A stretch of 64,000 nt of DNA from the NCBI GenBank assembly GCA_016719535.1, contig JADJYX010000011.1, positions 747-64,746 of the forward strand, read 5' to 3'. Under the pieces are notes generated by a model that saw nothing but the letters and a program-made list of their open reading frames with translations, was not told the DNA's origin and searched no databases. Shown in pieces: positions 1 to 64,000 of the stretch. Source of the stretch: Rubrivivax sp. (GTDB lineage: Bacteria > Pseudomonadota > Gammaproteobacteria > Burkholderiales > Burkholderiaceae_C). Position numbers and translations under genes: made by a program. How positions within the stretch are numbered: the first letter of the stretch is position 1; the number at the start of each line of letters is the position of its first letter.

Positions 1-287
1 GCGCGCAGCACGGGGTCGGCCGGGCGGGCGGCCGACAGCCGCGCCAGCCGCTCGGCGGCGTCTTCGATGGCGGCGTGGTCGCCGGCACCGGCCTCGTCGA
101 AGCGCGCCAGTGCGGCGGCCACCTCGGGGTCGGCCAGCTGGCTGGCGCCCGGCGCAGCGCCCGCCTGGGCCGCCGCCGGTGGGCTGGCCACGAGCACGGC
201 AGCCGACGTGACGGCCAGCAAGGTGGGCGGCAACAGCGCGTGCAGGCGGCGTGACGACGCGCGGATCGGGAAGGACGGGGTCTGCAT
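1..287 (-). CDS. Hypothetical exported protein, partial (runs off the window start)
   Basis: ATG at 287 preceded by a GAGGAG RBS. Translation MQTPSFPIRASSRRLHALLPPTLLAVTSAAVLVASPPAAAQA... looks like a signal peptide followed by a helical region. No stop before the window edge. Confidence 0.6.
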   Translation of the reverse strand, partial: MQTPSFPIRASSRRLHALLPPTLLAVTSAAVLVASPPAAAQAGAAPGASQLADPEVAAALARFDEAGAGDHAAIEDAAERLARLSAARPADPVLR

Positions 288-488
288 GGCGGCTCCTCGG
301 GGCTGGGATGCCGTGCATGCTGGCCATCGCCGCCGCCGCCGTCAGCGGCCGGGCGACGAAAGGCCGATGGGAGGTGTGAAGTGGCGGTGGGGGCGTGAAA
401 TGCGGAGCGGGATGGGGGCGGGGTGCTGGCAACTGCGGGCGCTTCACGCCCGGGGCTTGTGTGCCAGGACGATCGATCTCGCGGGTGG

Positions 489-1616
489 TCAGGGCCGCCG
501 GCCCGCCCGCCAGCGGCAAAGACCCCCGAGCAAGACGGCGAGCAGCAGCGACACGATCAAGAACCAGGCACCGAAGACAGCAAGGGCATAGCCGATGTCC
601 AGGGCATCACCGTCACCGAGCCGGAACTCGCGTTGCGCATCGTGCGCAAGCCCCAGAGACAGGGCGGCCGCGCCGGCCAGCGCGCCGCCTGCCAGCGCCA
701 GACACAGCCACCACCGGCAGCCGCGGCGTCGGGAATGCGGCTCGGCGCCGCCATCCTGGCCTGCCCCTTCCGTGTCCCAGGGCTGGGTGTCGTACAGCGC
801 CTGTACCCGGGCGCCGTAATGGTTGACCCGGGTGGCGTTGATGTTGTTGTAGAGGGTGGCCACATGCGACACCGGGGCGTCAGGCGGCAAATGCGCGCGG
901 ATGCGCAACAGCATCTCTGCGCCGGCCCGGATGTTGGGCTCTGCCTTCTCGAGATCGCTGCGTGATCCGAAGGTGTTGCCCCAGTAGGCGACATTGATGT
1001 TCATCGGCAGGATGGACTTGTTCCGGCCGATCGCCGAGAGCGGCGCATCGTAGTAGCCATGCGTCGTTTCCATGTACATGATGGCGCTGATCAGCCTGGC
1101 ATCGACGCCGGTGTCCCTGGCCACTCTGGCAATGGTGGCGCTGTGCCGGTTGACCGCCGAGAACGAGGACAGTTCGACCAGCGGTTTGCTCCCATCGGCC
1201 GCGCTGTTGTCGGCAATCTTGAACCAGCAGGTCGAGCGCTGGTCGACCATGGCCGCCTTGCGGCTGCCCGGCGGGCAGTCCGGCGCCTCCTCGCACAGGC
1301 CACCCGACAGCGGGTCCGGCAGGTAGACGACGCCGGGCCGGTCATCCTTGCTGAAGATGTAGTTGCGGCCGTCGGCTGTTCGCTTGCGGCAACCGACCTG
1401 GTGGTACAGGTACCAGTTGATCTCGGCAGGATCGCGGGTGCGGAAGTTGTAGAAGCAAAGATCGAGTGCCGACATGCCTTTCGACACGACTTCGCTGCGC
1501 GTGGCCAGCGTGAACCAGCTGTCGCCGTCGTTCACCTTGTGCTGCAGCGCGTCCGCAGGACGGTAGCCCAGCTCCGGCCTGGCTGGCTTCCTCTCGATCG
1601 CGTTGCCTGCGCCCAT
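489..1616 (-). CDS. LysM-like N-terminal domain + lytic transglycosylase (lysozyme-like) domain + C-terminal two-helix membrane segment
   Basis: Within ORF 489..1664; the ATG at 1616 has an AGGAGG RBS. HKVNDGDSWFTLA is a LysM-like start; SAIMYMETTHG (catalytic Glu position), NIRAGAEML and LYN match SLT motifs; two hydrophobic stretches at the C-terminus. Confidence 0.75.
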   Translation of the reverse strand: MGAGNAIERKPARPELGYRPADALQHKVNDGDSWFTLATRSEVVSKGMSALDLCFYNFRTRDPAEINWYLYHQVGCRKRTADGRNYIFSKDDRPGVVYLPDPLSGGLCEEAPDCPPGSRKAAMVDQRSTCWFKIADNSAADGSKPLVELSSFSAVNRHSATIARVARDTGVDARLISAIMYMETTHGYYDAPLSAIGRNKSILPMNINVAYWGNTFGSRSDLEKAEPNIRAGAEMLLRIRAHLPPDAPVSHVATLYNNINATRVNHYGARVQALYDTQPWDTEGAGQDGGAEPHSRRRGCRWWLCLALAGGALAGAAALSLGLAHDAQREFRLGDGDALDIGYALAVFGAWFLIVSLLLAVLLGGLCRWRAGRRP

Positions 1617-2237
1617 GATGCGGCCTCCTGCCGGATGCGCGGCCGTCGCGGGTGCGCCGGCCACCAGCCATGGTAGCCAGGTGCCGCGCGCTTGGCTGCA
1701 TCGACCGTCGCGGCGGGTCCCTCATCCTGTCGATCCGGACCGCGCGGCGTCGATCCGGACATCGCCCGCAGCCCGCTGGGGACGTCGGCGGCTGACGGTC
1801 GATGGGCTCGATGACCCCTGTGATCGCCCCCTTGAATGGAGGGGAAAGGTGTGGTCCACAACCTCGATCCAGCCAACGTCGATCCCGACATCCGAGGCCT
1901 GCACGCGAGCGTGGGCTCGACGAACGCCCCGCAGGATGGGCCCGGGCAGACCGCGCTGGCCGCTGCGGACGCTTGCCGTCTGCTGCTGACTTGCCAGCTC
2001 GAAGGTCGGGTGGTGTTGCGGTGGCCGTCGGGGTTCGGCGCGGCGATCGGCTGCTGCAGCGTGATGCGGCCGCACGGCCTGCCTGCGTCGCCGGCCGTTG
2101 CACGCCGCCTGAACGCGAAAGAGGGGCCCGGGCGGGTACTGGCTCCGCGGCGCGGTGACCAGGCCGTCGACGCCTGCGCCTCGAGGGGCGACCCGGTCAC
2201 CCAGGGTGCCTGGGCCCGGTGACCGCTCGTGCAGCGA

Positions 2238-2714
2238 TCAAGGCGTCCAGCGCATCAGCGTGGCGAGCAGGATCACGATGCCCAGGCCGAGGTTGATCGA
2301 GACCCACGTGCGGATGCGTGCCAGCGCCGCGCCACCGGCAGCCCATGCGGACGCCGCCACGGCGCGGTCGAGCTTGCGGTAGAGCACGAAGCGGATGTGC
2401 AGGAAGATCGCCACCATCACCACGCCCAGCACCGCCATGATGGTCCAGGCCAGCGGCATCTCGAAGCTGCCGCCCGACTGCACGACCTGCCTGGCCACGC
2501 GGCCCAGCATCCACACACCGCTGGCCAGCGTCAGCAGCGAGGCCGCCAGCACGGCCTGGAAGAAGCGGCCGAGCACGTCGTGCATCAGCCGCAGCCGCAG
2601 GGGCGCTTCGAGCGGGGCGACGGCCGGACGCAGGAAGAAATGCGCAAACACCATGCCACCGATCCACACGATGATGGACAGCAGGTGAAGGGTCTTGAGG
2701 GTTGCATCGATCAT
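2238..2714 (-). CDS. CopD/DUF4149-like four-helix membrane protein
   Basis: LHLLSIIVWIGGMVFAHFFLRP N-terminal motif and four hydrophobic segments. Confidence 0.75.
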   Translation of the reverse strand: MIDATLKTLHLLSIIVWIGGMVFAHFFLRPAVAPLEAPLRLRLMHDVLGRFFQAVLAASLLTLASGVWMLGRVARQVVQSGGSFEMPLAWTIMAVLGVVMVAIFLHIRFVLYRKLDRAVAASAWAAGGAALARIRTWVSINLGLGIVILLATLMRWTP

Positions 2715-2727
2715 CGAAAAGTCCCGT

Positions 2728-3333
2728 TCATATCAAAAACCAGTCCAGGATCCACGCGCTGCCCCAGGCCCATGCCACCAGCATCAGACCCGCGGTGGCA
2801 AACAGCGCCAGCCCCGCCATCGCCAGCCCCAGGACAAGCGCAACCCCATCGCGAAAGACCAGCCCCAGCCCGACGAGCATCAGCGCCAGCGCCGGCAGCA
2901 TGTTGCCGAAGGGAATCGGCAGCACGATGATGAGGGCCATCACCCCGATCGCAGCGGCGGTCCCTGACCGCGCGCGCGCGACTGCAAGGTGGCTCAGCCG
3001 GGCCCTGGCGAAGCGTCCGGCCATGGCATAGGCAGATGCCAGCATCCCCAGCACCCGCCGCGCCCAGTGGTGCGGCAACTCGAGTTCGGCCACCCGCCGG
3101 GGCAGGCAAGCGCAGGCGTGGCCGCGCCACATCGCCGCCGCCAGCGCCGCGATCCCCAGGCCGAGCACGGTGCCCACGCCCGGCACGGGCAGCAGGCAGG
3201 GCGCTGCCATCAGCAGCAGCAAGGTGCCGTGCGCCGCAGGCCCATGGGCCTGCCCCAGCGTTTGCATCGACACCCGCCCGGCGGGCAGGGCAGCGGCTGC
3301 TTCACGCAGCCGCTGCACGATGGATTCGGTCAT
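2728..3333 (-). CDS. exoD: ExoD-family (exopolysaccharide synthesis) membrane protein
   Basis: APCLLPVPGVGTVLG and LPIPFGNMLPALALMLVGLGLVFRDG are typical ExoD motifs. Confidence 0.85.
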   Translation of the reverse strand: MTESIVQRLREAAAALPAGRVSMQTLGQAHGPAAHGTLLLLMAAPCLLPVPGVGTVLGLGIAALAAAMWRGHACACLPRRVAELELPHHWARRVLGMLASAYAMAGRFARARLSHLAVARARSGTAAAIGVMALIIVLPIPFGNMLPALALMLVGLGLVFRDGVALVLGLAMAGLALFATAGLMLVAWAWGSAWILDWFLI

Positions 3334-3402
3334 GTCCTGCTTCCGTCGCTGCCCCGCCAGGCAGGGGTGGGATCGAGCCGTCTGTCGGGCGCGCCCATCG
3401 AT

Positions 3403-4488
3403 TCACGACACGGTTGTTGCGGCCGGACGGCGGATCATCACCACCACCAGGGTCACCACGGTCAAGGGCACGACGAAGCCGAGCATCACGCCGGAGAAGG
3501 CCTGCAGCGCGTCGTGCTGCTGCGCGGCCAGGATCAGGTAGGCCACGTAGGCCACGTAATAGCCGAGGAAGACGCCGCCTTCCCAGCGCGCAATCTCGCG
3601 GCCGCTGATGAAGACCGGCAGGCAGGCGAGTGCCACCGCCAGCATGACCCAGATGTCGAAGGCCAGCAGCGACGGTGCCACCAGCAGGCCCATGTCGCCC
3701 GACACCAGCCCCGACAAGCCCAGACAGCCCAGGATGTTGAAGGTGCTGCTGCCGACGACATTGCCGACCGCGATGTCGCGTTCCCCTTTGAGCGCGGCCG
3801 CGACGCTGGTGGCCACCTCGGGCATGCTGGTGCCCGCGGCGACGATGGTCAGGCCGATGACGAGGTCGCTCACGCCCAGGGCCCGGGCAAAACCGACCGC
3901 GGCCTGCACCAGGTAGTCCGAGCCGAACACCAGTGCGGCCAGGCCGACGGCGATGAGGCCGATCTGCACCGCCCAGTGGCTGTCCCAGGCGCCGACCGCG
4001 GCGGGCGCGACCGACCCTGCAAACTCGTCCTGGGCGGCCCGGGTCTCGCGTCGCGACTGCACGACCAGGAAGACGGTGTAGGCCAACAGCAGCGCAAACA
4101 GCAGTCCACCCTCCAGGAACGAGAGCTTGCCGTCGAGCGTCAAGGCCAGCAGCAGCAGGCTCGCGCCCAGCATGATCGGCACTTCCTGCCGGATCAGCTG
4201 GCTGTTGACCACCAGCGGCGCGATGAGGGCACTGATGCCCAGGATGAACAGCACGTTGAAGATGTTGCTGCCCACCACGTTGCCGATGCCGATGTCGGTC
4301 CTGCCGTCGAGCACGGCGCCGACGCTCACGGCAAGCTCGGGTGCACTGGTGCCGAAGGCGACGATGGTCAGCCCGACGACGAGCCGGCTGATGCCGAACG
4401 ACAGGGCCAGCCTGGACGCGCCGCGCACCAGCACGTTGGCGCCGATGACCAGCAGCATCAGGCCGCCCAGAAACATGAGCAGGTTCAC
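3403..4488 (-). CDS. Calcium/sodium antiporter (CaCA family, YrbG-like)
   Basis: Two alpha-repeats, GTSAPE...GNVVGSNIFN and GTSMPE...GNVVGSSTFN; GTG start. Confidence 0.93.
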   Translation of the reverse strand: MNLLMFLGGLMLLVIGANVLVRGASRLALSFGISRLVVGLTIVAFGTSAPELAVSVGAVLDGRTDIGIGNVVGSNIFNVLFILGISALIAPLVVNSQLIRQEVPIMLGASLLLLALTLDGKLSFLEGGLLFALLLAYTVFLVVQSRRETRAAQDEFAGSVAPAAVGAWDSHWAVQIGLIAVGLAALVFGSDYLVQAAVGFARALGVSDLVIGLTIVAAGTSMPEVATSVAAALKGERDIAVGNVVGSSTFNILGCLGLSGLVSGDMGLLVAPSLLAFDIWVMLAVALACLPVFISGREIARWEGGVFLGYYVAYVAYLILAAQQHDALQAFSGVMLGFVVPLTVVTLVVVMIRRPAATTVS

Positions 4489-4615
4489 GATCGGGCACCG
4501 TCACGGCAGCGATCTGGAAACCGCACAGCGGTCCGCAGCGGGGGCCATGGCGCCGTCACGGCATCCGATCGACGTGCTGCCGTCGCGTCGTGTCGGCCCG
4601 AGATGGGCCAAGCCG

Positions 4616-5032
4616 TCATGCGGCCGCCTGAGGGTGCGGCTGGGGAGGGCCGCCGCCGCCGCCGCGGCGGCGCCACATCGCAATCAGCAGGTGCAGGCCC
4701 GCCCCCAGCAGCACGAGCAGCACGCTGCCGAAGCCCCAGATCGCCCAGGCCAGCACGCTCAGGCCGCCAGCCAGTGCCGGCGCGGCCTGAAGCAGACCGT
4801 CGACAGCCTGTGCCAGGACAGCCAGCAGCGACGTCATCGCCTGCACGATCTCCGGTGGCGCCCAGGCGGCCAGCCAGTCCGGCAGACGAAGGTCTCCGGC
4901 GCCCGCTGCGGCGCCCGTCAACGCGCCGGCGTTGGAGACCGTCCATGCGGCGACGGCATGCAGCGCCCAGGCTGTCACCGACCAGAGCGCCAGCAGGCTG
5001 AACACCACGAACCAGCTGAGTGCGTAGAACAT
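4616..5032 (-). CDS. Hypothetical membrane protein divergent from the NhaR-like regulator
   Basis: 138-aa ORF with N- and C-terminal hydrophobic helices (MFYALSWFVVFSLLALW...; WAIWGFGSVLLVLLG). Confidence 0.7.
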   Translation of the reverse strand: MFYALSWFVVFSLLALWSVTAWALHAVAAWTVSNAGALTGAAAGAGDLRLPDWLAAWAPPEIVQAMTSLLAVLAQAVDGLLQAAPALAGGLSVLAWAIWGFGSVLLVLLGAGLHLLIAMWRRRGGGGGPPQPHPQAAA

Positions 5033-5120
5033 GATCGATTCCCTTTTTGATGAACGATGGCGGGCGCGATTCTTCCCCTGCTCAGGATTCGAACAAACCA
5101 GCGTCAGACAGACATAGACT

Positions 5121-5135
5121 TCGGACTTTCCGATG
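5121..5135. promoter_or_regulatory. Candidate LysR (T-N11-A) binding site TCGG-ACTTT-CCGA
   Basis: Dyad-symmetric 13-mer between the divergent genes, just upstream of the LysR start; a related core recurs at 9219-9233 and 2712-2726. Confidence 0.4.
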
Positions 5136-5145
5136 TGGAGCGGCC

Positions 5146-6027
5146 GTGCTCAACTACCGCCATCTGTACTACTTCTGGGTCGTCACCAAGGAAGGCGGGT
5201 TCGCCCGTGCCGCCGAACGGCTGGACATGGCGGTGCAGACCATCAGTGCGCAGGTGCGCGAGCTCGAGAAGGCGCTCGGCCACCAGCTGCTCAAGCCCGC
5301 CGGCCGCGGCGTCGCCTTGACCGAGCCGGGCCAGGCCGCCTTCGCCCGCGCCGAGGAGATCTTTCAGCTCGGCCAGCTGATCCCCGACGAAGTGCGGGAG
5401 GCGGCCAGTGGCAAGGTTGCCCGCCTGGCCGTCGGCCTGTCGGACGGCATTTCCAAGCTGGCCGCGCATGCGCTGCTGGAGTCCGTGCTCGCCACGCCCT
5501 CGTTGCGTCTGGTCTGTCACGAAGGCGAGTTCGAGCAACTCCTGGCCGAACTGGCGCTGCATCACCTGGACCTGGTGCTGGCCGGCCAACCGGCACCGCG
5601 CAACCCCAACCTTCGCCTGACGAGCGAACGGCTGGTCGAATCGCCGGTCGACTGGTATGGGCCCGCCGCCCATGTGCACAAGGCCGATGTGGACCGGTTT
5701 CCGCAATCGCTCGACCGTCTGCCCGTGCTGTTGCCGACCGGCCACTCGGCGCTGCGCCCCACCCTCGATCGCTGGTTCGAGGCCCACGGCTTGCGGCCGC
5801 ACGTCGTCGGCGAGTTCGAGGACAGCGCGCTGATGGCGGTATTTTCCGCGCGCGGGCTGGGCGTATTCCCGGTCAGCCGCCTGGGTGCAAGCGACGTGGG
5901 CCTGATGCGGGGACTGCGCCTGCTCGGGCGCTGCGACGGCGTGAAGGACGAGATCCACGCCATCCGCTCACGCCGCGGACAGCACCACCCGCTGGTGCTG
6001 CAGGTCATCGCCGCGGCGCGCGCCTGA
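5146..6027 (+). CDS. nhaR: NhaR-like LysR family transcriptional regulator
   Basis: GTG start after GGAG; LNYRHLYYFWVVTKEGG HTH; LALHHLDLVLA and VGEFEDSALM motifs characteristic of NhaR. Confidence 0.85.
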   Translation: MLNYRHLYYFWVVTKEGGFARAAERLDMAVQTISAQVRELEKALGHQLLKPAGRGVALTEPGQAAFARAEEIFQLGQLIPDEVREAASGKVARLAVGLSDGISKLAAHALLESVLATPSLRLVCHEGEFEQLLAELALHHLDLVLAGQPAPRNPNLRLTSERLVESPVDWYGPAAHVHKADVDRFPQSLDRLPVLLPTGHSALRPTLDRWFEAHGLRPHVVGEFEDSALMAVFSARGLGVFPVSRLGASDVGLMRGLRLLGRCDGVKDEIHAIRSRRGQHHPLVLQVIAAARA

Positions 6028-6037
6028 GCTCGCGCGT

Positions 6038-6472
6038 TCAGGCGGCCTGCGGGTCGGCAGCGAGCAGGCTGTCTGCCTGTGCTTCGTCGCCGATGCCCCA
6101 ATGGCGGCGGGCAGCCGACAGTACCAGCGCTTCGCCGTCGGCCAGATGGCGGTCGGCGCGCGCGGCCGCGACCGCGAGCCGCAGCACCCGGCGCTGCAGC
6201 CCCGGCTCGTCCACCTCGGCCAGCAGCGACGCCAGCACGCCGTCGTCCACGCTGGCCATCATCGACCCACCGGCATGGGCACCCAACAGGAGGTCCTCGC
6301 ACAGCGACTGGACGATGTGCGGCATGCCGTCGGCCGCCAGTCCCAGCTGGCGCGGCCCGTCGAGCTGATTCCAGGCATCGAATTCCGACCGGCAGACATG
6401 GCCGTCGGCGATGAGGACGATGGCCACGATGCGTGCAGCGGCTTCCGGGCTGTTGCGGGGGTAGGAGCGCAT
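6038..6472 (-). CDS. TerB-family (tellurite resistance-like) protein
   Basis: MRSYPRNSPEAAARIVAIVLIADGHVCRSE ... ADRHLADGE pattern of TerB-like proteins. Confidence 0.75.
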   Translation of the reverse strand: MRSYPRNSPEAAARIVAIVLIADGHVCRSEFDAWNQLDGPRQLGLAADGMPHIVQSLCEDLLLGAHAGGSMMASVDDGVLASLLAEVDEPGLQRRVLRLAVAAARADRHLADGEALVLSAARRHWGIGDEAQADSLLAADPQAA

Positions 6473-6656
6473 GGCGTTGTCTTCCTGTCGTGAGGGGTTG
6501 GGGTGTCGGGCCGGTCAGTTGCACCGGCGGCGGCGGTGCTGCAGGCCTGTGACATGCGGCTGCGCGGCCCGGACCGTGAGTCGCTGGTCAGCCACGAAGG
6601 GCTGGAGGGGCCGGCCGCGATGTCGTGTGGGCATGGCTGAATGTGAATCCGCTGTG

Positions 6657-6705
6657 GATTCTGAAAAAGCAGAATCTCCGTGACCCGACATTCGGCTAAA
6701 CCGAA
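6657..6705. promoter_or_regulatory. Two adjacent inverted repeats upstream of terB (GATTCTG-N6-CAGAATC; TTCGG-N5-CCGAA)
   Basis: Perfect 7-bp arms at 6657-6663 and 6670-6676; T-N11-A dyad at 6692-6704. Confidence 0.4.
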
Positions 6706-6756
6706 CTTCCGGACAACCCGGTGCCACCGCTGCACGGGGCCGGGAGCGCGCACGCT

Positions 6757-7557
6757 TCAGGCCCGGGCCGGGTGGACTGTGCTGACCACGGTGCGGACAA
6801 AGGCCCGGGCGCCTCGCGCGTAGTCCCACTGCTCGATGAGGCAGCCGCCCTGGGGTGCGACCGCGCCCTGCCAGCGCAGCAGGTTGACCGAATTCGGAAC
6901 GCCCTCGCGCACCCGCGACGAGACGGCCGTTCCTGCCTGCACCGCCCACATCGGTCGTGCCAGGCCGTGCAGCGCCTGCACGTAGGGCAGATGGATGTGC
7001 CCGCCCATGACGAGGTCGGCACCGGCGGCAGCCCAGCGCCGCAATGCGGCGGCATGGCCGCGCAGGCGGTTCGATGCGTCTTCCGCCCGTGTCACGGCCA
7101 CGGGCTGGTGCACCACCACCACGCGCAACTGGCCGGCCGCGGCGCCCGCCAGCAGCCGCGCCACGCGGTCGACCTGAGGCCCGGAGATCTCGCCATGCTT
7201 GTGGCGCCAGACCCGCGTGGTGTTGACGCACACCACCATCAGGTCGGGCGCGCAGTGCACGGGTTCGAGGTCGTCACCAAAGGCCGCGATGTATCGCCCG
7301 TAGGGACGGCGCAGGCGTGCCCACGGCTCGAACAGCGGCAGGTCGTGGTTGCCCGGAACGGCCAGCACCGGCACGCGCAGGCGGTCCGTGAAGGCGCGGG
7401 CCGCGCGGAACTGCGCCGGCCGTGCGCGCTGCGTGATGTCGCCCGACAGCACGAGCAGATCGGGCTGCTGCTGGCGCGCCAGCATGACCAGCGCTTCGAC
7501 GACCTCCGCTTGCTCGGTGCCGAAGTGCGGGTCCGAGATCTGCAGCAGGATGCTCAC
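6757..7557 (-). CDS. Calcineurin-like metallophosphoesterase
   Basis: ISDPHFG, SGDITQ, PGNHD and GGHIH metal-binding motifs. Confidence 0.92.
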   Translation of the reverse strand: MSILLQISDPHFGTEQAEVVEALVMLARQQQPDLLVLSGDITQRARPAQFRAARAFTDRLRVPVLAVPGNHDLPLFEPWARLRRPYGRYIAAFGDDLEPVHCAPDLMVVCVNTTRVWRHKHGEISGPQVDRVARLLAGAAAGQLRVVVVHQPVAVTRAEDASNRLRGHAAALRRWAAAGADLVMGGHIHLPYVQALHGLARPMWAVQAGTAVSSRVREGVPNSVNLLRWQGAVAPQGGCLIEQWDYARGARAFVRTVVSTVHPARA

Positions 7558-8564
7558 CCGCCAGCCCCTGCAGTGTCGGACGCGGGGTCGGGCGTGGTGC
7601 CGGCGGCGGTGTCATCGCGCTGCGGCATCAGCAGGTACAGGGGCCTGGCGAGCACGCGAAAGTCGAGCGGCGCGCGCATCGTCGCCACCTCACCGTCGAA
7701 GGCCACCTTGACCCTGCGGCGGCCAGGCGCCAGCGTGGGTCTGACCACCATGTGGTCGAACTCGAAGTGCTCCACGCTCTGCGCTTCACCGAGCGTGCCC
7801 ATGGCGCCGCGCAGCATCAGTGCGATCATCGACAGCGTGCCGACCGGCCGCAGCATGACGGCGGTGATGCGACCACCTGCCGGGCCGCTGTCAGGGTGCT
7901 GCTGCGGCGGCAACCCGAGTTGGTCCAGCTGCAGCCGGTTGTTGCCCACGAAGAGGGTCAGGGTCCGCACATCGCGCACCGATGCGCCCTGTTCGATGTG
8001 CAGGCGCAGCTGCCGCTGCGCGCGCAGCAAGGTGGCGCCGGCGGCCCAGAACGCCACCCACCGGCTGCGTCCGAAGCGCGCCTTGTACGCCTCGCGGTCT
8101 TCCAGCAGATCGGGGTAGAGCCCGACGCTGGCATTGACCAGGAAGATGCGCTCGTTGATGCCGGCCACCTGCACCGGAGCCGGCGCCGAATGCAGCAGCA
8201 GACGGACCGCGGCGGTCGGGTCGGCGGGAATGCCATGCGTGCGGGCGAAGTAGTTGAACGTGCCCTGTGGCACCACCCCCATGGCGCAGCCGGCAGCGTG
8301 CGCGGCCTGCGCCACCGCATTGAGCGTGCCGTCGCCACCGACGGCGACCACGGCCGTGCGCGTGGCGACGGCCCTGGCCGCAGCCTGGTGCGCCACGCCG
8401 GCCAGCGCGGCGGGGCTGCAGAAGCGCAGGTTGCCGCAGCGTCCGTCGGCCCGCAGCGCGGCTTCGATGAGGTCGCGCTTTTCCTGCGCGACGCTGCTGC
8501 CCGCAGCCGCATTGATGACGAACTGCAGCGGTGCGGCGGGATCGAGTTCGGGGCCAGGGGTCAT
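7554..8564 (-). CDS. Diacylglycerol kinase family (YegS-like) lipid kinase
   Basis: FVINAAAG, VAVGGDGT and PQGTFNYFAR motifs; 4-nt overlap with the phosphoesterase gene. Confidence 0.9.
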   Translation of the reverse strand: MTPGPELDPAAPLQFVINAAAGSSVAQEKRDLIEAALRADGRCGNLRFCSPAALAGVAHQAAARAVATRTAVVAVGGDGTLNAVAQAAHAAGCAMGVVPQGTFNYFARTHGIPADPTAAVRLLLHSAPAPVQVAGINERIFLVNASVGLYPDLLEDREAYKARFGRSRWVAFWAAGATLLRAQRQLRLHIEQGASVRDVRTLTLFVGNNRLQLDQLGLPPQQHPDSGPAGGRITAVMLRPVGTLSMIALMLRGAMGTLGEAQSVEHFEFDHMVVRPTLAPGRRRVKVAFDGEVATMRAPLDFRVLARPLYLLMPQRDDTAAGTTPDPASDTAGAGG

Positions 8565-8595
8565 GGGCCGTCGGGACAGGTCGTGGCGAACGACT

Positions 8596-9090
8596 TCAAT
8601 CGCGGTGCAGCAGCTCACCGAAGAGGGTGTGCTCACCCCCCTTGCGATCGGCGCCGGGTGCGTCGTACAGGACGAGCCAACTTGCCTTGCCGCCCGCCAG
8701 CGCCGGTGGCAGAACGCAAATCGCCGCGGCGCGGGTGCTGCCGCGTCCGTGCGGCCGCGAGACCGACCCGGTCGGCGACGCCTCGAAACACACCGTGTCG
8801 CGGTTGGCTGCCAGCAGCGGCCGGGCCGCGGGCCACCCGAAGACGAGGGTCTCGCCGTTCGGCGCCATCGTCGGATCCGCCGGAATGCACAGGTCATCAG
8901 CGCAGAAGTGCAGATCGCTCACGACCAGGCCGTCGAGCTGCAGGCAGTGCTCGCCGTCGCGCGCGCAGGCGTCGGCGCCAGCCACCCTGAGCCCGTCGCC
9001 GGTGAGGGCCGCGCCCGACAGGTTGGCCCGGGCCAGTGAGCCGGGCGCGAATTGCAGGCGGACGGCATGGGCCGTTCGGGCATGGGGCAT
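8596..9090 (-). CDS. Hypothetical protein (164 aa)
   Basis: Globular-looking part of ORF 8596..9375 from MPHARTAHAVRLQF; co-oriented with the kinase gene; no family recognised. Confidence 0.55.
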   Translation of the reverse strand: MPHARTAHAVRLQFAPGSLARANLSGAALTGDGLRVAGADACARDGEHCLQLDGLVVSDLHFCADDLCIPADPTMAPNGETLVFGWPAARPLLAANRDTVCFEASPTGSVSRPHGRGSTRAAAICVLPPALAGGKASWLVLYDAPGADRKGGEHTLFGELLHRD

Positions 9091-9579
9091 GGGGTCTTTC
9101 TCCGTGGGGCGAGGCGCCAGCAAGGTGCGGGCGCTGCAGGGCATGCCGGCGGCCATCGCCGAACGGCTTAGTGTGCGGCCGAAGCCTCGTCGCAGGGTCA
9201 GGTTCGACCGCTGCTGACCATCCGAAAGTCCGCACTTCAGCAGCGCCACGCGCTCCGGCGTCAAGACAGTCCGCGCGCACCCGAGGCCCGTGAGGCCAGT
9301 GCCCGTCAAGTCCCGCCATGCGCGAGCCACCGCGCGGGGCGACCCGACCGAGCGGCGCGGGCGCCAACACTTCATCCGTCACGCGCGCCGGATGCACGGA
9401 GGCGGCGGGGCCTTGCCGTGGGTGCGATGGTCGCGCTGCCGTCGGCTTCGATCGTCACCTGTTCCCGGGCGCGCCCGGCCGCTTCGGCCCAGGCAGCGCG
9501 GCATGGCCGGCAACGCCCGCGCTCCACGGTCGGCGCCGACCCGGCGCTACAGTCTGCGCCCGACCACCGAATGCGCCCG

Positions 9580-11396
9580 ATGCCGATGCACACCCGCCTG
9601 TCCCGTGCCGAGGTTCCCGTCGAATCCACCTGGAACCTGAGCGACCTGTTTGCCGACGAGGCCGCCTGGGAGGCCGGATTCCGGGCCGTCGACGAGGCGC
9701 AGCAGGCCTTCGGGATCTACCAGGGAAAACTGGGCGATGTGGGCGGCGGTGCCGCCACGCTGCTGGCCTGCCTGAATGCCCTCGAAGCATTGCAGCTGCG
9801 CCTGATGCGCGTGGGCACCTTCGCGCGGCTGCGCAACGCGCAGGACGGCACCCACCCGCAGCACCAGGCCGCGATGGCCCGCGTGGCGGCGCTGCATGCC
9901 AGGGTGGAGGCCAGCACGAGCTTCGTCGACGACGAGATCCTGGCCCTGCCCGAGGGCCTGCTGCAGCGCTTCAGGGCCGCCGAGCCGGGGCTGGCCGATT
10001 TTGCGGTCCATCTGAACCGGCTGCTGGAACTGCGCCCCCACCGGCTGGGTGCCGATACCGAGCGGGCGCTGGCCGCGCTGGGCGAGGTGCTGGATGCGCC
10101 GGCAATGATCTACAACCGCTCCAAGGCCGGTGACCTGCGGTTCGCGCCCTTCACCGACGACGCGGGAACGGTCCATGCCAATTCGTTCAACGGTTTCGAG
10201 TCCAGGTTCGAAACCCACAGCGACACCCGCGTGCGCCGCAGTGCCTGGGCCTCGTTCAGCGCCGGTCTCGAGGCCTACAACCAGACCTACGCCGCCACCT
10301 TCGCCACCGAGGTCAACAAGAATGTCGCGCTGGCGCGGCTGCGCCGATACCCCGGCACCGAGGCCTTCCTGCTGCAGCCGCACCAGATGCCGCATGCGGT
10401 CTACAGCAATATCCTGGACATCATCCAGTCCGGTCTGGCACCGCACATGCAGCGTTATGCCCGGCTGCGCCGGCGGGTGCTGGGGCTGGACCAGCTGCTG
10501 TACTGCGACATCAAGGCGCCGCTGGACCCCGATTTCAACCCGCGCATGCCCTATGACGAGGCTGCCGGTTGATCCTGGACGCGCTGGCGGTGATGGGGCC
10601 CGACTACGTGGACTTCGCGCGCCGGGCGCTGACGCAGCGCTGGGTCGACCGCGCCGACAACATCGGCAAGTCCTCGGGCGCCTTCTGCTCCTCACCCTAC
10701 GGCGTGCACCCGTACATCCTGATCACCTGGTCGGACACGATGCGCAACGTCTTCACGCTGGCGCACGAGCTGGGCCACGGCGGGCACTTCCATCTGGCGA
10801 TGCAGCACCAGCGCTTCGTCAACGTGCGCCCGGCCATGCCCTTCATCGAAGCGCCGTCGATCATGAACGAGATGCTGCTGGCTCAGCACATCCTGGCCCG
10901 CAGCCAGGAGCCGCGGCTGCGGCGCTCGGTCATCATGCAGGTGCTGGGCACCTACCACCACAACTTCGTGACGCACCTGCTCGAGGCCGAGCTGCAGCGC
11001 CAGGTGTATGCGCTGGCCGAAGGCGGCGGCTCCATCACCGCGGCCGTGCTGAACGACTGCAAGGGGCGCATCCTGGCCGGGTTCTGGGGCGATACGGTGG
11101 CCATCGACGACGGCGCGCGCATGACCTGGATGCGCCAACCCCATTACTACATGGGCCTGTATCCGTATACCTACGCGGTCGGCCTGGTGGCGTCGACCGC
11201 CATGTCGCTGTGCATGCAGCAGGAGGGCGCGCCCGCGGTGCAGCGCTGGCTGCAGGTGCTGCAGGCCGGCGGCACGCGCAGGCCGCTCGAACTGATGCAG
11301 ATGGCCGGCATCGAGATGAGCACGCCGCAGCCCATCCACGACGCGGTGGCCCATGTCGGCCGGCTGGTCGACGAGCTGGAGCGGTCGTTCGATTGA
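9580..11396 (+). CDS. pepF: Oligoendopeptidase F (M3B), split by one frameshift near 10565-10572
   Basis: RAEVPVESTWNLSDLF N-terminus and TLAHELGH zinc motif. ORFs 9418..10572 and 10569..11396 join with one missing base. Confidence 0.9.
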
Positions 11397-11558
11397 GCGC
11401 TTCGGGTCGGCAGCGGCGCGGCGATGCGGCCGGCACACGCTGCCCTTTGTCGTCGATCACGTTCCCGTCCCGGCCCGCGGTCTCGTGCAGCGTGGCGATG
11501 ATGCCGCAGCTCGACGGTGTCGGGCGCCATGAACCCGCACGGCGCGCGCGCATGGGGC

Positions 11559-13183
11559 TCAGCGCTTGCCGGCTTCGGGCTGCAGACCGACCACCACCGC
11601 GCGCGAGCGCTGGTGCGAGAAGACGCCGGCCGGAACCTGCAGCGGGATTTCGCGCACCAGGGCCAGCGTGCGGGCGTCATAGATCGCGATCCGGCCGCTG
11701 TCGCGGCTGAGGCAGCGGTCGCCGCCGCTGCGCGAGCTGACATCGATGAAGTCGCCGCGCGCGGTGTATTCGGGGAAGTGCGAATGGCCGAAGCTGCCCG
11801 GCACCGTGATCGTGCGCACGACTTCCAGCGTCTGCTCGTCGATGAACTGGATCTTGTCGGCATTCGGCCCGGTGCCGACGATGTCGACGACGATGTAGGG
11901 CGCATCCGGATGGGCGGCCGGCGATTCCGTCGGCCCGATGACCGGAATGCGCTTGACGACCTCGAAGCTCTTCATGTCGAATGCCGTGACCTCGTGCGGC
12001 GTGCACGGGCGGCTGCCGATATTGGTCACGATGCCCAGCATACGGCCCCGGGAGAGGACGACAGCGCCGGACCCCACGTGCGGCTGGCAACCCGCCTGGA
12101 TGCGCTGCACGAGACGCTTTTCGGCCAGGTCGATGACGGCGACGATGTCGTCGTCGTACGAGGCCACGACGACCTGCCGCCCGTCGGCCGACACAAAGCC
12201 GTCGTGCAGGTGGCGGCCGACGCCGTCGATCACGGTGACCGGAAAGTCGGGCGGGCCGAGGTCGACGATCCACACCTGCCTCGCCTGCTCGTGCGCGACG
12301 ACGAAGACGTCGGCGAAGGGTGTCGCGAGCAGCATCCCGGCGTCGGACTCGAGCGGTCGGCCGTCGGCGCCGGTGCTGCGCAGCGGCAGCAGCTTCAGCG
12401 GCTCGAGCGTGGCGGCGTCCACGATCACCAGCGCATGCGGGACGTAGGACCCGGCGGCGACGAAGCGGCCGTCGCGCGAGACGGCGAGCGACGCGCCATT
12501 GAGCCCGGCGCGCACCTTGCGTACCGTCTGCAGGCTGTAGAGGTCGATCTTGTGCACCCAGCCCATGTCGTCGCGCACATAGGCCCAGCGCGGGTCGCGC
12601 GGGTGGTGGTCCATCAGGTGCGGCGCCCGGCCGGTCCGGACCTCGCCCACCGTGCGGTGCGTGCGGCCGTCGACGAAGACGACGCGCGCGGCGTCGCCCG
12701 CCGCGTGGCGGCCGCGCACCATCACCGTCATCAGGTCGGCGATGTCGGCGATCGGGCAGGCGGGCCGCGCCGGCAGCCGGGACTCGTCGGCGACCCGCAC
12801 GGTGAGCGAGCGGCAGATGTCGTCGATCGTCCACGTCGGGCTGGACCGGGGTTGCGTGGTGACCAGCCTGGCGATGCGGTCGCGGTCGCGGCCGGACAGC
12901 GTGCGGTTCCAGGTCGGGTGCGGAGGCATCAGCGTGGTGGCGCTGCCGGCCAGGATGCGGGCGCCAACCTGGGCCGCGGTCAGCCGCGTGTCGTCGCGGT
13001 TGAGCGCCGGCGCGATATGGCCACCGCGGTCGGCGCCGTGGCAGACGGCGCAGCGATCGGCATACAGGCGCTCTGCGCGTGCCGTCTCGTCGTCGGCGTG
13101 CGCGGGCGCCGCCGTCAGGGCCGCGGCGACACACGCCGGCGCGCCGGGCCTGCGCGCCGGCTGCGGGCAGGAAGCTTCGTCAT
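11559..13183 (-). CDS. Cytochrome cd1 nitrite reductase-like protein (NirS/NirN family), with one frameshift in the signal-peptide region
   Basis: The frame of ORF 11559..12929 extends upstream to ...AAALTAAPAHA-DDETARAERLYADRCAVCHG (CxxCH). The beta-propeller has GRAPH, HLHDG and PHVGSG histidine motifs. The ATG at 13183 has an AGGTGGAG RBS but is one base out of frame. Confidence 0.8.
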
Positions 13184-13251
13184 CGCCGGCTCCACCTTGC
13201 AGGCAAGCTGCCGGCCATCATCAGGTCACCGCTCGTGCACTCGACGCCCAG

Positions 13252-13926
13252 TCACAGGCTGCGCAGCAGCTCGCTCACGCCGTCCCACACGATCTGCACG
13301 CCCAGGCACAGCAGGATGAAGGCCGACAGCCGCAGGAAGACGATGGTGCCGGTTTCGCCCAGCGGCTGCAGCAGCCGCTGCGCGTAGCGAAAGGCCAGGA
13401 ACAGCAGCGCGGCGATCACCGCCAGTGCCAGCACGCCGCCGCCGAAGCGCGCCAGCGACAGCGCCAGCCGCTGCTCGTGCAGCGAGGCGCCGACGGTGAT
13501 CGCCGCCGCGATCGAGCCCGGCCCGCAGCTGATCGGGAAGGTCAGCGGGTAGAAGGCCTGCCGGCGCGCCTGCTCGGGGCTGAAGGCATCGGCCAGCGCG
13601 GCGCGGCGGTCGGCGCCGGACTGATCGGCGTTGAGCAGCCGCCACGCCGTCGACGCCACGATCAGCCCGCCGCCGACGCGCACGATCGGCAGCGAGATGC
13701 CGAAGACGTCGAGCACGTAGGAGCCGATCAGCATCGCTCCCAGCACGAGGAAGAACATGTTGCGCGCGATGCGCCGCGCCAGGCTGGCGCGCGTGGCTGC
13801 GCTCGCACCTTCGGTGAGCCCGAGGAAGATGGGCGCGGTGGCCGCCGGGTTGAGGATGGGCAGGATCGTCGCCAGCACGAAGAGAAAGCTCTTGCCGAAG
13901 GCGAGCGCGAGCGCGGCAGGGTCCAT
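13252..13926 (-). CDS. MarC family membrane protein
   Basis: ILPILNP, FGISLPIVRVGGG, FYPLTFPISCGPGSI and FILLCLGVQ motifs. Confidence 0.92.
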   Translation of the reverse strand: MDPAALALAFGKSFLFVLATILPILNPAATAPIFLGLTEGASAATRASLARRIARNMFFLVLGAMLIGSYVLDVFGISLPIVRVGGGLIVASTAWRLLNADQSGADRRAALADAFSPEQARRQAFYPLTFPISCGPGSIAAAITVGASLHEQRLALSLARFGGGVLALAVIAALLFLAFRYAQRLLQPLGETGTIVFLRLSAFILLCLGVQIVWDGVSELLRSL

Positions 13927-13930
13927 GCGC

Positions 13931-15460
13931 TCAGCGGCCGTGCTCGCGTTCGGCCAGCTCGCGCAGGCGGCGCCGCAGCCGGCGCTCCTCGGCCTGGCCG
14001 GCGAGCCAGTCCTCGCGCACCGCGCGCCACAGCGCCAGCGCCATCAGCAGGATGACGAGCGTGAACGGCAGCGCGAAGACGATGGTGGCCGTCTGCACCG
14101 CCTGGATGCCGCCGGCCATCAGCAGCGCCGCGGCGATGCCGGCCACCAGCAGACCCCAGGTCACCTTGACGCGCGTCGATGGATCGGGATTGCCGCCGGT
14201 GCTCATCATGCCCAGCACCAGCGTGGCCGAGTCGCCCGAGGTGACGAAGAACACCAGCACCAGCACGGTGGCGACGAGCGACAGCAGCGCGCCCAGCGGC
14301 AACTGGTCGAACAGGGCGAACAGCGCGGTCGAGACGTCGGCCTTGACGGCCTCGGCGATCGGCGCGCCCTGGAAGATGTCCAGGTGCAGCGCGGTGCCGC
14401 CGAAGACCGAGAACCAGACGAAGGCCGCCGCCGTGGGTGCCAGCACGGTGCCGACGACGAATTCGCGGATCGTGCGCCCGCGCGAGACGCGCGCGATGAA
14501 CAGGCCGACGAAAGGCGACCAGGCGATCCACCAGGCCCAGTAGAAGACCGTCCAGCCGCCGACCCAGCTGCTGTCGCGGAAGGGCGTCGTGCGCAGGCTC
14601 ATGCGGACGAAGTCGCTGGCGTAGTTGCCCAGCGTCGTCGTCAGCGTGTCCAGGATGGCCACCGTCGGCCCGAGCAGGAAGACCGCCAGCGCCAGCAGCG
14701 CGGCGACGACGAGGTTGAAGCTCGACAGCCACTTGATGCCGCGCTCGACCCCGGTGACGGCCGAAGCCAGGAAGAGCGCGGTGGTGACGGCGATGATGCC
14801 GAGCTGCGATGCCGTGCCCACCGGCAGCCCGAAGACGCGCGCCAGCCCGCTGTTGATCTGCAGCGCCCCCATGCCCAGCGACGCGGCGACGCCGAAGGCG
14901 GTGGCGATCACCGCCAGCACGTTGAACAGCAGCGACAGCCGCTGCACCGGGCGCCACGGCAGCGCCTCGGTGGCGGTGCTGACCAGCGCCGGCCCGCCGC
15001 GGCGAAACTGGAAATAGCCGATCGCCAGCGCCACCACGGCGTAGATGGCCCACGGGTGCAGGCCCCAGTGGAAGAAGCTGTAGCGCATGGCCGCGTTGGC
15101 CGCCTCGGGCGTGCCCGGCGCGATGCCCGGCGGCGGCGCGCCGTAGTGCGACATCGGCTCGGCCACGCCCCAGAACACCAGGCCGATGCCCATGCCGGCG
15201 GCGAACAGCATCGCAAACCAGGCGGTGGTGGAGAATTCGGGCTCCTCGTCGTCGGCGCCGAGCTTGAGGTTGCCGTAGCGGCTGAAGGCCAGCAGCGCGC
15301 TCATCACCACCAGCGCCAGCACCACCCACAGGTAGAACCAGCCGAAATTCTTCGTGATCGCGGCCAGCGCGGTGTCGAAGACCGCGCCCAGCGAGGCCGG
15401 CGCGATCAGCCCCCAGGCGACGATGATGGCGATGGCGCCGGCGGAGATGAGCATCTGCAC
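13931..15460 (-). CDS. BCCT family (betaine/carnitine/choline) transporter
   Basis: WFAMLFAAGMGIGLVFWGVAEP, FHWGLHPW and WTVFYWAWWIAWSPFVG signatures; GTG start after AAGGAGG. Confidence 0.95.
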   Translation of the reverse strand: MQMLISAGAIAIIVAWGLIAPASLGAVFDTALAAITKNFGWFYLWVVLALVVMSALLAFSRYGNLKLGADDEEPEFSTTAWFAMLFAAGMGIGLVFWGVAEPMSHYGAPPPGIAPGTPEAANAAMRYSFFHWGLHPWAIYAVVALAIGYFQFRRGGPALVSTATEALPWRPVQRLSLLFNVLAVIATAFGVAASLGMGALQINSGLARVFGLPVGTASQLGIIAVTTALFLASAVTGVERGIKWLSSFNLVVAALLALAVFLLGPTVAILDTLTTTLGNYASDFVRMSLRTTPFRDSSWVGGWTVFYWAWWIAWSPFVGLFIARVSRGRTIREFVVGTVLAPTAAAFVWFSVFGGTALHLDIFQGAPIAEAVKADVSTALFALFDQLPLGALLSLVATVLVLVFFVTSGDSATLVLGMMSTGGNPDPSTRVKVTWGLLVAGIAAALLMAGGIQAVQTATIVFALPFTLVILLMALALWRAVREDWLAGQAEERRLRRRLRELAEREHGR

Positions 15461-15548
15461 GGGGGGTCCTCCTTGCATTCCTGCGCCTCGCCGTGCGGTC
15501 CGAGCCGGGCGCCCGGCGCGCAATCCCCGCACCGCGGGTGTCGAGTGA

Positions 15549-15564
15549 ATTTGTATAAATGCAA
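15549..15564. promoter_or_regulatory. AT-rich candidate operator (near-palindrome ATTTGTATAAAT; also TTG-N8-CAA)
   Basis: The only strongly AT-rich patch between the divergent BCCT and SCP2-like genes; the regulator cannot be identified from sequence. Confidence 0.3.
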
Positions 15565-15710
15565 TGTTATCCGCTCCTGCACCCGCCCCGCCGCCTCAGG
15601 GCTTGTACCGACCCCGGATGGGCTAGCTCTTCGTCGTGATGGCGGGCGCGTGGCGGCCTGCCTACGATGCCGCGCGGCCTGCAACCCGGCGGCCGAGCAG
15701 GAGACCCGGC

Positions 15711-16241
15711 ATGCCGATCGACACCCCCGCGACCCGCGCGCTGGCGCTGGCGCTGACCCTGGCCGCCAGCGCCCCGCTGGCCCGCGCCGAGCCCACGCTG
15801 ATGGCGCCCGACTGGGCCGGCGCTGCCTGCGCGCAGTGGAACCGCACGCCCACGTTGCTGGACGGCCTGGCCGGCGAGTGGATGCGCAACGACGGCGGCA
15901 AGGGCTTCAAGGTGATCCACCTCTACCGCAGCGACTGCGGCGAGGCCACGCGGGTGGAGCTGCGCATCGGCGCCCGCGACGGCCAGGCGCGCTGCCTCTA
16001 CGGCGGCAAGGTGGAGACGGCGCCGCTGAATGCGGCGGTGGACTACACCATGCATGCCACCACCGCGCGCTGGGGCGAGATGGGCAAGGGCGACTACGGC
16101 CCCATGCGGGCGATGATGTTCGGCCGGCTCGAATTTGTCGGCCCCAAGCTGGAGGCCATGGGCGTGATGGTGCCCTTCGAGGCCTTCCTGCTGCTGGTGG
16201 GCAAGGTGCCGGGCGACCTGGCGGCCTGCCCGGCGCGCTGA
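15711..16241 (+). CDS. Exported SCP2 sterol-binding-like domain protein
   Basis: AGGAGA RBS, signal peptide ...PLARA, then GPMRAMMFGRLEFVGPKLEAM resembling the SCP2 C-terminal motif; four Cys. Confidence 0.65.
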   Translation: MPIDTPATRALALALTLAASAPLARAEPTLMAPDWAGAACAQWNRTPTLLDGLAGEWMRNDGGKGFKVIHLYRSDCGEATRVELRIGARDGQARCLYGGKVETAPLNAAVDYTMHATTARWGEMGKGDYGPMRAMMFGRLEFVGPKLEAMGVMVPFEAFLLLVGKVPGDLAACPAR

Positions 16242-16262
16242 GCGCCGGGGCGGGCCGGTGCC

Positions 16263-17315
16263 TCAGCGCTCCACCGTCCGGTTCCAGCGCGCATTCCACT
16301 CCGGCCGCACCGGGTTGATGGCGTCCCAGTCCAGCGCCACCACGTTCTTCATGTAGACCTTGAACTGCTCGACCGTGGCCTGGGCCTGCGGCGAGCCGAC
16401 CTGGGTCTTGGTGTTGCTGGGGATCTGGCTGCCGAATTCCAGTGCCGCCGCCTGCGCCTGCGGCGTCAGCAGGAATTCGGCCAGCTTCTGTGCCAGCACG
16501 GGGGCATCGTTGTTGGCGGTCACGCACTCGGCCACCATCAGCAGCACCGAGCCTTCCTTGGGCTGGGCATATTCCATCGGGATGCCCTTGGCCTTCTGCA
16601 CGGCCACGCTGGTGGGCGTGAGCGGGAAGATCGCCGCCTCGCCGGTCTGCACCATCTCGCTGAGCTTGGCCGAACTGGGGATGTACTCCAGCACGTTGGG
16701 CCCGATGGTGCTGCGCCACTTGGCGAAGCCGGGGTCGACATTCTTCTCGCTGCCGCCCTGGATGCGGTTGAACATCAGGAAGCCGTGCAGCCCGAAGCTG
16801 CTCGACGGCAGCGACTGGAACACCACCTTGCCCTTGAACTTGGGATCGGCAAAGTCCATCCACGAGGTGGGTGCGGGCCACTTGTTCTGGTCGAACATCT
16901 TCTTGTTGTAGCCAATGCCCGTCATGCCGACGTTCACGCCCGCGGCCATGCCACCGGCCATGCGCGCGCTGGGATACAGGTCCTTGAGCACCGGTGAATC
17001 GGCCAGCTTCTGGCACAGGCCCATCTTGACGGCGCGCATCATCACGCCGTCGTCGAGGAACATCACGTGCACCGGCGGCTTCTCCTTGCTGGCCTGCACC
17101 TTGGCCAGGATGTCCGACGAGGTGCCGGGCACCACCACCACCTTGACGCCGTGGATGCGCTCGAAGGCCGGGAACACGTACTTGGTGTACGACTGCTCCA
17201 TCACGCCGCCGTTCATGCCGATGTACAGGGTCTTGGTCTGCGCCTGTGCGGCACCGGCGGCCAGCAGGGAGACGGCCACGGACAGGGCCAGGGAAAGCAT
17301 TCGGGGCTGGGACAT
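16263..17315 (-). CDS. ABC transporter substrate-binding protein (polyamine/opine type)
   Basis: Signal peptide ...AAQA; PotD/PotF-like fold motifs (GIGYN, PTSWMDF, PKEG); AAGGAG RBS. Confidence 0.9.
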   Translation of the reverse strand: MSQPRMLSLALSVAVSLLAAGAAQAQTKTLYIGMNGGVMEQSYTKYVFPAFERIHGVKVVVVPGTSSDILAKVQASKEKPPVHVMFLDDGVMMRAVKMGLCQKLADSPVLKDLYPSARMAGGMAAGVNVGMTGIGYNKKMFDQNKWPAPTSWMDFADPKFKGKVVFQSLPSSSFGLHGFLMFNRIQGGSEKNVDPGFAKWRSTIGPNVLEYIPSSAKLSEMVQTGEAAIFPLTPTSVAVQKAKGIPMEYAQPKEGSVLLMVAECVTANNDAPVLAQKLAEFLLTPQAQAAALEFGSQIPSNTKTQVGSPQAQATVEQFKVYMKNVVALDWDAINPVRPEWNARWNRTVER

Positions 17316-17326
17316 GGGTGCTCCTT

Positions 17327-18466
17327 CTACGGGGTTGCGGGGGATGAACTGAAACGTTGGATGGCGAACGGCTCGAGCGGTACGCCGGGCTGGCCGTGGG
17401 CCACCCATTGCGCCAGCGCCTCGCCGACCGCGGGGCCGGTCTGGAAGCCGGCGCCGCAGAAGCCGAAGGCATGCAGCAGCTGCGGGTGGCGCGTGGACGG
17501 GCCGATGACGGGCTGGTGGTCGGGCAGCGAGCCCTCGACGCCGCTCCAGAAGCGGATCACCTGCGCATGAGCCAGCGGCGGAAACAGCTCGGCCATGCGC
17601 TGGCACAGCTCGGCAATGGCCTGCGCGCGCGGCGCGGCATGCAGCGGGTTGCTGGCGGCGCCGCGGCTGCCGCCCATCACACAATTGCCGCGCGTGGTCT
17701 GGCGGCCATAGATGCCGCCGCCCTCGACGCCGATATTGACGTCCATGAAGCGCGGCAGCGGCTCGGTGACGGCCATGCCGGGGTGGATGCTTTCCATCGG
17801 CGCGTCATCACCGAAGGTGCGCGCCAGCTGCAAGGCCCAGGCGCCGGCGCAGTTGAGCAGCCAGCGGGCGCGCACGCTCAGGCCCTGGCCGTTGCCCAGC
17901 ACGAAACACTGGCCATCGTGATCGAGTTCGGTGACCTCGCAGTGCTCGATCACGCAGGCACCGGCGGCGCGGGCGGCACGCGCAAAGGCCGGGCTCACCA
18001 GGCGCGGATTGGCATGGCCGTCGCCCGGGCACCAGGAGGCACCGATGGCCTGCGCGCCCAGCCAGGGGTAGGCGGTGCGGAAGGTGGCGCCGCTGCTCAG
18101 CTGCAGGTCCAGGCCGTGGCCGTCCACCAGGCGGGCATAGGCTTCCAGGCGTGCCAGGTCGGCCTCCGACCGCGCCAGCTTCAGGTGGCCCGAGCGCACA
18201 TATTCGCCGTCGATGCCGACCAGCGCGGGCAACTGCTCCCACAGCTGGCGCGAGCGCAGCGCCAGCGGCAGCTGCGCCAGCCCGCGGCCCTGCACGCGCA
18301 CGCCGCCGTAGTTGACGCCGCTGGCAGCGGCGCCGCAGTGGCCACGTTCCAGCAGCGTCACCGTCAGGCCGAAGCGGCGCAGAAACAGCGCCGCGGCACT
18401 GCCGACGATGCCGCCGCCGACGATGGCCACGTCGGCCTGCAGGGTCCCGGATGCAGGCTCAGTCAT
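17327..18466 (-). CDS. FAD-dependent oxidoreductase (OoxB/HcnC/DAAO family)
   Basis: VAIVGGGIVG, ASGVNYGGVR, GDGHANP and GFCGAGFQTGP motifs. Confidence 0.9.
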   Translation of the reverse strand: MTEPASGTLQADVAIVGGGIVGSAAALFLRRFGLTVTLLERGHCGAAASGVNYGGVRVQGRGLAQLPLALRSRQLWEQLPALVGIDGEYVRSGHLKLARSEADLARLEAYARLVDGHGLDLQLSSGATFRTAYPWLGAQAIGASWCPGDGHANPRLVSPAFARAARAAGACVIEHCEVTELDHDGQCFVLGNGQGLSVRARWLLNCAGAWALQLARTFGDDAPMESIHPGMAVTEPLPRFMDVNIGVEGGGIYGRQTTRGNCVMGGSRGAASNPLHAAPRAQAIAELCQRMAELFPPLAHAQVIRFWSGVEGSLPDHQPVIGPSTRHPQLLHAFGFCGAGFQTGPAVGEALAQWVAHGQPGVPLEPFAIQRFSSSPATP

Positions 18467-19859
18467 CCCGTTCCCCGGGCGGCACCGGCGTGGACTGCGC
18501 CAGCGCGGCCCCCAGCACGGCCACCGGCACCGGCTTGACGGGCGGCTGGCTGCGCAGACGGCCGACCTCGGACAGCGCGCAGCCGGCGGCGTCGGCCAGC
18601 AGCCGCGCCGCGGCGGCGCCGCACATCCGGCCCTGGCAGCGGCCCATGCCGATGCGCGTCAGCGCCTTCAGGCGGTTGAGCTCGTGCGTGCCGGCGTCGC
18701 GCACGCACGCGCGCAGCTCGCCGGCCGTCACCTCCTCGCAGCGGCAGACCACCAGCTCGTCGCCGGTCTGCGCGGCCCAGTCGGCGGGCGGCGGGCTCAG
18801 CACCTCGACGGCGGCGCGGAAGCGCCGATGCGGTCGCTGCGCACGCTCCAGCATGGCGGCGCGTGCGGTGTGCACGGTCTGGCCACGGTCCTGCAGCAGC
18901 GCCAGCGCGGCCCTTTCACCGGCCAGCTCGGCGGCATCGGCGCCGCCGATGCCGGCGCCGTCGCCGGCCAGATAGACGCCGGCCACGCTGCTGCGGCCGG
19001 CGGCGTCGCGGCGCGGCAGCCAGGCCTGGTCCAGCTCGTCCCAGTCGAAGGCGCAGCCGGCCAGGTCGGCCAGTTGCGTCTCGCTGCGCAGGCCGTGGCC
19101 GAAGGCGACGGCGTCGCAGTCGGTGACGTGGTCCGTTGTGCCCTGCCGCCAGTGCAGGCGCTGAACGCGGCCATCGCCTTCGGCACGCCGCAGCTGCACG
19201 CCGCGCCGCACCGGCACGCCGGCCAGCCGCAGCTGCGCCAGGTAGAGCGCCCCCTTGGCGGCCATGGCTGGGCGCGCCAGCAGGCCCGGCAGCGCGCGCC
19301 GCGGGGCGTCGGGCGGCGCGGCGTCCAGTACCGCCAGCAGCTGCGCACCGGCCTTCAGGTATTGCCAGGCCACCAGGTAGAGCAGCGGCCCGCCACCGGC
19401 CAGCACCACGCGCGGGCCGATCAGCGTGGCCTGGGCCTTCAGCGCGATCTGCGCGGCGCCGAGCGTGAAGACGCCCGGCAGCGTCCAGCCGGGGAAGGGC
19501 AGCACGCGCTCGGCGGCGCCGGTGGCCAGGATCAGCGCGTCGACGCGCAGCGTGTCGGCACGGCCGTGTTGCAGCAGGTGCAGCGTGCGGTCTTCGATCT
19601 GCCACACCAGCGTGTCGGGGCGATGGTCGATGCGGCCCTGCAGCGCGGCGAAGCGGTCGAAGAGGGCCTGCGCCTTGCCGGCCTCGAACCCGTACAGCGC
19701 CGACGGCGGGCGCTGGCGCGGGACCGGCGGCTGACGGTAGACCTGGCCGCCGATGCGCGGCGCCTCGTCGATCAGCACCGGGCGCAGGCCGGCGTCGGCC
19801 AGCGTGGCGGCGGCGCGCAGGCCGGCGGGGCCGGCACCGACGATGGCCACGGTGCTCAT
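18459..19859 (-). CDS. FAD/NAD(P)-binding oxidoreductase with BFD-like Fe-S domain (OoxA/HcnB family)
   Basis: IVGAGPAG, LATGAAER, GWTLPGV, CRCEEV and TRIGMGRCQGRMC motifs. Confidence 0.9.
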   Translation of the reverse strand: MSTVAIVGAGPAGLRAAATLADAGLRPVLIDEAPRIGGQVYRQPPVPRQRPPSALYGFEAGKAQALFDRFAALQGRIDHRPDTLVWQIEDRTLHLLQHGRADTLRVDALILATGAAERVLPFPGWTLPGVFTLGAAQIALKAQATLIGPRVVLAGGGPLLYLVAWQYLKAGAQLLAVLDAAPPDAPRRALPGLLARPAMAAKGALYLAQLRLAGVPVRRGVQLRRAEGDGRVQRLHWRQGTTDHVTDCDAVAFGHGLRSETQLADLAGCAFDWDELDQAWLPRRDAAGRSSVAGVYLAGDGAGIGGADAAELAGERAALALLQDRGQTVHTARAAMLERAQRPHRRFRAAVEVLSPPPADWAAQTGDELVVCRCEEVTAGELRACVRDAGTHELNRLKALTRIGMGRCQGRMCGAAAARLLADAAGCALSEVGRLRSQPPVKPVPVAVLGAALAQSTPVPPGERDD

Positions 19860-20149
19860 GCCGGCCGCCCCGTCAGCAACTGCATGCCCGCTTCCAGCGG
19901 CGTGCTGCACCCGCGCAGGCGGCGGCCGTCGGCCAGGCTCATCCAGCAGTCCTGGCAGGCGCCCATCAGGCAGAAGCCGGCGCGCGGGCTGGCGCTGAAT
20001 TCGGTGTGGCGCAAGCGGTCGCCCTGCGCCAGCACGGCGGTCAGCACGGTGTCGCCGTCGACGCCGGTGCAGGCCACGCCGTCGAGCGTGAAGGGCAGCG
20101 GCCTGCCTGGCGAACCGGCCAGTCGCACGAGCAGCGGTCGGGTCGTCAT
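19856..20149 (-). CDS. Small 2Fe-2S subunit (HcnA/OoxC-like)
   Basis: C-terminal part of ORF 19856..20977: MTTRPLL...GFCLMGACQDC...GC; overlaps both neighbours by 4 nt. Confidence 0.88.
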   Translation of the reverse strand: MTTRPLLVRLAGSPGRPLPFTLDGVACTGVDGDTVLTAVLAQGDRLRHTEFSASPRAGFCLMGACQDCWMSLADGRRLRGCSTPLEAGMQLLTGRPA

Positions 20150-20937
20150 CGCTGCCCCACCAGCACCTTGTCCAGGCCGTACAGCCGGTCCAGCAGCAGC
20201 ATCACCACCGCGGTCAGGCCGACGATGAGTGCCGACACCGCGGCCATCATGGGGTCGATCGACTCGGTGGCCAGCATGTACATGCGCACCGGCAGCGTCA
20301 CCGTCTGCGGGCTGGTGATGAAGATCGACATCGTCACCTCGTCGAAGCTGTTGATGAAGGCCAGCATCCAGCCGCCGGTGATGCCGGGCAGCATCAGCGG
20401 CAGCGTCACGCGGCGGAAGGCTGTCCAGTGGCTGGCGCCCAGCGACAGCGCGGCCTGCTCGATGCTGCGGTCGGCCCCCGTGAGTGCCGCCACCATCAGC
20501 CGCAGCGCATAGGGCGTGACGATGACCACGTGGGCCAGCGTCAGCCACAGCGCCGAGCCGCGCACCTCGAGCAGCGCAAACAGCCGCAGCATGGCCACGC
20601 CCAGCACCAGGTGCGGCACGATCAGCGGGCTCATCAGGAGGCCGTTGAGCGCCTGGCGGCCGGGAAACTCGTGCCGCGCGATGGCCAGCGCCGCCGGCAC
20701 CGCCAGCACCACCGCCAGCGTGGCCGACAGCGTGGCCACGAACAGGCTGTTCCAGAAGCTCTGCACCAGGTCGCCATGCGCGAACACGGCGCGGAACCAG
20801 CGCAGCGAATAGTCGCCCCAGGGCACCTGCAGCGTATCGGCCGGCGTGAAGGCCACGAGGCACACCACCACCAGCGGCGCCAGCATGAAGGCCACCACCA
20901 GGGCGTTGAAAGCGAGCGCGACGAGGCCGTTCTTCAT
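20146..20937 (-). CDS. ABC transporter permease (PotC-like)
   Basis: MKNGLVALAFNALVVAFMLAP...EQAALSLGAS EAA loop, SFDEV. Confidence 0.92.
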   Translation of the reverse strand: MKNGLVALAFNALVVAFMLAPLVVVCLVAFTPADTLQVPWGDYSLRWFRAVFAHGDLVQSFWNSLFVATLSATLAVVLAVPAALAIARHEFPGRQALNGLLMSPLIVPHLVLGVAMLRLFALLEVRGSALWLTLAHVVIVTPYALRLMVAALTGADRSIEQAALSLGASHWTAFRRVTLPLMLPGITGGWMLAFINSFDEVTMSIFITSPQTVTLPVRMYMLATESIDPMMAAVSALIVGLTAVVMLLLDRLYGLDKVLVGQR

Positions 20938-21785
20938 GCGCCCATGCGCTTTCTGTAGTTGCCTTCCAGGATGGCATTGGTGGCCAGCATCACCACCAGG
21001 TTGACCACCAGCAGCGCCAGCGCGATGGCCGCGCCCAGCGGCCAGTTGAGCTCGTGCAGGTATTCGTCGTAGATCAGCGTGGCGACCATCTTCACGCGCC
21101 GCCCGCCCAGCAGCCCGGGGATGGCCAGCGCGCTGGCGCTGAGCGCGAAGACGATGAGCCCGCCCGACAGCAGGCCCGGCGTGACCTGCGGCAGCACCAC
21201 GCGGCGCAGCACCGTGAAGCGCGAGGCGCCCAGCGACAGCGCGGCATTCTCGACCTGCGGGTCGAGCTTCTGCAGCGAGGTCCAGACCGGGATCACCATG
21301 AAGGGCAGCATCACGTGCACCAGTGCCACCACCACGGCGATGGGCGTATAGAGCATGCGCACGCGGCCGATGCCCACCCATTCGAAGAACTGGTTGACGA
21401 AGCCGGCCGGCCCCAGCACGAGGCTCCAGCCGAAGGCGCGCACCACCACCGAGACCAGCAGCGGCGCCAGGATGACGAGCAGGAAGACCGAGCGCCACGG
21501 CGCGCGCATGCGGCTGAGGATGTAGGCCCTCGGGCGCGCCGATCAGCACGCACAGCAGCGTGGTCAGCAGCGCCACCCAGCCGGTGCGGCCGAAGATCTC
21601 CCAGTAGTAGCTGTCGCCCAGCACGGCGATGTAGGCGGCGAGCGTGAAGCCGCCTTGCACGCCGGTGTCGTGGCTGAAGCGCTGGAACGACAGCGCAGCC
21701 GTCAACGCCAGCGGCAGCAGCACCATCAGGCCGAACAGCGCCAGCGCAGGGGCGCTCAGCGCATAGGGCAGGGCGCGGCCTGACG

Positions 21786-21789
<4 letters not shown>
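20934..21789 (-). CDS. ABC transporter permease (PotB-like), with one frameshift near 21527
   Basis: The N-half ends GAPE; one extra base shifts AYILSRMRAPW... into ORF 20934..21509, which has the ENAALSLGAS EAA loop. Confidence 0.85.
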
Positions 21790-22850
<1,061 letters not shown>

Positions 22851-23002
22851 GCGCTGGGGGCTCCGGTGTCGAGGCAGTGTCGAGGTGGACTCGAATCGGC
22901 GTCAAGACGGTAAACCCACGGATCGGAATGAACTTGCATCAAAACCCGAATGATGGAAAAGTAAGCCGACAAAAATTGATATTCATTCCACCCATCAACA
23001 TC

Positions 23003-23830
23003 ATGGCCGGTGACGAAAGTTCGATTTCCAGCCTCCACCGGGCCGTGCAGGTGCTGCGCACGCTGGCCGCCGGTGCGGCCGAAGGCGGCCAGCGCGTCAG
23101 CGACCTCGGCAAGGCGCTGGGCTATACGCAGGCCACCACGCACCGGCTGCTGCAGCAGCTGGTCGACGAAGGCCTGGTCGAGCAGGACGCTGCCAGCAGG
23201 CGCTATGCGCTGAGTCTGGATTTCTTTGCCCTGGCCGCGCGCGCCGGCGAAGCCGGCGGCCTGCGCGAGCGCTGCCGTCCGGCGCTGCTGCGCCTGGGCG
23301 CGTCGCTGGGCGACAGCGTCTTCCTGCTCGTGCGCGCCGGCTTCGACGCCCTGTGCCTGGACCGCTGGGAAGGGCCGTTTCCGATCCGCAGCTTCACCGG
23401 CGACATCGGCGGGCGCGTGCCGCTGGGCATCGGCCAGGGCAGCATGGCCATCCTGGCCCACCTGCCCGAGGCCGAACGCGAGGAGGTCATCCGCCACAAC
23501 GTGCCGCGGCTCACAGGCATGGGCATGGTCGACGGCGTCTTCCTGCGCACCGAGGCCGCGCGCGTGCACCGCCAGGGCTTTGCGGCCACCAGCAACGGGC
23601 TGATCGAGGGCATGGCCGGCGTCGGCGTGCCGGTCTTCGACGCCGGCGGCCGCGTGGTGGCCGCGCTGAGCATCGGCACGCTGACGGCGCGGCTCGAAGG
23701 CGAGCGGCTGCCGGTGGTGGTGGAACTGCTGCAGCGCGAGGCGCGCGCGCTGTCGGCGCTGATCAACCCCTTCGACCGCGCGCTGCGGCGGCCGGCCGAG
23801 GCGCTGGGCGGCTCGGGCCGGGGGGCTTGA
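23003..23830 (+). CDS. IclR family transcriptional regulator
   Basis: SLHRAVQVL HTH, ATTHRLL, GGRVPLGIGQG, GVGVPV; divergent from the ABC/oxidase operon. Confidence 0.92.
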   Translation: MAGDESSISSLHRAVQVLRTLAAGAAEGGQRVSDLGKALGYTQATTHRLLQQLVDEGLVEQDAASRRYALSLDFFALAARAGEAGGLRERCRPALLRLGASLGDSVFLLVRAGFDALCLDRWEGPFPIRSFTGDIGGRVPLGIGQGSMAILAHLPEAEREEVIRHNVPRLTGMGMVDGVFLRTEAARVHRQGFAATSNGLIEGMAGVGVPVFDAGGRVVAALSIGTLTARLEGERLPVVVELLQREARALSALINPFDRALRRPAEALGGSGRGA

Positions 23831-23855
23831 AGCTCAGCGGGTCAGCCGCAGCCGC

Positions 23856-23926
23856 GCCGCCTGCCGATCAGCGCAGGCGCAGGCGTGCCGCCTGCCGATC
23901 AACGAAGGCGCAGGCGTGCCGCCTGC
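23856..23926. repeat. 31-bp tandem duplication of the hisD 3' end (about 2.3 copies)
   Basis: GCCGCCTGCCGATCAGCGCAGGCGCAGGCGT at 23856 and GCCGCCTGCCGATCAACGAAGGCGCAGGCGT at 23887, then partial GCCGCCTGC. Confidence 0.85.
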
Positions 23927-25209
23927 GCGTGCGCCGGCAGCCCTTCGCCATCGGCCAGTTCGGCGGCGATCGGCCCCAGCACCTGCGCGCCGGCCTGGCT
24001 GACCTCGATCAGGCTGCTGCGCTTGACGAAGTCGTAGACGCCCAGCGGTGACGAGAAGCGCGCCGTGCCCGAGGTCGGCAGCACGTGGTTGGGGCCGGCG
24101 CAGTAGTCACCCAGGCTCTCGCTGGTGAAGGCGCCGAGGAAGATGGCGCCGGCGTGCCGGAGCAGCGGCTCCCAGCGGTGCGGGTCCGCGCTGCTCACTT
24201 CCAGGTGCTCGGGCGCGATGCGGTTGCTGATGGCGCAGGCCTCTTCCATGCTGCGCGTGTGGATCAGCGCGCCGCGGCCTTCCAGGCTGGCGCGGATGAC
24301 CTTCGCGCGCGGCATCGTGGGCAGCAGGCGTTCGATGGCTTGGCGCACGCGGTCGATGTAGTCGCGGTCGGGGCACAGCAGGATGCTCTGCGCCAGCTCG
24401 TCGTGCTCGGCCTGGCTGAAGAGGTCCATCGCCACCCAGTCGGGCGGCGTGCTGCCGTCGGCCAGCACCAGGATCTCGCTCGGCCCCGCGATCATGTCGA
24501 TGCCCACCTGCCCGAAGACGCGCCGCTTGGCGCTGGCCACGTAGGCGTTGCCGGGGCCGGTGATCTTGTCGACGCGCGGCACCGTGGCCGTGCCGTAGGC
24601 GAGCGCCGCCACGGCCTGCGCGCCGCCGATGGTGAAGACGCGGCCGGCGCCGGCCACATGGGCGGCTGCCAGCACCAGCGGGTTGCGCTCGCCGCCGGGC
24701 GTGGGCACCACCATCACGATCTCGGCCACGCCGGCCACCTGCGCAGGGATGGCATTCATCAGCACGCTCGACGGATAGGCCGCCTTGCCGCCGGGCACGT
24801 AGATGCCCACGCGATCCAGCGGCGTGACCTTCTGGCCCAGCAGCGTGCCGTCGGCGTCGCGGTACTGCCAGCTGCGGCAGCAGGCGTCGAGCTGGCGCTG
24901 GTGGTAGTCGCGCACACGCGCCGCGGCCTGCTCCAGCGCCGCGCGCTGCGCCGGCGTGATGCGGCCCAGCGCGGCGCGCAGCTCGTCGGCGCCGATCTCC
25001 AGCGCCGCCATCGAATCGGCCTGCAGGCCGTCGAAGCGCGCGGTGAGTTCCAGCACGGCGGCATCACCGCGCGTGCGCACGTCGTCGATGATCTGCGCCA
25101 CGCGGCCTTCGATGGCGGCATCGGTCTCGGCCGACCAGTGCAGCACGCGCTGGAATTCGGCCTCGAAACCGGTGTCGCTGGTGGCCAGGCCGCGCAGGTC
25201 GAGCGTCAT
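23899..25209 (-). CDS. hisD: Histidinol dehydrogenase
   Basis: [34 protein letters not shown] and [13 protein letters not shown] motifs. Confidence 0.97.
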
Positions 25210-25853
25210 GATGCCTGTGCCGCGACGGCCTGCCCGAAGGCGTCGATGAGCGCGCGGATGGGTTCGCGCTTGAGCTTGAGCGCGGCCTGGTTGACAACCA
25301 GCCGCGCCGAGATGTCCATGATCTGCTCCACCTCGACCAGGTGGTTGGCCTTGAGCGTGCTGCCGGTGGACACCAGGTCGACGATGGCATCGGCCAGGCC
25401 CGTCAGCGGGGCGAGCTCCATGCTGCCGTAGAGCTTGATCAGGTCCACGTGCACGCCCTTGGCGGCAAAGTGGTCGCGCGCCAGCTGGGTGTATTTGGTG
25501 GCCACGCGGATGCGCGAGCCCTGGCGCACCGCGGCGGCGTAGTCGAAATCGGCACGCGTGGCCACGCTCAGCCGGCAGCGCGCGATCTTCAGGTCCAGCG
25601 GGCGGTACAGGCCGTGGCTGTCGTGTTCCAGCAGCACGTCCAGCCCGGCCACGCCGAGGTCGGCGCCGCCCTGCTGCACGTAGGTGGGCACGTCGCTGGC
25701 ACGCACCAGCACCACGCGCACGTCGGCACGGCTGGTGCCGATGATGAGCTTGCGGCTCTTCTCGGGGTCTTCCAGCACCTCGATGCCGGCGGCGCGCAGC
25801 AGCGGCATCGAGTCGTCGAAGATGCGCCCCTTGCTGAGCGCGAGCGTGATCAT
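25206..25853 (-). CDS. hisG: ATP phosphoribosyltransferase (short form)
   Basis: [41 protein letters not shown]. Confidence 0.97.
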
Positions 25854-26098
25854 GGTGCCGACGCTGCAAACTCCGCTGGCGTCAGCGTCTTCATCGACAG
25901 CGCGTGGATCTCCTCGCGCATGCGCTCGCCCAGGGCGGCATAGACGCGCTGGTGGCGGCGCACGCGCGGCAGGCCTTCGAATTCGGCCGAGACGATGGTG
26001 GCGAAGAAATGCCGGCCGTCACCTTCCACCTCGAGGTGGCTGCAGTCCAGGCCGGCGGCGATGTAGTCGCGCACCAGTTGCGGGGTCGGTTCGCTCAC
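25850..26098 (-). CDS. BolA family protein (IbaG/YrbA-like)
   Basis: [25 protein letters not shown]. Confidence 0.92.
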
Positions 26099-26101
26099 GG
26101 C

Positions 26102-26716
26102 TCAGCCCAGTTCCTTCTGATTGACCACCACGCGCGACGCGATGCCGTAGGCGATGGCCTCGTCGGCCGTCATCCAGTAGTCGCGTTCCATGTCGGCGCG
26201 CACCTTCTCGGCCGACTGGCCGGTCTCGGTGGCGATGACGCGGGCCATGCGCTCGCGCGTCTTGATGATCTCCTTGGCCATGATCGCGATGTCGGTGGCG
26301 CGGCCGCCGGCGCCGCCCGCGGGCTGGTGGATCATGAAGCGCGTATTGGGCAGGCACACGCGGCGTTCCCTGGGCGCGGCCAGGAAGATGTGCGTGGCGG
26401 CGCTGGCCACCCAGCCGGTGCCGATGCAGGTGACCGGCGCGCGCACGAAGCGGATCATGTCGTGCACCGCATCGCCCGATTCGACATGGCCGCCGGGGCT
26501 GGAGATCAGCATCTGGATCGGCGCGTCGCTGTCCTGCGCCAGCAGGATCAGCCGTTCGCACACCTGGCGCGCCAGCTTGTCGTCGATCTCGCCGAAGACC
26601 AGCACGAAGCGCGACTTGAAGGCGAGCTGTTCGGCCAGGCCCGACGGTTTGTCGTTCTTGTCGGCTTTCGACGGCTTGTCGTCGGACGCGGCTTGAAAGG
26701 CTGGGAAGGGGGTCAT
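26102..26716 (-). CDS. clpP: ATP-dependent Clp protease proteolytic subunit (divergent paralog)
   Basis: ISSPGGHVESG (Ser), FMIHQP (His), ERDYWMTADEA (Asp). Confidence 0.9.
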   Translation of the reverse strand: MTPFPAFQAASDDKPSKADKNDKPSGLAEQLAFKSRFVLVFGEIDDKLARQVCERLILLAQDSDAPIQMLISSPGGHVESGDAVHDMIRFVRAPVTCIGTGWVASAATHIFLAAPRERRVCLPNTRFMIHQPAGGAGGRATDIAIMAKEIIKTRERMARVIATETGQSAEKVRADMERDYWMTADEAIAYGIASRVVVNQKELG

Positions 26717-26762
26717 CGGATGGGCTCCTGCGAACCCGGGATTCTCGCTCAAGCGCTGGCGG

Positions 26763-27689
26763 TCACCGGCCGGTGTGGGCGATGCGCCCGCACAGGTAGG
26801 TCCAGACGAAGTGCGCGGCGGCCAGGCTGGTGAGTTCGGCATGATCGTAGGCCGGCGCGACCTCGACGCAGTCCATGCCGGCGAAGGGCAGGTCGGCCAG
26901 TTCCTCCAGCAGCGTCAGCACCTGGTCGGTGGCCAGGCCGCCGGGCTCGGGCGTGCCGGTGCCGGGGGCGAAGGCGGGGTCCAGGCAGTCGATGTCCAGG
27001 CTCAGGTAGACCGGCGGCCGGCCCAGCGCGTCCATGCGCTCGCGCACCGCAGCAGTCACCGGCGCCAGCTGCGCCGGGCTGTGCAGGCCACGCAGGTCGC
27101 GTGCGGTGAAGATCTGGCCGCCCCGGTCGCGCACATGGTCGCGTGCGGCGCGCGCAGCGGCCGAGCGGATGCCGAACTGCACCACGCCCTGCGGCAGCAC
27201 CAGGCCTTCCTGCAGGGCTTCGTAGACCCAGGTGCCGTGGCCGCTGGGCTCGCCGAAGTGGTCCTCCCAGGTGTCGCAGTGGGCGTCGAAGTGCAGCAGC
27301 GCCAGGGGCCGGCCCAGCCGGGCGCGGTATTCGCGCAGCAGCGGCAGCGTGATCGAGTGGTCGCCGCCCAGCCACACCAGATGCTGCCCCGTCGCCAGCA
27401 GGCGCCGCACCTGCGGCTGCAGCGCGGCGCGCATCGCATCCAGCGCCGTATTGGGCAGCGGCAGGTCGCCGTGGTCCTGCAGCAGGCCCAGCGGCGTGGT
27501 GTCGAAATGCGGGTGCACGCCGTCGCACAGCATGGCGCTGGCGGCGCGGATGGCCCTCGGCCCGAAGCGCGCGCCGGGGCGGTTGGTGACGGCGCCGTCC
27601 CAGGCGACGCCGGCCAGGCCGTAGGGTGCGTCGGCACCGGCGGGTGACTTCAGAAAGCGCGCGTCGCCGAGAAAGGCAAAGTTCGACAT
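26763..27689 (-). CDS. speB: Agmatinase / ureohydrolase
   Basis: GGDHSI, FDAHCD and DIDCLDPAFAPGTGTPEPGG motifs. Confidence 0.88.
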   Translation of the reverse strand: MSNFAFLGDARFLKSPAGADAPYGLAGVAWDGAVTNRPGARFGPRAIRAASAMLCDGVHPHFDTTPLGLLQDHGDLPLPNTALDAMRAALQPQVRRLLATGQHLVWLGGDHSITLPLLREYRARLGRPLALLHFDAHCDTWEDHFGEPSGHGTWVYEALQEGLVLPQGVVQFGIRSAAARAARDHVRDRGGQIFTARDLRGLHSPAQLAPVTAAVRERMDALGRPPVYLSLDIDCLDPAFAPGTGTPEPGGLATDQVLTLLEELADLPFAGMDCVEVAPAYDHAELTSLAAAHFVWTYLCGRIAHTGR

Positions 27690-27704
27690 CGTCCGGTCGC
27701 CGGA

Positions 27705-28468
27705 TCAGGCCCGCAGCTTGTAGCCGCGGCGCAGCAGTTCCAGCGTCAGCCCCGTCACCAGCAGGAACGCGCTGCCGACGATGCCCAGGCTCAGCCAGGG
27801 CGAGACGTCGCTGTGCCCGAAGAAGCCGCGCCGGAAGCCGTCGATCAGGTAGAAGAAGGGGTTGAGGTGGCTCACCGCCTGCCACAGCCCCGGCAGCGAC
27901 TGGACCGAATAGAAGACGCCCGACAGGAAGGTCAGCGGCATGATGATGAAATTCTGGAAGGCGGCGATCTGGTCGAACTTCTCCGCCCACAAGCCGGCGA
28001 TGAGGCCCAGCGACCCCAGCATGCCGGCGCCCAGCGCGGCAAAGACCAGGATCCACCCGGGCTCGGCCAGGTGCAACGGCGCAAACCACACGGTGACGGC
28101 GAAGACGCCGGTGCCGACCACCAGTCCGCGCACCATCGACGCACCGACATAGGCCGTGAACCAGGCCCAGTGGGACAGCGGCGTGACGAGCAGGAAGACC
28201 AGGTTGCCGGTGATCTTGCTCTGGATCAGCGAACTGCTGCTGTTGGCGAAGCTGTTCTGCAGCACGCTCATCATCACCAGCCCCGGGATCAGGAAGCTCG
28301 TATAGCCCACGCCGGGAAAGACCTCGACCTTGTCCTCGAGCACATGGCCGAAGATCAGCAGGTACAGCACTGCGGTCAGCACCGGTGCGGCCACGGTCTG
28401 CACGCTGACCTTCCAGAAGCGCAGCACCTCCTTGTAGAACAGCGTGCGCGCGCCTTGCAGGCCGGCGC

Positions 28469-28472
<4 letters not shown>
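27705..28472 (-). CDS. ABC-2 type transporter permease (YadH-like)
   Basis: LFYKEVLRFWKV, NSFANSSSSL, LSGVFYS. Confidence 0.93.
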
Positions 28473-29413
<941 letters not shown>

Positions 29414-29498
29414 AAGGACTCGGAGCTCGGGGGCGGGATTGTAGGCAGGCGCCCGTGCCGGCGCCGGTGCCAGAATGAATGGCCGACCGCCGCCGCCC

Positions 29499-30152
29499 AT
29501 GCCCCCGCCGAAGAAGCCCCGCCGCACCGCCGAGCGCATCCTCGAGGTGACGCTGGACCTCTTCAACCGCTTCGGCGAACCCAATGTCAGCACCACGCTG
29601 ATCTCGGCCGAGCTGCGCATCAGCCCGGGCAACCTCTACTACCACTACCCGGCCAAGGACGAGCTGATCAATGCGCTGTTCGACCGCTACGAACACGCGC
29701 TCGACGCGCTGCTGCCGGCGGCCGAGGGCGTCGCCCATGTCGAGGACGCCTGGCTCTTCCTGCACATGCTGTTCGAGCTGGTGTGGCAGCACCGCTTCCT
29801 CTACCGCGACCTGAACGACCTGCTGAGCAAGAACCGCCGGCTGGAAACGCATTTCCAGTCGGTGCTGAAGAACAAGGGCCGCGCCATGCAGCAGCTCATC
29901 GACGGCCTGCAGCGCGGCGGCGCGCTGACGCTCGACGCGCGCGAGGTCGAGCCGCTGGCCACCTCGATGGTGGTGCTGGCGACCTACTGGCAGAGCTATG
30001 AATATGTGCGCGACCCGCGCCACGCGCTCGAGCCCGAACAGGCCGCCGTCTCGCTCAACCGCGGCGCCTTTCACGTGCTGAGCCTGCTGCTGCCGCACCT
30101 GGAGCCGGCCTCGCGCCAGCACCTGCACGAGCTTGCCGGCTCGTACCGCTGA
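29499..30152 (+). CDS. TetR/AcrR family transcriptional regulator
   Basis: TAERIL...GEPNVST...ISPGNLYYHY HTH. Confidence 0.92.
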   Translation: MPPPKKPRRTAERILEVTLDLFNRFGEPNVSTTLISAELRISPGNLYYHYPAKDELINALFDRYEHALDALLPAAEGVAHVEDAWLFLHMLFELVWQHRFLYRDLNDLLSKNRRLETHFQSVLKNKGRAMQQLIDGLQRGGALTLDAREVEPLATSMVVLATYWQSYEYVRDPRHALEPEQAAVSLNRGAFHVLSLLLPHLEPASRQHLHELAGSYR

Positions 30153-30186
30153 CGCGCCCCCCTACCCACCCGACGAGGAGACCTGC

Positions 30187-30972
30187 ATGGCCAAGTGGAC
30201 CGCCTTCCCCTACGACAGTGCCGACTACACCTACGGCGCTGCCGCGCTCAAGAAGCAGTGGGCGCGGCTGCATGCCGGCGACGCCGAGCCCTTGCCGAAG
30301 GACGATGCGGTGCTCGCCGCGTGGACGCTGTTTCACGCCGGCGACTTCCAGAAGGCCTGCGAGGCCGGGCTGAAGGCCGCGTCGTCCGGAAGCCCGGCCG
30401 GCATCACGGTGGCCAACAAGGCGCAGTGCATCTACGCCAACTACCTGGAAAAGAGCGAGAAGAACAAGCTGGCGATGTTTCTCGAGGCCGCCGAGCGCGC
30501 CGAAGGCCAGCAGGCGTCCGAACCGAAGAATGCCAACGCGCACTACTGGCAGGCCTATGCGCTGGGCCGCTACAGCCAGGGCATCAGCGTGACCAAGGCG
30601 CTGGCGCAGGGCCTGGGTGGCAAGGTCAAGTCGGCGCTGGAGACCACCATCAAGCTCGCACCCCGGCACGCCGACGCCCACATCGCGCTGGGCAGCTTCC
30701 ATGCCGAGGTGATCGACAAGGTCGGCAAGCTGCTGGGCCGGACGCAGGGCGCCGACGCCGCCACCGGCCTCAAGATGTTCAAGAAGGCGCTCGAGCTCAA
30801 CCCCACGAGCGCGATCGCGATGATCGAATATGCCAACGGCCTGGTGATGCTCGAGGGCGACAAGAAGATGAAGGATGCCGAGAAGCTCTATGCCGAGGCT
30901 GCGGCCTGCATGCCGCTGGATGCGATGGAGCGGCTCGATGTCGAGATGGCCAAGGCCGAACTCGAGGACTGA
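30187..30972 (+). CDS. Conserved hypothetical helical-repeat (TPR-like) protein
   Basis: GAGGAG RBS; strong GC3 codon bias; NAHYWQAYALGRYSQG and ALELNP TPR-like segments. Confidence 0.75.
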   Translation: MAKWTAFPYDSADYTYGAAALKKQWARLHAGDAEPLPKDDAVLAAWTLFHAGDFQKACEAGLKAASSGSPAGITVANKAQCIYANYLEKSEKNKLAMFLEAAERAEGQQASEPKNANAHYWQAYALGRYSQGISVTKALAQGLGGKVKSALETTIKLAPRHADAHIALGSFHAEVIDKVGKLLGRTQGADAATGLKMFKKALELNPTSAIAMIEYANGLVMLEGDKKMKDAEKLYAEAAACMPLDAMERLDVEMAKAELED

Positions 30973-31045
30973 CGCGGACGGCCGCCAAGGCCCCGCGCCG
31001 GCCGGTGTCATCGAAGATGCATTGGTGCAAATGTAAAATGCGCCG

Positions 31046-31975
31046 ATGAACGAACATCCGATGATCGAGAGCCTCTTCGGCCACCTGCAGGCGCTGTGGG
31101 GCCATGCGGGCAGCGCCACCGTGGTGATGCTGCGGGTGACGCTGATCGTGCTGGCCGGCTGGCTGCTGGCGTCGGTGCTGCAGCGTGCGATCCGGGCCTT
31201 CCGCGTGCGCATCGCCGCGCGGCTGGACGACCGCGAAGCGGTCAAGCGCGCCGAGACGCTGGGCCGCGTCTTCCGCTACCTGGCGGCGGTGGTGGTGTCG
31301 CTGATCACCGGCATGCTGGTGCTGGGCGAGCTCGGCGTGTCGGTGGCGCCCATCCTCGGTGCCGCCGGCGTGGTCGGCCTGGCGGTGGGCTTCGGCGCGC
31401 AGAGCCTGGTGAAGGACTATTTCACCGGCTTCTTCCTGCTGCTGGAAAACCAGATCCGCCAGGGCGACGTGGTCAAGCTCGGTGACCACGCCGGGCTGGT
31501 GGAGGAGGTCACGCTGCGCTACGTGCAGCTGCGCGACTACGACGGCCATGTCCATTTCGTGCCCAACGGGCAGATCACCACCGTGGTCAACCTCAGCCGC
31601 GGCTTCGCCCATGCGGTGCTCGACATCGGCGTCGCCTACCGCGAGGATCCCGACGCGGTGATGGCGGTGATGCGCGAGGTCGGCCGCGAGCTGCGTGCCG
31701 ACCCGGCCTTCGGCCCGCTGACGCTCGAAGACCTGGAGATCGCCGGTGTCGAGCGCTGGGACGACTCGGCGGTGGTGATCCGCTGCCGCTTCAAGTGCCA
31801 GCCGCTGCAGCAGTGGGGCGTGCGCCGCGAATACCTGCGCCGGCTCAAGCATGCCTTCGACGCGCAGGGCATCGAGATCCCCTACCCGCACCTGACCGTC
31901 TATGCCGGCCAGGACAAGTCCGGTCGCGCACCCGAATGGGCGCTGCGGCTGGTGCAAGCCCAGGCCGGCGGCTGA
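31046..31975 (+). CDS. Mechanosensitive ion channel (MscS family)
   Basis: AVGFGAQSLVKD, GDVV, HFVPNG motifs. Confidence 0.93.
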   Translation: MNEHPMIESLFGHLQALWGHAGSATVVMLRVTLIVLAGWLLASVLQRAIRAFRVRIAARLDDREAVKRAETLGRVFRYLAAVVVSLITGMLVLGELGVSVAPILGAAGVVGLAVGFGAQSLVKDYFTGFFLLLENQIRQGDVVKLGDHAGLVEEVTLRYVQLRDYDGHVHFVPNGQITTVVNLSRGFAHAVLDIGVAYREDPDAVMAVMREVGRELRADPAFGPLTLEDLEIAGVERWDDSAVVIRCRFKCQPLQQWGVRREYLRRLKHAFDAQGIEIPYPHLTVYAGQDKSGRAPEWALRLVQAQAGG

Positions 31976-32006
31976 CGCGCCGCAGCCGCTGCCCCATGGA
32001 GGTCCC

Positions 32007-32471
32007 ATGTACCACCGCATCCTCGTCGTCGTCGCCGACCATCCCTCGTCACAGGTCGCCATCGCCCATGGCCTGGGCCTGGCGCGCGCCCTGGGGGCGG
32101 AGGTGCTGTTCGCGCATGCGCTGCACCACTACCCGCTGGCGGTGGCCGACATGCCGCCGGTGGTGACGATCGCGCCCGATGATTTTGCGCGCCAGTCGGC
32201 CGAACTCGGTGCCCGGCTGCTGGCCGACGCGCGCGCGCGCGCCGCCGCGGATGGCGTGACGGCGCGTGCGCTGGTGCTGGATACCGTCAACGATGTCGAC
32301 GGCCTGACCACGCTGGCGCGCGATCAGGCCTGCGACCTCATCATCGTCGGCGCCGAGGGCGGCAACGCGCTGGTGCGCCTGCTCACCGGCAGCGCGGTGC
32401 CGGGGCTGATCACACGCGCAGCGGTGCCGGTGATGGTCTGCCACGCCGGCGACGGCCCGCCGCCGGCCTGA
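32007..32471 (+). CDS. Universal stress protein
   Basis: MYHRILV, G-2x-G-9x-GS ATP-binding pattern (GAEGGNALVRLLTGS), VPVMV. Confidence 0.9.
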   Translation: MYHRILVVVADHPSSQVAIAHGLGLARALGAEVLFAHALHHYPLAVADMPPVVTIAPDDFARQSAELGARLLADARARAAADGVTARALVLDTVNDVDGLTTLARDQACDLIIVGAEGGNALVRLLTGSAVPGLITRAAVPVMVCHAGDGPPPA

Positions 32472-32663
32472 GCACTGCACCAGCCGGCGGCCCGCCGCCG
32501 GCCTGAGCGCTGCACCAGCCGGCGGCCCGCCGCCGGCCTGAGCGCTGCACCAGCCGGCGGCCCGCCGCCGGCCTGAGCGCTGCACCAGCCGGCGGCCCGC
32601 CGCCGGCCTGAGCACTGCACCAGCCGGCAGCCCGCCGCCGGCCTGAGCGCTGCATCAGCCGGC
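32454..32663. repeat. Six-copy 35-bp tandem repeat between convergent genes
   Basis: Unit GGCCCGCCGCCGGCCTGAGCGCTGCACCAGCCGGC starting at 32454, 32489, 32524, 32559, 32594 and 32629, with a few substitutions and no spacers. Confidence 0.97.
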
Positions 32664-34154
32664 AGGCCGCCGCTTGTACCAGCGGATGGTCTGCTCGCGC
32701 AGCGGCCGCGGCGGCGCGCCGGCGGCCTGCAGCGTCTGGTCGAGCCGGTGGCCGGCCTCGTCGGCCAGGGCCGCCTCGCGCGCGGCGCGCACCTGCTGCG
32801 CCCGCTCGGCGGCCGGCCGGGGGCCGGCGGACAGGTGCTGCACGATGTGCAGCAGGTTGTCCTTGCCGCGTTCGTTGGTGCTGCCATAGCCCTTGATCAG
32901 CCGCCCGCAGCGCGCCAGCTCCAGGCCCAGCGCCGGGTCCTCGCGCGTGCCGCGCTCGACGGCGGCCAGCCACTGCTCGATCAGCTTCTGTTCCAGTGCA
33001 AACCGGCTGCCGCGCCGGCGCTGGCCCTGCAGCGCGGCGACGAAGCGCAGCGCCAGCGTGCCGGTCACCGTGTGCGTGCCCACCTTCAGCGGCAGCGCCC
33101 AGGGCGCGCGCCCGGCGGCCACCCGGCGGCGGTCCCAGGCGATCAGCCGGTCGGCCAGGGCTTGCGGCAGCAGGGCCGCCAATTCGGGCACTCCGGGCTT
33201 GAAGTGGTCGTAGACGGCGAGCAGTTCGCCGTCCTTCAGCCCGACCTCGCGCTGCACGCGGCGCAGCCGGCTGGCGGCCAGCTTGGCAGCGGCCACGCGC
33301 ACGATGTCGTCGAAGGCCATCCACAGCGCCAGCCAGCGCACCAGCTCCTGCGTCACCGGACCTTGCATTCGGCCTTCCGCGGCTTCGATGCGCGCCAGGC
33401 GTTCGTCGTACAGACGGGCATAGGCTTCGTCCTGGTAGTCCACCAGCCGCTGGCGCGCCAGCGTGCGCAGGTCGGGCGCCGGGGTCGCCGCCAGCGCGGC
33501 GTCGACCAGCGCCTGCTGCGCACGGCGCGCGGACACGGCGTCGAAGGCGAGCGCAAAGCCGCGCAGGCTGGCCTCCACGCCCTTGCCGCTGGCGCGGATG
33601 GTCTCCTCGTAGCGCGCACGCGCAAAGGGCAGGGCGCCGCTGGCCGCCACCGCGCCCAGCAGCACGGCGCTGATCACGGTGCCGGCCTGGCGCGCCAGCG
33701 CATTGAAATCCAGCAGTTCGGCCGCGCGCACGTGGCGCTGCAGCACCGCCAGCAGGGCGGCGGTGTCGACGCGGTCGTCGCCCTGGCCCATCTTCTCGGC
33801 CACGGTGAGCGCGCGTGCGGTCGAGCTGATGACCAGCGTGCGCTCGGCGCTGGCCATGCCGTTGCCGACATGGCGCACGGTTTCCAGCAGCTCCGACGAC
33901 AGCAGCAGGTCGATCTCGCCGGCCACCGGGTTGAGGCTGAAGACCGGGCGCCGCGGGCCGAGTTCGGCCTGCGGCCGCGGGTGCACCTCGACGTAATAGG
34001 TGGTGGCGCCGGTGCGCTGCGCGACGCCGGGGATCGAGGTCGACTGCGCCGCGTGGCCGGCGTGCACCGCGGTCAGGTACAGCCATTCGGCGAGCACGCC
34101 GCCGCCCTCGCCGCCGAGGGCGCAGACGAGGATGGTGATGGGGCGGTCGGTCAT
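32655..34154 (-). CDS. Indolepyruvate oxidoreductase beta-subunit family protein with C-terminal extension
   Basis: ALGGEGGGVL, STSIPGVAQRTGAT; long C-terminal helical domain (WMAFDD...IKGYG). Confidence 0.88.
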   Translation of the reverse strand: MTDRPITILVCALGGEGGGVLAEWLYLTAVHAGHAAQSTSIPGVAQRTGATTYYVEVHPRPQAELGPRRPVFSLNPVAGEIDLLLSSELLETVRHVGNGMASAERTLVISSTARALTVAEKMGQGDDRVDTAALLAVLQRHVRAAELLDFNALARQAGTVISAVLLGAVAASGALPFARARYEETIRASGKGVEASLRGFALAFDAVSARRAQQALVDAALAATPAPDLRTLARQRLVDYQDEAYARLYDERLARIEAAEGRMQGPVTQELVRWLALWMAFDDIVRVAAAKLAASRLRRVQREVGLKDGELLAVYDHFKPGVPELAALLPQALADRLIAWDRRRVAAGRAPWALPLKVGTHTVTGTLALRFVAALQGQRRRGSRFALEQKLIEQWLAAVERGTREDPALGLELARCGRLIKGYGSTNERGKDNLLHIVQHLSAGPRPAAERAQQVRAAREAALADEAGHRLDQTLQAAGAPPRPLREQTIRWYKRRPAG

Positions 34155-35122
34155 TCGCCGCGGATGCCGGCTTCGCGGATGAAGGCGCCGAAGCGCTGGC
34201 GGTCGCGCTGCTGGGCGGCGATGAAGTCGGCACGCGACTGTGACGCCAGCTCGGCACCGAGGGTCTTCATCACCTCGGCCATCTTCGGCGTCGCCAGCGC
34301 CTTGTTGATCTCGCCGTGCAGCTGCGTCACCACCGGCGCCGGGGTGCCGCCCGGGGCATAGATGCCGAAGGTGGTATCGGCGTCGAAACCGGCCATGCCG
34401 GCCTCGGCCAGCGTCGGCGTATCGGGGTACTGCGAAGCCCGCCGCGGGCTGCCCACGGCCAGCAGCCTGAGCCTGCCTTCCCTGGCATGGCGCAGGCCAG
34501 GGCCGGGGTCGAACATGAACTGCACCTGGCCGGCCAGCAGGTCGGTCAGCGCCGGTGCGGCGCCCTTGTAGGGCACATGCGTGGCCTCGAAACCCGCCTG
34601 GCGCTTGAACATCTCGCCGGCCAGGTGCGGGCTGCTGCCGGTGCCGGCCGAGCCGAAGCTCAGCTTGCCCGGGTTGGCCTTGGCGTAGGTGACGAACTCC
34701 TGCGCGGTATTCACCGGCACCGAGGGGTTGGTCATCAGGTAGACCAGCACGCGCGCCACGCTGGCCACCGGCACCAGGTCCTTCTCGGCGTCGAAGGGCA
34801 TCTTCGTATAGAGGAAGGGGTTCACCGTCACCGCGCCGCCGCTGCTCATCAGCAGCGTATGGCCGTCGGCCGCCGACTTGGCCACGGCATCGGCGCCGAT
34901 GTTGCCGTTGGCGCCGGGCTTGTTTTCCACCACCACCTGCTGCCGCAGCTGCTCACCGAGCTGCTGCGCCAGCGCGCGGCCGATGACGTCGGCGGCGCCG
35001 CCGGGCGGAAAATTGACGACCAGCTTCAGCGGCTTGCCGGGAAAGGCCTGCGCGAAGGCGGCCGGGGCGGCCAGCGCCAGGGCGGCGCCGGCGGCGAGGG
35101 CGATGCGGCGGGTCACGGTCAT
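34151..35122 (-). CDS. Bug/TctC tripartite tricarboxylate transporter substrate-binding protein
   Basis: VVNFPPGGAAD, VENKPGANG, GSAGTGSSPHLAGE, HVPYKG. Confidence 0.95.
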   Translation of the reverse strand: MTVTRRIALAAGAALALAAPAAFAQAFPGKPLKLVVNFPPGGAADVIGRALAQQLGEQLRQQVVVENKPGANGNIGADAVAKSAADGHTLLMSSGGAVTVNPFLYTKMPFDAEKDLVPVASVARVLVYLMTNPSVPVNTAQEFVTYAKANPGKLSFGSAGTGSSPHLAGEMFKRQAGFEATHVPYKGAAPALTDLLAGQVQFMFDPGPGLRHAREGRLRLLAVGSPRRASQYPDTPTLAEAGMAGFDADTTFGIYAPGGTPAPVVTQLHGEINKALATPKMAEVMKTLGAELASQSRADFIAAQQRDRQRFGAFIREAGIRGE

Positions 35123-35152
35123 GGTTCTGTCTCCAGGTCGCTGTGTGAGCGT

Positions 35153-37312
35153 TCAGGCAGGGCGCAGCCAGCCGGTGATCGTCTGGCGCAGGCCTGCCAG
35201 CAGGCGTTCGCCCCAGCCGGGGTGGGTGATGACCTCGGCGCGGTAGAAGCTCGGGCACAGCGTGGCCGCGTGCGCATTGGCGCCGCACAGGCCGCAGCCC
35301 ACGCAGCCCTCGATCACCGTGGCCACCGGGTCCACGCGCAGCGGGTCGGGGTTGTCCTTGAGCGTCAGCGTCGGGCAGCCCGACAGCCGGATGCAGGCGT
35401 GGTCGCCGGTGCAGACGTCCTCGTCGACGCCGTATTTGACGCGCTCGACACGTTCGCCGCGTTTCAGGCGGCCGGCCGTCCAGGGCTTGATGCGGCGCTG
35501 GCGCTCGAGCTGGCATTCGCCCTCGGCGACGATGACCTTCAAGCCGCTGAACGTCGTCGTCAGCGCCTCCTGCAGCGTGCGCTGCATGGCGGCCACCTCG
35601 TAGGTATGCACCACGCGCAGCCACTGCACGCCCATGCCCTCGAGCGTGTCCTCGATGGTCTGGTTCTTGTGCGCCAGGCTCTGGTGCAGGCTGGCGTTGC
35701 GTTCGGCCTCGGCCCTGGCCTCGTCGTCGGGCGTATTCAGGATGTCCTGCGTGCCGGTGGCCGAGGTATAGCCGTTCTTCATGATCACCAGCACCGCGTC
35801 GTCGCCGTTGAACAGCGCCGCCTGCACGCCGGTCAGCAGCCCGTTGTGCCAGAAGCCGCCGTCGCCCATGACCGCGATGCTGCGCCGCTGCATCATCGGG
35901 CTGACGCCGGCGCGGCTGGCCAGGCTCATGCCATAGCCCAGGATCGAGTGGCCGCTGCTGAAGGGCTCGAAGGTGGCCAGCGCATGGCAGCCGATGTCGG
36001 CGGCGATGTGCACCGGGCCGACCTCGGCCTGCGCCAGCTTGAGCGCGCTGAACACCGGCCGCTCGGGGCAGCCGATGCAGAAGCCCGGCGGCCGCGCGGG
36101 CAGCGGGCCCAGCGCCTGGGCGACGTCGGCGCGGCGCGCGGCATTGGCGGCCAGCCAGGCGCGCGCCGGGGCCGTGTCGATGTCGCTCGCGTGACGTTCG
36201 AGGTAAGCCACGAGGGCCGGCACCATGGCCTCGACGGTGTACTCGCCGGCGGTGGGCAGCAGGTCCTTGCCGTGCACCGGCGTCTGCACATCCAGGCGGC
36301 GCAGCGCCAGCAGCAGGTCCTTCTCGATATATTCGGGGTAGCCCTCTTCCAGCACCAGCACCGCTGCCTTGCCGGTGCAGAAGGTGCTCAGCTCGGACGG
36401 CACCAGCGGGTAGGTGACGTTGAGCACGTGCAGCGGGATGCGGCTGTCGCCGAAGCCGTTCGCCAGGCCCACGCGCTGCAGCGCGCGGATCAGCGCCGGG
36501 TACAGGCCGCCCTGCACGACGATGCCCAGCTGCTGCAGGTCGCCGTCGAAGGTCTCGTTGAGCCGGTGCTCGGCGATGTAGCGCTGCGCCACCGGGATGC
36601 GCTGCTCGACCTTGAGCTTCTCGTGGCGGAAGGTCACCGGCGGGTGCGCCAGCCGCATGTAGTCGAAGCCGGCGGGCTCGGCGATCAGCGCGCGCGTGGA
36701 CAGACGCGGCGCCACGTTGTCGCGCGCGGTGAAGGTGCCGCGCACGTGGCAGGCGCGGATGCGCAGCTCCATGATGGCCGGCATGTTGCTGGCCTCGCTG
36801 AGGGCGAAGGCATGCTCGACCAGGTCGACCATGCGCTGCAGGTCGGGCCGCGGGTCGAAGAGGGCCAGCGTGCTCTTCATCGCATAGGCGTGCGTGCGCT
36901 CCTGGATCACGCTGGCGCCTTCGCCATAGTCCTCGCCGACGACGATGAGCGCGCCGCCCACCACGCCCGGCGACGCCAGGTTGCTCAGCGCATCGGCCGC
37001 CACGTTGGTGCCGACGATGCTCTTCCAGGTGACGGCGCCGCGCAGCGGGTAATGGATGCTGGCACCCAGCATCGCCGCTGCCGACGCCTCGTTGCTGCAG
37101 GCCTCGACATGCACGCCCAGCGTGTCGACATAGGGCCGCGCCTGCACCATCACGTCGAGCAGGTGCGACACCGGCGCCCCCTGGTAGCCGCCGATGTAGG
37201 CCACGCCCGACTGCAGCAGCGCCTTGGTGATGGCGAGGATGCCCTCGCCGTGGAAGGTGGTGCCTGCGCCCAGCTTCAGCTGCTCGATCTGTTCGGTGAA
37301 CTGGACTTCCAT
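35153..37312 (-). CDS. Indolepyruvate ferredoxin oxidoreductase alpha subunit (TPP and Fe-S)
   Basis: GGYQGAPVS, FCIGCPER, DIGC, VMGDGGFWHNG (TPP motif), CTGDHACIRLSGCP and CVGCGLC ferredoxin motifs. Confidence 0.92.
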   Translation of the reverse strand: MEVQFTEQIEQLKLGAGTTFHGEGILAITKALLQSGVAYIGGYQGAPVSHLLDVMVQARPYVDTLGVHVEACSNEASAAAMLGASIHYPLRGAVTWKSIVGTNVAADALSNLASPGVVGGALIVVGEDYGEGASVIQERTHAYAMKSTLALFDPRPDLQRMVDLVEHAFALSEASNMPAIMELRIRACHVRGTFTARDNVAPRLSTRALIAEPAGFDYMRLAHPPVTFRHEKLKVEQRIPVAQRYIAEHRLNETFDGDLQQLGIVVQGGLYPALIRALQRVGLANGFGDSRIPLHVLNVTYPLVPSELSTFCTGKAAVLVLEEGYPEYIEKDLLLALRRLDVQTPVHGKDLLPTAGEYTVEAMVPALVAYLERHASDIDTAPARAWLAANAARRADVAQALGPLPARPPGFCIGCPERPVFSALKLAQAEVGPVHIAADIGCHALATFEPFSSGHSILGYGMSLASRAGVSPMMQRRSIAVMGDGGFWHNGLLTGVQAALFNGDDAVLVIMKNGYTSATGTQDILNTPDDEARAEAERNASLHQSLAHKNQTIEDTLEGMGVQWLRVVHTYEVAAMQRTLQEALTTTFSGLKVIVAEGECQLERQRRIKPWTAGRLKRGERVERVKYGVDEDVCTGDHACIRLSGCPTLTLKDNPDPLRVDPVATVIEGCVGCGLCGANAHAATLCPSFYRAEVITHPGWGERLLAGLRQTITGWLRPA

Positions 37313-37400
37313 CGCCCCGGGCCTGTTGTGCGGTCGGTCGACTCTAGGGGCGCTGCCGCCATTCGTCCATGCCATGAGCCTGATGAGTACGATGCACGGC

Positions 37401-38423
37401 ATGAATATCCGCGACCTCGACCTCAACCTGCTGCATGTCTTCTCGGCCGTGCACGCGGCGCGCAGCGTCAGCCGTGCCGCCGAGGCCCTGGGCCTCAGCC
37501 AGCCGGCGGTGAGCCATGCGCTCACCCGGCTGCGGCTGGCGCTGCGCGACCCGCTGTTCACGCGCTGCACGGGTGGCGTGAAGCCGACGCCCAAGGCCGA
37601 CCAGCTGGCGCGCCAGGTGGAGGCGGCCCTGCGCCAGCTCGACATGGCGCTGCACGAGGCCGAGACCTTCGACGCCGCGCATTCGCAGCGCCGCTTCGTC
37701 GTGCACATGAGCGACATCGGCGCCGACGAATTCCTGCCGGCGCTGATGGCCGTCATCGGCCGCGAGGCGCCGGGCGTGCGCGTCGAGGCGGTGCAGCTGG
37801 CGGCCGATGCCATCGCGCCGGCGCTCGAGGACGGCCGGCTGGACCTGGCCTTCGGCTACCTGCCGGGACTGGCGGGCACCGAAAGCCTGCCCATCCTGCA
37901 GGAGCGCTACGTCGTGCTGCTGCGCCAGGGCCACCCGCTGGCCGGCGCGCTGCGCGACCGCGCGGCGCTCGAGCGGCTGGACTTCGTGCTCGTGGTCAGC
38001 CACGCCGAGCCGGCGCGTGCACTGCACCTGCTGGGGCTGCAAAGCCGCATCCGGCTGACGCTGCCGCACTTCATGGTGGTGCCGGCCATCCTGGCCGCCA
38101 CCGATCTGGCGGTCATCCTGCCGCTGCGCCCGGCGCTGGGCTTCGCCTCACGTCATGCGTTGCAGGTGGTGGACCCCGACCTCGGCCTGCCGCCCTTCAC
38201 GGTGGCGATGCACTGGACGTGGCGCTCGGCGCACGACCCCGGCCACCGCTGGCTGCGCGAGCACGCGGCGGCGATGCGCTTCGCCGCGCCGCCCTGGCCG
38301 CCGGCGTTGCCGCCGGCCGCGAAGAGGGTGCGCCAGTCGCCAGGTGTTCGTGCTGCCCCGCCCACGGCAGCATCAGCGTCGCCAGCAGCAGCTGCTCGAA
38401 CTCGGCGCCGAAGCGCTCGATGA
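37401..38423 (+). CDS. LysR family regulator (DntR/NahR-like) with an unusually long low-complexity tail
   Basis: DLDLNLL, SVSRAAEALGLSQPAVSHAL, HDPGHRWLR. The tail overlaps the convergent WS/DGAT ORF. Confidence 0.85.
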   Translation: MNIRDLDLNLLHVFSAVHAARSVSRAAEALGLSQPAVSHALTRLRLALRDPLFTRCTGGVKPTPKADQLARQVEAALRQLDMALHEAETFDAAHSQRRFVVHMSDIGADEFLPALMAVIGREAPGVRVEAVQLAADAIAPALEDGRLDLAFGYLPGLAGTESLPILQERYVVLLRQGHPLAGALRDRAALERLDFVLVVSHAEPARALHLLGLQSRIRLTLPHFMVVPAILAATDLAVILPLRPALGFASRHALQVVDPDLGLPPFTVAMHWTWRSAHDPGHRWLREHAAAMRFAAPPWPPALPPAAKRVRQSPGVRAAPPTAASASPAAAARTRRRSAR

Positions 38424-39780
38424 TCTGTTGCGGGTCAGGGCACAGCGCGCGGTCGGTGATGAGCCCGAACTGCACCCCGCCGGCGTAGGACAGGATGGAC
38501 ACGCCGATGCCGATGTCGCCCGAGGCCGGCACCCAGAACATGTTCTGGCGCAGCGTGGCGCCGCAGAATCGCAGCGGCGTCGACGGCCCCGGCACGTTGG
38601 TCATCACCGCGGTGGTCTTCTTCGCAAACAGCCCCAGGATGGCGTCCTGCGCCGGCTTGATCAGCAGCCCGGTCAGCGACAGGATGGCGAAGGCCAGCAG
38701 CGGCTGGTAGCTGTCCTTCAGTTCCGCCATGCGCCGGCGCACCGCGTAGACGCGCTCGATCGGGTTGGCGATGCCGATGGGCAGCGTCAGCGGCGCCAGG
38801 CCGAAGCGGTTGCCCAGCTTCCAGGCGTGTTCCAGCGGGCGCAGGTTGACGGGCACCATGGCGCGGATCTCCTGGCCCGCGGGGTCGTCGCCGAGGTCGC
38901 GCAGGTAGCCGCCGATGGCGCCGGCGGCACAGCTCAGCAGCACGTCGTTGACCGAGCAGTTGAGCCCCTTGCCGATGGCCTTCACGTCGTCCAGCGGCAG
39001 CGGCTCGCACCAGGCCACGACCTTGCGGCCGTCGGGCTTGCCCTTCAGCCGCGTGGGCGAATCATCGGCCAGCAGCGCCAGCGCCGCCACGTCCGACAGC
39101 ACCTTGAAGCCGGTGCGCGCCATCTCCAGCGAGCCGAGGATGGGCTGCTGCGGGTTGGACAGCGCGTCCAGCGACTTGACCACGCCGTCGCCGTACATCG
39201 CGATCGCCTTCGTCGTCAGCTCGGTCAGCGGCTTGAGCACGGCGTCGGAGAGCCAGTCGCCCTCGGCTTCGGCGTCGGCGTCCTTGCGACGGCGCTTCGG
39301 CGGATCGCTGCCGCCGTCGGTGATGGACTGCATGACCGAGATCAGCGCGATGCCGTCGCCGATGCAGTGGTGGATGCGGCACACCAGCGCCGAGCCGCCC
39401 TCGTAGTGCTCGACGACGAGAAACTGCCACAGCGGGTGGCGCGCATCCAGCGGCGTGCCGGCCATTTCGCCGCACAGCCGCTGCAGCGCGTGGCGCTCGC
39501 TCTCGCCGGGCCCGGGCGAGAGGATCATCGGCGCCACGTGGCGGTCGATGTCGAAGGCATCGTCCTCGACCCAGCTGGCGCCCACGGCGTCGTGCACCAC
39601 ACGCTGGCGGAAGCGGTCGTACTTGAGCAGCTTGTCGATCACGCGCTGGCGCACCGCCGCCAGCGTCACCGGCTCGGCCAGCATCCAGACGCCGACGATC
39701 ATCATCAGGTTGACGTCGTTGTCCATGCGCAGCCACGCGGTGTCGACACGCGACATGCGGTGGGCGCTGTGCTCGGGCAT
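38197..39780 (-). CDS. Wax ester synthase/diacylglycerol acyltransferase (WS/DGAT)
   Basis: RMSRVDTAWL, HHCIGDG (HHxxxDG), SVNDV, PVNLR, TNVPGP, ILSYAG. Confidence 0.93.
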   Translation of the reverse strand: MPEHSAHRMSRVDTAWLRMDNDVNLMMIVGVWMLAEPVTLAAVRQRVIDKLLKYDRFRQRVVHDAVGASWVEDDAFDIDRHVAPMILSPGPGESERHALQRLCGEMAGTPLDARHPLWQFLVVEHYEGGSALVCRIHHCIGDGIALISVMQSITDGGSDPPKRRRKDADAEAEGDWLSDAVLKPLTELTTKAIAMYGDGVVKSLDALSNPQQPILGSLEMARTGFKVLSDVAALALLADDSPTRLKGKPDGRKVVAWCEPLPLDDVKAIGKGLNCSVNDVLLSCAAGAIGGYLRDLGDDPAGQEIRAMVPVNLRPLEHAWKLGNRFGLAPLTLPIGIANPIERVYAVRRRMAELKDSYQPLLAFAILSLTGLLIKPAQDAILGLFAKKTTAVMTNVPGPSTPLRFCGATLRQNMFWVPASGDIGIGVSILSYAGGVQFGLITDRALCPDPQQIIERFGAEFEQLLLATLMLPWAGQHEHLATGAPSSRPAATPAARAARRSASPPRARAASGGRGRAPSATSSASPP

Positions 39781-39888
39781 CGGGCTTCTCCTCGGGGTGT
39801 GCGGCGCGGTGTGCGGCGCTTGTGCAGGCTACGATGGTGGCTAACATCACCAGCGTCTATTCTGACTTCCACCACCGGAGCGATCCCC

Positions 39889-40143
39889 ATGGCCAACCTG
39901 AAAGCCGCCTTCGAGAAGGCCGTCGTCGAGAGCAAGCAGCTGCCCGAGAAGCCGGACAACATGACGCTGCTCAAGATCTATTCGCTCTACAAGCAGGCCA
40001 CCGAAGGTGATGTCGAAGGCAAGCGCCCGGGCTTCACCGACATGGTCGGCCGTGCCAAATACGACGCCTGGGCGGCGCTGAAGGGCAAGTCGAACGACGA
40101 CGCGATGCAGGAATACATCGACCTCATCGAATCCCTGAAGTGA
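39889..40143 (+). CDS. Acyl-CoA-binding protein (ACBP)
   Basis: LLKIYSLYKQATEGD...RAKYDAW signature; GGAG RBS; C-terminal end of ORF 38155..40143. Confidence 0.93.
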   Translation: MANLKAAFEKAVVESKQLPEKPDNMTLLKIYSLYKQATEGDVEGKRPGFTDMVGRAKYDAWAALKGKSNDDAMQEYIDLIESLK

Positions 40144-41036
40144 CCGGCCCGGCAGGGCCGGTCGTCAACCGCCGCGCGCTGGCCCTGCTGGCGCTGCTGA
40201 CCCTGGTCTGGGGCACCAACTGGCCGCTGTTTCCGGTGGTCCTGCGCGAGGTCTCGGTGTGGACCTTCCGCGCCCTCTCGATGACCGGCGCCGGGCTGCT
40301 GCTGCTGACGGTGGCACGGCTGCGCGGCCAGCCGCTGGCCATTCCGCGCCGCCACTGGCGGGCCGTGCTGCTGGGGGCACTGATCTACCTGGCGGTGTGG
40401 AATATCGCCTCGGCGCTGGCGGCGGTGCTCATCCCGTCGGGCCAGGCCGCGGTGCTGGGCTTCACGATGCCGCTGTGGGCGGCGCTGATCGGCTGGGGCG
40501 TGCTGGGCGAGCGGCTGTCGCCACGCCAGTGGCTGGCGGTGGCGCTGGCCGGCTGCGGCGTGCTGCTGCTGGCCTGGCGCGGCCTGGGCGCCTACGCGCA
40601 GGCGCCGCTGGGCCTGGCGCTGGCGCTGCTGTCGGCGCTGGGCTGGGCGGTGGGCACGCTGATCATCAAGCGCAGCGGCGTGGCGGTGCCGGCCACGGTG
40701 CTGACCGGCTGGCAGCTGCTGGTGGCCTCGGTGCCCATCACCGTGTGTGCGCTGGCCATCGGCTCCGGCAGCTGGTTCTGGCCGTCGCCGCTGACGCTGC
40801 TGGTGATGGCCTATATCACCGTCGTGCCGATGGGCATCGGCAACGTGGCGTGGTTTTCCATCGTCGGGCTGCTGCCGGCCAACGTGGCCGGGCTGTCGTC
40901 GATCCTGGTGCCGGTGGTGGCGATGGTCACCGGCGCGCTGGTGCATGGCGAGCCGCTGGGGCCGGTGCAGATCGCAGCCATGGCCTGCTGCGCGGCGGCG
41001 CTGGCGCTGACGATGATGACGCCGCGGCGCGGCTGA
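40140..41036 (+). CDS. EamA/DMT family transporter
   Basis: VWGTNWP, two EamA repeats, about 10 hydrophobic helices. Confidence 0.92.
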   Translation: MTGPAGPVVNRRALALLALLTLVWGTNWPLFPVVLREVSVWTFRALSMTGAGLLLLTVARLRGQPLAIPRRHWRAVLLGALIYLAVWNIASALAAVLIPSGQAAVLGFTMPLWAALIGWGVLGERLSPRQWLAVALAGCGVLLLAWRGLGAYAQAPLGLALALLSALGWAVGTLIIKRSGVAVPATVLTGWQLLVASVPITVCALAIGSGSWFWPSPLTLLVMAYITVVPMGIGNVAWFSIVGLLPANVAGLSSILVPVVAMVTGALVHGEPLGPVQIAAMACCAAALALTMMTPRRG

Positions 41037-41043
41037 GGGTCGC

Positions 41044-41601
41044 TCAGGCGTGCAGCCGGCTCGATCGCGGCACCGACGCCAGCAGGAAGTCCATCTGGTC
41101 GACCAGGATGCGCCGCCCGCGCAGGATCATGTCCTCGTGCAGGCTGGGCACGTAGGGCAGGTAGAGCAGGCTCATGCGCGCCTCTTCGGGCAGCCGGTTG
41201 CCCTTGCGGCCGTTGCAGCCGCGGCAGGCGGTGATGCAGTTCATCCAGCTGTCGCTGCCGCCGCGCGACACGGGCACGATGTGCTCGCGCGTCAGCTCGT
41301 CGAAGTGGAAGTGGCCGCCGCAATAGGCACAGATGTGGCGGTCGCGCGCGAACAGCTTGGGGTTGGCCAGCGCCGGCGATTGCCGCCAGGCACGCGACGG
41401 GACGGCGCCGCGCACCGCGACGATGGGGTGCACCTCGATGCGCGACTGCAGCCCGGTGGTGCGCTGGATGCCGCCGCGCAGCACGTGGAAGGCCTGGCCC
41501 AGCGTCCAGGCGATGGCGTCGCTGGCATAGAGCACCGCCGCTTCCTTCGGTGAGATCCACGCCTGGGGCCGACCCGAAATGTCGAGCTGCAGCACATCCA
41601 T
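41044..41601 (-). CDS. HNH endonuclease
   Basis: RDRHICAYCG, TREHIVPVSRGG, NCITACRGCNGRK. Confidence 0.9.
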   Translation of the reverse strand: MDVLQLDISGRPQAWISPKEAAVLYASDAIAWTLGQAFHVLRGGIQRTTGLQSRIEVHPIVAVRGAVPSRAWRQSPALANPKLFARDRHICAYCGGHFHFDELTREHIVPVSRGGSDSWMNCITACRGCNGRKGNRLPEEARMSLLYLPYVPSLHEDMILRGRRILVDQMDFLLASVPRSSRLHA

Positions 41602-41633
41602 GGGCCGAGCGTACCGCATGCGGCCGCACCGGC

Positions 41634-43656
41634 TCAATCGACGGCTGTGATCTCGGGGCTGCTCGTGGGTTCGCCGGGGGCGGCGGCGAAGACCTCGCCG
41701 GCAAAGGCCTGCCGGTGGCCGCGGTCGTTCAGCGCCCACATCAGCAGCCCGTCACCGTCCATCGGGCGCGCCAGCAGAAAGCCCTGCAGCTCGTCGCAGC
41801 CCAGTTCGGTCAGCATGCGCTGCTGCTGCACCGTCTCCACGCCCTCGGCCACCACCTTGAGCCCGAGCGCATGCGCCAGCCGCACCACCGCGTCGACGAC
41901 GGCGCGCGCGTCGGCGCTGTGGCCGAGGTCGGTGACGAAGGCGCGGTCGATCTTCAGCTCCTTGGCCGGCAGCTTGCGCAGATAGGCCAGGCTGGAATAG
42001 CCGGTGCCGAAGTCGTCGATCGACACGCTGATGCCCATGGCGCCGAGCTCGCGGAAGATCTGCTGCGCGACGTCGGTGTCCTGCATCGCCGCCGTCTCGG
42101 TGATCTCGCAGGTCAGCAGCGCCGCCGGCGCGCCATGCCGCTGCAGCGCGCGGCGCAGCCGCTGCGCCAGGTCGGGCTGCTGCATCTGCTGCGCCGAGAC
42201 ATTGATCGCCACGCGCAGGCGCAGGCCGTGGTCGCACCAGCGGCGCAGTTCGCGGCTGGCGGCCAGCATCACCCAGTCACCCAGCGGGCCCATCAGCCCG
42301 TGGCGCTCGGCCAGCGGGATGAAGACACCCGGCGAGATGCGCCCGCGCGTCGGATGCTCCCAGCGCAGCAGGGCTTCGACGGCGGTGACGCGGCCGTCCT
42401 GGGCGTCGATCTTGGGCTGGTACTGCAGCGCCAGCGCATCGCCGGCGATGGCGGCGCGCAGCGCCTGCAGCAGCTCGAGGTCGGTCTCGCTGGCATCGGC
42501 ACCGTCGGCGGCAAAGGGGCGATGGCGTTGCCCGGCCCGCCGCGCCTGCCGCACGGCCTGCTCGGCGGCGCCGATCAGCCGCTGGGCATCCAGGCCGCCG
42601 GGACCGGTGACGCTGCCCACGGTGCAGAGCGGGCGCAGTTCGCGCTCACCAGCGACGATCGGGCGGCCGACCGCGGCGATGACACGTTGCGCCAGCCGTT
42701 CCACCGCCGCCTGCTCGGCCACGCCCTGGGCCAGCAGCAGAAAGTGGGCGTCGCCCAGCCGCGCCAGGCGGTCGCTGCCGCGCTGCAGGTGCGCCAGCCG
42801 CCGCGCCACCTTGTCCAGCGCCCGTTCCGCCAGCGCCGCGCCGAGCTGCTGGACCAGGCGATCGACGGCATCGACCTCCACGCGCAGCACGGCAAAACCC
42901 TGGCCATGGACCAGGGCCTGCTCGAGGTGGCGTTCGAATTCGCCACGGGTGATGACGGCGGGCTCGCTCGCCGCGGCCGGCGCGGCTTCTTCCGGCGGCG
43001 CGGCGGCGGGCGCCGGCTTCGTCGCCCAGGCCTGCAGCGCCAGCAGGCCGAGCAACGCCGCCAGCAGCAGCCAGGTGCCGCCACCGACGGTGGCCGCGGG
43101 GCCGCTGGCGGCCGCGGCGCCGCACAGGGTGCCCACCAGCACCGCGCTGCCGATGCGCGCGCGCCGGCGCTCCGGGCCCTGGCGCAGCAGCAGCGCCGCC
43201 AGGGCCGGCGCCAGCGCCGGGGCCAGGGCCACGGTCACCAGGTCGGCGGCGGCCAGCGAGCGGGCGCCTGCCGGCTGCAAGGCCCACCAGGCCGGCGCGG
43301 CCGCCAGCAAGGCGGCGGCAGCCGCGCGCGCACGGGCCGGTCGGTCCCACCAGCTGGCAGCCAGCAGGGCCAGCAGGGCCACCAGCGCCGGTGCGGCGGC
43401 ATCGGCCAGTGTCGGCGGCGCAGGGCCCGTCAGCAGCCGTGGCCAGCCGAGTGCCAATGCCAGCAGCAGCAGCGTACCGGCCTGGGTGGCGGTGCGCAGC
43501 GGCGGGCGGCGGGCGGCCGCCGGCGGGCCGCGCGGGGGTGCGCAGCGCGCGCGTGGCGGGTGCGGTCGCGCGGTCGTACTGCTGTGCACCCAGCCAGGCG
43601 AGCGCGGCCGTGCCCAGCAGGGCGGCCAGGCCGAGGGTCAGCGGGTTGTCGTCCAT
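41634..43656 (-). CDS. Membrane-anchored degenerate-GGDEF/EAL phosphodiesterase, with one frameshift near 43500-43570
   Basis: The ATG at 43656 (MDDNPLTLGLAALLG) is out of frame with ORF 41634..43589. The GGDEF site is degenerate (RLGDAHF); the EAL motifs EALLRW, DDFGTG, ELKID, EGVE and QG are intact. Confidence 0.85.
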
Positions 43657-43688
43657 GGGTGACGCGGGGCGCGGGGCTTCGTCAAGGT

Positions 43689-45761
43689 TCAACCGGCGGC
43701 GCGTGCCACCTCGCCCAGGGCCTGGGCGATGAACTGGCCGCGTTCGATCGCCGCCGCCAGGCCGGCGGCGCGCAGCTTGTGCAGCGTGGTGCTCGTCATC
43801 GAATGCTTGACGGCGCTCTGGCGCCCGCTGAAGACGAAGAGCGAGCGGTCCAGGCTGCGCCAGACCAGTTGCGCATTGGTCCAGCGGCCCTGGACGAACA
43901 GCCGGCACAGGGTGCCGGGTTCGAGCGCGCCGAGCCAGGCTTCGCAGGCGGCATGGGCGCGCTGGCTGGCTTCGGGGCCGGGGCCCATGTCGATCTGCAC
44001 CGTGGCCAGGGCCTCGTGCAGGCCGAGCGGATCGACCGCGGTGTGCACGGCCGGCCCGGTGTCGGCTTCATCGTCGGCCGCGTCCTCGCTGTCGGCGGCG
44101 CCGCCGCCCGCATGCAGCGCCGTGGCCGCGGGTCGGGTGTCGTCGACGCTGTGCAGCGTGTGGCGGGCGTCGGTCCAGGGCCTGCGCAGGCTGCGGCCGA
44201 GGTCGGCCAGCTCGGCCTCGACGCGGGCCGGCGGCAGTCCGGCCTCGGTCAGGCCCAGCCGCGCATGGGTCATGCAGCGCGTATAGACATCCGCCGCCAG
44301 CGCGCGGTTGTGCGGCCGGCTGCAGGCGTCGAGCAGGGTTTCGATCATCTCGGCCTGCACCTGGAACTGGGTGCTGTCGAAGCCGTGCTGCTGCGCGCTG
44401 TGCGCCAGCGCCGTGGTCCAGGGCCCGACCAGAAACTGATGCAGCGCGGCCGGCACCGGCGTGCCGCGCAGCTGCTGCAGGATCTGCTCGCGCACGCGCG
44501 TCTCGATCTCGTCGCGCACCAGCTGGGCCTGCATGACGGCGGCCTGCGGGGCCAGTTGCCGTGCCTCGGCGTCGAGCCGGTCGGAGGCGGCGTCGTCCAT
44601 CGCGTCCAGCGCCACGCGCAGCTGCGTGGCATCGGGCGGGTCGGTCTGCTCCAGCCGGCTGACGGCGGCCTCGAAGGCGGCGCCCGGCTGGCCGGCCTGC
44701 GTGAAGTCGATGTCGTCCAGCACGGCGCCGGTCGATACCAGCCGGTCGAGCAGCTGCCACAGCGGGTGCTCGGGCAGGCGCCACAGCTCGGGCTCGCTCA
44801 CCGCCATTCGCCGGGCCGGCGATTCCAGGCGGCGGATCAGCGTGCGCGTGCCCTCGGTCAGCCCGGCACGGCGGTGCAGCACCGCCAGCAGCTTGGCCAT
44901 GATCTCGGCCGGCGGCTGGGCGGTGCCGTCTTCGCCGCCGTCGGCAGCCGCCAGCCGCCGCAGCGCCTGCTCGGCCATCGCCCAGGGTGCCGCCGAGCCG
45001 GGCATGCGGCCGACGATGTGGGTGCGCAGCGGCCCTTCGTCGGGGCCGTCGTCGCCGTCCGCGCCGGCATCGCGCAGGCCGCCGGGCAGGTCGCGCGAGA
45101 CATAGTGCAGGGGTTGCACGCCCCAGGCGTTGAGCAGCGCCACCTGGTGCGCATAGACCGGGGCCAGCTGGGCACCGAGCGCGGGGGCCAGCCGGCGCAG
45201 CAGGTCCAGCCGCTGCTGGGGTTCGAGTCCGAAGCCGGCGACGCCCTGCCGCAGCCCGCGCGCCACCACCGTCGGGCGCATCGGGTGGGCATCGGGCCTG
45301 ACGTTGCACAGGCCGCGCAGCGCGGAGCAGCGGGCGGCCAGGTCGCGCAGCGTGGCGTCCGACTCCAGCTCGGCGACCTGGACCAGCCGCGACAGGGCGA
45401 TGTCCTCGTCGATGGTGTCCTCGTCCAGCAGCGACAGCGCCTGCACCGACGCCGCGGCGGCGCGGGGCCCGCTGTCGTGGCCTTGCAGCTCCTCGTCGAT
45501 GGCCTGCCCGATGGCCCGCACCAGACCCTGTTGCCAGACCGGGCGCTGCGCACGCAGGCTCTGGCGCAGCGCGGCCAGCCGCGCACGGTCGGCGGGCAGC
45601 GCCGTGGCCTGCGCGGCGCCGTCCAGCGCCTCGACGGCCGCTTCCAGGCCGACGGAAAGCCACTCGCCCAGGCCCTGGTGCAGGGCGCGGGCGAACGCCG
45701 ACAGCGTGGACGAGGCGGATGCGCTGCGGTCGACGGCGACCGGAGCCTGGGCAGCTGGCAT
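43689..45761 (-). CDS. DUF1631-like helical protein
   Basis: LSLLDEDTIDEDI, HPMRP, HPLWQLLDRL, FLVGPW, C-terminal LVWRS..SLFVF pattern. Confidence 0.7.
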   Translation of the reverse strand: MPAAQAPVAVDRSASASSTLSAFARALHQGLGEWLSVGLEAAVEALDGAAQATALPADRARLAALRQSLRAQRPVWQQGLVRAIGQAIDEELQGHDSGPRAAAASVQALSLLDEDTIDEDIALSRLVQVAELESDATLRDLAARCSALRGLCNVRPDAHPMRPTVVARGLRQGVAGFGLEPQQRLDLLRRLAPALGAQLAPVYAHQVALLNAWGVQPLHYVSRDLPGGLRDAGADGDDGPDEGPLRTHIVGRMPGSAAPWAMAEQALRRLAAADGGEDGTAQPPAEIMAKLLAVLHRRAGLTEGTRTLIRRLESPARRMAVSEPELWRLPEHPLWQLLDRLVSTGAVLDDIDFTQAGQPGAAFEAAVSRLEQTDPPDATQLRVALDAMDDAASDRLDAEARQLAPQAAVMQAQLVRDEIETRVREQILQQLRGTPVPAALHQFLVGPWTTALAHSAQQHGFDSTQFQVQAEMIETLLDACSRPHNRALAADVYTRCMTHARLGLTEAGLPPARVEAELADLGRSLRRPWTDARHTLHSVDDTRPAATALHAGGGAADSEDAADDEADTGPAVHTAVDPLGLHEALATVQIDMGPGPEASQRAHAACEAWLGALEPGTLCRLFVQGRWTNAQLVWRSLDRSLFVFSGRQSAVKHSMTSTTLHKLRAAGLAAAIERGQFIAQALGEVARAAG

Positions 45762-45970
45762 GGAGTGACGAATCCGGTGACGAATCGGGTGGCGAGGGTA
45801 ACGGCGGGACAGCGGATCTGAACCTCCGCAGTTTCGGCACCGGCGCGCCGATCTTGATGGCCCACGCCTTGGGCGAGTCAGATCTTTGCGCGCACGGCGG
45901 CCAGCTAGAGATGGACGTCTATTTTTTCTCGCCTGGCGGCCGGTTCGGTCCGTCGGGGCAGGGCAGAATA

Positions 45971-45982
45971 GAACGATCGTTC
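45971..45982. promoter_or_regulatory. Perfect 12-bp palindrome GAACGATCGTTC, probable operator of the adjacent TetR (fatty-acid degradation regulator)
   Basis: Exact palindrome about 20 nt upstream of the TetR start, at the head of the beta-oxidation operon. Confidence 0.7.
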
Positions 45983-46002
45983 GTTTTATTTCTCCGCCAA
46001 CC

Positions 46003-46692
46003 TTGAGCGCTGCCCGTCCCCTTGCCTCGCCGCCGTCGCGCTCCCTGCACAAGGGCCAGCAGACGCGCGCGACCATCCTCGATGCGGCGCTGACGCTGGC
46101 TTCGCACATGGGGCTGGAGGGGCTGTCCATCGGCGCGCTGGCCGAGGTGACGGGCATGAGCAAGTCGGGTGTCTTCGCCCACTTCGGCTCGCGCGAGGAA
46201 CTGCAGATCTCGGTCATCCGCGAATACCACACGCGCTTCGAGGAGGAAGTCTTCTTCCCCGCCATCCGCGAGCCGCGCGGCCTGCCGCGGCTGCGTGCGC
46301 TGTTCGAGCGCTGGGTACGCCGCGTCTCGGTCGAGCTGGATTCCGGCTGCATCTACATCAGCGGCGCGGTCGAGTTCGACGACCGTCCGGGCCCGGTGCG
46401 CGACGCGCTGGTGGAGATGGTGCGCACCTGGCACGCGGCGCTGGATCGCGCCATCCGCGGCGCCATCGACGAAGGTCACCTGCGCGCCGATACCGATGCG
46501 GCGCAGATGCTGTTCGAGATCCACGGCCTGATCCTGGCCCTGCACCACGATGCGCGCTTCCTGCGCAACGACGGCACGCTGGTGCGTGCCCGCGCCGCCT
46601 TCGACCGCGTCGTGCGCGACCACGAATCGCCCCCCGCGCCCACACCCGCCGCCACGCCGCCGCCGGCGCGCGCCGGCCGCGTGCGCCCCTGA
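46003..46692 (+). CDS. TetR/AcrR family regulator of the beta-oxidation operon
   Basis: KGQQTRATIL...GLSIGALA...MSKSGVFAHFGSREEL HTH; the TTG start position is uncertain. Confidence 0.9.
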   Translation: MSAARPLASPPSRSLHKGQQTRATILDAALTLASHMGLEGLSIGALAEVTGMSKSGVFAHFGSREELQISVIREYHTRFEEEVFFPAIREPRGLPRLRALFERWVRRVSVELDSGCIYISGAVEFDDRPGPVRDALVEMVRTWHAALDRAIRGAIDEGHLRADTDAAQMLFEIHGLILALHHDARFLRNDGTLVRARAAFDRVVRDHESPPAPTPAATPPPARAGRVRP

Positions 46693-46737
46693 CGCCGCAC
46701 TTTCGTCCGCCTTCAACCCGATCCCGGAGGTTCTGCC

Positions 46738-48528
46738 ATGCCCCAGTACAACCCGCCCCTGCGCGACATGCAGTTCGTGCTGCACGAACTGCTCGGCGCC
46801 GCCGATGAGCTGAAGCTGATGCCCAGACACGCCGAGATCGACGCCGACACGCTGAATGCCGTGCTGGAAGAGGCCGGCAAATTTGCCGCCGAGGTGACGG
46901 CGCCGCTCAACAGCCCAGGCGACGCCGAAGGCTGCGCGCTCGACAAGGCCACGCACGAGGTGCGCACGCCCAAGGGCTTCAAGGAGGCCTATGCAAAATA
47001 TGTCGAAGGCGGCTGGCCGGCGCTGAGCTGCGACCCGGCCTACGGCGGCCAGGGCCTGCCGCTCGTGCTCAACCAGTGCCTGTACGAGATGCTCAATTCG
47101 GCCAACCAGGCCTGGACCATGTACCCGGGCCTGAGCCACGGCGCCTACGAGGCGCTGCACGCCCACGGCACCGACGAGCAGAAGGCGACCTACCTGCCCA
47201 GGCTGACCAGCGGTGAATGGACCGGCACCATGTGCCTGACCGAGCCGCATTGCGGCACCGACCTCGGCCTGCTGCGCAGCAAGGCCGAGCCGCAGGCCGA
47301 CGGCAGCTACAAGCTCACCGGCCAGAAGATCTTCATCAGCGCCGGCGAGCACGACATGGCCGCCAACATCGTGCACCTGGTGCTGGCCCGGTTGCCCGAC
47401 GCGCCGGCCGGCAGCAAGGGCATCAGCCTGTTCATCGTGCCCAAGTTCCTCGTCCATGCCGACGGCAGCCTGGGCGCGCGCAACGCCATCACCTGCGGTG
47501 CGCTCGAGCACAAGATGGGCATCCACGGCAATGCCACCTGCCAGATGAACCTCGACGGCGCCGTCGGCACGCTGGTGGGCCAGCCCAACAAGGGCCTGCA
47601 GGCGATGTTCGTGATGATGAATGCCGCGCGCCTGGGCGTGGGCAACCAGAGCCTGGGCCTGACCGAGGTGGCCTACCAGAATGCCGTGGCCTATGCCAAG
47701 GACCGCATCCAGATGCGCGCGCTGTCGGGCCCGAAGGCGCCCGACAAGCCGGCCGACCCCATCATCGTGCACCCCGACGTGCGCAAGATGCTGCTCACCG
47801 CCCGCGCCTATGCCGAGGGCGGCCGCGCGCTGGCGATCTATATCGCGCTGCTGATCGACAAGGAGCTGTCCAGCGACGACGCCGACGAGCGCAAGGAGGC
47901 TGCCGACCTGGTGGCGCTGCTGACGCCGATCGTCAAGGCCTTCCTCACCGACAACGGCTGGATCGCCACCAGCCACTGCCAGCAGGTCTTCGGCGGCCAC
48001 GGCTATATCCACGAATGGGGCATGGAGCAGTTCGTGCGCGACAGCCGCATCAACATGATCTACGAGGGCACGAATACCGTGCAGTCGCTGGACCTGCTGG
48101 GGCGCAAGGTGCTGGGCGACAACGGCGCCAGGCTGAAGAAGTTCGGCAAGCTGATCCAGCAGTTCGTCGAGGACGAGGGCACGAACGAGGCGATGCAGGA
48201 ATTCGTCAACCCGCTGGCCGACCTGGGCGACAAGGTCACCAAGCTGACGATGGAAATCGGCATGAAGGCCATGGGCAATGCCGACGAGGTGGGCGCCGCC
48301 GCGGTGGACTACCTGCGCATCTGCGGCCACCTCACCTTTGCCTATTTCTTCGCCCGCATGGCCAAGATCGCGCTCGCCAGGCAGGACAGCGGCGACCCCT
48401 TCTACACCGCCAAGCTGGCCACCGCGCGCTTCTATTTCGCCAAGCTGCTGCCCGAGACGGCCGGCCTCATCCGCAGCTGCCGCGCCGGCCTGCAGCCCTT
48501 GATGGCGATGGACGAGGCGCTGTTCTGA
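46738..48528 (+). CDS. Acyl-CoA dehydrogenase
   Basis: GTMCLTEPHCGTDLG, KIFISAG, HKMGIHG, IYEGTN. Confidence 0.96.
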   Translation: MPQYNPPLRDMQFVLHELLGAADELKLMPRHAEIDADTLNAVLEEAGKFAAEVTAPLNSPGDAEGCALDKATHEVRTPKGFKEAYAKYVEGGWPALSCDPAYGGQGLPLVLNQCLYEMLNSANQAWTMYPGLSHGAYEALHAHGTDEQKATYLPRLTSGEWTGTMCLTEPHCGTDLGLLRSKAEPQADGSYKLTGQKIFISAGEHDMAANIVHLVLARLPDAPAGSKGISLFIVPKFLVHADGSLGARNAITCGALEHKMGIHGNATCQMNLDGAVGTLVGQPNKGLQAMFVMMNAARLGVGNQSLGLTEVAYQNAVAYAKDRIQMRALSGPKAPDKPADPIIVHPDVRKMLLTARAYAEGGRALAIYIALLIDKELSSDDADERKEAADLVALLTPIVKAFLTDNGWIATSHCQQVFGGHGYIHEWGMEQFVRDSRINMIYEGTNTVQSLDLLGRKVLGDNGARLKKFGKLIQQFVEDEGTNEAMQEFVNPLADLGDKVTKLTMEIGMKAMGNADEVGAAAVDYLRICGHLTFAYFFARMAKIALARQDSGDPFYTAKLATARFYFAKLLPETAGLIRSCRAGLQPLMAMDEALF

Positions 48529-48569
48529 GGCCAAGATCGACCATTCGAACCACGACCGGGAGACCCGAT

Positions 48570-49001
48570 ATGCGCCATCTGATTGCCACCCTCACGCTGG
48601 CCCTGCTGGCCGGCACCGCCGCTGCCCAGGCCTCGCCGGCCGGCCTGTGGAAGACCATCGACGACGAGACCCAGCAGGAAAAGTCGCTGGTGCGCATCGT
48701 CGACAACGGCGGCACGCTGGTCGGCCGCATCGAGAAGCTGACCGATCCCGCCAAGGCCGACGCCAAGTGCGACAAGTGCGAGGGCGCGAAGAAGGACCAG
48801 CCGATCACCGGCATGACCATCGTCGAAGGCGTGAAGAAGAATGCCGCCGAGCCCTGGTGGGACGGCGGCACCATCCTCGACCCCAACAACGGCAAGACCT
48901 ACAAGGTGCGTCTGACGCCCAAGGACGATGGCAAGAAGCTGGAAGTGCGCGGCTTCATCGGCCCCTTCTACCGCAACCAGACCTGGATCCGGGTTCAATG
49001 A
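48570..49001 (+). CDS. DUF2147 family exported protein
   Basis: Signal peptide then GLWKTIDD...GGTILDPNNGKTY...LEVRG...RNQTW; C-terminal end of ORF 47217..49001. Confidence 0.88.
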   Translation: MRHLIATLTLALLAGTAAAQASPAGLWKTIDDETQQEKSLVRIVDNGGTLVGRIEKLTDPAKADAKCDKCEGAKKDQPITGMTIVEGVKKNAAEPWWDGGTILDPNNGKTYKVRLTPKDDGKKLEVRGFIGPFYRNQTWIRVQ

Positions 49002-49080
49002 CCCCCCCGAAGCGCCTGCGGCGCCTCCCCCCAGGGGGCGCCCCCAGCGGCCCGGCAAAGCCGGATCCGCGCCGGCCGCT
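49002..49080. repeat. Intergenic REP/MITE-like palindromic element
   Basis: Nested hairpins GCGCC-TGC-GGCGC, CCCCC-A-GGGGG and CCGGC-AAA-GCCGG; a related copy sits at 49246-49315. Confidence 0.7.
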
Positions 49081-49122
49081 TGACGACGATGCTGGCGCCT
49101 GTGCGCCCTGGAGAACATGAAG

Positions 49123-51575
49123 ATGACAAACCGATTCCCCGTCCGCAAGGTCGCCGTGCTCGGCGCCGGCGTCATGGGCGCGCAGATTGCCGCCCACCTG
49201 GTCAACTGCAAGGTGCCGGTGGTCCTGTTCGACTTGCCCGCCAAGCCTGGCCCCCAGGCTTCGCCACCCCCGAGGGGGCCGTGAAGTCGACCGGCGAAGC
49301 CGGATCGGCTTCGGTCCCCAAGAACGGCATCGCCCTGCGCGCCATCGACAACCTGAAGAAGCTCAAGCCCGCACCGCTGGGCGTGGCCGACGACGCGGCG
49401 CTGATCCAGCCCGCCAACTACGAGGAGCACCTGGCGCTGCTGGGCCAGTGCGACCTGGTGATCGAGGCCATTGCCGAGCGCATGGACTGGAAGCTGGACC
49501 TCTACACGAAGATCGCACCGGCCCTGGCCGCGCACGCCATCGTGGCCAGCAACACCTCGGGCCTGTCGATCACCAAGCTGAGCGAGGCGCTGCCCGAGAC
49601 CATCCGCCCGCGCTTCTGCGGCATCCACTTCTTCAACCCGCCGCGCTACATGGCGCTGGTGGAGCTGATCAACACCCCGGCCACGCAGCCCGAGGTGCTG
49701 GACCAGCTGGAAGCCTTCGTCACCACCGCGCTGGGAAAAAGCGTGGTGCGCGCCAAGGACACGCCCAATTTCGTGGCCAACCGCGTGGGCATCGCCGGCA
49801 TGCTGGCGACGATCAAGGAGGCCGAGAACTTCGGCCTGTCCTACGACGTCGTCGACGACCTCACCGGCAAGAAGCTGGGCCGCGCCAGCAGCGGTACCTT
49901 CCGCACCGCCGACGTGGTGGGCCTGGACACCATGGCCCATGTCATCGAGACGCTGCAGGACAATCTGGCCGACGACCCCTTCTATCCCAGCTACGCCACG
50001 CCGCCGGTGGTGAAGGCCTTGATCGAGAAGGGTGCGCTGGGCCAGAAGACGGGTGCCGGCTTCTACAAGAAGGTGGGCAAGGACATCCTGCGCCTGGACC
50101 CGGCCAAGGGCGACTATGTGCCCGGCGGTGCCAAGGTCGAGCCCATCGTCGAGCGCATGCTCAAGAAGCCGGCCGCCGAGCGGCTGAAGCTGCTGCGCGA
50201 AAGCAGCAACCCGCAGGCGCAGTTTTTGTGGGCCATCCTGCGTGATGCCTTCCACTATGCCGCCGTGCACCTGGAAGCCATCGCCGACAGCGCGCGCGAC
50301 GTCGACTTCGCGATGCGCTGGGGCTTCGGCATGAAGCAGGGCCCCTTCGAGCTGTGGCAGGAGGCCGGCTGGCAGCAGGTGGCGCAATGGGTCAAGGACG
50401 ACATCGACGCCGGCAAGGCGCTGTGCCAGGCGCCGCTGCCCGACTGGGTGTTCGATGGACGCACCGGCGTGCACACGCCCGAGGGCAGCTGGAGCCCGGC
50501 GAAGAAGGCCTATGTGCCGAAGAGCCAGCTGGCCGTCTACTGCCGGCAGTATTTCCCCGAGAGCGTGCTCGGCAGCGGCGCCACCGAGCCGCTGAAGGCC
50601 GGCACCGAGGTGTGGAAGAACGACGAGGCGCGCGTGTGGACGCTCGACGGCGAGGTGCTGATCCTGAGCATCACCGCCAAGCTGCACCTCATCAGCCCGG
50701 CGGTGATGGAAGCCCTCGGCAAGGCCATCGACCTGGCCGAGAGCCGCTACCAGGGCCTGGTGATCTGGTCGCCCGACGATGTCTTCTCGGCCGGCGCCAA
50801 CCTCGAATCGCTGATGCCGGTGTTCATGAAGAGCGGCTCCAAGGGCATCCTGCCGGTGGTCAAGCAGTTGCAGGACCTGATGCTGCGCCTGCGCTACGCC
50901 CAGGTGCCGGTGGTCAGCGCGATGCGCGGCATCGCGCTCGGCGGAGGCTGCGAACTGGCCGTCTACAGCCACCGGCGCGTGGCGGCGATGGAAACCTATG
51001 TCGGCCTGGTCGAGGTGGGCGTGGGCCTGGTGCCGGCCGGCGGCGGCCTGGCCTATATCGCGCGCCGTGCCGCCGAGATGGCGGGTGCCGCCAATGCCAA
51101 TGCCGACATCCTCAAATTCCTCACCGACGGCTTCACCAACGCCGCCATGGCCAAGGTGGGCACGAGCGCGATCGAATCGCGCAGGCTCGGCTACCTGCTG
51201 TGGAGCGACGTGATCGTGCCGCACAAGGACGAGCTGCTGTTCGTGGCGCTGGCGCAGGCCAGGGCCATGGCCGCCAGCGGCTGGCGCCCTCCGACGCAGG
51301 CGATGATCCCGGTGGCCGGCCGCAATGCGGTGGCCACCATCAAGGGCCAGCTCGCCAACATGCGCGACGGCGGCTTCATCAGCGCGCACGACTTCCACAT
51401 CGCCACGCTGATCGCCGAGGTGGTGTGCGGCGGTGACGTCGACGCCGGCTCGCTGGTGAGCGAGGCCTACCTGATGACGATGGAGCGCGAGCGCTTCTGC
51501 GCCCTGCTCGACCACCCCAAGACGCAGGAACGCATCATGGGCATGCTTCAAACGGGCAAGCCCGTGCGGAATTGA
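49123..51575 (+). CDS. 3-hydroxyacyl-CoA dehydrogenase/enoyl-CoA hydratase (FadN-like), with one frameshift at the C-run 49251-49255
   Basis: [19 protein letters not shown] (NAD motif) is in a different frame from ORF 49080..51575, which carries [22 protein letters not shown] and LGGGCE. Confidence 0.92.
49246..49315. repeat. REP-like element inserted inside the FadN-like coding sequence
   Basis: CGCCACCCCCGAGGGGGC (49262-49279) and CCGGCGAAGCCGGATC (49291-49306) match 49022-49039 (16/18) and 49052-49067 (15/16). Confidence 0.7.
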
Positions 51576-51582
51576 GCCATCG

Positions 51583-52028
51583 ATGAGCGACGCAACGCGT
51601 ACCGGATCCCTCCCCCTCTGCCGCTTGCGGGAGCGGGCAGGGGTGAGGGCGCGTGGCCTGCGCGCAAATGCCGCCGACGCCGAACGCCGCCTGTGGTCGC
51701 AGCTGCGCAACCGGCAACTGGCTGGCCGCAAGTTCCGCCGCCAGCACCCGGTCGGGCCGTTCATCGCCGACTTTGCCTGCCTGGAGGCGCGGCTGGTCGT
51801 CGAGGTGGATGGCGGCCAGCACTTCGGGGCCGAGGCGCTGCAGGCCGATGCTGGCCGCACCGAGGCCCTGAAGGACGCCGGCCTCGAGGCGCTTCGATTC
51901 GACAACCGGCAGGTGCTGACACAAACCGAAGCCGTGCTGGCGGCCATCCAGCAATGGCTGCAAGGCCATGACCCTCACCCCAACCCTCTCCCGCAGGCGG
52001 GAGCGGGGGCTTCTCGCAAGGAATCGCC

Positions 52029-52032
<4 letters not shown>
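51583..52032 (+). CDS. DUF559 (Vsr-like, PD-(D/E)xK) endonuclease domain protein
   Basis: AERRLWSQLR...FRRQHPVGPFIADFAC...LVVEVDGGQH...LRF.N motifs; the stop overlaps the thiolase ATG. Confidence 0.9.
51608..51650 (-). repeat. Left REP-like repeat flanking the DUF559 core
   Basis: Reverse complement GCCCTCACCCCTGCCCGCTCCCGCAAGCGGCAGAGGGGG matches 51971-52010 at 32 of 40 positions by manual count. Confidence 0.85.
51971..52010 (+). repeat. Right REP-like repeat flanking the DUF559 core
   Basis: ACCCTCACCCCAACCCTCTCCCGCAGGCGGGAGCGGGGG, with internal hairpin CTCCCGC-AG-GCGGGAG; inverted relative to 51608-51650. Confidence 0.85.
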
Positions 52033-53228
<1,196 letters not shown>

Positions 53229-53259
53229 GCGGCGCCGACGGTCGAACACGGAGACAAGC

Positions 53260-54036
53260 ATGACCATCAAGACCGCGACGCTGGGCGGCGTGGCCACGAT
53301 CGAGATCGCGCGCCCCGAGAAGAAGAATGCGCTCACCATCGCGATGTACCAGGCGATGGCCGACGCACTGCGCGCCGCCGCTGCCGACCCGGCCGTGCGC
53401 GCGGTGCTGATCACCGGCCAGCCGGGCATCTTTACCTCGGGCAACGACCTCGAGGACTTCATGCGGCGCCCGCCGGGGCAGGGCGGCAGCGCCACCGAGG
53501 ATTCGGCCGTCGGCCAGTTCATGCGCGCGCTGCTGGACTGCGACAAGCCGGTGGTGGCCGCCGTCACCGGTGCGGCCATCGGCATCGGCACCACGATGCT
53601 GCTGCATTGCGACTTCGTCTATGTCTCCGACGAGGCGCGCCTGGCCATGCCCTTCGTCGGCCTGGGCCTGGTGCCCGAATATGCGTCCAGCCTGCTGCTG
53701 CCGCAGCTGATGGGCGCGCGCCGCGCGGCCGAGAAGCTGCTGCTGGGCGACCCCTTCACGCCCGAGCAGGCGGTGGAATGCGGCATCGCCAATGCGGTGC
53801 TGCCGGCCGGCGAGGTGGCGGGCCACGCCCGCCGCGTGGCCGAGCGCTTCAACGCGCTGCCGCCCGGTGCCGTGCAGGAGGCCAAGCGGCTGATGCGCGC
53901 ACCGCAGCGCGAGCAGGTGCTGGCCGTCATCAAGACCGAGGGCGAGTTGTTTGCGCAACGCCTGCGCAGCCCCGAGGCGATGGAGGCCTTCCAGGCCTTC
54001 TTCCAGAAGCGCAAGCCCGACTTCTCGACATTCTGA
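53260..54036 (+). CDS. Enoyl-CoA hydratase/isomerase family protein
   Basis: PEKKNAL, FTSGNDL, AIGIGTT, LGLVPE. Confidence 0.93.
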   Translation: MTIKTATLGGVATIEIARPEKKNALTIAMYQAMADALRAAAADPAVRAVLITGQPGIFTSGNDLEDFMRRPPGQGGSATEDSAVGQFMRALLDCDKPVVAAVTGAAIGIGTTMLLHCDFVYVSDEARLAMPFVGLGLVPEYASSLLLPQLMGARRAAEKLLLGDPFTPEQAVECGIANAVLPAGEVAGHARRVAERFNALPPGAVQEAKRLMRAPQREQVLAVIKTEGELFAQRLRSPEAMEAFQAFFQKRKPDFSTF

Positions 54037-54791
54037 TGTCGCTGGCGGTCAAGCTGGCGCTGACGCCGGTGCTGCTGGCGCAGGGCCTGCTGACGCGCGC
54101 GCGCATGCCGAGACTGCCCGAGGCACAAGGGCCGCGTGCCGGGCGCGTGGGCAGCGGGCACCGGCTGCGGCTGCTGGTGGCCGGTGATTCGTCGGCCGCC
54201 GGCGTTGGCGTGGCGCACCAGCGCGATGCGCTGGCGGCGCCGCTGGCCGCGCAACTGGCCGCGCTGGCCGGCGTGTGCGTCGACTGGCAGCTGCTGGCGC
54301 GCAGCGGGTTGAATACCGCCGACACACTGGCCATGCTGCAGGCCGAGCCGCCGGGCGACCTGCAGGCCGACGTCGCCGTCATCGTCACCGGGGTCAACGA
54401 CGTCACCGGCCAGGTGCCGTCGCAGCGCGCGCTGGCCGTGCGCCAGGCGCTCGCCAACTGGCTGCGCAATGCCTGTGGCGTGCAGCACGTGGCCTTCTGC
54501 CCGCTGCCGCCGGTGCATGCCTTTCCCGGGCTGCCGCAGCCCTTGCGCTGGGTGGCCGGTGCCGATGCGCGCCGCCACAACGACGCGCTGCGCGAATGGA
54601 CGTCGACGCGCGGCGACGTGTCCTGCGTCGACATGCAGCTGCCGCTGGACCCGGCGGCGATGGCCGACGACGGCTTCCATCCCGGCGCGCCGGCCTACCG
54701 CTGGTGCGCCGACGCCATCGCCCGCCACCTGGCGGCGCAGGACTGGCGCGCCGACCACACCCACATCAACGTCCCGGAGACGACGCGATGA
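54036..54791 (+). CDS. SGNH/GDSL hydrolase
   Basis: AGDSSAAG, TGVND, DGFHP; C-terminal part of ORF 53607..54791. Confidence 0.92.
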   Translation: MSLAVKLALTPVLLAQGLLTRARMPRLPEAQGPRAGRVGSGHRLRLLVAGDSSAAGVGVAHQRDALAAPLAAQLAALAGVCVDWQLLARSGLNTADTLAMLQAEPPGDLQADVAVIVTGVNDVTGQVPSQRALAVRQALANWLRNACGVQHVAFCPLPPVHAFPGLPQPLRWVAGADARRHNDALREWTSTRGDVSCVDMQLPLDPAAMADDGFHPGAPAYRWCADAIARHLAAQDWRADHTHINVPETTR

Positions 54792-55624
54792 CCCGCAGCC
54801 TCAAGGGCAAGACCCTCGTGATCACCGGCGCCAGCCGCGGCATCGGCCTGGCCATCGGCGAACGTGCGGCACGCGACGGTGCCAACGTCGTGCTGCTGGC
54901 CAAGACCACCGAGCCCAACCCCAGGCTGCCGGGTACGCTGTTCACGGCTGCCGAAGAGATCCAGGTCGCCGGCGGCCAGGCGCTGCCGGTGCCCACCGAC
55001 ATCCGCGACGAGGCCGCGGTGGCCGCCGCCGTGCAGGCGGCGGTGGACCGCTTCGGCGGCATCGACATCCTGGTCAACAACGCCAGCGCCATCAGCCTGA
55101 CCAACACGCCGATGACGCCGATGAAGCGCTTCGACCTCATGTTCGGCGTCAATGTGCGCGGCACCTATTGCTGCACGCAGGCCTGCCTGCCGCACCTGAT
55201 CGCCAGCGCCAAGGCCGGCCGCAACCCGCACGTGCTGAACATGAGCCCGCCGCTGTCGATGCGCGAGCACTGGTTCCGCCCGCACGTGGCCTACACGATG
55301 GCCAAATACGGCATGAGCGAATGCACGCTCGGCCACGCGGGCGAATTCAGACCGCTGGGCATCGCCGTCAACAGCCTGTGGCCGCGCACCGCCATCGCCA
55401 CCGCGGCGCTGCAGATGATCCCCGGCGTGGACCTGAAGCTGTGCCGCAAGCCCGAGATCCTGGCCGATGCCGCCTGGTGGATCCTGACCAGCGAATCGAA
55501 GGCCGTCAGCGGGCACTTCTTCATCGACGACGAACTGCTGCAAAGCCACGGTGTGCACGATCTCGATCCCTATGCCGTGACGCCGGGCAACCGGAATTTC
55601 ATCCCCGATTTCTTTGTCGACTGA
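54788..55624 (+). CDS. SDR oxidoreductase (HSDL2/citronellol dehydrogenase-like)
   Basis: TGASRGIG, NNASAI, YTMAKYGMS. Confidence 0.93.
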   Translation: MTRSLKGKTLVITGASRGIGLAIGERAARDGANVVLLAKTTEPNPRLPGTLFTAAEEIQVAGGQALPVPTDIRDEAAVAAAVQAAVDRFGGIDILVNNASAISLTNTPMTPMKRFDLMFGVNVRGTYCCTQACLPHLIASAKAGRNPHVLNMSPPLSMREHWFRPHVAYTMAKYGMSECTLGHAGEFRPLGIAVNSLWPRTAIATAALQMIPGVDLKLCRKPEILADAAWWILTSESKAVSGHFFIDDELLQSHGVHDLDPYAVTPGNRNFIPDFFVD

Positions 55625-55714
55625 CGACGCCGGACCATGCCTGCGCACGGTCCGGCGCGTCAGGAGAGGCCCGAGCTCTGCGAGGGCGCGGCCTGCAAGG
55701 TCGACTGACGACGC
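55616..55714. repeat. 15-bp direct repeat (includes the SDR stop codon) enclosing a hairpin
   Basis: GTCGACTGACGACGC at 55616 and 55700; 9-bp stem CGCCGGACC/GGTCCGGCG at 55628-55657. Confidence 0.7.
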
Positions 55715-55802
55715 GTTTTCGCCGCTGGCGACTGCAGTGCTGCGCACGGGCCACCGCTAGCATCGGCCGCGACCGGTGCCCGTCAGGCGGGCGGAGACAC
55801 GC

Positions 55803-56717
55803 ATGAGCGAGAGGACCGGGCCCGCCGCGGCCTGGGTGCCGGCGGCCCTGATGGGCACGATGCTGGTGTGGGGCATCAACATCCCCCTGGTGAAGGCGCT
55901 GACGGCGTGGCTGGACACCGCGTCCATCGCCACGCTGCGCATGGGCGTGGCCTGCGCCACCTTCGGCGTGCTCGCGGTCTGGCACCGAAAGCCCTGGCCG
56001 CGGCTGTCGGCGCGGCAATGGGCAGGGCTGCTGGCCTGCGCCTTGTGCATGGTCTATCTCAACCAGATCCTGTTTGCCGCCGGCATGGCTCGCACCAGCG
56101 CCGCCAACGGTGCGCTCATCATGGCCACGGCGCCGCTGGTGTCGGCACTGCTGGCGGCACTGGCCTTCGGGGAACGGCTGCACCTGCGCCACCTGGCGGC
56201 GGTGGCGCTGGGCTTCGGCGGCGTGGCCGTGGTGGTGCTGCACAAGCCCGGCAGCGCACTCGGACAGGCCGGCTGGGGCGACCTGCTGGTGCTGGGCTGC
56301 GTGGTTTCGTTCGCCGCCGGCGGCGTGCTGGTGCAGCGCATGTCGGCGCGGCTGGATCCGCTGTCGCTCAGCGGCGTGATCTACCCGCTGGGCACGGCGA
56401 TGCTGGCGCTGCACCTGGTGCTGGACCGCGGCGGCATGCCCGATGTCGCCACGCTGCTGCCGGGCTGGTGGCCCTGGGCGCTGATCGTCTTCTCGGGCGT
56501 TTTTGCCACCGCGCTGGGCAACTGGGTGTGGAACGGCGCCATCGGCCGCATCGGTGTGGCGCGCACGGCGGTCTATACCTACTGGGTGCCGGTCTTCGGC
56601 ATGGGCTTTGCCGCGCTGCTGCTGGGCGAGCCGCTCAATGGCTGGTATGCACTGGGCCTGGTGATGGTGCTGGCGGGCAGCCGGCTGGCGGCGCGGCGGC
56701 CGGTGGCTGCAGCCTGA
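55803..56717 (+). CDS. EamA/DMT family transporter
   Basis: LVWGINIP, two EamA repeats, many TM helices. Confidence 0.92.
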   Translation: MSERTGPAAAWVPAALMGTMLVWGINIPLVKALTAWLDTASIATLRMGVACATFGVLAVWHRKPWPRLSARQWAGLLACALCMVYLNQILFAAGMARTSAANGALIMATAPLVSALLAALAFGERLHLRHLAAVALGFGGVAVVVLHKPGSALGQAGWGDLLVLGCVVSFAAGGVLVQRMSARLDPLSLSGVIYPLGTAMLALHLVLDRGGMPDVATLLPGWWPWALIVFSGVFATALGNWVWNGAIGRIGVARTAVYTYWVPVFGMGFAALLLGEPLNGWYALGLVMVLAGSRLAARRPVAAA

Positions 56718-56881
56718 GCGGTCTGGCGGCGCCGAGCGCGTGAGTGCTTGGTTGCTGATGGCGCATGGCAGCCGCATCCCGGTTCCCACGGCCCTAGACT
56801 TGCATCCGCGCGCGTCGTGGTGCGTTCACCCCAGCCGGTGGCCCGCGCCGCCGGCTTTCACCTCGCAGCAGGAAGACCCTG

Positions 56882-57067
56882 ATGAAGAATATGCCCGGCA
56901 TCATCGGCGGCAGCGGGTTTTTCGATCTGGCCGGCCCGACCGACACCCGTCGGGCGGCCGTCGAAACGCGCTGGGGCGCGCCATCGGACGCGTTGTTCCG
57001 TCAGCGCCCGGCGCGCCCCGGCGCTGGCGGACCGGCTGCGCCCGGCCTTGCGCGGGGGGCGGCATGA
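56882..57067 (+). pseudogene. N-terminal remnant of S-methyl-5'-thioadenosine phosphorylase (MTAP-like)
   Basis: MPGIIGGSGFFDLAG...VETRWGAPSD matches the MTAP N-terminus; similarity is lost after about 40 aa, and the stop overlaps the next ATG. Confidence 0.6.
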
Positions 57068-58437
57068 CCCGCGCCGGGTCTTCATCGCTGCGCCCGGCGG
57101 CGCGCTGGTTGCTGGCGGCGGCGCTGGTCGTGCTGTCGGCGACGGCCGCTGCGCAGCCGTGCAGCAGCCGGCTGCGCATCACCCTGGGCGACGGCAGTGC
57201 GTCCTGCCTGACCGACCACGCGCTGGCGCAGCGTACCGCAACCGCCCGACCGGGCACGCTGGCTAGCCTGCTGCCGGTCAGCGGCCTGTATGCGGTGGCC
57301 GTGTCGCCGGCGCTGCCCCAGTGCCCGGCGGCGCTGGGCTTTTCCGCCATCAGCACGATGCCCACGGCCACCGGCGCAGTCGGCAACGGCGCCGACAGCC
57401 CGCATGCGCGCAGTGCGCTGGCCGAGTGCCGCCAGAAGCTGCCGTGGTCGGCGCCGCCGGAGTGCAGCTGCCGACTGGTGCTGGTCGACGGCTTGTCGAC
57501 GCTGCCGCCGGAGTCCTTCGCCCGCTATGCGGGGACCGCGCCCGCTGTGGTGGCCGCAGCGCCGCCGCCGGCCCCCGAGCAAGCCGCCGCGGCGCCAGCC
57601 GAACCCGCCGTCACCGAGGTCCGGCCGCCGCCGGGCAACGGCGAGGTGGCGGCGCTGCGCCGCCGGATCGAACAGTTGCAGGCCGAGGTCGGGCAGGCCC
57701 AGGCCGCCCGCAGCCCGCCCGCGGCCGCGACGCCGGTCAACCGGCTCACCGCGCGGGCGCTGGTGATCGGCAACGGGGCCTACAAGCACCTGGGCACGCT
57801 GGCCAATCCGCGCCGCGACGCCATGGACATGGCCGCCAAGCTGCGCGGCTTCGGCATCGAGGTCGACCTCGTGCTGGACGCCGACCGCCATGCCCTGGTG
57901 AAGGCGCTGGCGGATCACAACCGCAAGGCCACCGCGCTGGACGTGAACATCCTGTACTACGCCGGCCACGGCCTGCAGGTGGGTGGCATCAACTACATCG
58001 CGCCGGTGGACATGCTGGCCGATGGCATCTCCTCGGGCCACGTCAAGCTCAACGGCGTGGCGCTCAACGACGCGCTCGACTACCTGCCCGCCCGCACGCG
58101 GCTGGTCTTCCTGGACGCCTGCCGGGACAACCCTGCCGTGCGCAAGCTGGTGGCCAACCGCAGCGTGGCTGCGCCGGGCCTGGCACCCGTCTCGGCCACT
58201 TCGGGCACCTTGATCGCGTATGCCACGCGCGATGGTTCGGTGGCCGAGGACGGCAAGGGCCGCAACAGCCCCTACACCGCGGCGCTGCTGCGGCACCTGG
58301 ACGCGCCCGATGACATCGCGGTGGTGTTGCGCCGCGTGCGGCAGTCGGTGATGGAAGCCACCGGCAACCGCCAGGAGCCGTGGGAATACGGTTCGCTGGT
58401 CGGCGACCAGCTGGTGTTGTCGCGCCTGGTGCGCTGA
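57064..58437 (+). CDS. Exported caspase-family (peptidase C14) protein
   Basis: Signal-like WLLAAALVVLSATAAA; RALVIGNGAY, LANPRRDA, YYAGHG (His), LDACRDNP (Cys), YAT..GSVAEDG.GRNSPYT. Confidence 0.9.
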   Translation: MTRAGSSSLRPAARWLLAAALVVLSATAAAQPCSSRLRITLGDGSASCLTDHALAQRTATARPGTLASLLPVSGLYAVAVSPALPQCPAALGFSAISTMPTATGAVGNGADSPHARSALAECRQKLPWSAPPECSCRLVLVDGLSTLPPESFARYAGTAPAVVAAAPPPAPEQAAAAPAEPAVTEVRPPPGNGEVAALRRRIEQLQAEVGQAQAARSPPAAATPVNRLTARALVIGNGAYKHLGTLANPRRDAMDMAAKLRGFGIEVDLVLDADRHALVKALADHNRKATALDVNILYYAGHGLQVGGINYIAPVDMLADGISSGHVKLNGVALNDALDYLPARTRLVFLDACRDNPAVRKLVANRSVAAPGLAPVSATSGTLIAYATRDGSVAEDGKGRNSPYTAALLRHLDAPDDIAVVLRRVRQSVMEATGNRQEPWEYGSLVGDQLVLSRLVR

Positions 58438-58524
58438 GGATCGACGGCCGTCGCCCGTGCACGCCCCGGTGGCGCGCCAGGCAGGCCCGGTCAAGCCCGT
58501 GCCGCCTGCGCTGTCACCCGGCGC

Positions 58525-58956
58525 TCACGCCGCACCCGCCATCGCCCGCGGCTGCCCCTGGCCATCGATGGCGACGTAGGTCAGGTTGGCCTCGGTCACC
58601 TTGACCAGCTGCGGGTGCACCGGGTTGCGCTCGGCCCAGACCTCGACATGCACGGTGATCGACGTTCGTCCCACGCGCGTGACGGCGGCGTAGAAGCTCA
58701 GCAGGTCGCCGATCGACACCGGCTGCTTGAAGGTGAACTGGTTGACGGCCACGGTGGCGATGCGCCCGCGCGCCACGCGCATCGGCAGCACCGCACCGGC
58801 CACGTCGACTTGCGCCATGATCCAGCCGCCGAAGACGTCGCCGTTGGCATTGACGTCGGCCGGCATGGGCATCACGCGCATCACCAGTTCGGCGCCGTCG
58901 GGCAAACTGGCGGGTACGGCCAGGGTCGTTGCGACCGGGGTTGAATCGGTTGCCAT
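58525..58956 (-). CDS. Acyl-CoA thioesterase (hotdog fold, YciA-like)
   Basis: MPADVNANGDVFGGWIMAQVD, VGRTSI, YVAID. Confidence 0.93.
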   Translation of the reverse strand: MATDSTPVATTLAVPASLPDGAELVMRVMPMPADVNANGDVFGGWIMAQVDVAGAVLPMRVARGRIATVAVNQFTFKQPVSIGDLLSFYAAVTRVGRTSITVHVEVWAERNPVHPQLVKVTEANLTYVAIDGQGQPRAMAGAA

Positions 58957-58993
58957 CGGCGCCACCTCCAGAAGTCCTCCGAAGCATTCTTCC

Positions 58994-60834
58994 ATGAGAC
59001 GAAGCACGATGGCCCTGCCGCAACCTGCGGAAGGCCAGCCCGGTGCGGCCGGCCGATCCGACTGGGCCACGCTGCGCAAGCTGCTGCCCTACCTGTGGCG
59101 CTACCGCTGGCGGGTGGGCATTGCGCTGGCGTTTCTGCTGGCGGCCAAGATGGCCAACGTGGGCGTGCCGCTGCTGCTGAAGGAGCTGGTCGATGGCCTG
59201 GCCATCCAGCCCGGCAGCGCGGCGGCGCTGCTGTTGGTGCCGGTCGGGCTGATCGTCGCCTACGGCGCGCTGCGCCTGAGCACCACGCTGTTCACCGAAC
59301 TGCGCGAACTGATCTTCGCCAAGGCCACCGAAGGCACGGCGCGCAGCATCAGCCTGCAGGTCTTCCGCCACCTGCACGCGCTGTCGCTGCGCTTTCACCT
59401 CGAGCGTCAGACCGGCGGCATGACGCGCGACATCGAGCGCGGCACGCGCGCGGTGCACTCGCTGATCAGCTATTCGCTCTACAGCATCCTGCCCACGCTG
59501 ATCGAGGTCACGATGGTGCTGACGGTGCTGGCCGTCAAGTTCGACGCCTGGTTTGCCGGCATCACCGTCATCGCGCTGGTGGTCTATATCAGCTACACGG
59601 TGGTGATGACCGAATGGCGCACGCAGTTCCGCAAGCAGATGAACGAGATCGACTCGACGGCGCATTCGCGCGCCATCGACGCGCTGCTGAACTACGAGAC
59701 CGTCAAATATTTCAACAACGAGGATTTCGAGGCCAGGCGCTACGACGACAACCTCGAGAAGCTGCGCCGCGCCAGCCTGAAGAGCCAGAGCACGCTGTCG
59801 CTGCTCAATACCGGCCAGCAGCTGATCATCGCCACCGCGCTGGTGGCCATGCTGTGGCGCGCCACGCAGGGCGTGGTCGACGGCCGCATGACGCTGGGTG
59901 ACCTGGTGATGGTCAATGCCTTCATGATCCAGCTCTACATCCCGCTCAACTTCCTGGGCGTGATCTACCGCGAGATCAAGCAGAGTCTGACCGACCTGGA
60001 CAAGATGTTCACGCTGCTCGAGCGCGATCGCGAGGTGGCCGACGCGCCCGGCGCGCCGCCGCTGCAGGTGAGCGAGGGCGTGGTGCGTTTCGAGCACGTG
60101 AGCTTTGCCTACGACGCCAGCCGCCCCATCCTGCACGACGTCAGCTTCGAGATCCCGGCGGGCAAGACGGTGGCCGTGGTCGGGCCTTCGGGCGCCGGCA
60201 AGAGCACGCTGGCGCGGCTGCTGTACCGCTTCTACGACGTGGGCGGCGGGCGCGTGACCATCGACGGCCAGGACATTCGCGATGTGACCCAGGCCAGCCT
60301 GCGCGCGGCCATCGGCATCGTGCCGCAGGACACGGTGCTGTTCAACGACACCGTCGAATACAACATCGCCTACGGCCGCCCCGGCGCCGCGCGCGCCGAG
60401 GTCGAGGCCGCCGCCCGCGCCGCGCACATCCACGACTTCATCGCCGCCACGCCCAAGGGCTACGACACCATGGTCGGCGAGCGCGGCCTCAAGCTCAGCG
60501 GCGGCGAGAAGCAGCGCGTGGCGATCGCGCGCACGCTGCTGAAGAACCCGCCGGTGCTGATCTTCGACGAGGCCACCTCGGCGCTGGACTCGGCCAACGA
60601 ACGTGCCATCCAGGCCGAGCTGCGCAGCGTCTCCGAGGGCAAGACGGCGCTCGTCATCGCGCACCGGCTGTCCACCGTCCACCACGCGGACGTAATCGTG
60701 GTGATGGACCAGGGCCGCGTGGTCGAGTGCGGCCCCATGCCGAGCTGCTGGCGCGCGGCGGGCGTTATGCTCAGATGTGGCGGCTGCAGCAGAGTGGCGA
60801 GCCCACCGGCACCGCCGATCCCGCACCCGCATAG
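58994..60834 (+). CDS. ABCB-type exporter (ATM1/HMT1-like), with a frameshift near 60737
   Basis: RQTGGMTRDIERG, LNYETVKYF, GPSGAGKS, LSGGEKQR, FDEATSALD; the shifted tail reads HAELLARGGRYAQMW... Confidence 0.92.
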
Positions 60835-60866
60835 ACACTGCTCGACGGCCCGCCTAACATGCCTGC

Positions 60867-61145
60867 ATGCGACTGACCGACAACGAGCGCCGCGTCCTGC
60901 TCCAGGCCGTGGCCGCAGTCGACCGGACGCCGAGGTCTGGCTGCCTGGCTCGCGCGTGCGCGACGACGCCCGCGGCGGCGACATCGACCTGCTGGTGCTG
61001 TCCAGCCGAATGGGTCTGCGCGACAAGCTCGACGTTCTGGCGCGGATGCACCAGGCGCTGGGCGACAGCGCATCGATCTGACGATCGCGCGCGACGAGTC
61101 GCGCCCTTCGTGAGGGTGGCCAAGGCGCAGGGCGTCCGGCTGTGA
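60867..61145 (+). CDS. Minimal nucleotidyltransferase (MNT) antitoxin, frameshifted in this read
   Basis: Joining frames gives MRLTDNERRVLLQAVAAVD..DAEVWLPGSRVRDDARGGDIDLLV...IDL, i.e. the GS...DxD motif. Confidence 0.75.
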   Translation: MRLTDNERRVLLQAVAAVDRTPRSGCLARACATTPAAATSTCWCCPAEWVCATSSTFWRGCTRRWATAHRSDDRARRVAPFVRVAKAQGVRL

Positions 61146-61600
61146 GCAGCATGTCGGATCGGCGTGTCGAGCTGCGTGCCATGCTGCAGGGCGAGTCCGC
61201 GCGCAGCGCAGGCGGCCGACCACCTGCGCTGGTCGCTGGGCCGATGCCAAGCGCTCGGCCCCGGTCCCTGGGCTCCGGACGAGCTCGAACGCCTGGAGTC
61301 GATGGCCAGTCGCTTCGCGCGGCTCTCGGACCTGTTGACGCAACGCATCATGCGACTGGCCGACGAACTCGAGCTCGAGGCCCGGGAAGTCTGATCGACC
61401 GCATCCGCAGGGCCAAAGCGCGGCTGGTCGGATTCGGACGGGCAACTCATCGCGCCGGGACGCTGCGCAACCTGATCGCGCACGAGTATGAAGACGAGGA
61501 TCTGCCGGCGCTCTGTGCGGAAGTGCAGCGCTCGTCGCCAGCCCTGCTGCATCGCGGTGGATCGAGCGCTCGCCTGGTCGCGGCAGATCCGTTGAGTCGC
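61142..61600 (+). CDS. HEPN (DUF86-like) RNase toxin, frameshifted in this read
   Basis: Joined frames: ...ERLESMASRFARLSDLL...GSLIDRI...LRNLIAHEY, carrying the RxxxxH motif; overlaps the MNT stop. Confidence 0.72.
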
Positions 61601-61607
61601 GCCGGCG

Positions 61608-62519
61608 ATGGAAACCAAGTGGCTCGAGGACTTTCGCGCTCGCCGAGACGCGCAGCTTCTCGCGCGCGGCGCAGCTGCGCCATGTCACGCAGCCGGCCTT
61701 CAGCCGCCGCATCCAGGCGCTGGAGGCCTGGACCGGCATCGACCTCGTCGACCGTTCGTCCTACCCGACGCGGCTCACCCCCGCGGGCGAGACCTTCCAC
61801 GGCCAGGCGCTGGAGATCGTGGGCGCACTGCAGGCCACGCGCAACCTGATGCGCAGCCATCAGAACGCCGGGCAGGACGTCATCGAGTTCGCGGTGCCGC
61901 ATTCGCTGGCCTTCACCTTCTTCCCGCACTGGCTCACCGGGCTGCGGCCGCAGTTCGGCGCCCTCCGCAGCCGGCTCAATGCCTTCAACGTGCACGACGC
62001 GGTGATGCGGCTGACCGAGGGCGGCTGCGACCTGCTGATCGCCTACCACCACCCCAGCCAGCCGCTGCAGCTCAGCCCCGACCGCTACGAGATGCTGAGC
62101 CTGGGTGACGAGAGCCTGGCGCCCTATGCCAGGCCGGGCCCCGACGGCCAGCCGCTGCTGCGCCTGCCCGCTGTGCCGGCGCGCGTGTGCCCTTCCTCAG
62201 CTACGCGCCCGGCGCCTACATGGCGCGGCTGGTCGAGGTGATCCTGAAGGAGGCCGAGACCGTGCCGTCGCTCGAGGCGGTGTACGAAACCGACATGGCC
62301 GAAGGCCTGAAGGCGATGGCGCTCGAAGGCCACGGGCTGGCCTTCCTGCCCAGCAGTTCGGTGCGCAAGGAGCTCAGGGCCGCCGCCTGGTGCGCTGCCG
62401 CCGCGCCCGGCCGCTGGCAGCTGACGATGGAAGTGCGCATCTACCGCGAACGTCCCGGTGTCGCGCGCCACACCAAGGCCCAGGCGGTGGCGCTGTGGGA
62501 CTTCCTGGCGCGTCGATAG
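61608..62519 (+). CDS. LysR family regulator, multiple frameshifts
   Basis: [47 protein letters not shown] spread over several frames. Confidence 0.82.
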
Positions 62520-62557
62520 CCTCGTCGTTCACCGGCGTGCCGGGGGCCATTGGTCGC

Positions 62558-63599
62558 ATGAGCCGCCCCCAGCCACGCTGACCCTCACCCGCCCCGACGA
62601 CTGGCACCTGCACCTGCGCGACGGCGCCGCGCTGGCTGCGGTGCTGCCCTTCACCGCCGCGCAGTTCGGGCGTGCCATCGTGATGCCCAACCTGAAGCCG
62701 CCGGTGACCACCACCGCGCAGGCGCTGGACACCGCGAGCGCATCGTCGCCGCATTGCCGGCCGGGGCCGGCTTCCAGCCGCTGATGACGCTGTACCTGAC
62801 CGACACCACCACGCCCGACGAGATCGCGCGTGCGCGGGCCGCGGGCATCGTCGCGCTCAAGCTCTACCCCGCCGGCGCCACCACCAACAGCGATGCCGGT
62901 GTCACCGACATCCGCAAGACCTATCCCACGCTGGAAGCCATGCAGCGCGAGGGCGCTGCTGCTGGTGCACGGCGAGGTGACCGATCCGGGAGGTCGACCT
63001 CTTCGACCGCGAGGCGGTCTTCATCGACCGCGGCGTGATGGCGCTGCTGCGCGAGCTTCCCGGGCTGAAGGTGGTGTTCGAGCCATCACCACGCAGGAGG
63101 CGGCGCAGTACGTGGCTGGGGCCGATGCCCACACTGCGGCCACGCTCACCGCGCACCACCTGCTCTACAACCGCAACGCGCTCTTCATCGGCGGGCTGCG
63201 GACGCACTATACCGCCCGCCGGTGCTCAAGCGCGAGGTGCATCGCCAGGCGCTGGTGGCGGCGGCCATCTCGGGGAGCCCGAAATTCTTCCTCGGCACCG
63301 ACAGCGCGCCGCACGCCGCGGCGCTGAAGGAGCAGAGCGTCTGCCGCAGTGCCGGCTGCTTCACCGCGCCGGCGGCGCTGACTCTACGCCGAGGCCTTCG
63401 AGGCCGCCGATGCGCTGGACAAGCTCGAAGCCTCCGCCAGCCACCATGGCCCGGCTTCCTACGGCCTGCCGCGCAACACCGGCACGGTGACGCTGAAGCG
63501 CGAACCCTGGTCGCTGCCCGAGACGCTGCCTTTCGGCGACGCCACCCTCAAGCCGCTGCGCGCCGCGAGACGCTGAACTGGCGGCTGCAGCCGGCCTGA
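62558..63599 (+). CDS. pyrC: Dihydroorotase, multiple frameshifts
   Basis: [48 protein letters not shown] in successive frames. Confidence 0.9.
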
Positions 63600-64000
63600 G
63601 CGTGGGATCCCGCGTGGCCGCCGGTCGTGACGGCGGCACCACGGCGCTGGCGCCTACCGCGAAGTGGGCAGGCGCGTGCTGGCCCGCGTATGGGCCGGCG
63701 TCTCCGGTGGCCGACGCGCGAATGCCGAGGATGCGAGCGTGCACTTCGTGCCGCAGGCTAGCGCTGCCGCCGAGTCGCGACTGCAGGGCTCCATCGCCCG
63801 CAGCGGCCCAGGTGCCGACGCGCGACAACCTGCGACCTCTCCAACGGCCTGGTCTGGCTCGTGCGGGCGGCGCTGGGGAAAGCGGCGGCTGAACGCGCTA
63901 CACTCGGCGGCCATCGACGCGCAGGGCGTGGGTGCGCGCCGCGGCCCGCTACGCGCGATGCGCTGACCTGTTCGACGCGAACGGCGCCTGGCTGCAGGCC
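63600..64000 (+). CDS. DUF3025-like protein, partial and heavily frameshifted
   Basis: Fragments HFVPQA, SGQVPTRDNL, NGLVW, RRLNALH, RRGPLRDALTLFD.NGA across frames. Confidence 0.5.

Follow-up and report, generated by a model that had tools for sequence, protein, structure and literature searches.

Does the single open reading frame (ORF) at 489..1664 on the minus strand of a Rubrivivax sp. contig encode one three-domain envelope protein or two genes that have been joined? The ORF lies near one end of the stretch of DNA analysed here (the window, 64 kb) and encodes 391 aa from a GTG codon or 375 aa from an ATG at 1616. The ATG is the true start, as homologues begin there too (MATSSAIEKKP...) and a GGAGG motif lies 8 nt upstream. 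An earlier note, made from the sequence alone, had divided the product into a LysM-like N-terminal domain, a Cys/Pro linker, an SLT-type lytic-transglycosylase domain with a Glu at the catalytic position, and a tail with two transmembrane (TM) segments. All of these parts are present, and the Glu is invariant (Table 1). The protein also lacks a signal peptide, as the same note had stated: nothing hydrophobic precedes residue ~300, either in the ORF itself or in an identical copy on a second contig (L055).

Table 1. Coordinates of the features of the ORF and of the two genes that it joins.
Feature	Position	Strand	Basis or detail
Putative effector (toxin) coding sequence, native extent, 294 aa	735..1616	-	Met1 ATG 1616-1614 to His294 737-735
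LysM-like N-terminal module, residues ~6-103	1308..1601	-	Profile matches, Pfam, AF2 model
Core motif of the N-terminal module			FNF(K/R)TRDPAEINWYL...VGC...PG(I/V)VYLP
Cys/Pro-rich linker, residues ~104-133	1218..1307	-	Sequence; low pLDDT at 105-109
SLT/GH23-like lytic-transglycosylase putative toxin domain, residues ~134-283	768..1217	-	Pfam, Foldseek, family profile
Motifs of the SLT domain			MYMETTHGYYD, SILPMN, NIRAGA, TLYNN
Invariant putative catalytic Glu183 codon (GAA)	1068..1070	-	Homologue alignment; ES motif of MltC/MltE
Fusion junction, delGA and, 4 nt away, one additional A (net -1)	729..735	-	Comparison with all other sources
Native ATG of the putative immunity gene, GGAAGGGG just before	752..754	-	Gene layout in relatives
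Immunity-homologous part, residues 295-375 of the fused ORF	492..734	-	Immunity-family HMM match; stop codon 489-491
TM helix 1 of the putative immunity module, residues ~302-324	645..713	-	Positively charged SRRRGCRW before
Acidic loop HDAQREFRLGDGDALDIG, predicted periplasmic, with the family motif HNxQGEF	591..644	-	36-member alignment
TM helix 2, residues ~343-366	519..590	-	Positively charged CRWRAGRRP after

Comparison with relatives located the joint between enzyme and tail on this one contig. Two near-identical metagenome contigs (L001 and L055, 99.1-99.5% identical to the window) both carry a TGA immediately after His294, and each encodes a 310-aa gene followed by an overlapping 88-aa gene. 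The TGA is likewise present when L001 and L002 are aligned with the window, where it is gone, and a 79%-identical relative also keeps it along with a separate, overlapping two-TM gene. In the relatives, the 3' end of the toxin gene and the start of the downstream gene overlap by 23 nt. The window differs by a deletion of GA and an insertion of A (net -1) at 729-735, by which the TGA is lost and the frame of the downstream gene is brought into that of the toxin (unfused form, CATTGACCCGCG; window, CATTCCCGACG); two more substitutions lie nearby, at 702 and 705. Reading from the native ATG of the downstream gene now yields frameshifted nonsense. The earlier note had correctly observed that no minus-strand frame holds a stop codon across 650-830, but it was mistaken in concluding that a single indel could not explain the fusion, because the net 1-nt change sits on the stop codon itself.

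The note had left a choice between a downstream gene that is normally separate and was joined when a stop was lost, which the unfused pairs in relatives bear out, and a new membrane-tethered muramidase architecture, which does not hold up. The latter would be a genuine novelty, with a muramidase that a two-TM anchor of its own holds permanently in the inner membrane and that acts in the producer's envelope; the open, intact ORF, the helical hairpin modelled for the tail and the stop-free junction all fit it. Yet the fused protein was found on 1 contig of the collection, compared with 35 contigs for the unfused toxin (products of 294 or 310 aa) and 47 for the free 88-aa protein, a family of which one member carries the name of a Rubrivivax sp. 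MAG protein. The TGA was kept in all eight of the other near-identical DNA and RNA sources: four metagenome runs yielded DNA contigs with the unfused form, and two metatranscriptome contigs that cover the junction were unfused as well. The window's exact junction was found in no sequencing run searched, and neither the 47 species loci nor the profile matches include a fused homologue. The positive-inside rule would, moreover, put the enzyme in the cytoplasm, away from peptidoglycan. This reading is already largely refuted, and we consider it highly improbable. The three parts together do not define a protein family: there are no full-length homologues with all three, let alone common housekeeping proteins of that make-up. 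The fusion itself arose either through a frameshift confined to this strain or through a consensus error in the metagenome-assembled genome (MAG), two origins that we hold to be about equally probable.

What, then, do the two genes encode? The enzyme was hard to place from its own sequence: the window protein scored 20 bits against Pfam SLT_2 (below the cut-off of 24.3), and a search of the whole protein against the PDB returned no match. Two relatives exceed the Pfam SLT cut-off of 21.3 (L016, 27.8; L023, 22.1), and a profile of the family, which alone reached MltC (E = 1.1e-4) and MltE, aligned Glu183 (MYMETTHG) with the catalytic Glu of both (IMQ(I/T)ESSF in MltC and AIIAIESGG in MltE). Glu183-Thr184 is invariant in 21-22 homologues. 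The AF2 model of the domain (pLDDT ~90-97) has a lysozyme-like α-helical fold, and its top 50 Foldseek matches were almost all MltE, MltC, MltF, Slt and g-type lysozymes, with a probability of ~1, E values from 9e-3 and target-normalised TM scores of 0.40-0.52. As in the family-1 lytic transglycosylases and g-type lysozymes (PF01464, GH23), the predicted catalytic Glu ends a helix and is followed by Thr/Ser, and the 'dP..NI..G..L' and Y-N motifs of MltE, MltC and Slt70 of Escherichia coli and MltF of Pseudomonas aeruginosa are shared. The window domain differs from that family in having ILPMN for GLMQ and LYNNI for AYNxG, in falling below the Pfam threshold and in belonging to a protein with neither signal peptide nor lipobox. 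Unlike the housekeeping enzymes of GH23, domains of the window type are the C-terminal cargo of polymorphic toxins.

That placement at the C terminus is general. In all 47 species genomes the SLT domain comes last in its ORF, with 0-48 aa after it, and its carriers include Rhs and SpvB/TcdB/RHS proteins, a PG_binding_1 protein (L016), the LysM-like module of the window and short, domain-only forms; N-terminal regions of at least five unrelated kinds carry it. The last ~160 residues of an Rhs fusion homologue (P0013) and of two SpvB/TcdB/RHS giants (L012 and L030) are the SLT domain, and in both giants a gene for a two-TM hairpin follows. The window protein shares its C-terminal domain and its downstream partner with toxins of the Rhs/Tc type (SpvB-TcdB-RHS) but is without Rhs repeats, its carrier being the LysM-like module of 100 aa. 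The occurrence of the domain at the end of Rhs/Tc-type proteins supports the proposal in the earlier note that the enzyme is a cell-wall-lytic toxin domain of the SLT type. Its distribution is sporadic across at least ten phyla, and most copies, including that of the window, lie on orphan islands far from the genes of secretion machines. Limnobacter alexandrii LZ-4 (L007) and Vibrio sp. AND4 (L012) are carriers that can be cultured. Apparent internal stops were seen in two relatives (L013 and L032); L032 comes from a Gracilibacteria MAG, so its stop is probably a recoded TGA.

The tail was confirmed as a two-TM segment, modelled by AF2 as a helical hairpin (helices at 302-331 and 335-372); because no homologues entered the model, nothing can be read from where the tail sits relative to the enzyme. 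The window copy matched no Pfam or NCBIfam family, and its homologues have no Pfam entry on record, but the profile built for the putative immunity family matched the window ORF at residues 332-407. A stand-alone gene after SLT homologues, as the earlier note had envisaged, was the rule: this unannotated hairpin family lies downstream in 37 of the 47 loci from species genomes and is never fused, and 35 of the 37 genes abut the toxin stop. Its profile matches were stand-alone proteins of 79-94 aa, except for one tandem-double form of 171 aa, and both tandem-doubled and frameshifted copies were seen. The loop between the helices carries the motif HNxQGEF in an alignment of 36 members and HDAQREF in the window. 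In one subfamily the loop contains a pair of Cys residues, and this subfamily goes with a Cys-rich subfamily of toxins. Against an effector-immunity pair, three acidobacterial type VI secretion system (T6SS) clusters have the SLT gene and no hairpin. From the conservation of the gene pair, we infer that the hairpin is an immunity protein.

Together, the presence of one toxin domain on several unrelated N-terminal carriers and of a conserved small downstream gene that co-varies with it are characteristic of polymorphic toxins, and we consider it very probable that 489-1664 is a two-gene antibacterial effector-immunity module of this kind, read as a single ORF in one assembly. The effector would leave the producer without Sec, reach the periplasm of a neighbouring cell and there cut the glycan strands of peptidoglycan. 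The hairpin would sit in the inner membrane with both termini inside, so that its conserved periplasmic loop (HNxQGEF) could block the toxin.

An enzyme without a signal peptide that overlaps a gene for a small two-TM protein, predicted to be N-in/C-in and with a charged C terminus, is also what phage holin-endolysin cassettes look like. The pair could accordingly be an endolysin-like transglycosylase with a LysM module and a class-II-holin-like partner that lyse the producer or make it permeable, in the manner of phage lysis or type 10 secretion. No PHROG family was matched by any of the three parts, however, and the neighbours on L001 (ExoD, CopD and an ABC transporter) include no phage gene noted. 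For the 41 called genes of the window, the matches listed (the first 25 of 58 Pfam families) show nothing of T6SS, Rhs or phage origin. The SLT domain and hairpin also close giant ORFs of the Rhs/Tc type, with the domain fused to Rhs carriers, which is a signature of toxin and immunity and not of lysis genes, and it is typical of immunity genes to occur in tandem-doubled and frameshifted copies, as the hairpin does. A role in lysis or release is therefore improbable.

The effector-immunity reading also calls for a delivery route, and here the N-terminal module is informative. A profile search (A3) identified 1,227 cluster representatives with the module, nearly always at residues ~3-95; the search was exhaustive, and with clusters drawn at 50% identity the family comprises at least 1,227. 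A word-index search with the N-terminal domain alone had returned nothing, known relatives included, and the profile search was used instead. The C termini that follow the module vary and include Peptidase_C70, Het-C, M91 and Amidase_2 domains, in agreement with the earlier description of a conserved N-terminal module with exchangeable C termini. The description of the module as LysM-like stood in part: 41 of 149 family members matched Pfam LysM (PF01476; best E = 8e-12), whereas the window's own sequence gave no match at E < 1. The AF2 model (pLDDT 88.7) has a strand at 23-27, helices at 34-74 and a strand at 96-100, and its Foldseek matches to LysM and to LysM-like phage baseplate proteins were weak and non-significant (E of at least 3.6 in the PDB and at least 0.5 in BFVD). 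Phage baseplate LysM proteins were rejected as relatives on that ground.

MIX, FIX, RIX and PIX are N-terminal marker domains of T6SS effectors. Like these and WHIX, the N-terminal module is conserved and is followed by polymorphic C-terminal toxins, with some copies beside VgrG. WHIX, a bipartite T6SS effector marker domain of ~450 aa with a WHxxxH motif (PMC12135965), was considered as the identity of the module and rejected on its length, bipartite form and motif. A further likeness, drawn from their description, is to Tae17AB ('LysM'), Tpe4AB and Tpe18AB of Acinetobacter baumannii, VgrG-dependent cargo effectors that also combine a LysM-type module with a variable cell-wall hydrolase (PMC6833914). 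Those proteins are 580-850 aa long and have a canonical LysM, and, unlike them, the module found here is also followed by domains with targets other than peptidoglycan (Peptidase_C70, Het-C and M91).

Genomic context links some relatives to the T6SS. The order ClpV-[SLT gene]-VgrG-DUF4123-PAAR occurs among them, and one lineage of the N-terminal module has TssG-ClpV-VgrG-[N-module protein]; among the 16 N-module loci examined, association with a T6SS was found in two lineages only. In the window, the matches listed for the called genes include no vgrG, hcp, PAAR or adaptor gene, and this lack of T6SS and Rhs genes counts against the effector-immunity reading. Export of the window effector as T6SS cargo is the most likely of the Sec-independent routes, with about an even chance of being correct. 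The same context raises the possibility that the enzyme is a specialized transglycosylase, like VirB1, EtgA and FlgJ, that opens the producer's own peptidoglycan for assembly of a machine such as the T6SS, with the hairpin as its membrane partner or regulator. The three acidobacterial clusters that lack the hairpin, in which a domain-only SLT gene lies between ClpV and VgrG, favour this view. It is nevertheless unlikely, given that the window protein lacks a signal peptide that would take it to the periplasm, that the domain is found on Rhs/Tc carriers and at least five unrelated N-terminal regions, and that most copies, the window's among them, lie on orphan islands far from machine genes.

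Several T6SS effectors that target the glycan of peptidoglycan have immunity partners, among them the Tge/Tgi pairs, such as Tse3-Tsi3, and VgrG3-TsiV3. To our knowledge, the immunity proteins of effectors that cleave the glycan are soluble periplasmic proteins or lipoproteins. The window pair resembles these systems in its predicted target, the glycan backbone in a rival's periplasm, in having the cognate gene immediately downstream and in the position of some relatives beside VgrG or ClpV. It has no detectable sequence relationship to them, and its partner is a two-TM hairpin of 80-95 aa in place of a soluble periplasmic protein or lipoprotein. The SleB-like T6EC3 is a further peptidoglycan-glycan effector of the T6SS with an immunity partner (PMC11148199). 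A hairpin with a loop of 18-25 aa is unusual for immunity against glycan-cleaving effectors, and this counts against the effector-immunity reading.

For annotation, these results mean that the 375/391-aa 'three-domain protein' is two genes. It ought not to be passed on to other records as an architecture, and the fusion needs a flag that names a frameshift or a possible error of assembly. If the fusion is real, its first TM helix would be N-in, and the toxin, which precedes that helix, would be held at the membrane on the cytoplasmic side; the effector would then be disarmed, although its immunity hairpin may still function. In a bolder reading, such an allele may be a self-neutralized, membrane-tethered, single-chain toxin-immunity protein.

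Beyond this contig, the locus points to two families that are unannotated but of known kind: the LysM-like N-terminal modules of polymorphic proteins, which make up a very large group, and a family of putative immunity proteins, two-TM hairpins with an HNxQGEF loop. We suggest only tentatively that these two (the N-terminal module, and the SLT toxin with its hairpin) may be new. The module could serve a large class of polymorphic effectors as a delivery or marker domain that is as yet undescribed. The SLT toxin and HNxQGEF hairpin could form a new effector-immunity family, in which a membrane protein, through a short loop in the periplasm, takes the place of a soluble inhibitor in neutralizing a glycan-cleaving toxin. 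If the hairpin does block a lytic transglycosylase through a loop of ~20 residues, enzymes of this class would have a compact inhibitor of natural origin.

The ORF at window positions 489-1616 contains all three parts named in an earlier note: a LysM-like N-terminal module, an SLT domain and a two-TM tail (here the hairpin). Its boundaries had been placed correctly, because homologues begin where the ATG at 1616 stands (MATSSAIEKKP...) and GGAGG lies 8 nt upstream of that codon. There is indeed no stop codon in any minus-strand frame over 650-830; the conclusion drawn earlier, that a single indel could not explain the fusion, is wrong because the indel falls on the stop codon itself. The closest protein match, P0001, shows 100% identity throughout the alignment but has a length of only 310 aa. 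It is encoded on L001, a near-identical metagenome contig with the same neighbours as the window (ExoD, CopD and an ABC/MacB operon), where two genes of 310 aa and then 88 aa (ATG...TGA) overlap by 23 nt. At the junction L001 reads CATTGACCCGCGCC and the window CATT-CCCGACGCC: GA is missing and an extra A stands four bases on (net -1), with two substitutions 25-30 nt beyond the indel. Apart from these changes, the window shares 99.1-99.5% identity with L001 and with L055, a second JGI contig, which is unfused as well. Both contigs and the 79%-identical relative L002, with TGA at the same place as in L001, keep the stop, which supports the reading that the tail is a normally separate downstream gene joined by stop loss. 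The native ATG of that gene opens into a nonsense frame in the window, which can therefore make the hairpin only within the fused chain.

The unfused form was found in contigs of all four metagenome runs (activated sludge, sediment, freshwater and biofilm) and in both metatranscriptome contigs spanning the junction, which indicates that the toxin-hairpin pair is transcribed, with the caveat that RNA libraries can contain DNA. The junction words of the window were found in no public run. Across a 15-billion-protein collection, the fused 375-aa product was present on 1 NCBI contig (66,063 nt), the unfused 294/310-aa toxin on 35 and the free 88-aa protein on 47, one of its members being recorded as 'MAG: hypothetical protein IPM99_22770 [Rubrivivax sp.]'. 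The change in the window is either a genuine allele of the strain or an error in the consensus of the metagenome-assembled genome. What reads as a three-part protein is an ordinary two-gene module altered by a frameshift or an assembly artefact. A true membrane-tethered muramidase was considered, but the fusion is known from one contig only and its topology would be wrong.

There are two further differences between these near-identical strains. A second cluster, at the ExoD-like gene's 5' end (window 3294-3330), comprises 12 substitutions in 37 nt relative to L001 and none relative to L055. The toxin gene and the CopD-like gene are separated by a 570-nt gap (1665-2240) that differs from L001 by a 2-nt indel at ~1815; a 128-aa opposite-strand ORF called there in L001 lacks a family match and probably does not represent a gene.

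Coordinates of the fused ORF and of related features in the window, in relatives' loci (L-handles) and in the toxin-partner alignment A5
Feature	Position	Strand	Details
Fused ORF	489..1664	minus	391 aa from GTG; 375 aa from ATG at 1616
Native ATG of hairpin gene	752-754	minus	
Long window ORFs	18312-20225, 32748-34358, 41550-45818	plus	first-position GC 0.86-0.90; GC3 0.80-0.82
Tandem-doubled hairpins	L021:14039-14587, L022:10705-11217, L052:11167-11721		four TM; 171-185 aa
Seven-TM replacement proteins, Fibrobacter	L023:1493-2191, L025:10557-11294, L026:10591-11289		
Cys positions, A5	toxin columns ~43-46, ~113, ~179; loop columns ~263-280		
Partner-less acidobacterial T6SS clusters	L003:9947-12699, L006:9920-12883, L051:873-1904		

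On the window protein, Pfam gave only a sub-threshold SLT_2 match, around the Glu; relatives at two loci exceeded the Pfam SLT cut-off of 21.3 (L016, 27.8 bits; L023, 22.1). A 22-sequence alignment showed invariant E-T-x-H-G-x-Y-D, S-x-L-P-M-N and W residues, with N-I and Y-N near-invariant. The family profile matched MltC (E 1.1e-4) in an alignment that takes in the catalytic Glu and the NI..G motif (LIRAIMYMETTHG versus LILAIMQIESSF; DPEKNIRAGA versus DPEKNIDTGT). An AF2 model (mean pLDDT 78.7; SLT domain 90-97) matched MltE, MltC, MltF, Slt and goose-type lysozymes. We assign the domain to the SLT/GH23 type, as a lytic transglycosylase or muramidase.

Homologous loci numbered 47 in a one-genome-per-species collection and cover Acidobacteriota, Proteobacteria, Fibrobacter, Verrucomicrobia, Planctomycetes, Elusimicrobia, Gracilibacteria and others. 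The SLT domain stood at the C-terminal end of the ORF in every one, with 0-48 residues beyond. The homologue P0013 is an Rhs-repeat protein ending in the domain, other protein matches have unrelated N-termini, and two giant carriers (Vibrio sp. AND4, 2,491 aa; Pseudoduganella, >3,513 aa) contain SpvB, FG-GAP, TcdB_toxin_midN and RHS repeats. Its carriers and C-terminal position suggest that the domain behaves as a toxin domain. Fusion to Rhs carriers argues against a holin-endolysin-like cassette, which we also considered, as do the lack of PHROG matches and the absence of phage families from the Pfam families listed for the window and from L001's neighbours. Toxin ORFs at L013:9557-10468 and L032:9170-10459 have one in-frame stop each, that of L032 probably being a recoded TGA because the locus is from a Gracilibacteria MAG. 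At L050:8470-20392, a Ser/Thr kinase gene and a type I-U-like CRISPR-Cas operon (Cas_GSU0053, Cas_GSU0054, Cas3, Cas4-Cas1, Cas2) flank the SLT-hairpin pair of P0009, and an Rhs gene is located 8 kb upstream.

In most of the 47 loci, the toxin stop is directly followed (~-70 to +45 nt) by a gene for a protein of 80-95 aa that has two hydrophobic segments. The family HMM matched the downstream ORF in 37, so the tail does occur as a stand-alone gene after SLT homologues; across these loci and the window, only in the window did the match share the toxin's ORF. Apart from one 171-aa double, a profile search of 5.8 billion clusters returned nothing but 'hypothetical proteins' of 79-94 aa, all stand-alone and lacking a Pfam entry. 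Family members can be aligned cleanly and run from a K/R-rich N terminus through TM1, a loop ((G)xxHN(A/S/P)(Q/M)GEF...(D/N)(Y/F)xY) and TM2 with SWF to a K/R-rich C terminus. Both the charge distribution and the loop disulfide point to an N-in/C-in topology, the loop being in the periplasm. In one hairpin subfamily the loop contains a Cys pair; this subfamily is paired with a toxin subfamily bearing extra Cys (KWCG, LNCP and C-terminal KGC). Toxin and partner appear to co-vary and would both reside in an oxidising compartment, and the tracking of Cys-rich toxins by Cys-pair loops suggests direct contact in the periplasm. Cognate immunity genes typically show just this conserved gene-pair pattern, from which we infer immunity function. 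Tandem-doubled hairpins also occur, one ~3.5 kb downstream of its toxin gene (L021), and the hairpin gene at L046:10381-10690 is frameshifted and split across two frames. After the SLT gene of Fibrobacter, a 233-246-aa protein with ~7 predicted TM segments replaces the hairpin and may be an alternative immunity family.

The N-terminal module was absent from all 47 species loci carrying the SLT domain, and its combination with SLT is confined to the close lineage of the window (homologues P0002-P0005). An exhaustive profile search with the module found 1,227 cluster representatives (661 at E<=1e-10), proteins of 90-1,070 aa in nearly all of which the match lay at residues ~3-95. Among the best 149 of the 1,227, Pfam LysM matched 41, and the C termini were varied, as the earlier note had proposed: Peptidase_C70 (9), DUF4347 (6), Het-C, Peptidase_M91, DUF5995, Amidase_2, and C92 and C39-like domains, many others having no match. 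The AF2 model of the module is confident (pLDDT 88.7); its structural matches were all insignificant, mostly to LysM proteins, with phage baseplate chains as the top two PDB entries. WHIX (PMC12135965) was rejected as its identity. T6SS hydrolases bearing LysM have been described in Acinetobacter (PMC6833914). Ser/Thr kinases with TPR or PD40 repeats adjoin several N-module genes (L069, L073, L081).

The 41 genes called in the window are of ordinary chromosomal kinds (transporters, LysR regulators, thiolase, HisG, ClpP and others), and no T6SS, Rhs or phage family is among the 25 of 58 window Pfam families listed; the toxin-hairpin module is thus an orphan island. That scan left out three long plus-strand ORFs that had passed a crude gene filter and are probably shadow ORFs of genes that occupy another frame or the opposite strand. 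The fused ORF has a GC3 of 0.84 and a total GC of ~0.65, against 0.90-0.95 for GC3 in most neighbouring genes and 0.71 for window GC, which fits gene acquisition. Relatives have a domain-only SLT gene flanked by ClpV and VgrG, with DUF4123 and PAAR coming next. Three acidobacterial T6SS clusters contain such a gene (167-207 aa) without a two-TM partner; it may encode a machine-associated transglycosylase, or an effector with its immunity gene elsewhere; these clusters are the one point in favour of reading the family as transglycosylases for secretion-machine assembly. An N-module protein directly follows TssG-ClpV-VgrG in one soil lineage, with TssK close by, and lies near a ClpV in a second, yet most other N-module loci are orphans amid housekeeping genes. 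T6SS delivery of the effector is therefore plausible but unproven, and we give it roughly an even chance.

Polymorphic effector-immunity pairs, peptidoglycan-targeting effectors and Rhs cargo are known kinds. The hairpin immunity family, the window-type SLT toxin subfamily and the large N-module family seem to be unannotated; we found no description of them in the literature, an absence that is weak evidence.

In the two-gene form, an effector without a Sec signal would be exported by a contact-dependent system, arrive in a rival's periplasm and cut glycan strands via Glu183 (numbered from the ATG at 1616), while the hairpin loop would shield kin cells. In the fused form, the enzyme would be tethered on the cytoplasmic side of TM1 and so would be a disarmed toxin, its hairpin moiety possibly still serving as functional immunity.

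What the first reader, a model, noticed from the sequence alone, without database searches (positions are those of the whole stretch)
51575..52032. DUF559 nuclease cassette bounded by inverted REP-like repeats, wedged inside the beta-oxidation operon
Seen: the nuclease core lies between two roughly 40-bp inverted repeats (51608-51650 and 51971-52010; 32/40 identical), each with an internal hairpin. Both repeats are translated as part of the ORF (LPLCRLRERAGVRA and PHPNPLPQAG). The ORF starts 7 nt after the FadN-like stop, and its stop overlaps the thiolase ATG. Known: REP-flanked genes are the architecture of RAYT/REPIN systems, but those use HUH tyrosine transposases, whereas DUF559 is a Vsr-like PD-(D/E)xK fold. 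Inference: this may be a REP-associated mobile or REP-propagating unit driven by a non-transposase nuclease, inserted in a way that keeps the host operon translationally coupled.
Basis: partly seen in the sequence, partly recalled or inferred. Interest (0 to 1): 0.72.

Follow-up and report, generated by a model that had tools for sequence, protein, structure and literature searches.

The report
Nuclease gene bracketed by BoxC repeats
A small DUF559 nuclease gene flanked by two inverted copies of the old, unexplained "BoxC / triplex-motif" bacterial repeat sits inside a fatty-acid operon; the same gene-plus-repeats cassette recurs across many bacterial phyla and comes and goes like a selfish element, which suggests an enzyme partner for a repeat family that has had none.

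Summary
A 149-codon DUF559 (Vsr-like) ORF at 51583-52032 lies between a FadN-like gene and a thiolase. It is bracketed by 38-nt inverted repeats (84% complementary).

The repeats are not RAYT-type REPs. Each is a copy of a known orphan repeat: BoxC, also called the PIT element or intrastrand triplex motif (Holder 2015).

The association holds across the family. In a sample ranked on the nuclease core alone, 46% of DUF559 genes have correctly oriented units on both sides and 78% on at least one. Shifted control positions give 0% and 3%.

Among Burkholderiales relatives the FadN-thiolase junction is empty in 39. It holds the cassette in 11 of 80 thiolase-sampled loci, in a patchy pattern. Decayed copies and one in-situ replacement by another cassette type also occur.

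The protein is under purifying selection, keeps its catalytic motif, and its fold resembles the homing endonuclease I-Bth0305I. The cassette region is covered by metatranscriptome contigs running from FadN into the thiolase.

Best reading: a slowly cycling selfish cassette whose nuclease acts on BoxC units. The mechanism is inferred, not shown. I found no paper linking BoxC to DUF559.

The parts
51583..52032 (+). Longest ORF of the cassette (149 aa, ATG), a DUF559/YcjD-family Vsr-like nuclease. Alternative start GTG at 51643, used by gene callers for the 96%-identical P0001/P0002.
51643..51960 (+). Nuclease core (residues 21-126) with the motif D63...E74-x-D76-G-G-Q79-H80. This is the only part predicted to fold.
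   Evidence: Pfam match. Invariant columns. AF2 pLDDT 79-92 over the core, and below 50 for residues 1-23 and 142-148. Foldseek matches 3HRL, I-Bth0305I and Vsr.
51614..51649 (+). 5' BoxC/triplex-motif unit, ordered hairpin then G-tail: CCCTCTGCC-GCTTGC-GGGAGCGGG-CAG-GGGTGAGGG. It has 2 substitutions from the TM_ECO consensus and its hairpin is degenerate. GGGAG (51630-51634) lies 8 nt upstream of GTG 51643.
51972..52007 (-). 3' BoxC/triplex-motif unit. The top strand reads C-tail then hairpin: CCCTCACCCC-AA-CCCTCTCCCGC-AG-GCGGGAGCGGG. It has 1 substitution from the consensus.
   Evidence: Metagenome contigs from other contexts break off exactly at 51971/51972 and 52007, and depth there is about 17x that of the core in run X1.
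51576..51613 (+). Left outer flank: a 7-nt spacer after the FadN stop, then a variable N-terminal leader (MSDATRTGSLP) that is not conserved among homologs.
52008..52032 (+). Right outer flank. It carries the thiolase Shine-Dalgarno AAGGA (52018-52022) and the ATGA stop/start overlap (52029-52032).
   Evidence: An AAGGA-type flank recurs in occupied loci. The overlap is conserved in L281, L282, L287, L289, L292 and L293.
49129..51575 (+). Upstream host gene: FadN-like 3-hydroxyacyl-CoA dehydrogenase / enoyl-CoA hydratase. The window copy has an apparent 1-nt frameshift (see Noticed in passing).
52029..53228 (+). Downstream host gene: acetyl-CoA acyltransferase (thiolase).

Best explanation
The 450-nt insert is one copy of a widespread, conserved cassette. 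The cassette is a YcjD/DUF559-family Vsr-like PD-(D/E)xK endonuclease gene bracketed by two inverted BoxC (PIT / intrastrand triplex motif) units. The G/C tails face the gene and the hairpins face outward.

The cassette behaves as a slowly cycling selfish element. It is acquired at a permissive operon junction, kept for long periods, decays, is lost, and can be replaced in place by another cassette.

Inferred mechanism: the nuclease recognises and nicks or cuts DNA at BoxC units, possibly in their hairpin or triplex-prone form. Recombinational repair then uses the roughly 36-nt units as homology arms. That copies or swaps the unit-to-unit segment, a homing-like gene conversion. Solo units and gene-less doublets elsewhere would be its non-autonomous partners or targets.

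In this window the copy is an old resident. It is covered by RNA contigs continuous with the beta-oxidation operon. Its ORF is read through the 3' unit to an ATGA overlap that couples it to thiolase translation. In RNA, the 5' unit can pair with the 3' unit and bury the SD-like GGGAG and the GTG, which would keep nuclease expression low.
For: SHOWN - association:
- DUF559-first sample: 51 of 75 genes have correctly oriented units on both sides, and 69 of 75 on at least one.
- Core-only ranked sample, free of tail bias: 33 of 72 on both sides and 56 of 72 on at least one. Shifted controls give 0 of 132 and 4 of 132.
- Hosts span Proteobacteria, Chloroflexi, Nitrospirota, Planctomycetota and Desulfobacterota.

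SHOWN - the two arms evolve together:
- Both arms are the same repeat variant in 46 of about 50 classifiable cassettes. For the rarer variants, 11 are concordant and 4 discordant.

SHOWN - boundaries:
- In L067, paralog identity jumps from about 82% to 100% exactly at the outer edge of the 5' unit. Homology stops at the outer edge of the 3' unit.

SHOWN - gain, loss and replacement at this junction:
- 39 relatives have an empty spacer of 34 nt or less. 11 of 80 thiolase-first loci are occupied. Each occupied locus has an empty sister.
- Decayed copies exist: L110 is frameshifted, L112 is 5'-truncated, L149 lacks the 3' unit, and L152 keeps a solo unit.
- L101 has a thiolase 90-91% identical to L292/L294, but its DUF559 is only 45-48% identical and its unit variant differs. 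It still shares the right outer flank with its sister L110.

SHOWN - a working nuclease:
- dN/dS is 0.23.
- D63, E74, D76, Q79 and H80 are invariant.
- Matches: 3HRL at E 5e-33; I-Bth0305I homing-endonuclease catalytic domain at sequence E 0.0085 and TM 0.78; Vsr.

SHOWN - units away from the gene:
- 144 of 149 sampled units lie away from any DUF559 gene.
- E. coli has 23 units (Holder 2015, PMC4666352, Table 1).
- One of them, plus a degenerate hairpin and a duplicated gene fragment, lies next to the E. coli DUF559 gene ycjD, the one annotated in the region fetched.

SHOWN - RNA:
- RNA-run contigs span 51518-52066 and 51573-52057.
- The RNA MFE fold pairs the two arms, z = -4.8.
Against: - No biochemical link between DUF559 and BoxC DNA exists, and cleavage specificity is unknown.
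- No target-site duplication or conserved target was found.
- No empty allele or excision joint appeared in four runs that hold this strain.
- No co-conversion signal was seen in the flanking genes.
- The window's clade has stayed at one junction for a long time and is under purifying selection. That fits a host-useful gene at least as well as a purely selfish one.
- Co-variation between protein clade and unit variant is weak: 52.2% versus 49.8% identity.
- The rest of the 64-kb window holds no other unit.
- 22% of DUF559 genes in the unbiased sample have no detectable unit.
Confidence: 0.45

Rival explanations
1. Host-function nuclease with self-regulating flanks. DUF559 is a cellular enzyme, for example one that processes BoxC hairpin or triplex structures that stall replication. 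The flanking units are cis-regulatory elements: they sequester the RBS, stabilise the mRNA, and act as autoregulatory binding sites. The patchy distribution reflects frequent loss, not mobility.
For: - Long residence at one junction, with all 8 closest homologs there.
- dN/dS of 0.23.
- Partial co-divergence with the thiolase, r = 0.56.
- Conserved ATGA coupling.
- The RNA fold buries the SD-like GGGAG and the GTG.
- RNA contigs run through the cassette from FadN into the thiolase.
- BoxC loci are unstable in E. coli (Holder 2015, PMC4666352).
Against: - 39 relatives have clean empty spacers with no scars.
- In-situ replacement by a different cassette type occurred in L101.
- Decayed copies exist.
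- Some loci hold several copies (L045, L067, L073).
- A gene-conversion tract is bounded by the units.
- A housekeeping role fits poorly with 14% occupancy among close relatives.
Confidence: 0.2
2. True RAYT analogue. DUF559 is the enzyme that disseminates solo BoxC units and doublets through the genome, as RAYT does for REPINs. The gene itself is an immobile 'master' flanked by its substrates.
For: - The gene is flanked by two inverted units, like RAYT genes.
- Solo units greatly outnumber cassette-linked ones: 144 of 149.
- E. coli has 23 units. One lies beside ycjD, the DUF559 gene annotated in the region fetched.
- Gene-less doublets with the same tail-to-tail arrangement exist: L007, L026, L053 and L010, and by their coordinates 4 of the 5 E. 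coli pairs.
Against: - The only Pfam hits are DUF559 and two weak sub-threshold nuclease-family hits; there is no HUH/Y1 transposase hit.
- Vsr-like PD-(D/E)xK enzymes hydrolyse DNA. They are not known to make the covalent intermediates that strand transfer needs (established knowledge, not tested here).
- BoxC lacks the GTAG head of RAYT REPs.
- The gene itself is demonstrably gained, lost and swapped.
- The window holds no solo unit in 63.5 kb.
Confidence: 0.15
3. Passive cargo. BoxC units are moved or generated by something else, or by replication slippage. DUF559 is merely a small gene that became trapped between two units and hitch-hikes, or BoxC units preferentially accumulate next to it.
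For: - Other small repeats also pile up at the same junction: an sX9-like element and other hairpins.
- No mobility enzyme has ever been found near BoxC (Holder 2015).
- 22% of DUF559 genes lack units.
Against: - The association is seen across phyla at 43-66% protein identity.
- The geometry is fixed. The 3' unit starts -5 to +16 nt after residue 126 in most cassettes.
- The arms are concordant in variant.
- In the loci examined here, no other gene family was seen between such units.
- The shifted control gives 0 of 132.
Confidence: 0.15
4. Chance resemblance, or an annotation or assembly artefact.
For: The window has at least one assembly error elsewhere.
Against: - 0 matches in shuffles.
- Independent assemblies agree over the cassette with no indels.
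- Hundreds of homologous cassettes exist.
Confidence: 0.01

Closest known systems
BoxC / PIT element / intrastrand triplex motif TM_ECO (Bergler 1992; Hoyne & Maher 2000, 2002; Holder et al. 2015, PMC4666352)
   Same: - The flanking units are members. They share the consensus CCCTCNCCC-N3-6-GGGNGAGGG-N3-GGGNGAGGG.
- Like published copies they are intergenic, occur as solo units and inverted pairs, and are found in many phyla.
- They are linked with local instability.
   Different: - The published work found no associated gene, function or mobility activity.
- Here the units bracket a nuclease gene, and the pairing recurs family-wide.
- The window units are slightly degenerate, with 2 and 1 substitutions.
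RAYT / REPIN systems (REP-associated tyrosine transposases)
   Same: - A single small nuclease-type gene is flanked by two inverted copies of a short hairpin-forming repeat.
- The same repeat is dispersed in far more solo and doublet copies.
- Repeat variants differ between lineages.
   Different: - The enzyme is a Vsr-like PD-(D/E)xK hydrolase, not an HUH/Y1 transposase.
- The repeat has no GTAG head and carries a third, triplex-prone G segment.
- The gene itself is gained, lost and replaced, whereas RAYTs are mostly vertically inherited single copies.
Free-standing and intron-encoded homing endonucleases, especially the EDxHD/Vsr-like family (I-Bth0305I, PDB 3R3P)
   Same: - Same fold: Foldseek TM 0.78, sequence E 0.0085.
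- A small selfish-looking ORF wedged between conserved genes.
- Presence/absence polymorphism among relatives.
- Decay and re-invasion, as in the Goddard-Burt homing cycle.
   Different: - There is no intron or intein.
- Conserved inverted repeats flank the gene, which homing endonuclease genes do not have.
- The cleavage target is unknown, and no co-conversion tract was detected.
IS200/IS605-type and other hairpin-ended elements
   Same: Hairpins at both ends, no target-site duplication, small size.
   Different: There is no TnpA/TnpB. The ends are inverted copies of each other, and the nuclease belongs to another superfamily.
Vsr very-short-patch repair endonuclease
   Same: Shared fold and catalytic-motif layout.
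   Different: No adjacent cytosine methyltransferase is encoded here. The protein is shorter, and it has its own Pfam family, DUF559.

Membership tests
DUF559 / YcjD family (PF04480) | Match to the Pfam model above the gathering score | tested here: met
   117.2 bits against a cut-off of 20.6, E 4e-34. The NCBIfam PRK09767 equivalog scores only 94 bits against 218, so this is not the E. coli YcjD equivalog.
DUF559 / YcjD family (PF04480) | Vsr-like PD-(D/E)xK fold with the conserved D...ExDGxQH motif | tested here: met
   D63, E74, D76, Q79 and H80 are invariant. The AF2 core matches 3HRL (TM 0.86), 3R3P (0.78) and Vsr 1vsr/1cw0.
BoxC / PIT / TM_ECO repeat | Consensus CCCTCNCCC-N3-6-GGGNGAGGG-N3-GGGNGAGGG (Holder 2015) | tested here: met
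   51614-51649 (+) has 2 substitutions and 51972-52007 (-) has 1. Shuffles give no matches.
BoxC / PIT / TM_ECO repeat | Dispersed in many copies in the same genome | tested here: inconclusive
   There is no further copy in the 64-kb window. The 3' unit is high-copy in the metagenomes that hold this strain, but those copies may belong to other organisms. The whole genome is not available.
BoxC / PIT / TM_ECO repeat | The third segment mirrors the purine arm (triplex potential) | tested here: inconclusive
   Variant pairs fit the rule: GGGAGAGGG/GGGTGAGGG, GGGGGAAGG/GGGATGGGGG, GGGGAGGG/GGGGTGGGG. A crude score is 0.662 against 0.627 for shuffled tails (sd 0.007), with imprecise register. Triplex formation itself is not testable here.
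RAYT / REPIN system | HUH/Y1 (Y1_Tnp, IS200-like) transposase | tested here: not met
   The Pfam scan returns DUF559 plus two weak sub-threshold nuclease-family hits (MTES_1575, DUF2726), and no HUH/Y1 transposase family.
RAYT / REPIN system | Gene flanked by two inverted copies of the repeat | tested here: met
RAYT / REPIN system | REP with a conserved 5' GTAG/GTGG head next to the palindrome | tested here: not met
   The units begin with CCCTC... and end with GGGTGAGGG. There is no GTAG head.
Homing endonuclease gene (free-standing) | Nuclease of a family with proven homing members | tested here: met
   Similarity to the I-Bth0305I catalytic domain. This is a resemblance of fold, not proof of activity.
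Homing endonuclease gene (free-standing) | Occupied and empty alleles of the same site among relatives | tested here: met
Homing endonuclease gene (free-standing) | The enzyme cleaves the empty allele, and the gene is copied in by repair with co-conversion of flanks | not testable with these tools
   A sliding-window comparison showed no co-conversion signal. A cleavage assay is needed.
DDE-type insertion sequence / MITE | Target-site duplication flanking terminal inverted repeats | tested here: not met
   No consistent direct repeat flanks 12 occupied junctions.
Known anti-phage defence protein (PADLOC) | Match to a defence-system model | tested here: not met
   Only a marginal DpdF hit, E 0.0099 and 11.6 bits.

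The most novel reading that the evidence does not exclude
DUF559/YcjD-family Vsr-like nucleases are the missing cognate enzymes of the BoxC / PIT / triplex-motif repeats. Together they would form a second REP-RAYT-like system, widespread across bacterial phyla. It would be built on a PD-(D/E)xK hydrolase that recognises a hairpin/triplex-prone DNA structure. It would spread by unit-to-unit gene conversion (homing) rather than transposition. It would also be the cause of the genomic instability reported at BoxC loci.
Probability: 0.35. Interest if true: 0.85.

Novelty: new variant of a known kind. Interest (0 to 1): 0.72.

Why it matters
BoxC/PIT/triplex motifs have been known since 1992 and occur in several hundred genomes. 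They form stable triplexes in vitro and mark unstable loci. Yet no function, origin or mobilising enzyme is known; the 2015 survey states that none was found nearby.

DUF559 is a very large orphan nuclease family. This search found more than 6,400 hits. E. coli YcjD and a solved Neisseria structure are members, and no biological role is known.

A specific, conserved physical pairing of the two gives each a testable partner:
- a candidate structure-specific nuclease for an unusual DNA motif;
- a candidate selfish-element life cycle driven by a hydrolase rather than a transposase.

It also has a practical side for annotation. The 'PHPNPLPQAGEG' and 'SLSRLRERVGVRA' tails on many predicted proteins are translated repeat units.

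Tried and rejected
- **Peptide-level conservation of the repeat-encoded tails: rejected.** The N- and C-terminal motifs are reverse-complement translations of one DNA unit. The 3' unit is read in other frames in L019, L130, L044 and L147, with phase counts 32:16:16. The tails are predicted disordered.
- **GTG inside GGGGTGAGGG as the family-wide start codon, with GGGAGAGGG as its SD: rejected family-wide.** It is in frame in only 11 of 42 cassettes, about chance. It remains possible for the window's subfamily, where gene callers start P0001 and P0054 there.
- **Target-site duplication: none found**. A hint that the left flank carries a copy of the thiolase start (ATGAGC...) in the window, L002 and L019 was not consistent.
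- **Co-conversion of flanking genes between occupied loci: no signal.** L281 is simply the closest genome throughout.
- **Empty or excised alleles in the same population: no joint skips 51575-52029 in two DNA and two RNA runs**.
- **Rfam: no family matches the units**.
- **Plasmid or phage carriage:** only 44 of 72,556 plasmid records hold a homolog, mostly chromids or mislabelled chromosomes. Phages were not searched.
- **Defence-system membership: no PADLOC match**.
- **Ranking bias in the first locus sample.** The query included the repeat-encoded tails. I checked this with a core-only alignment. The association fell from 68% to 46% (both sides) but stayed far above the control.
- **Literature:** four full-text searches and three papers searched for the relevant terms gave no link between BoxC and DUF559. 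Subscription journals are not covered.
Full report
**1. What is in the window**

An ORF at 51583-52032 (+, 149 aa) lies between a FadN-like 3-hydroxyacyl-CoA dehydrogenase/enoyl-CoA hydratase gene and a thiolase gene. The FadN-like stop is at 51573-51575 and the thiolase ATG is at 52029. The ORF matches Pfam DUF559 at E 4e-34 over residues 21-126.

The ORF starts 7 nt after the upstream stop. Its TGA overlaps the thiolase ATG as ATGA.

An inverted repeat brackets the nuclease core: arms 51612-51649 and 51972-52009, 38 nt, 84% complementary. The motif occurs nowhere else in the 64 kb and never in shuffles.

**2. The repeat is conserved as DNA, not as peptide**

I aligned 22 homologs at 54-96% identity. 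The N-terminal 'SLSRxRERAGVRA' and C-terminal 'HPHPNPLPQAGEGA' are nearly invariant. These two peptides are reverse-complement translations of each other, so what is conserved is the inverted DNA repeat.

- In other cassettes the 3' unit is read in a different frame ('ALTPTLSRxRER'), or the 5' unit lies upstream of the start codon.
- The 3' unit phase is 32:16:16.
- AlphaFold gives pLDDT below 50 for residues 1-23 and 142-148, while the core is confident.

The translated tails are incidental.

**3. Identity of the repeat**

A full-text search for the unit sequence led to Holder et al. 2015 (PMC4666352). The unit is the BoxC repeat. According to that paper, BoxC was first noted in the 1990s (its references 46 and 47, the first being Bergler 1992). 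It was re-described as the PIT element by Hoyne & Maher, and again as the 'intrastrand triplex motif' TM_ECO. The consensus is CCCTCNCCC-N3-6-GGGNGAGGG-N3-GGGNGAGGG.

The window's units match this consensus with 2 substitutions (51614-51649, +) and 1 substitution (51972-52007, -).

That paper reports the motif in more than 260 genomes. It lists 23 copies in E. coli K-12, including five inverted pairs. It reports in-vitro triplex formation and raised local instability. It states explicitly that no transposase, integrase or other mobility activity was found near the motifs. DUF559 is not mentioned there. It is also absent from the G-quadruplex preprint on the same sequence, and the 2005 PD-(D/E)xK survey that covers YcjD does not mention any repeats. 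No Rfam family matches the units.

**4. The nuclease-repeat pairing is general**

I fetched 80 genomic loci with DUF559 homologs at 43-66% identity. They come from Proteobacteria, Chloroflexi, Nitrospirota, Planctomycetota, Desulfobacterota and others. Most show the same architecture:

[hairpin-G tail] - gene - [C tail-hairpin]

Sequence variants of the unit change in both arms together.

| Sample | Both sides | At least one side |
|---|---|---|
| DUF559-first loci, structural detector | 51/75 | 69/75 |
| Core-only ranked loci | 33/72 (46%) | 56/72 (78%) |
| Same geometry shifted by 900 nt | 0/132 | 4/132 |

The structural detector looks for a pyrimidine-arm hairpin plus a G tail. In most cassettes the 3' unit starts -5 to +16 nt after residue 126.

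The first sample was ranked with a query that included the repeat-encoded tails. I therefore repeated it with a core-only alignment, which is the second row.

Both arms are the same variant in 46 of about 50 classifiable cassettes.

Conversely, only 5 of 149 units sampled unit-first lie next to a DUF559 gene. Solo units and gene-less doublets are the majority, as REPs are relative to RAYT genes.

In E. coli K-12, ycjD is the DUF559 gene annotated in the region I fetched (I did not scan the whole genome for others). It has:
- a degenerate hairpin at its 3' end;
- a duplicated fragment of its own C-terminus downstream;
- TM_ECO copy no. 9 about 170 nt downstream, between ycjD and fabI.

By my own uniform-placement arithmetic, such proximity has a chance of about 0.4%.

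**5. Dynamics at the FadN-thiolase junction**

In 80 loci chosen by the thiolase alone:
- 39 have an empty spacer of 34 nt or less (most 9-25 nt), including L081, L082, L086, L091 and L099, the nearest of these thiolase-sampled genomes (the still closer metagenome contigs L280 and L281 are occupied);
- 11 hold a DUF559 cassette;
- others hold a DUF4442-like gene, an sX9-like element or other hairpins.

On a thiolase tree, occupancy is patchy and every occupied locus has an empty sister.

Decay stages are visible: L110 is frameshifted with multiplied hairpins, L112 has lost its 5' half, L149 lacks the 3' unit, and L152 keeps a solo unit.

All eight closest database homologs of the window protein sit at this same junction. 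Most have the stop overlapping the thiolase ATG. DUF559 and thiolase divergence correlate only moderately, r = 0.56. The window's clade is thus an old, largely vertical resident.

L101 is the clear exception:
- Its thiolase is 90-91% identical to those of L292 and L294.
- Its DUF559 is only 45-48% identical to theirs, with a different unit variant.
- It shares the right outer flank (GTGAATAC..AAGGA) with its sister L110.

That pattern is an in-situ replacement of the unit-to-unit segment.

In L067 two paralogous cassettes are about 82% identical upstream. Identity becomes 100% exactly at the outer edge of the 5' unit, and homology ends at the outer edge of the 3' unit. The units therefore delimit the exchanged segment.

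No target-site duplication was found. No co-conversion of the flanks was seen. No empty allele appeared in public runs holding this strain.

**6. The protein**

- The motif D63...E74-x-D76-G-G-Q79-H80 is invariant.
- The closest solved relatives by sequence are the Neisseria DUF559 protein 3HRL (E 5e-33) and, weakly, the catalytic domain of homing endonuclease I-Bth0305I (E 0.0085).
- The predicted core superposes on 3HRL (TM 0.86), I-Bth0305I (0.78) and Vsr.
- Between the window and the syntenic contig L281, dN/dS of the core is 0.23. Its dS is 0.75, against 0.34-0.39 in the flanking genes.

The protein is maintained by selection. The higher dS could reflect weaker codon constraint or exchange with other copies.

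There is no PADLOC match. Homologs are rare on plasmids.

**7. Expression context**

Contigs from two RNA runs run continuously from FadN through the cassette into the thiolase: 51518-52066 and 51573-52057. DNA carry-over in these libraries cannot be excluded.

Folded as RNA, the 5' arm pairs with the 3' arm and closes off the ORF (z = -4.8). That would bury GGGAG (51630-51634) and GTG 51643. Gene callers use this GTG as the start in the 96%-identical P0001/P0002.

Family-wide, however, the GTG in the tail is in frame no more often than chance.

**8. Interpretation**

Shown:
- a conserved cassette, nuclease plus inverted BoxC units;
- its boundaries;
- its gain, decay, loss and replacement at one junction;
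- selection on the nuclease;
- RNA contigs that run through it.

Inferred:
- the nuclease acts on BoxC DNA;
- the cassette moves or is exchanged by recombination through the units, in a homing-like way.

Rivals are a host-function nuclease with autoregulatory flanks, a strict RAYT-like repeat propagator, and passive cargo. None is excluded. The first is the strongest rival, because of the long residence and the purifying selection.

**9. Novelty**

Both components are known. Within the searchable literature their pairing is not. The architecture parallels RAYT/REP and homing endonuclease genes but uses another enzyme superfamily and an unusual triplex-prone repeat. I file it as a new variant of a known kind, of high interest if the nuclease-repeat link is confirmed experimentally.

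Noticed in passing
window 49129-49330 (FadN-like gene, 5' part): The FadN-like reading frame breaks. The first 44 residues (the Rossmann motif) are in a different frame from the rest. Relative to L281 there is a 62-nt palindromic insertion after 'LPAK'. Four independent public assemblies all carry one extra C behind 49266. The window therefore has a 1-nt homopolymer deletion (an assembly error), and the true insertion is an in-frame 63-nt (21-aa) loop.
   Followed up: yes
L084 1987-2161; also L097, L115, L122, L140, L146, L119, L132 (same FadN-thiolase junction): A different conserved element of about 130 nt (AAGCTACTGCG...) fills the same junction in eight relatives. It scores just under Rfam's threshold for the Xanthomonas sRNA sX9 (40.7 against 44 bits, E 2.6e-6). 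The junction is a general hotspot for small structured inserts.
   Followed up: partly
L096, L098, L102, L105, L119, L123, L128, L132, L135, L137, L147, L152, L156 (junction): In Acidovorax, Polaromonas and Rhodoferax relatives a gene of about 175 aa sits between FadN and the thiolase. By eye it looks like a DUF4442/thioesterase; I did not scan it. In L147 the DUF559 cassette lies after it.
   Followed up: no
L159 (E. coli K-12 NC_000913.3 1351040-1351760): Downstream of ycjD there is a second, truncated copy of the ycjD C-terminal coding sequence (GGAGACGGTGCTGGAGAATATTC...). It is followed by a degenerate G-tail and then BoxC copy no. 9. This looks like the remnant of a second cassette. BoxC was first reported in the envM (fabI) paper; that it is this very copy is my inference.
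   Followed up: partly
L281 3951-4060; L019 4880-5045; L294 3490-3590: Many cassettes carry an extra unit in the opposite orientation just outside the 5' unit, or tandem extra hairpins at either end (L110, L149, L292). The gene therefore often sits inside a small BIME-like cluster. In L281 the annotated ATG lies in the loop of that extra hairpin.
   Followed up: partly
L007 3405-3506, L026 3833-3935, L053 7500-7600, L010 4700-4800: Gene-less doublets share the tail-to-tail arrangement of the cassette but have only 20-27 nt between the tails. They often pair two different unit variants, like the type A + type B pairs reported in E. coli. Whether they are empty targets or deletion derivatives could not be decided.
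   Followed up: partly
window 50696-50760 (-): A sub-threshold Rfam hit to Actino-pnp (32.7 against 47.7 bits) lies inside the FadN-like coding region. It is probably chance in G+C-rich DNA.
   Followed up: no
L005, L011 (Dyella, Rhodanobacter): DUF559 cassettes in two Xanthomonadales genera lie between the same pair of long ORFs (about 920 aa and about 448 aa). This suggests other lineage-specific 'home' junctions besides FadN-thiolase.
   Followed up: no
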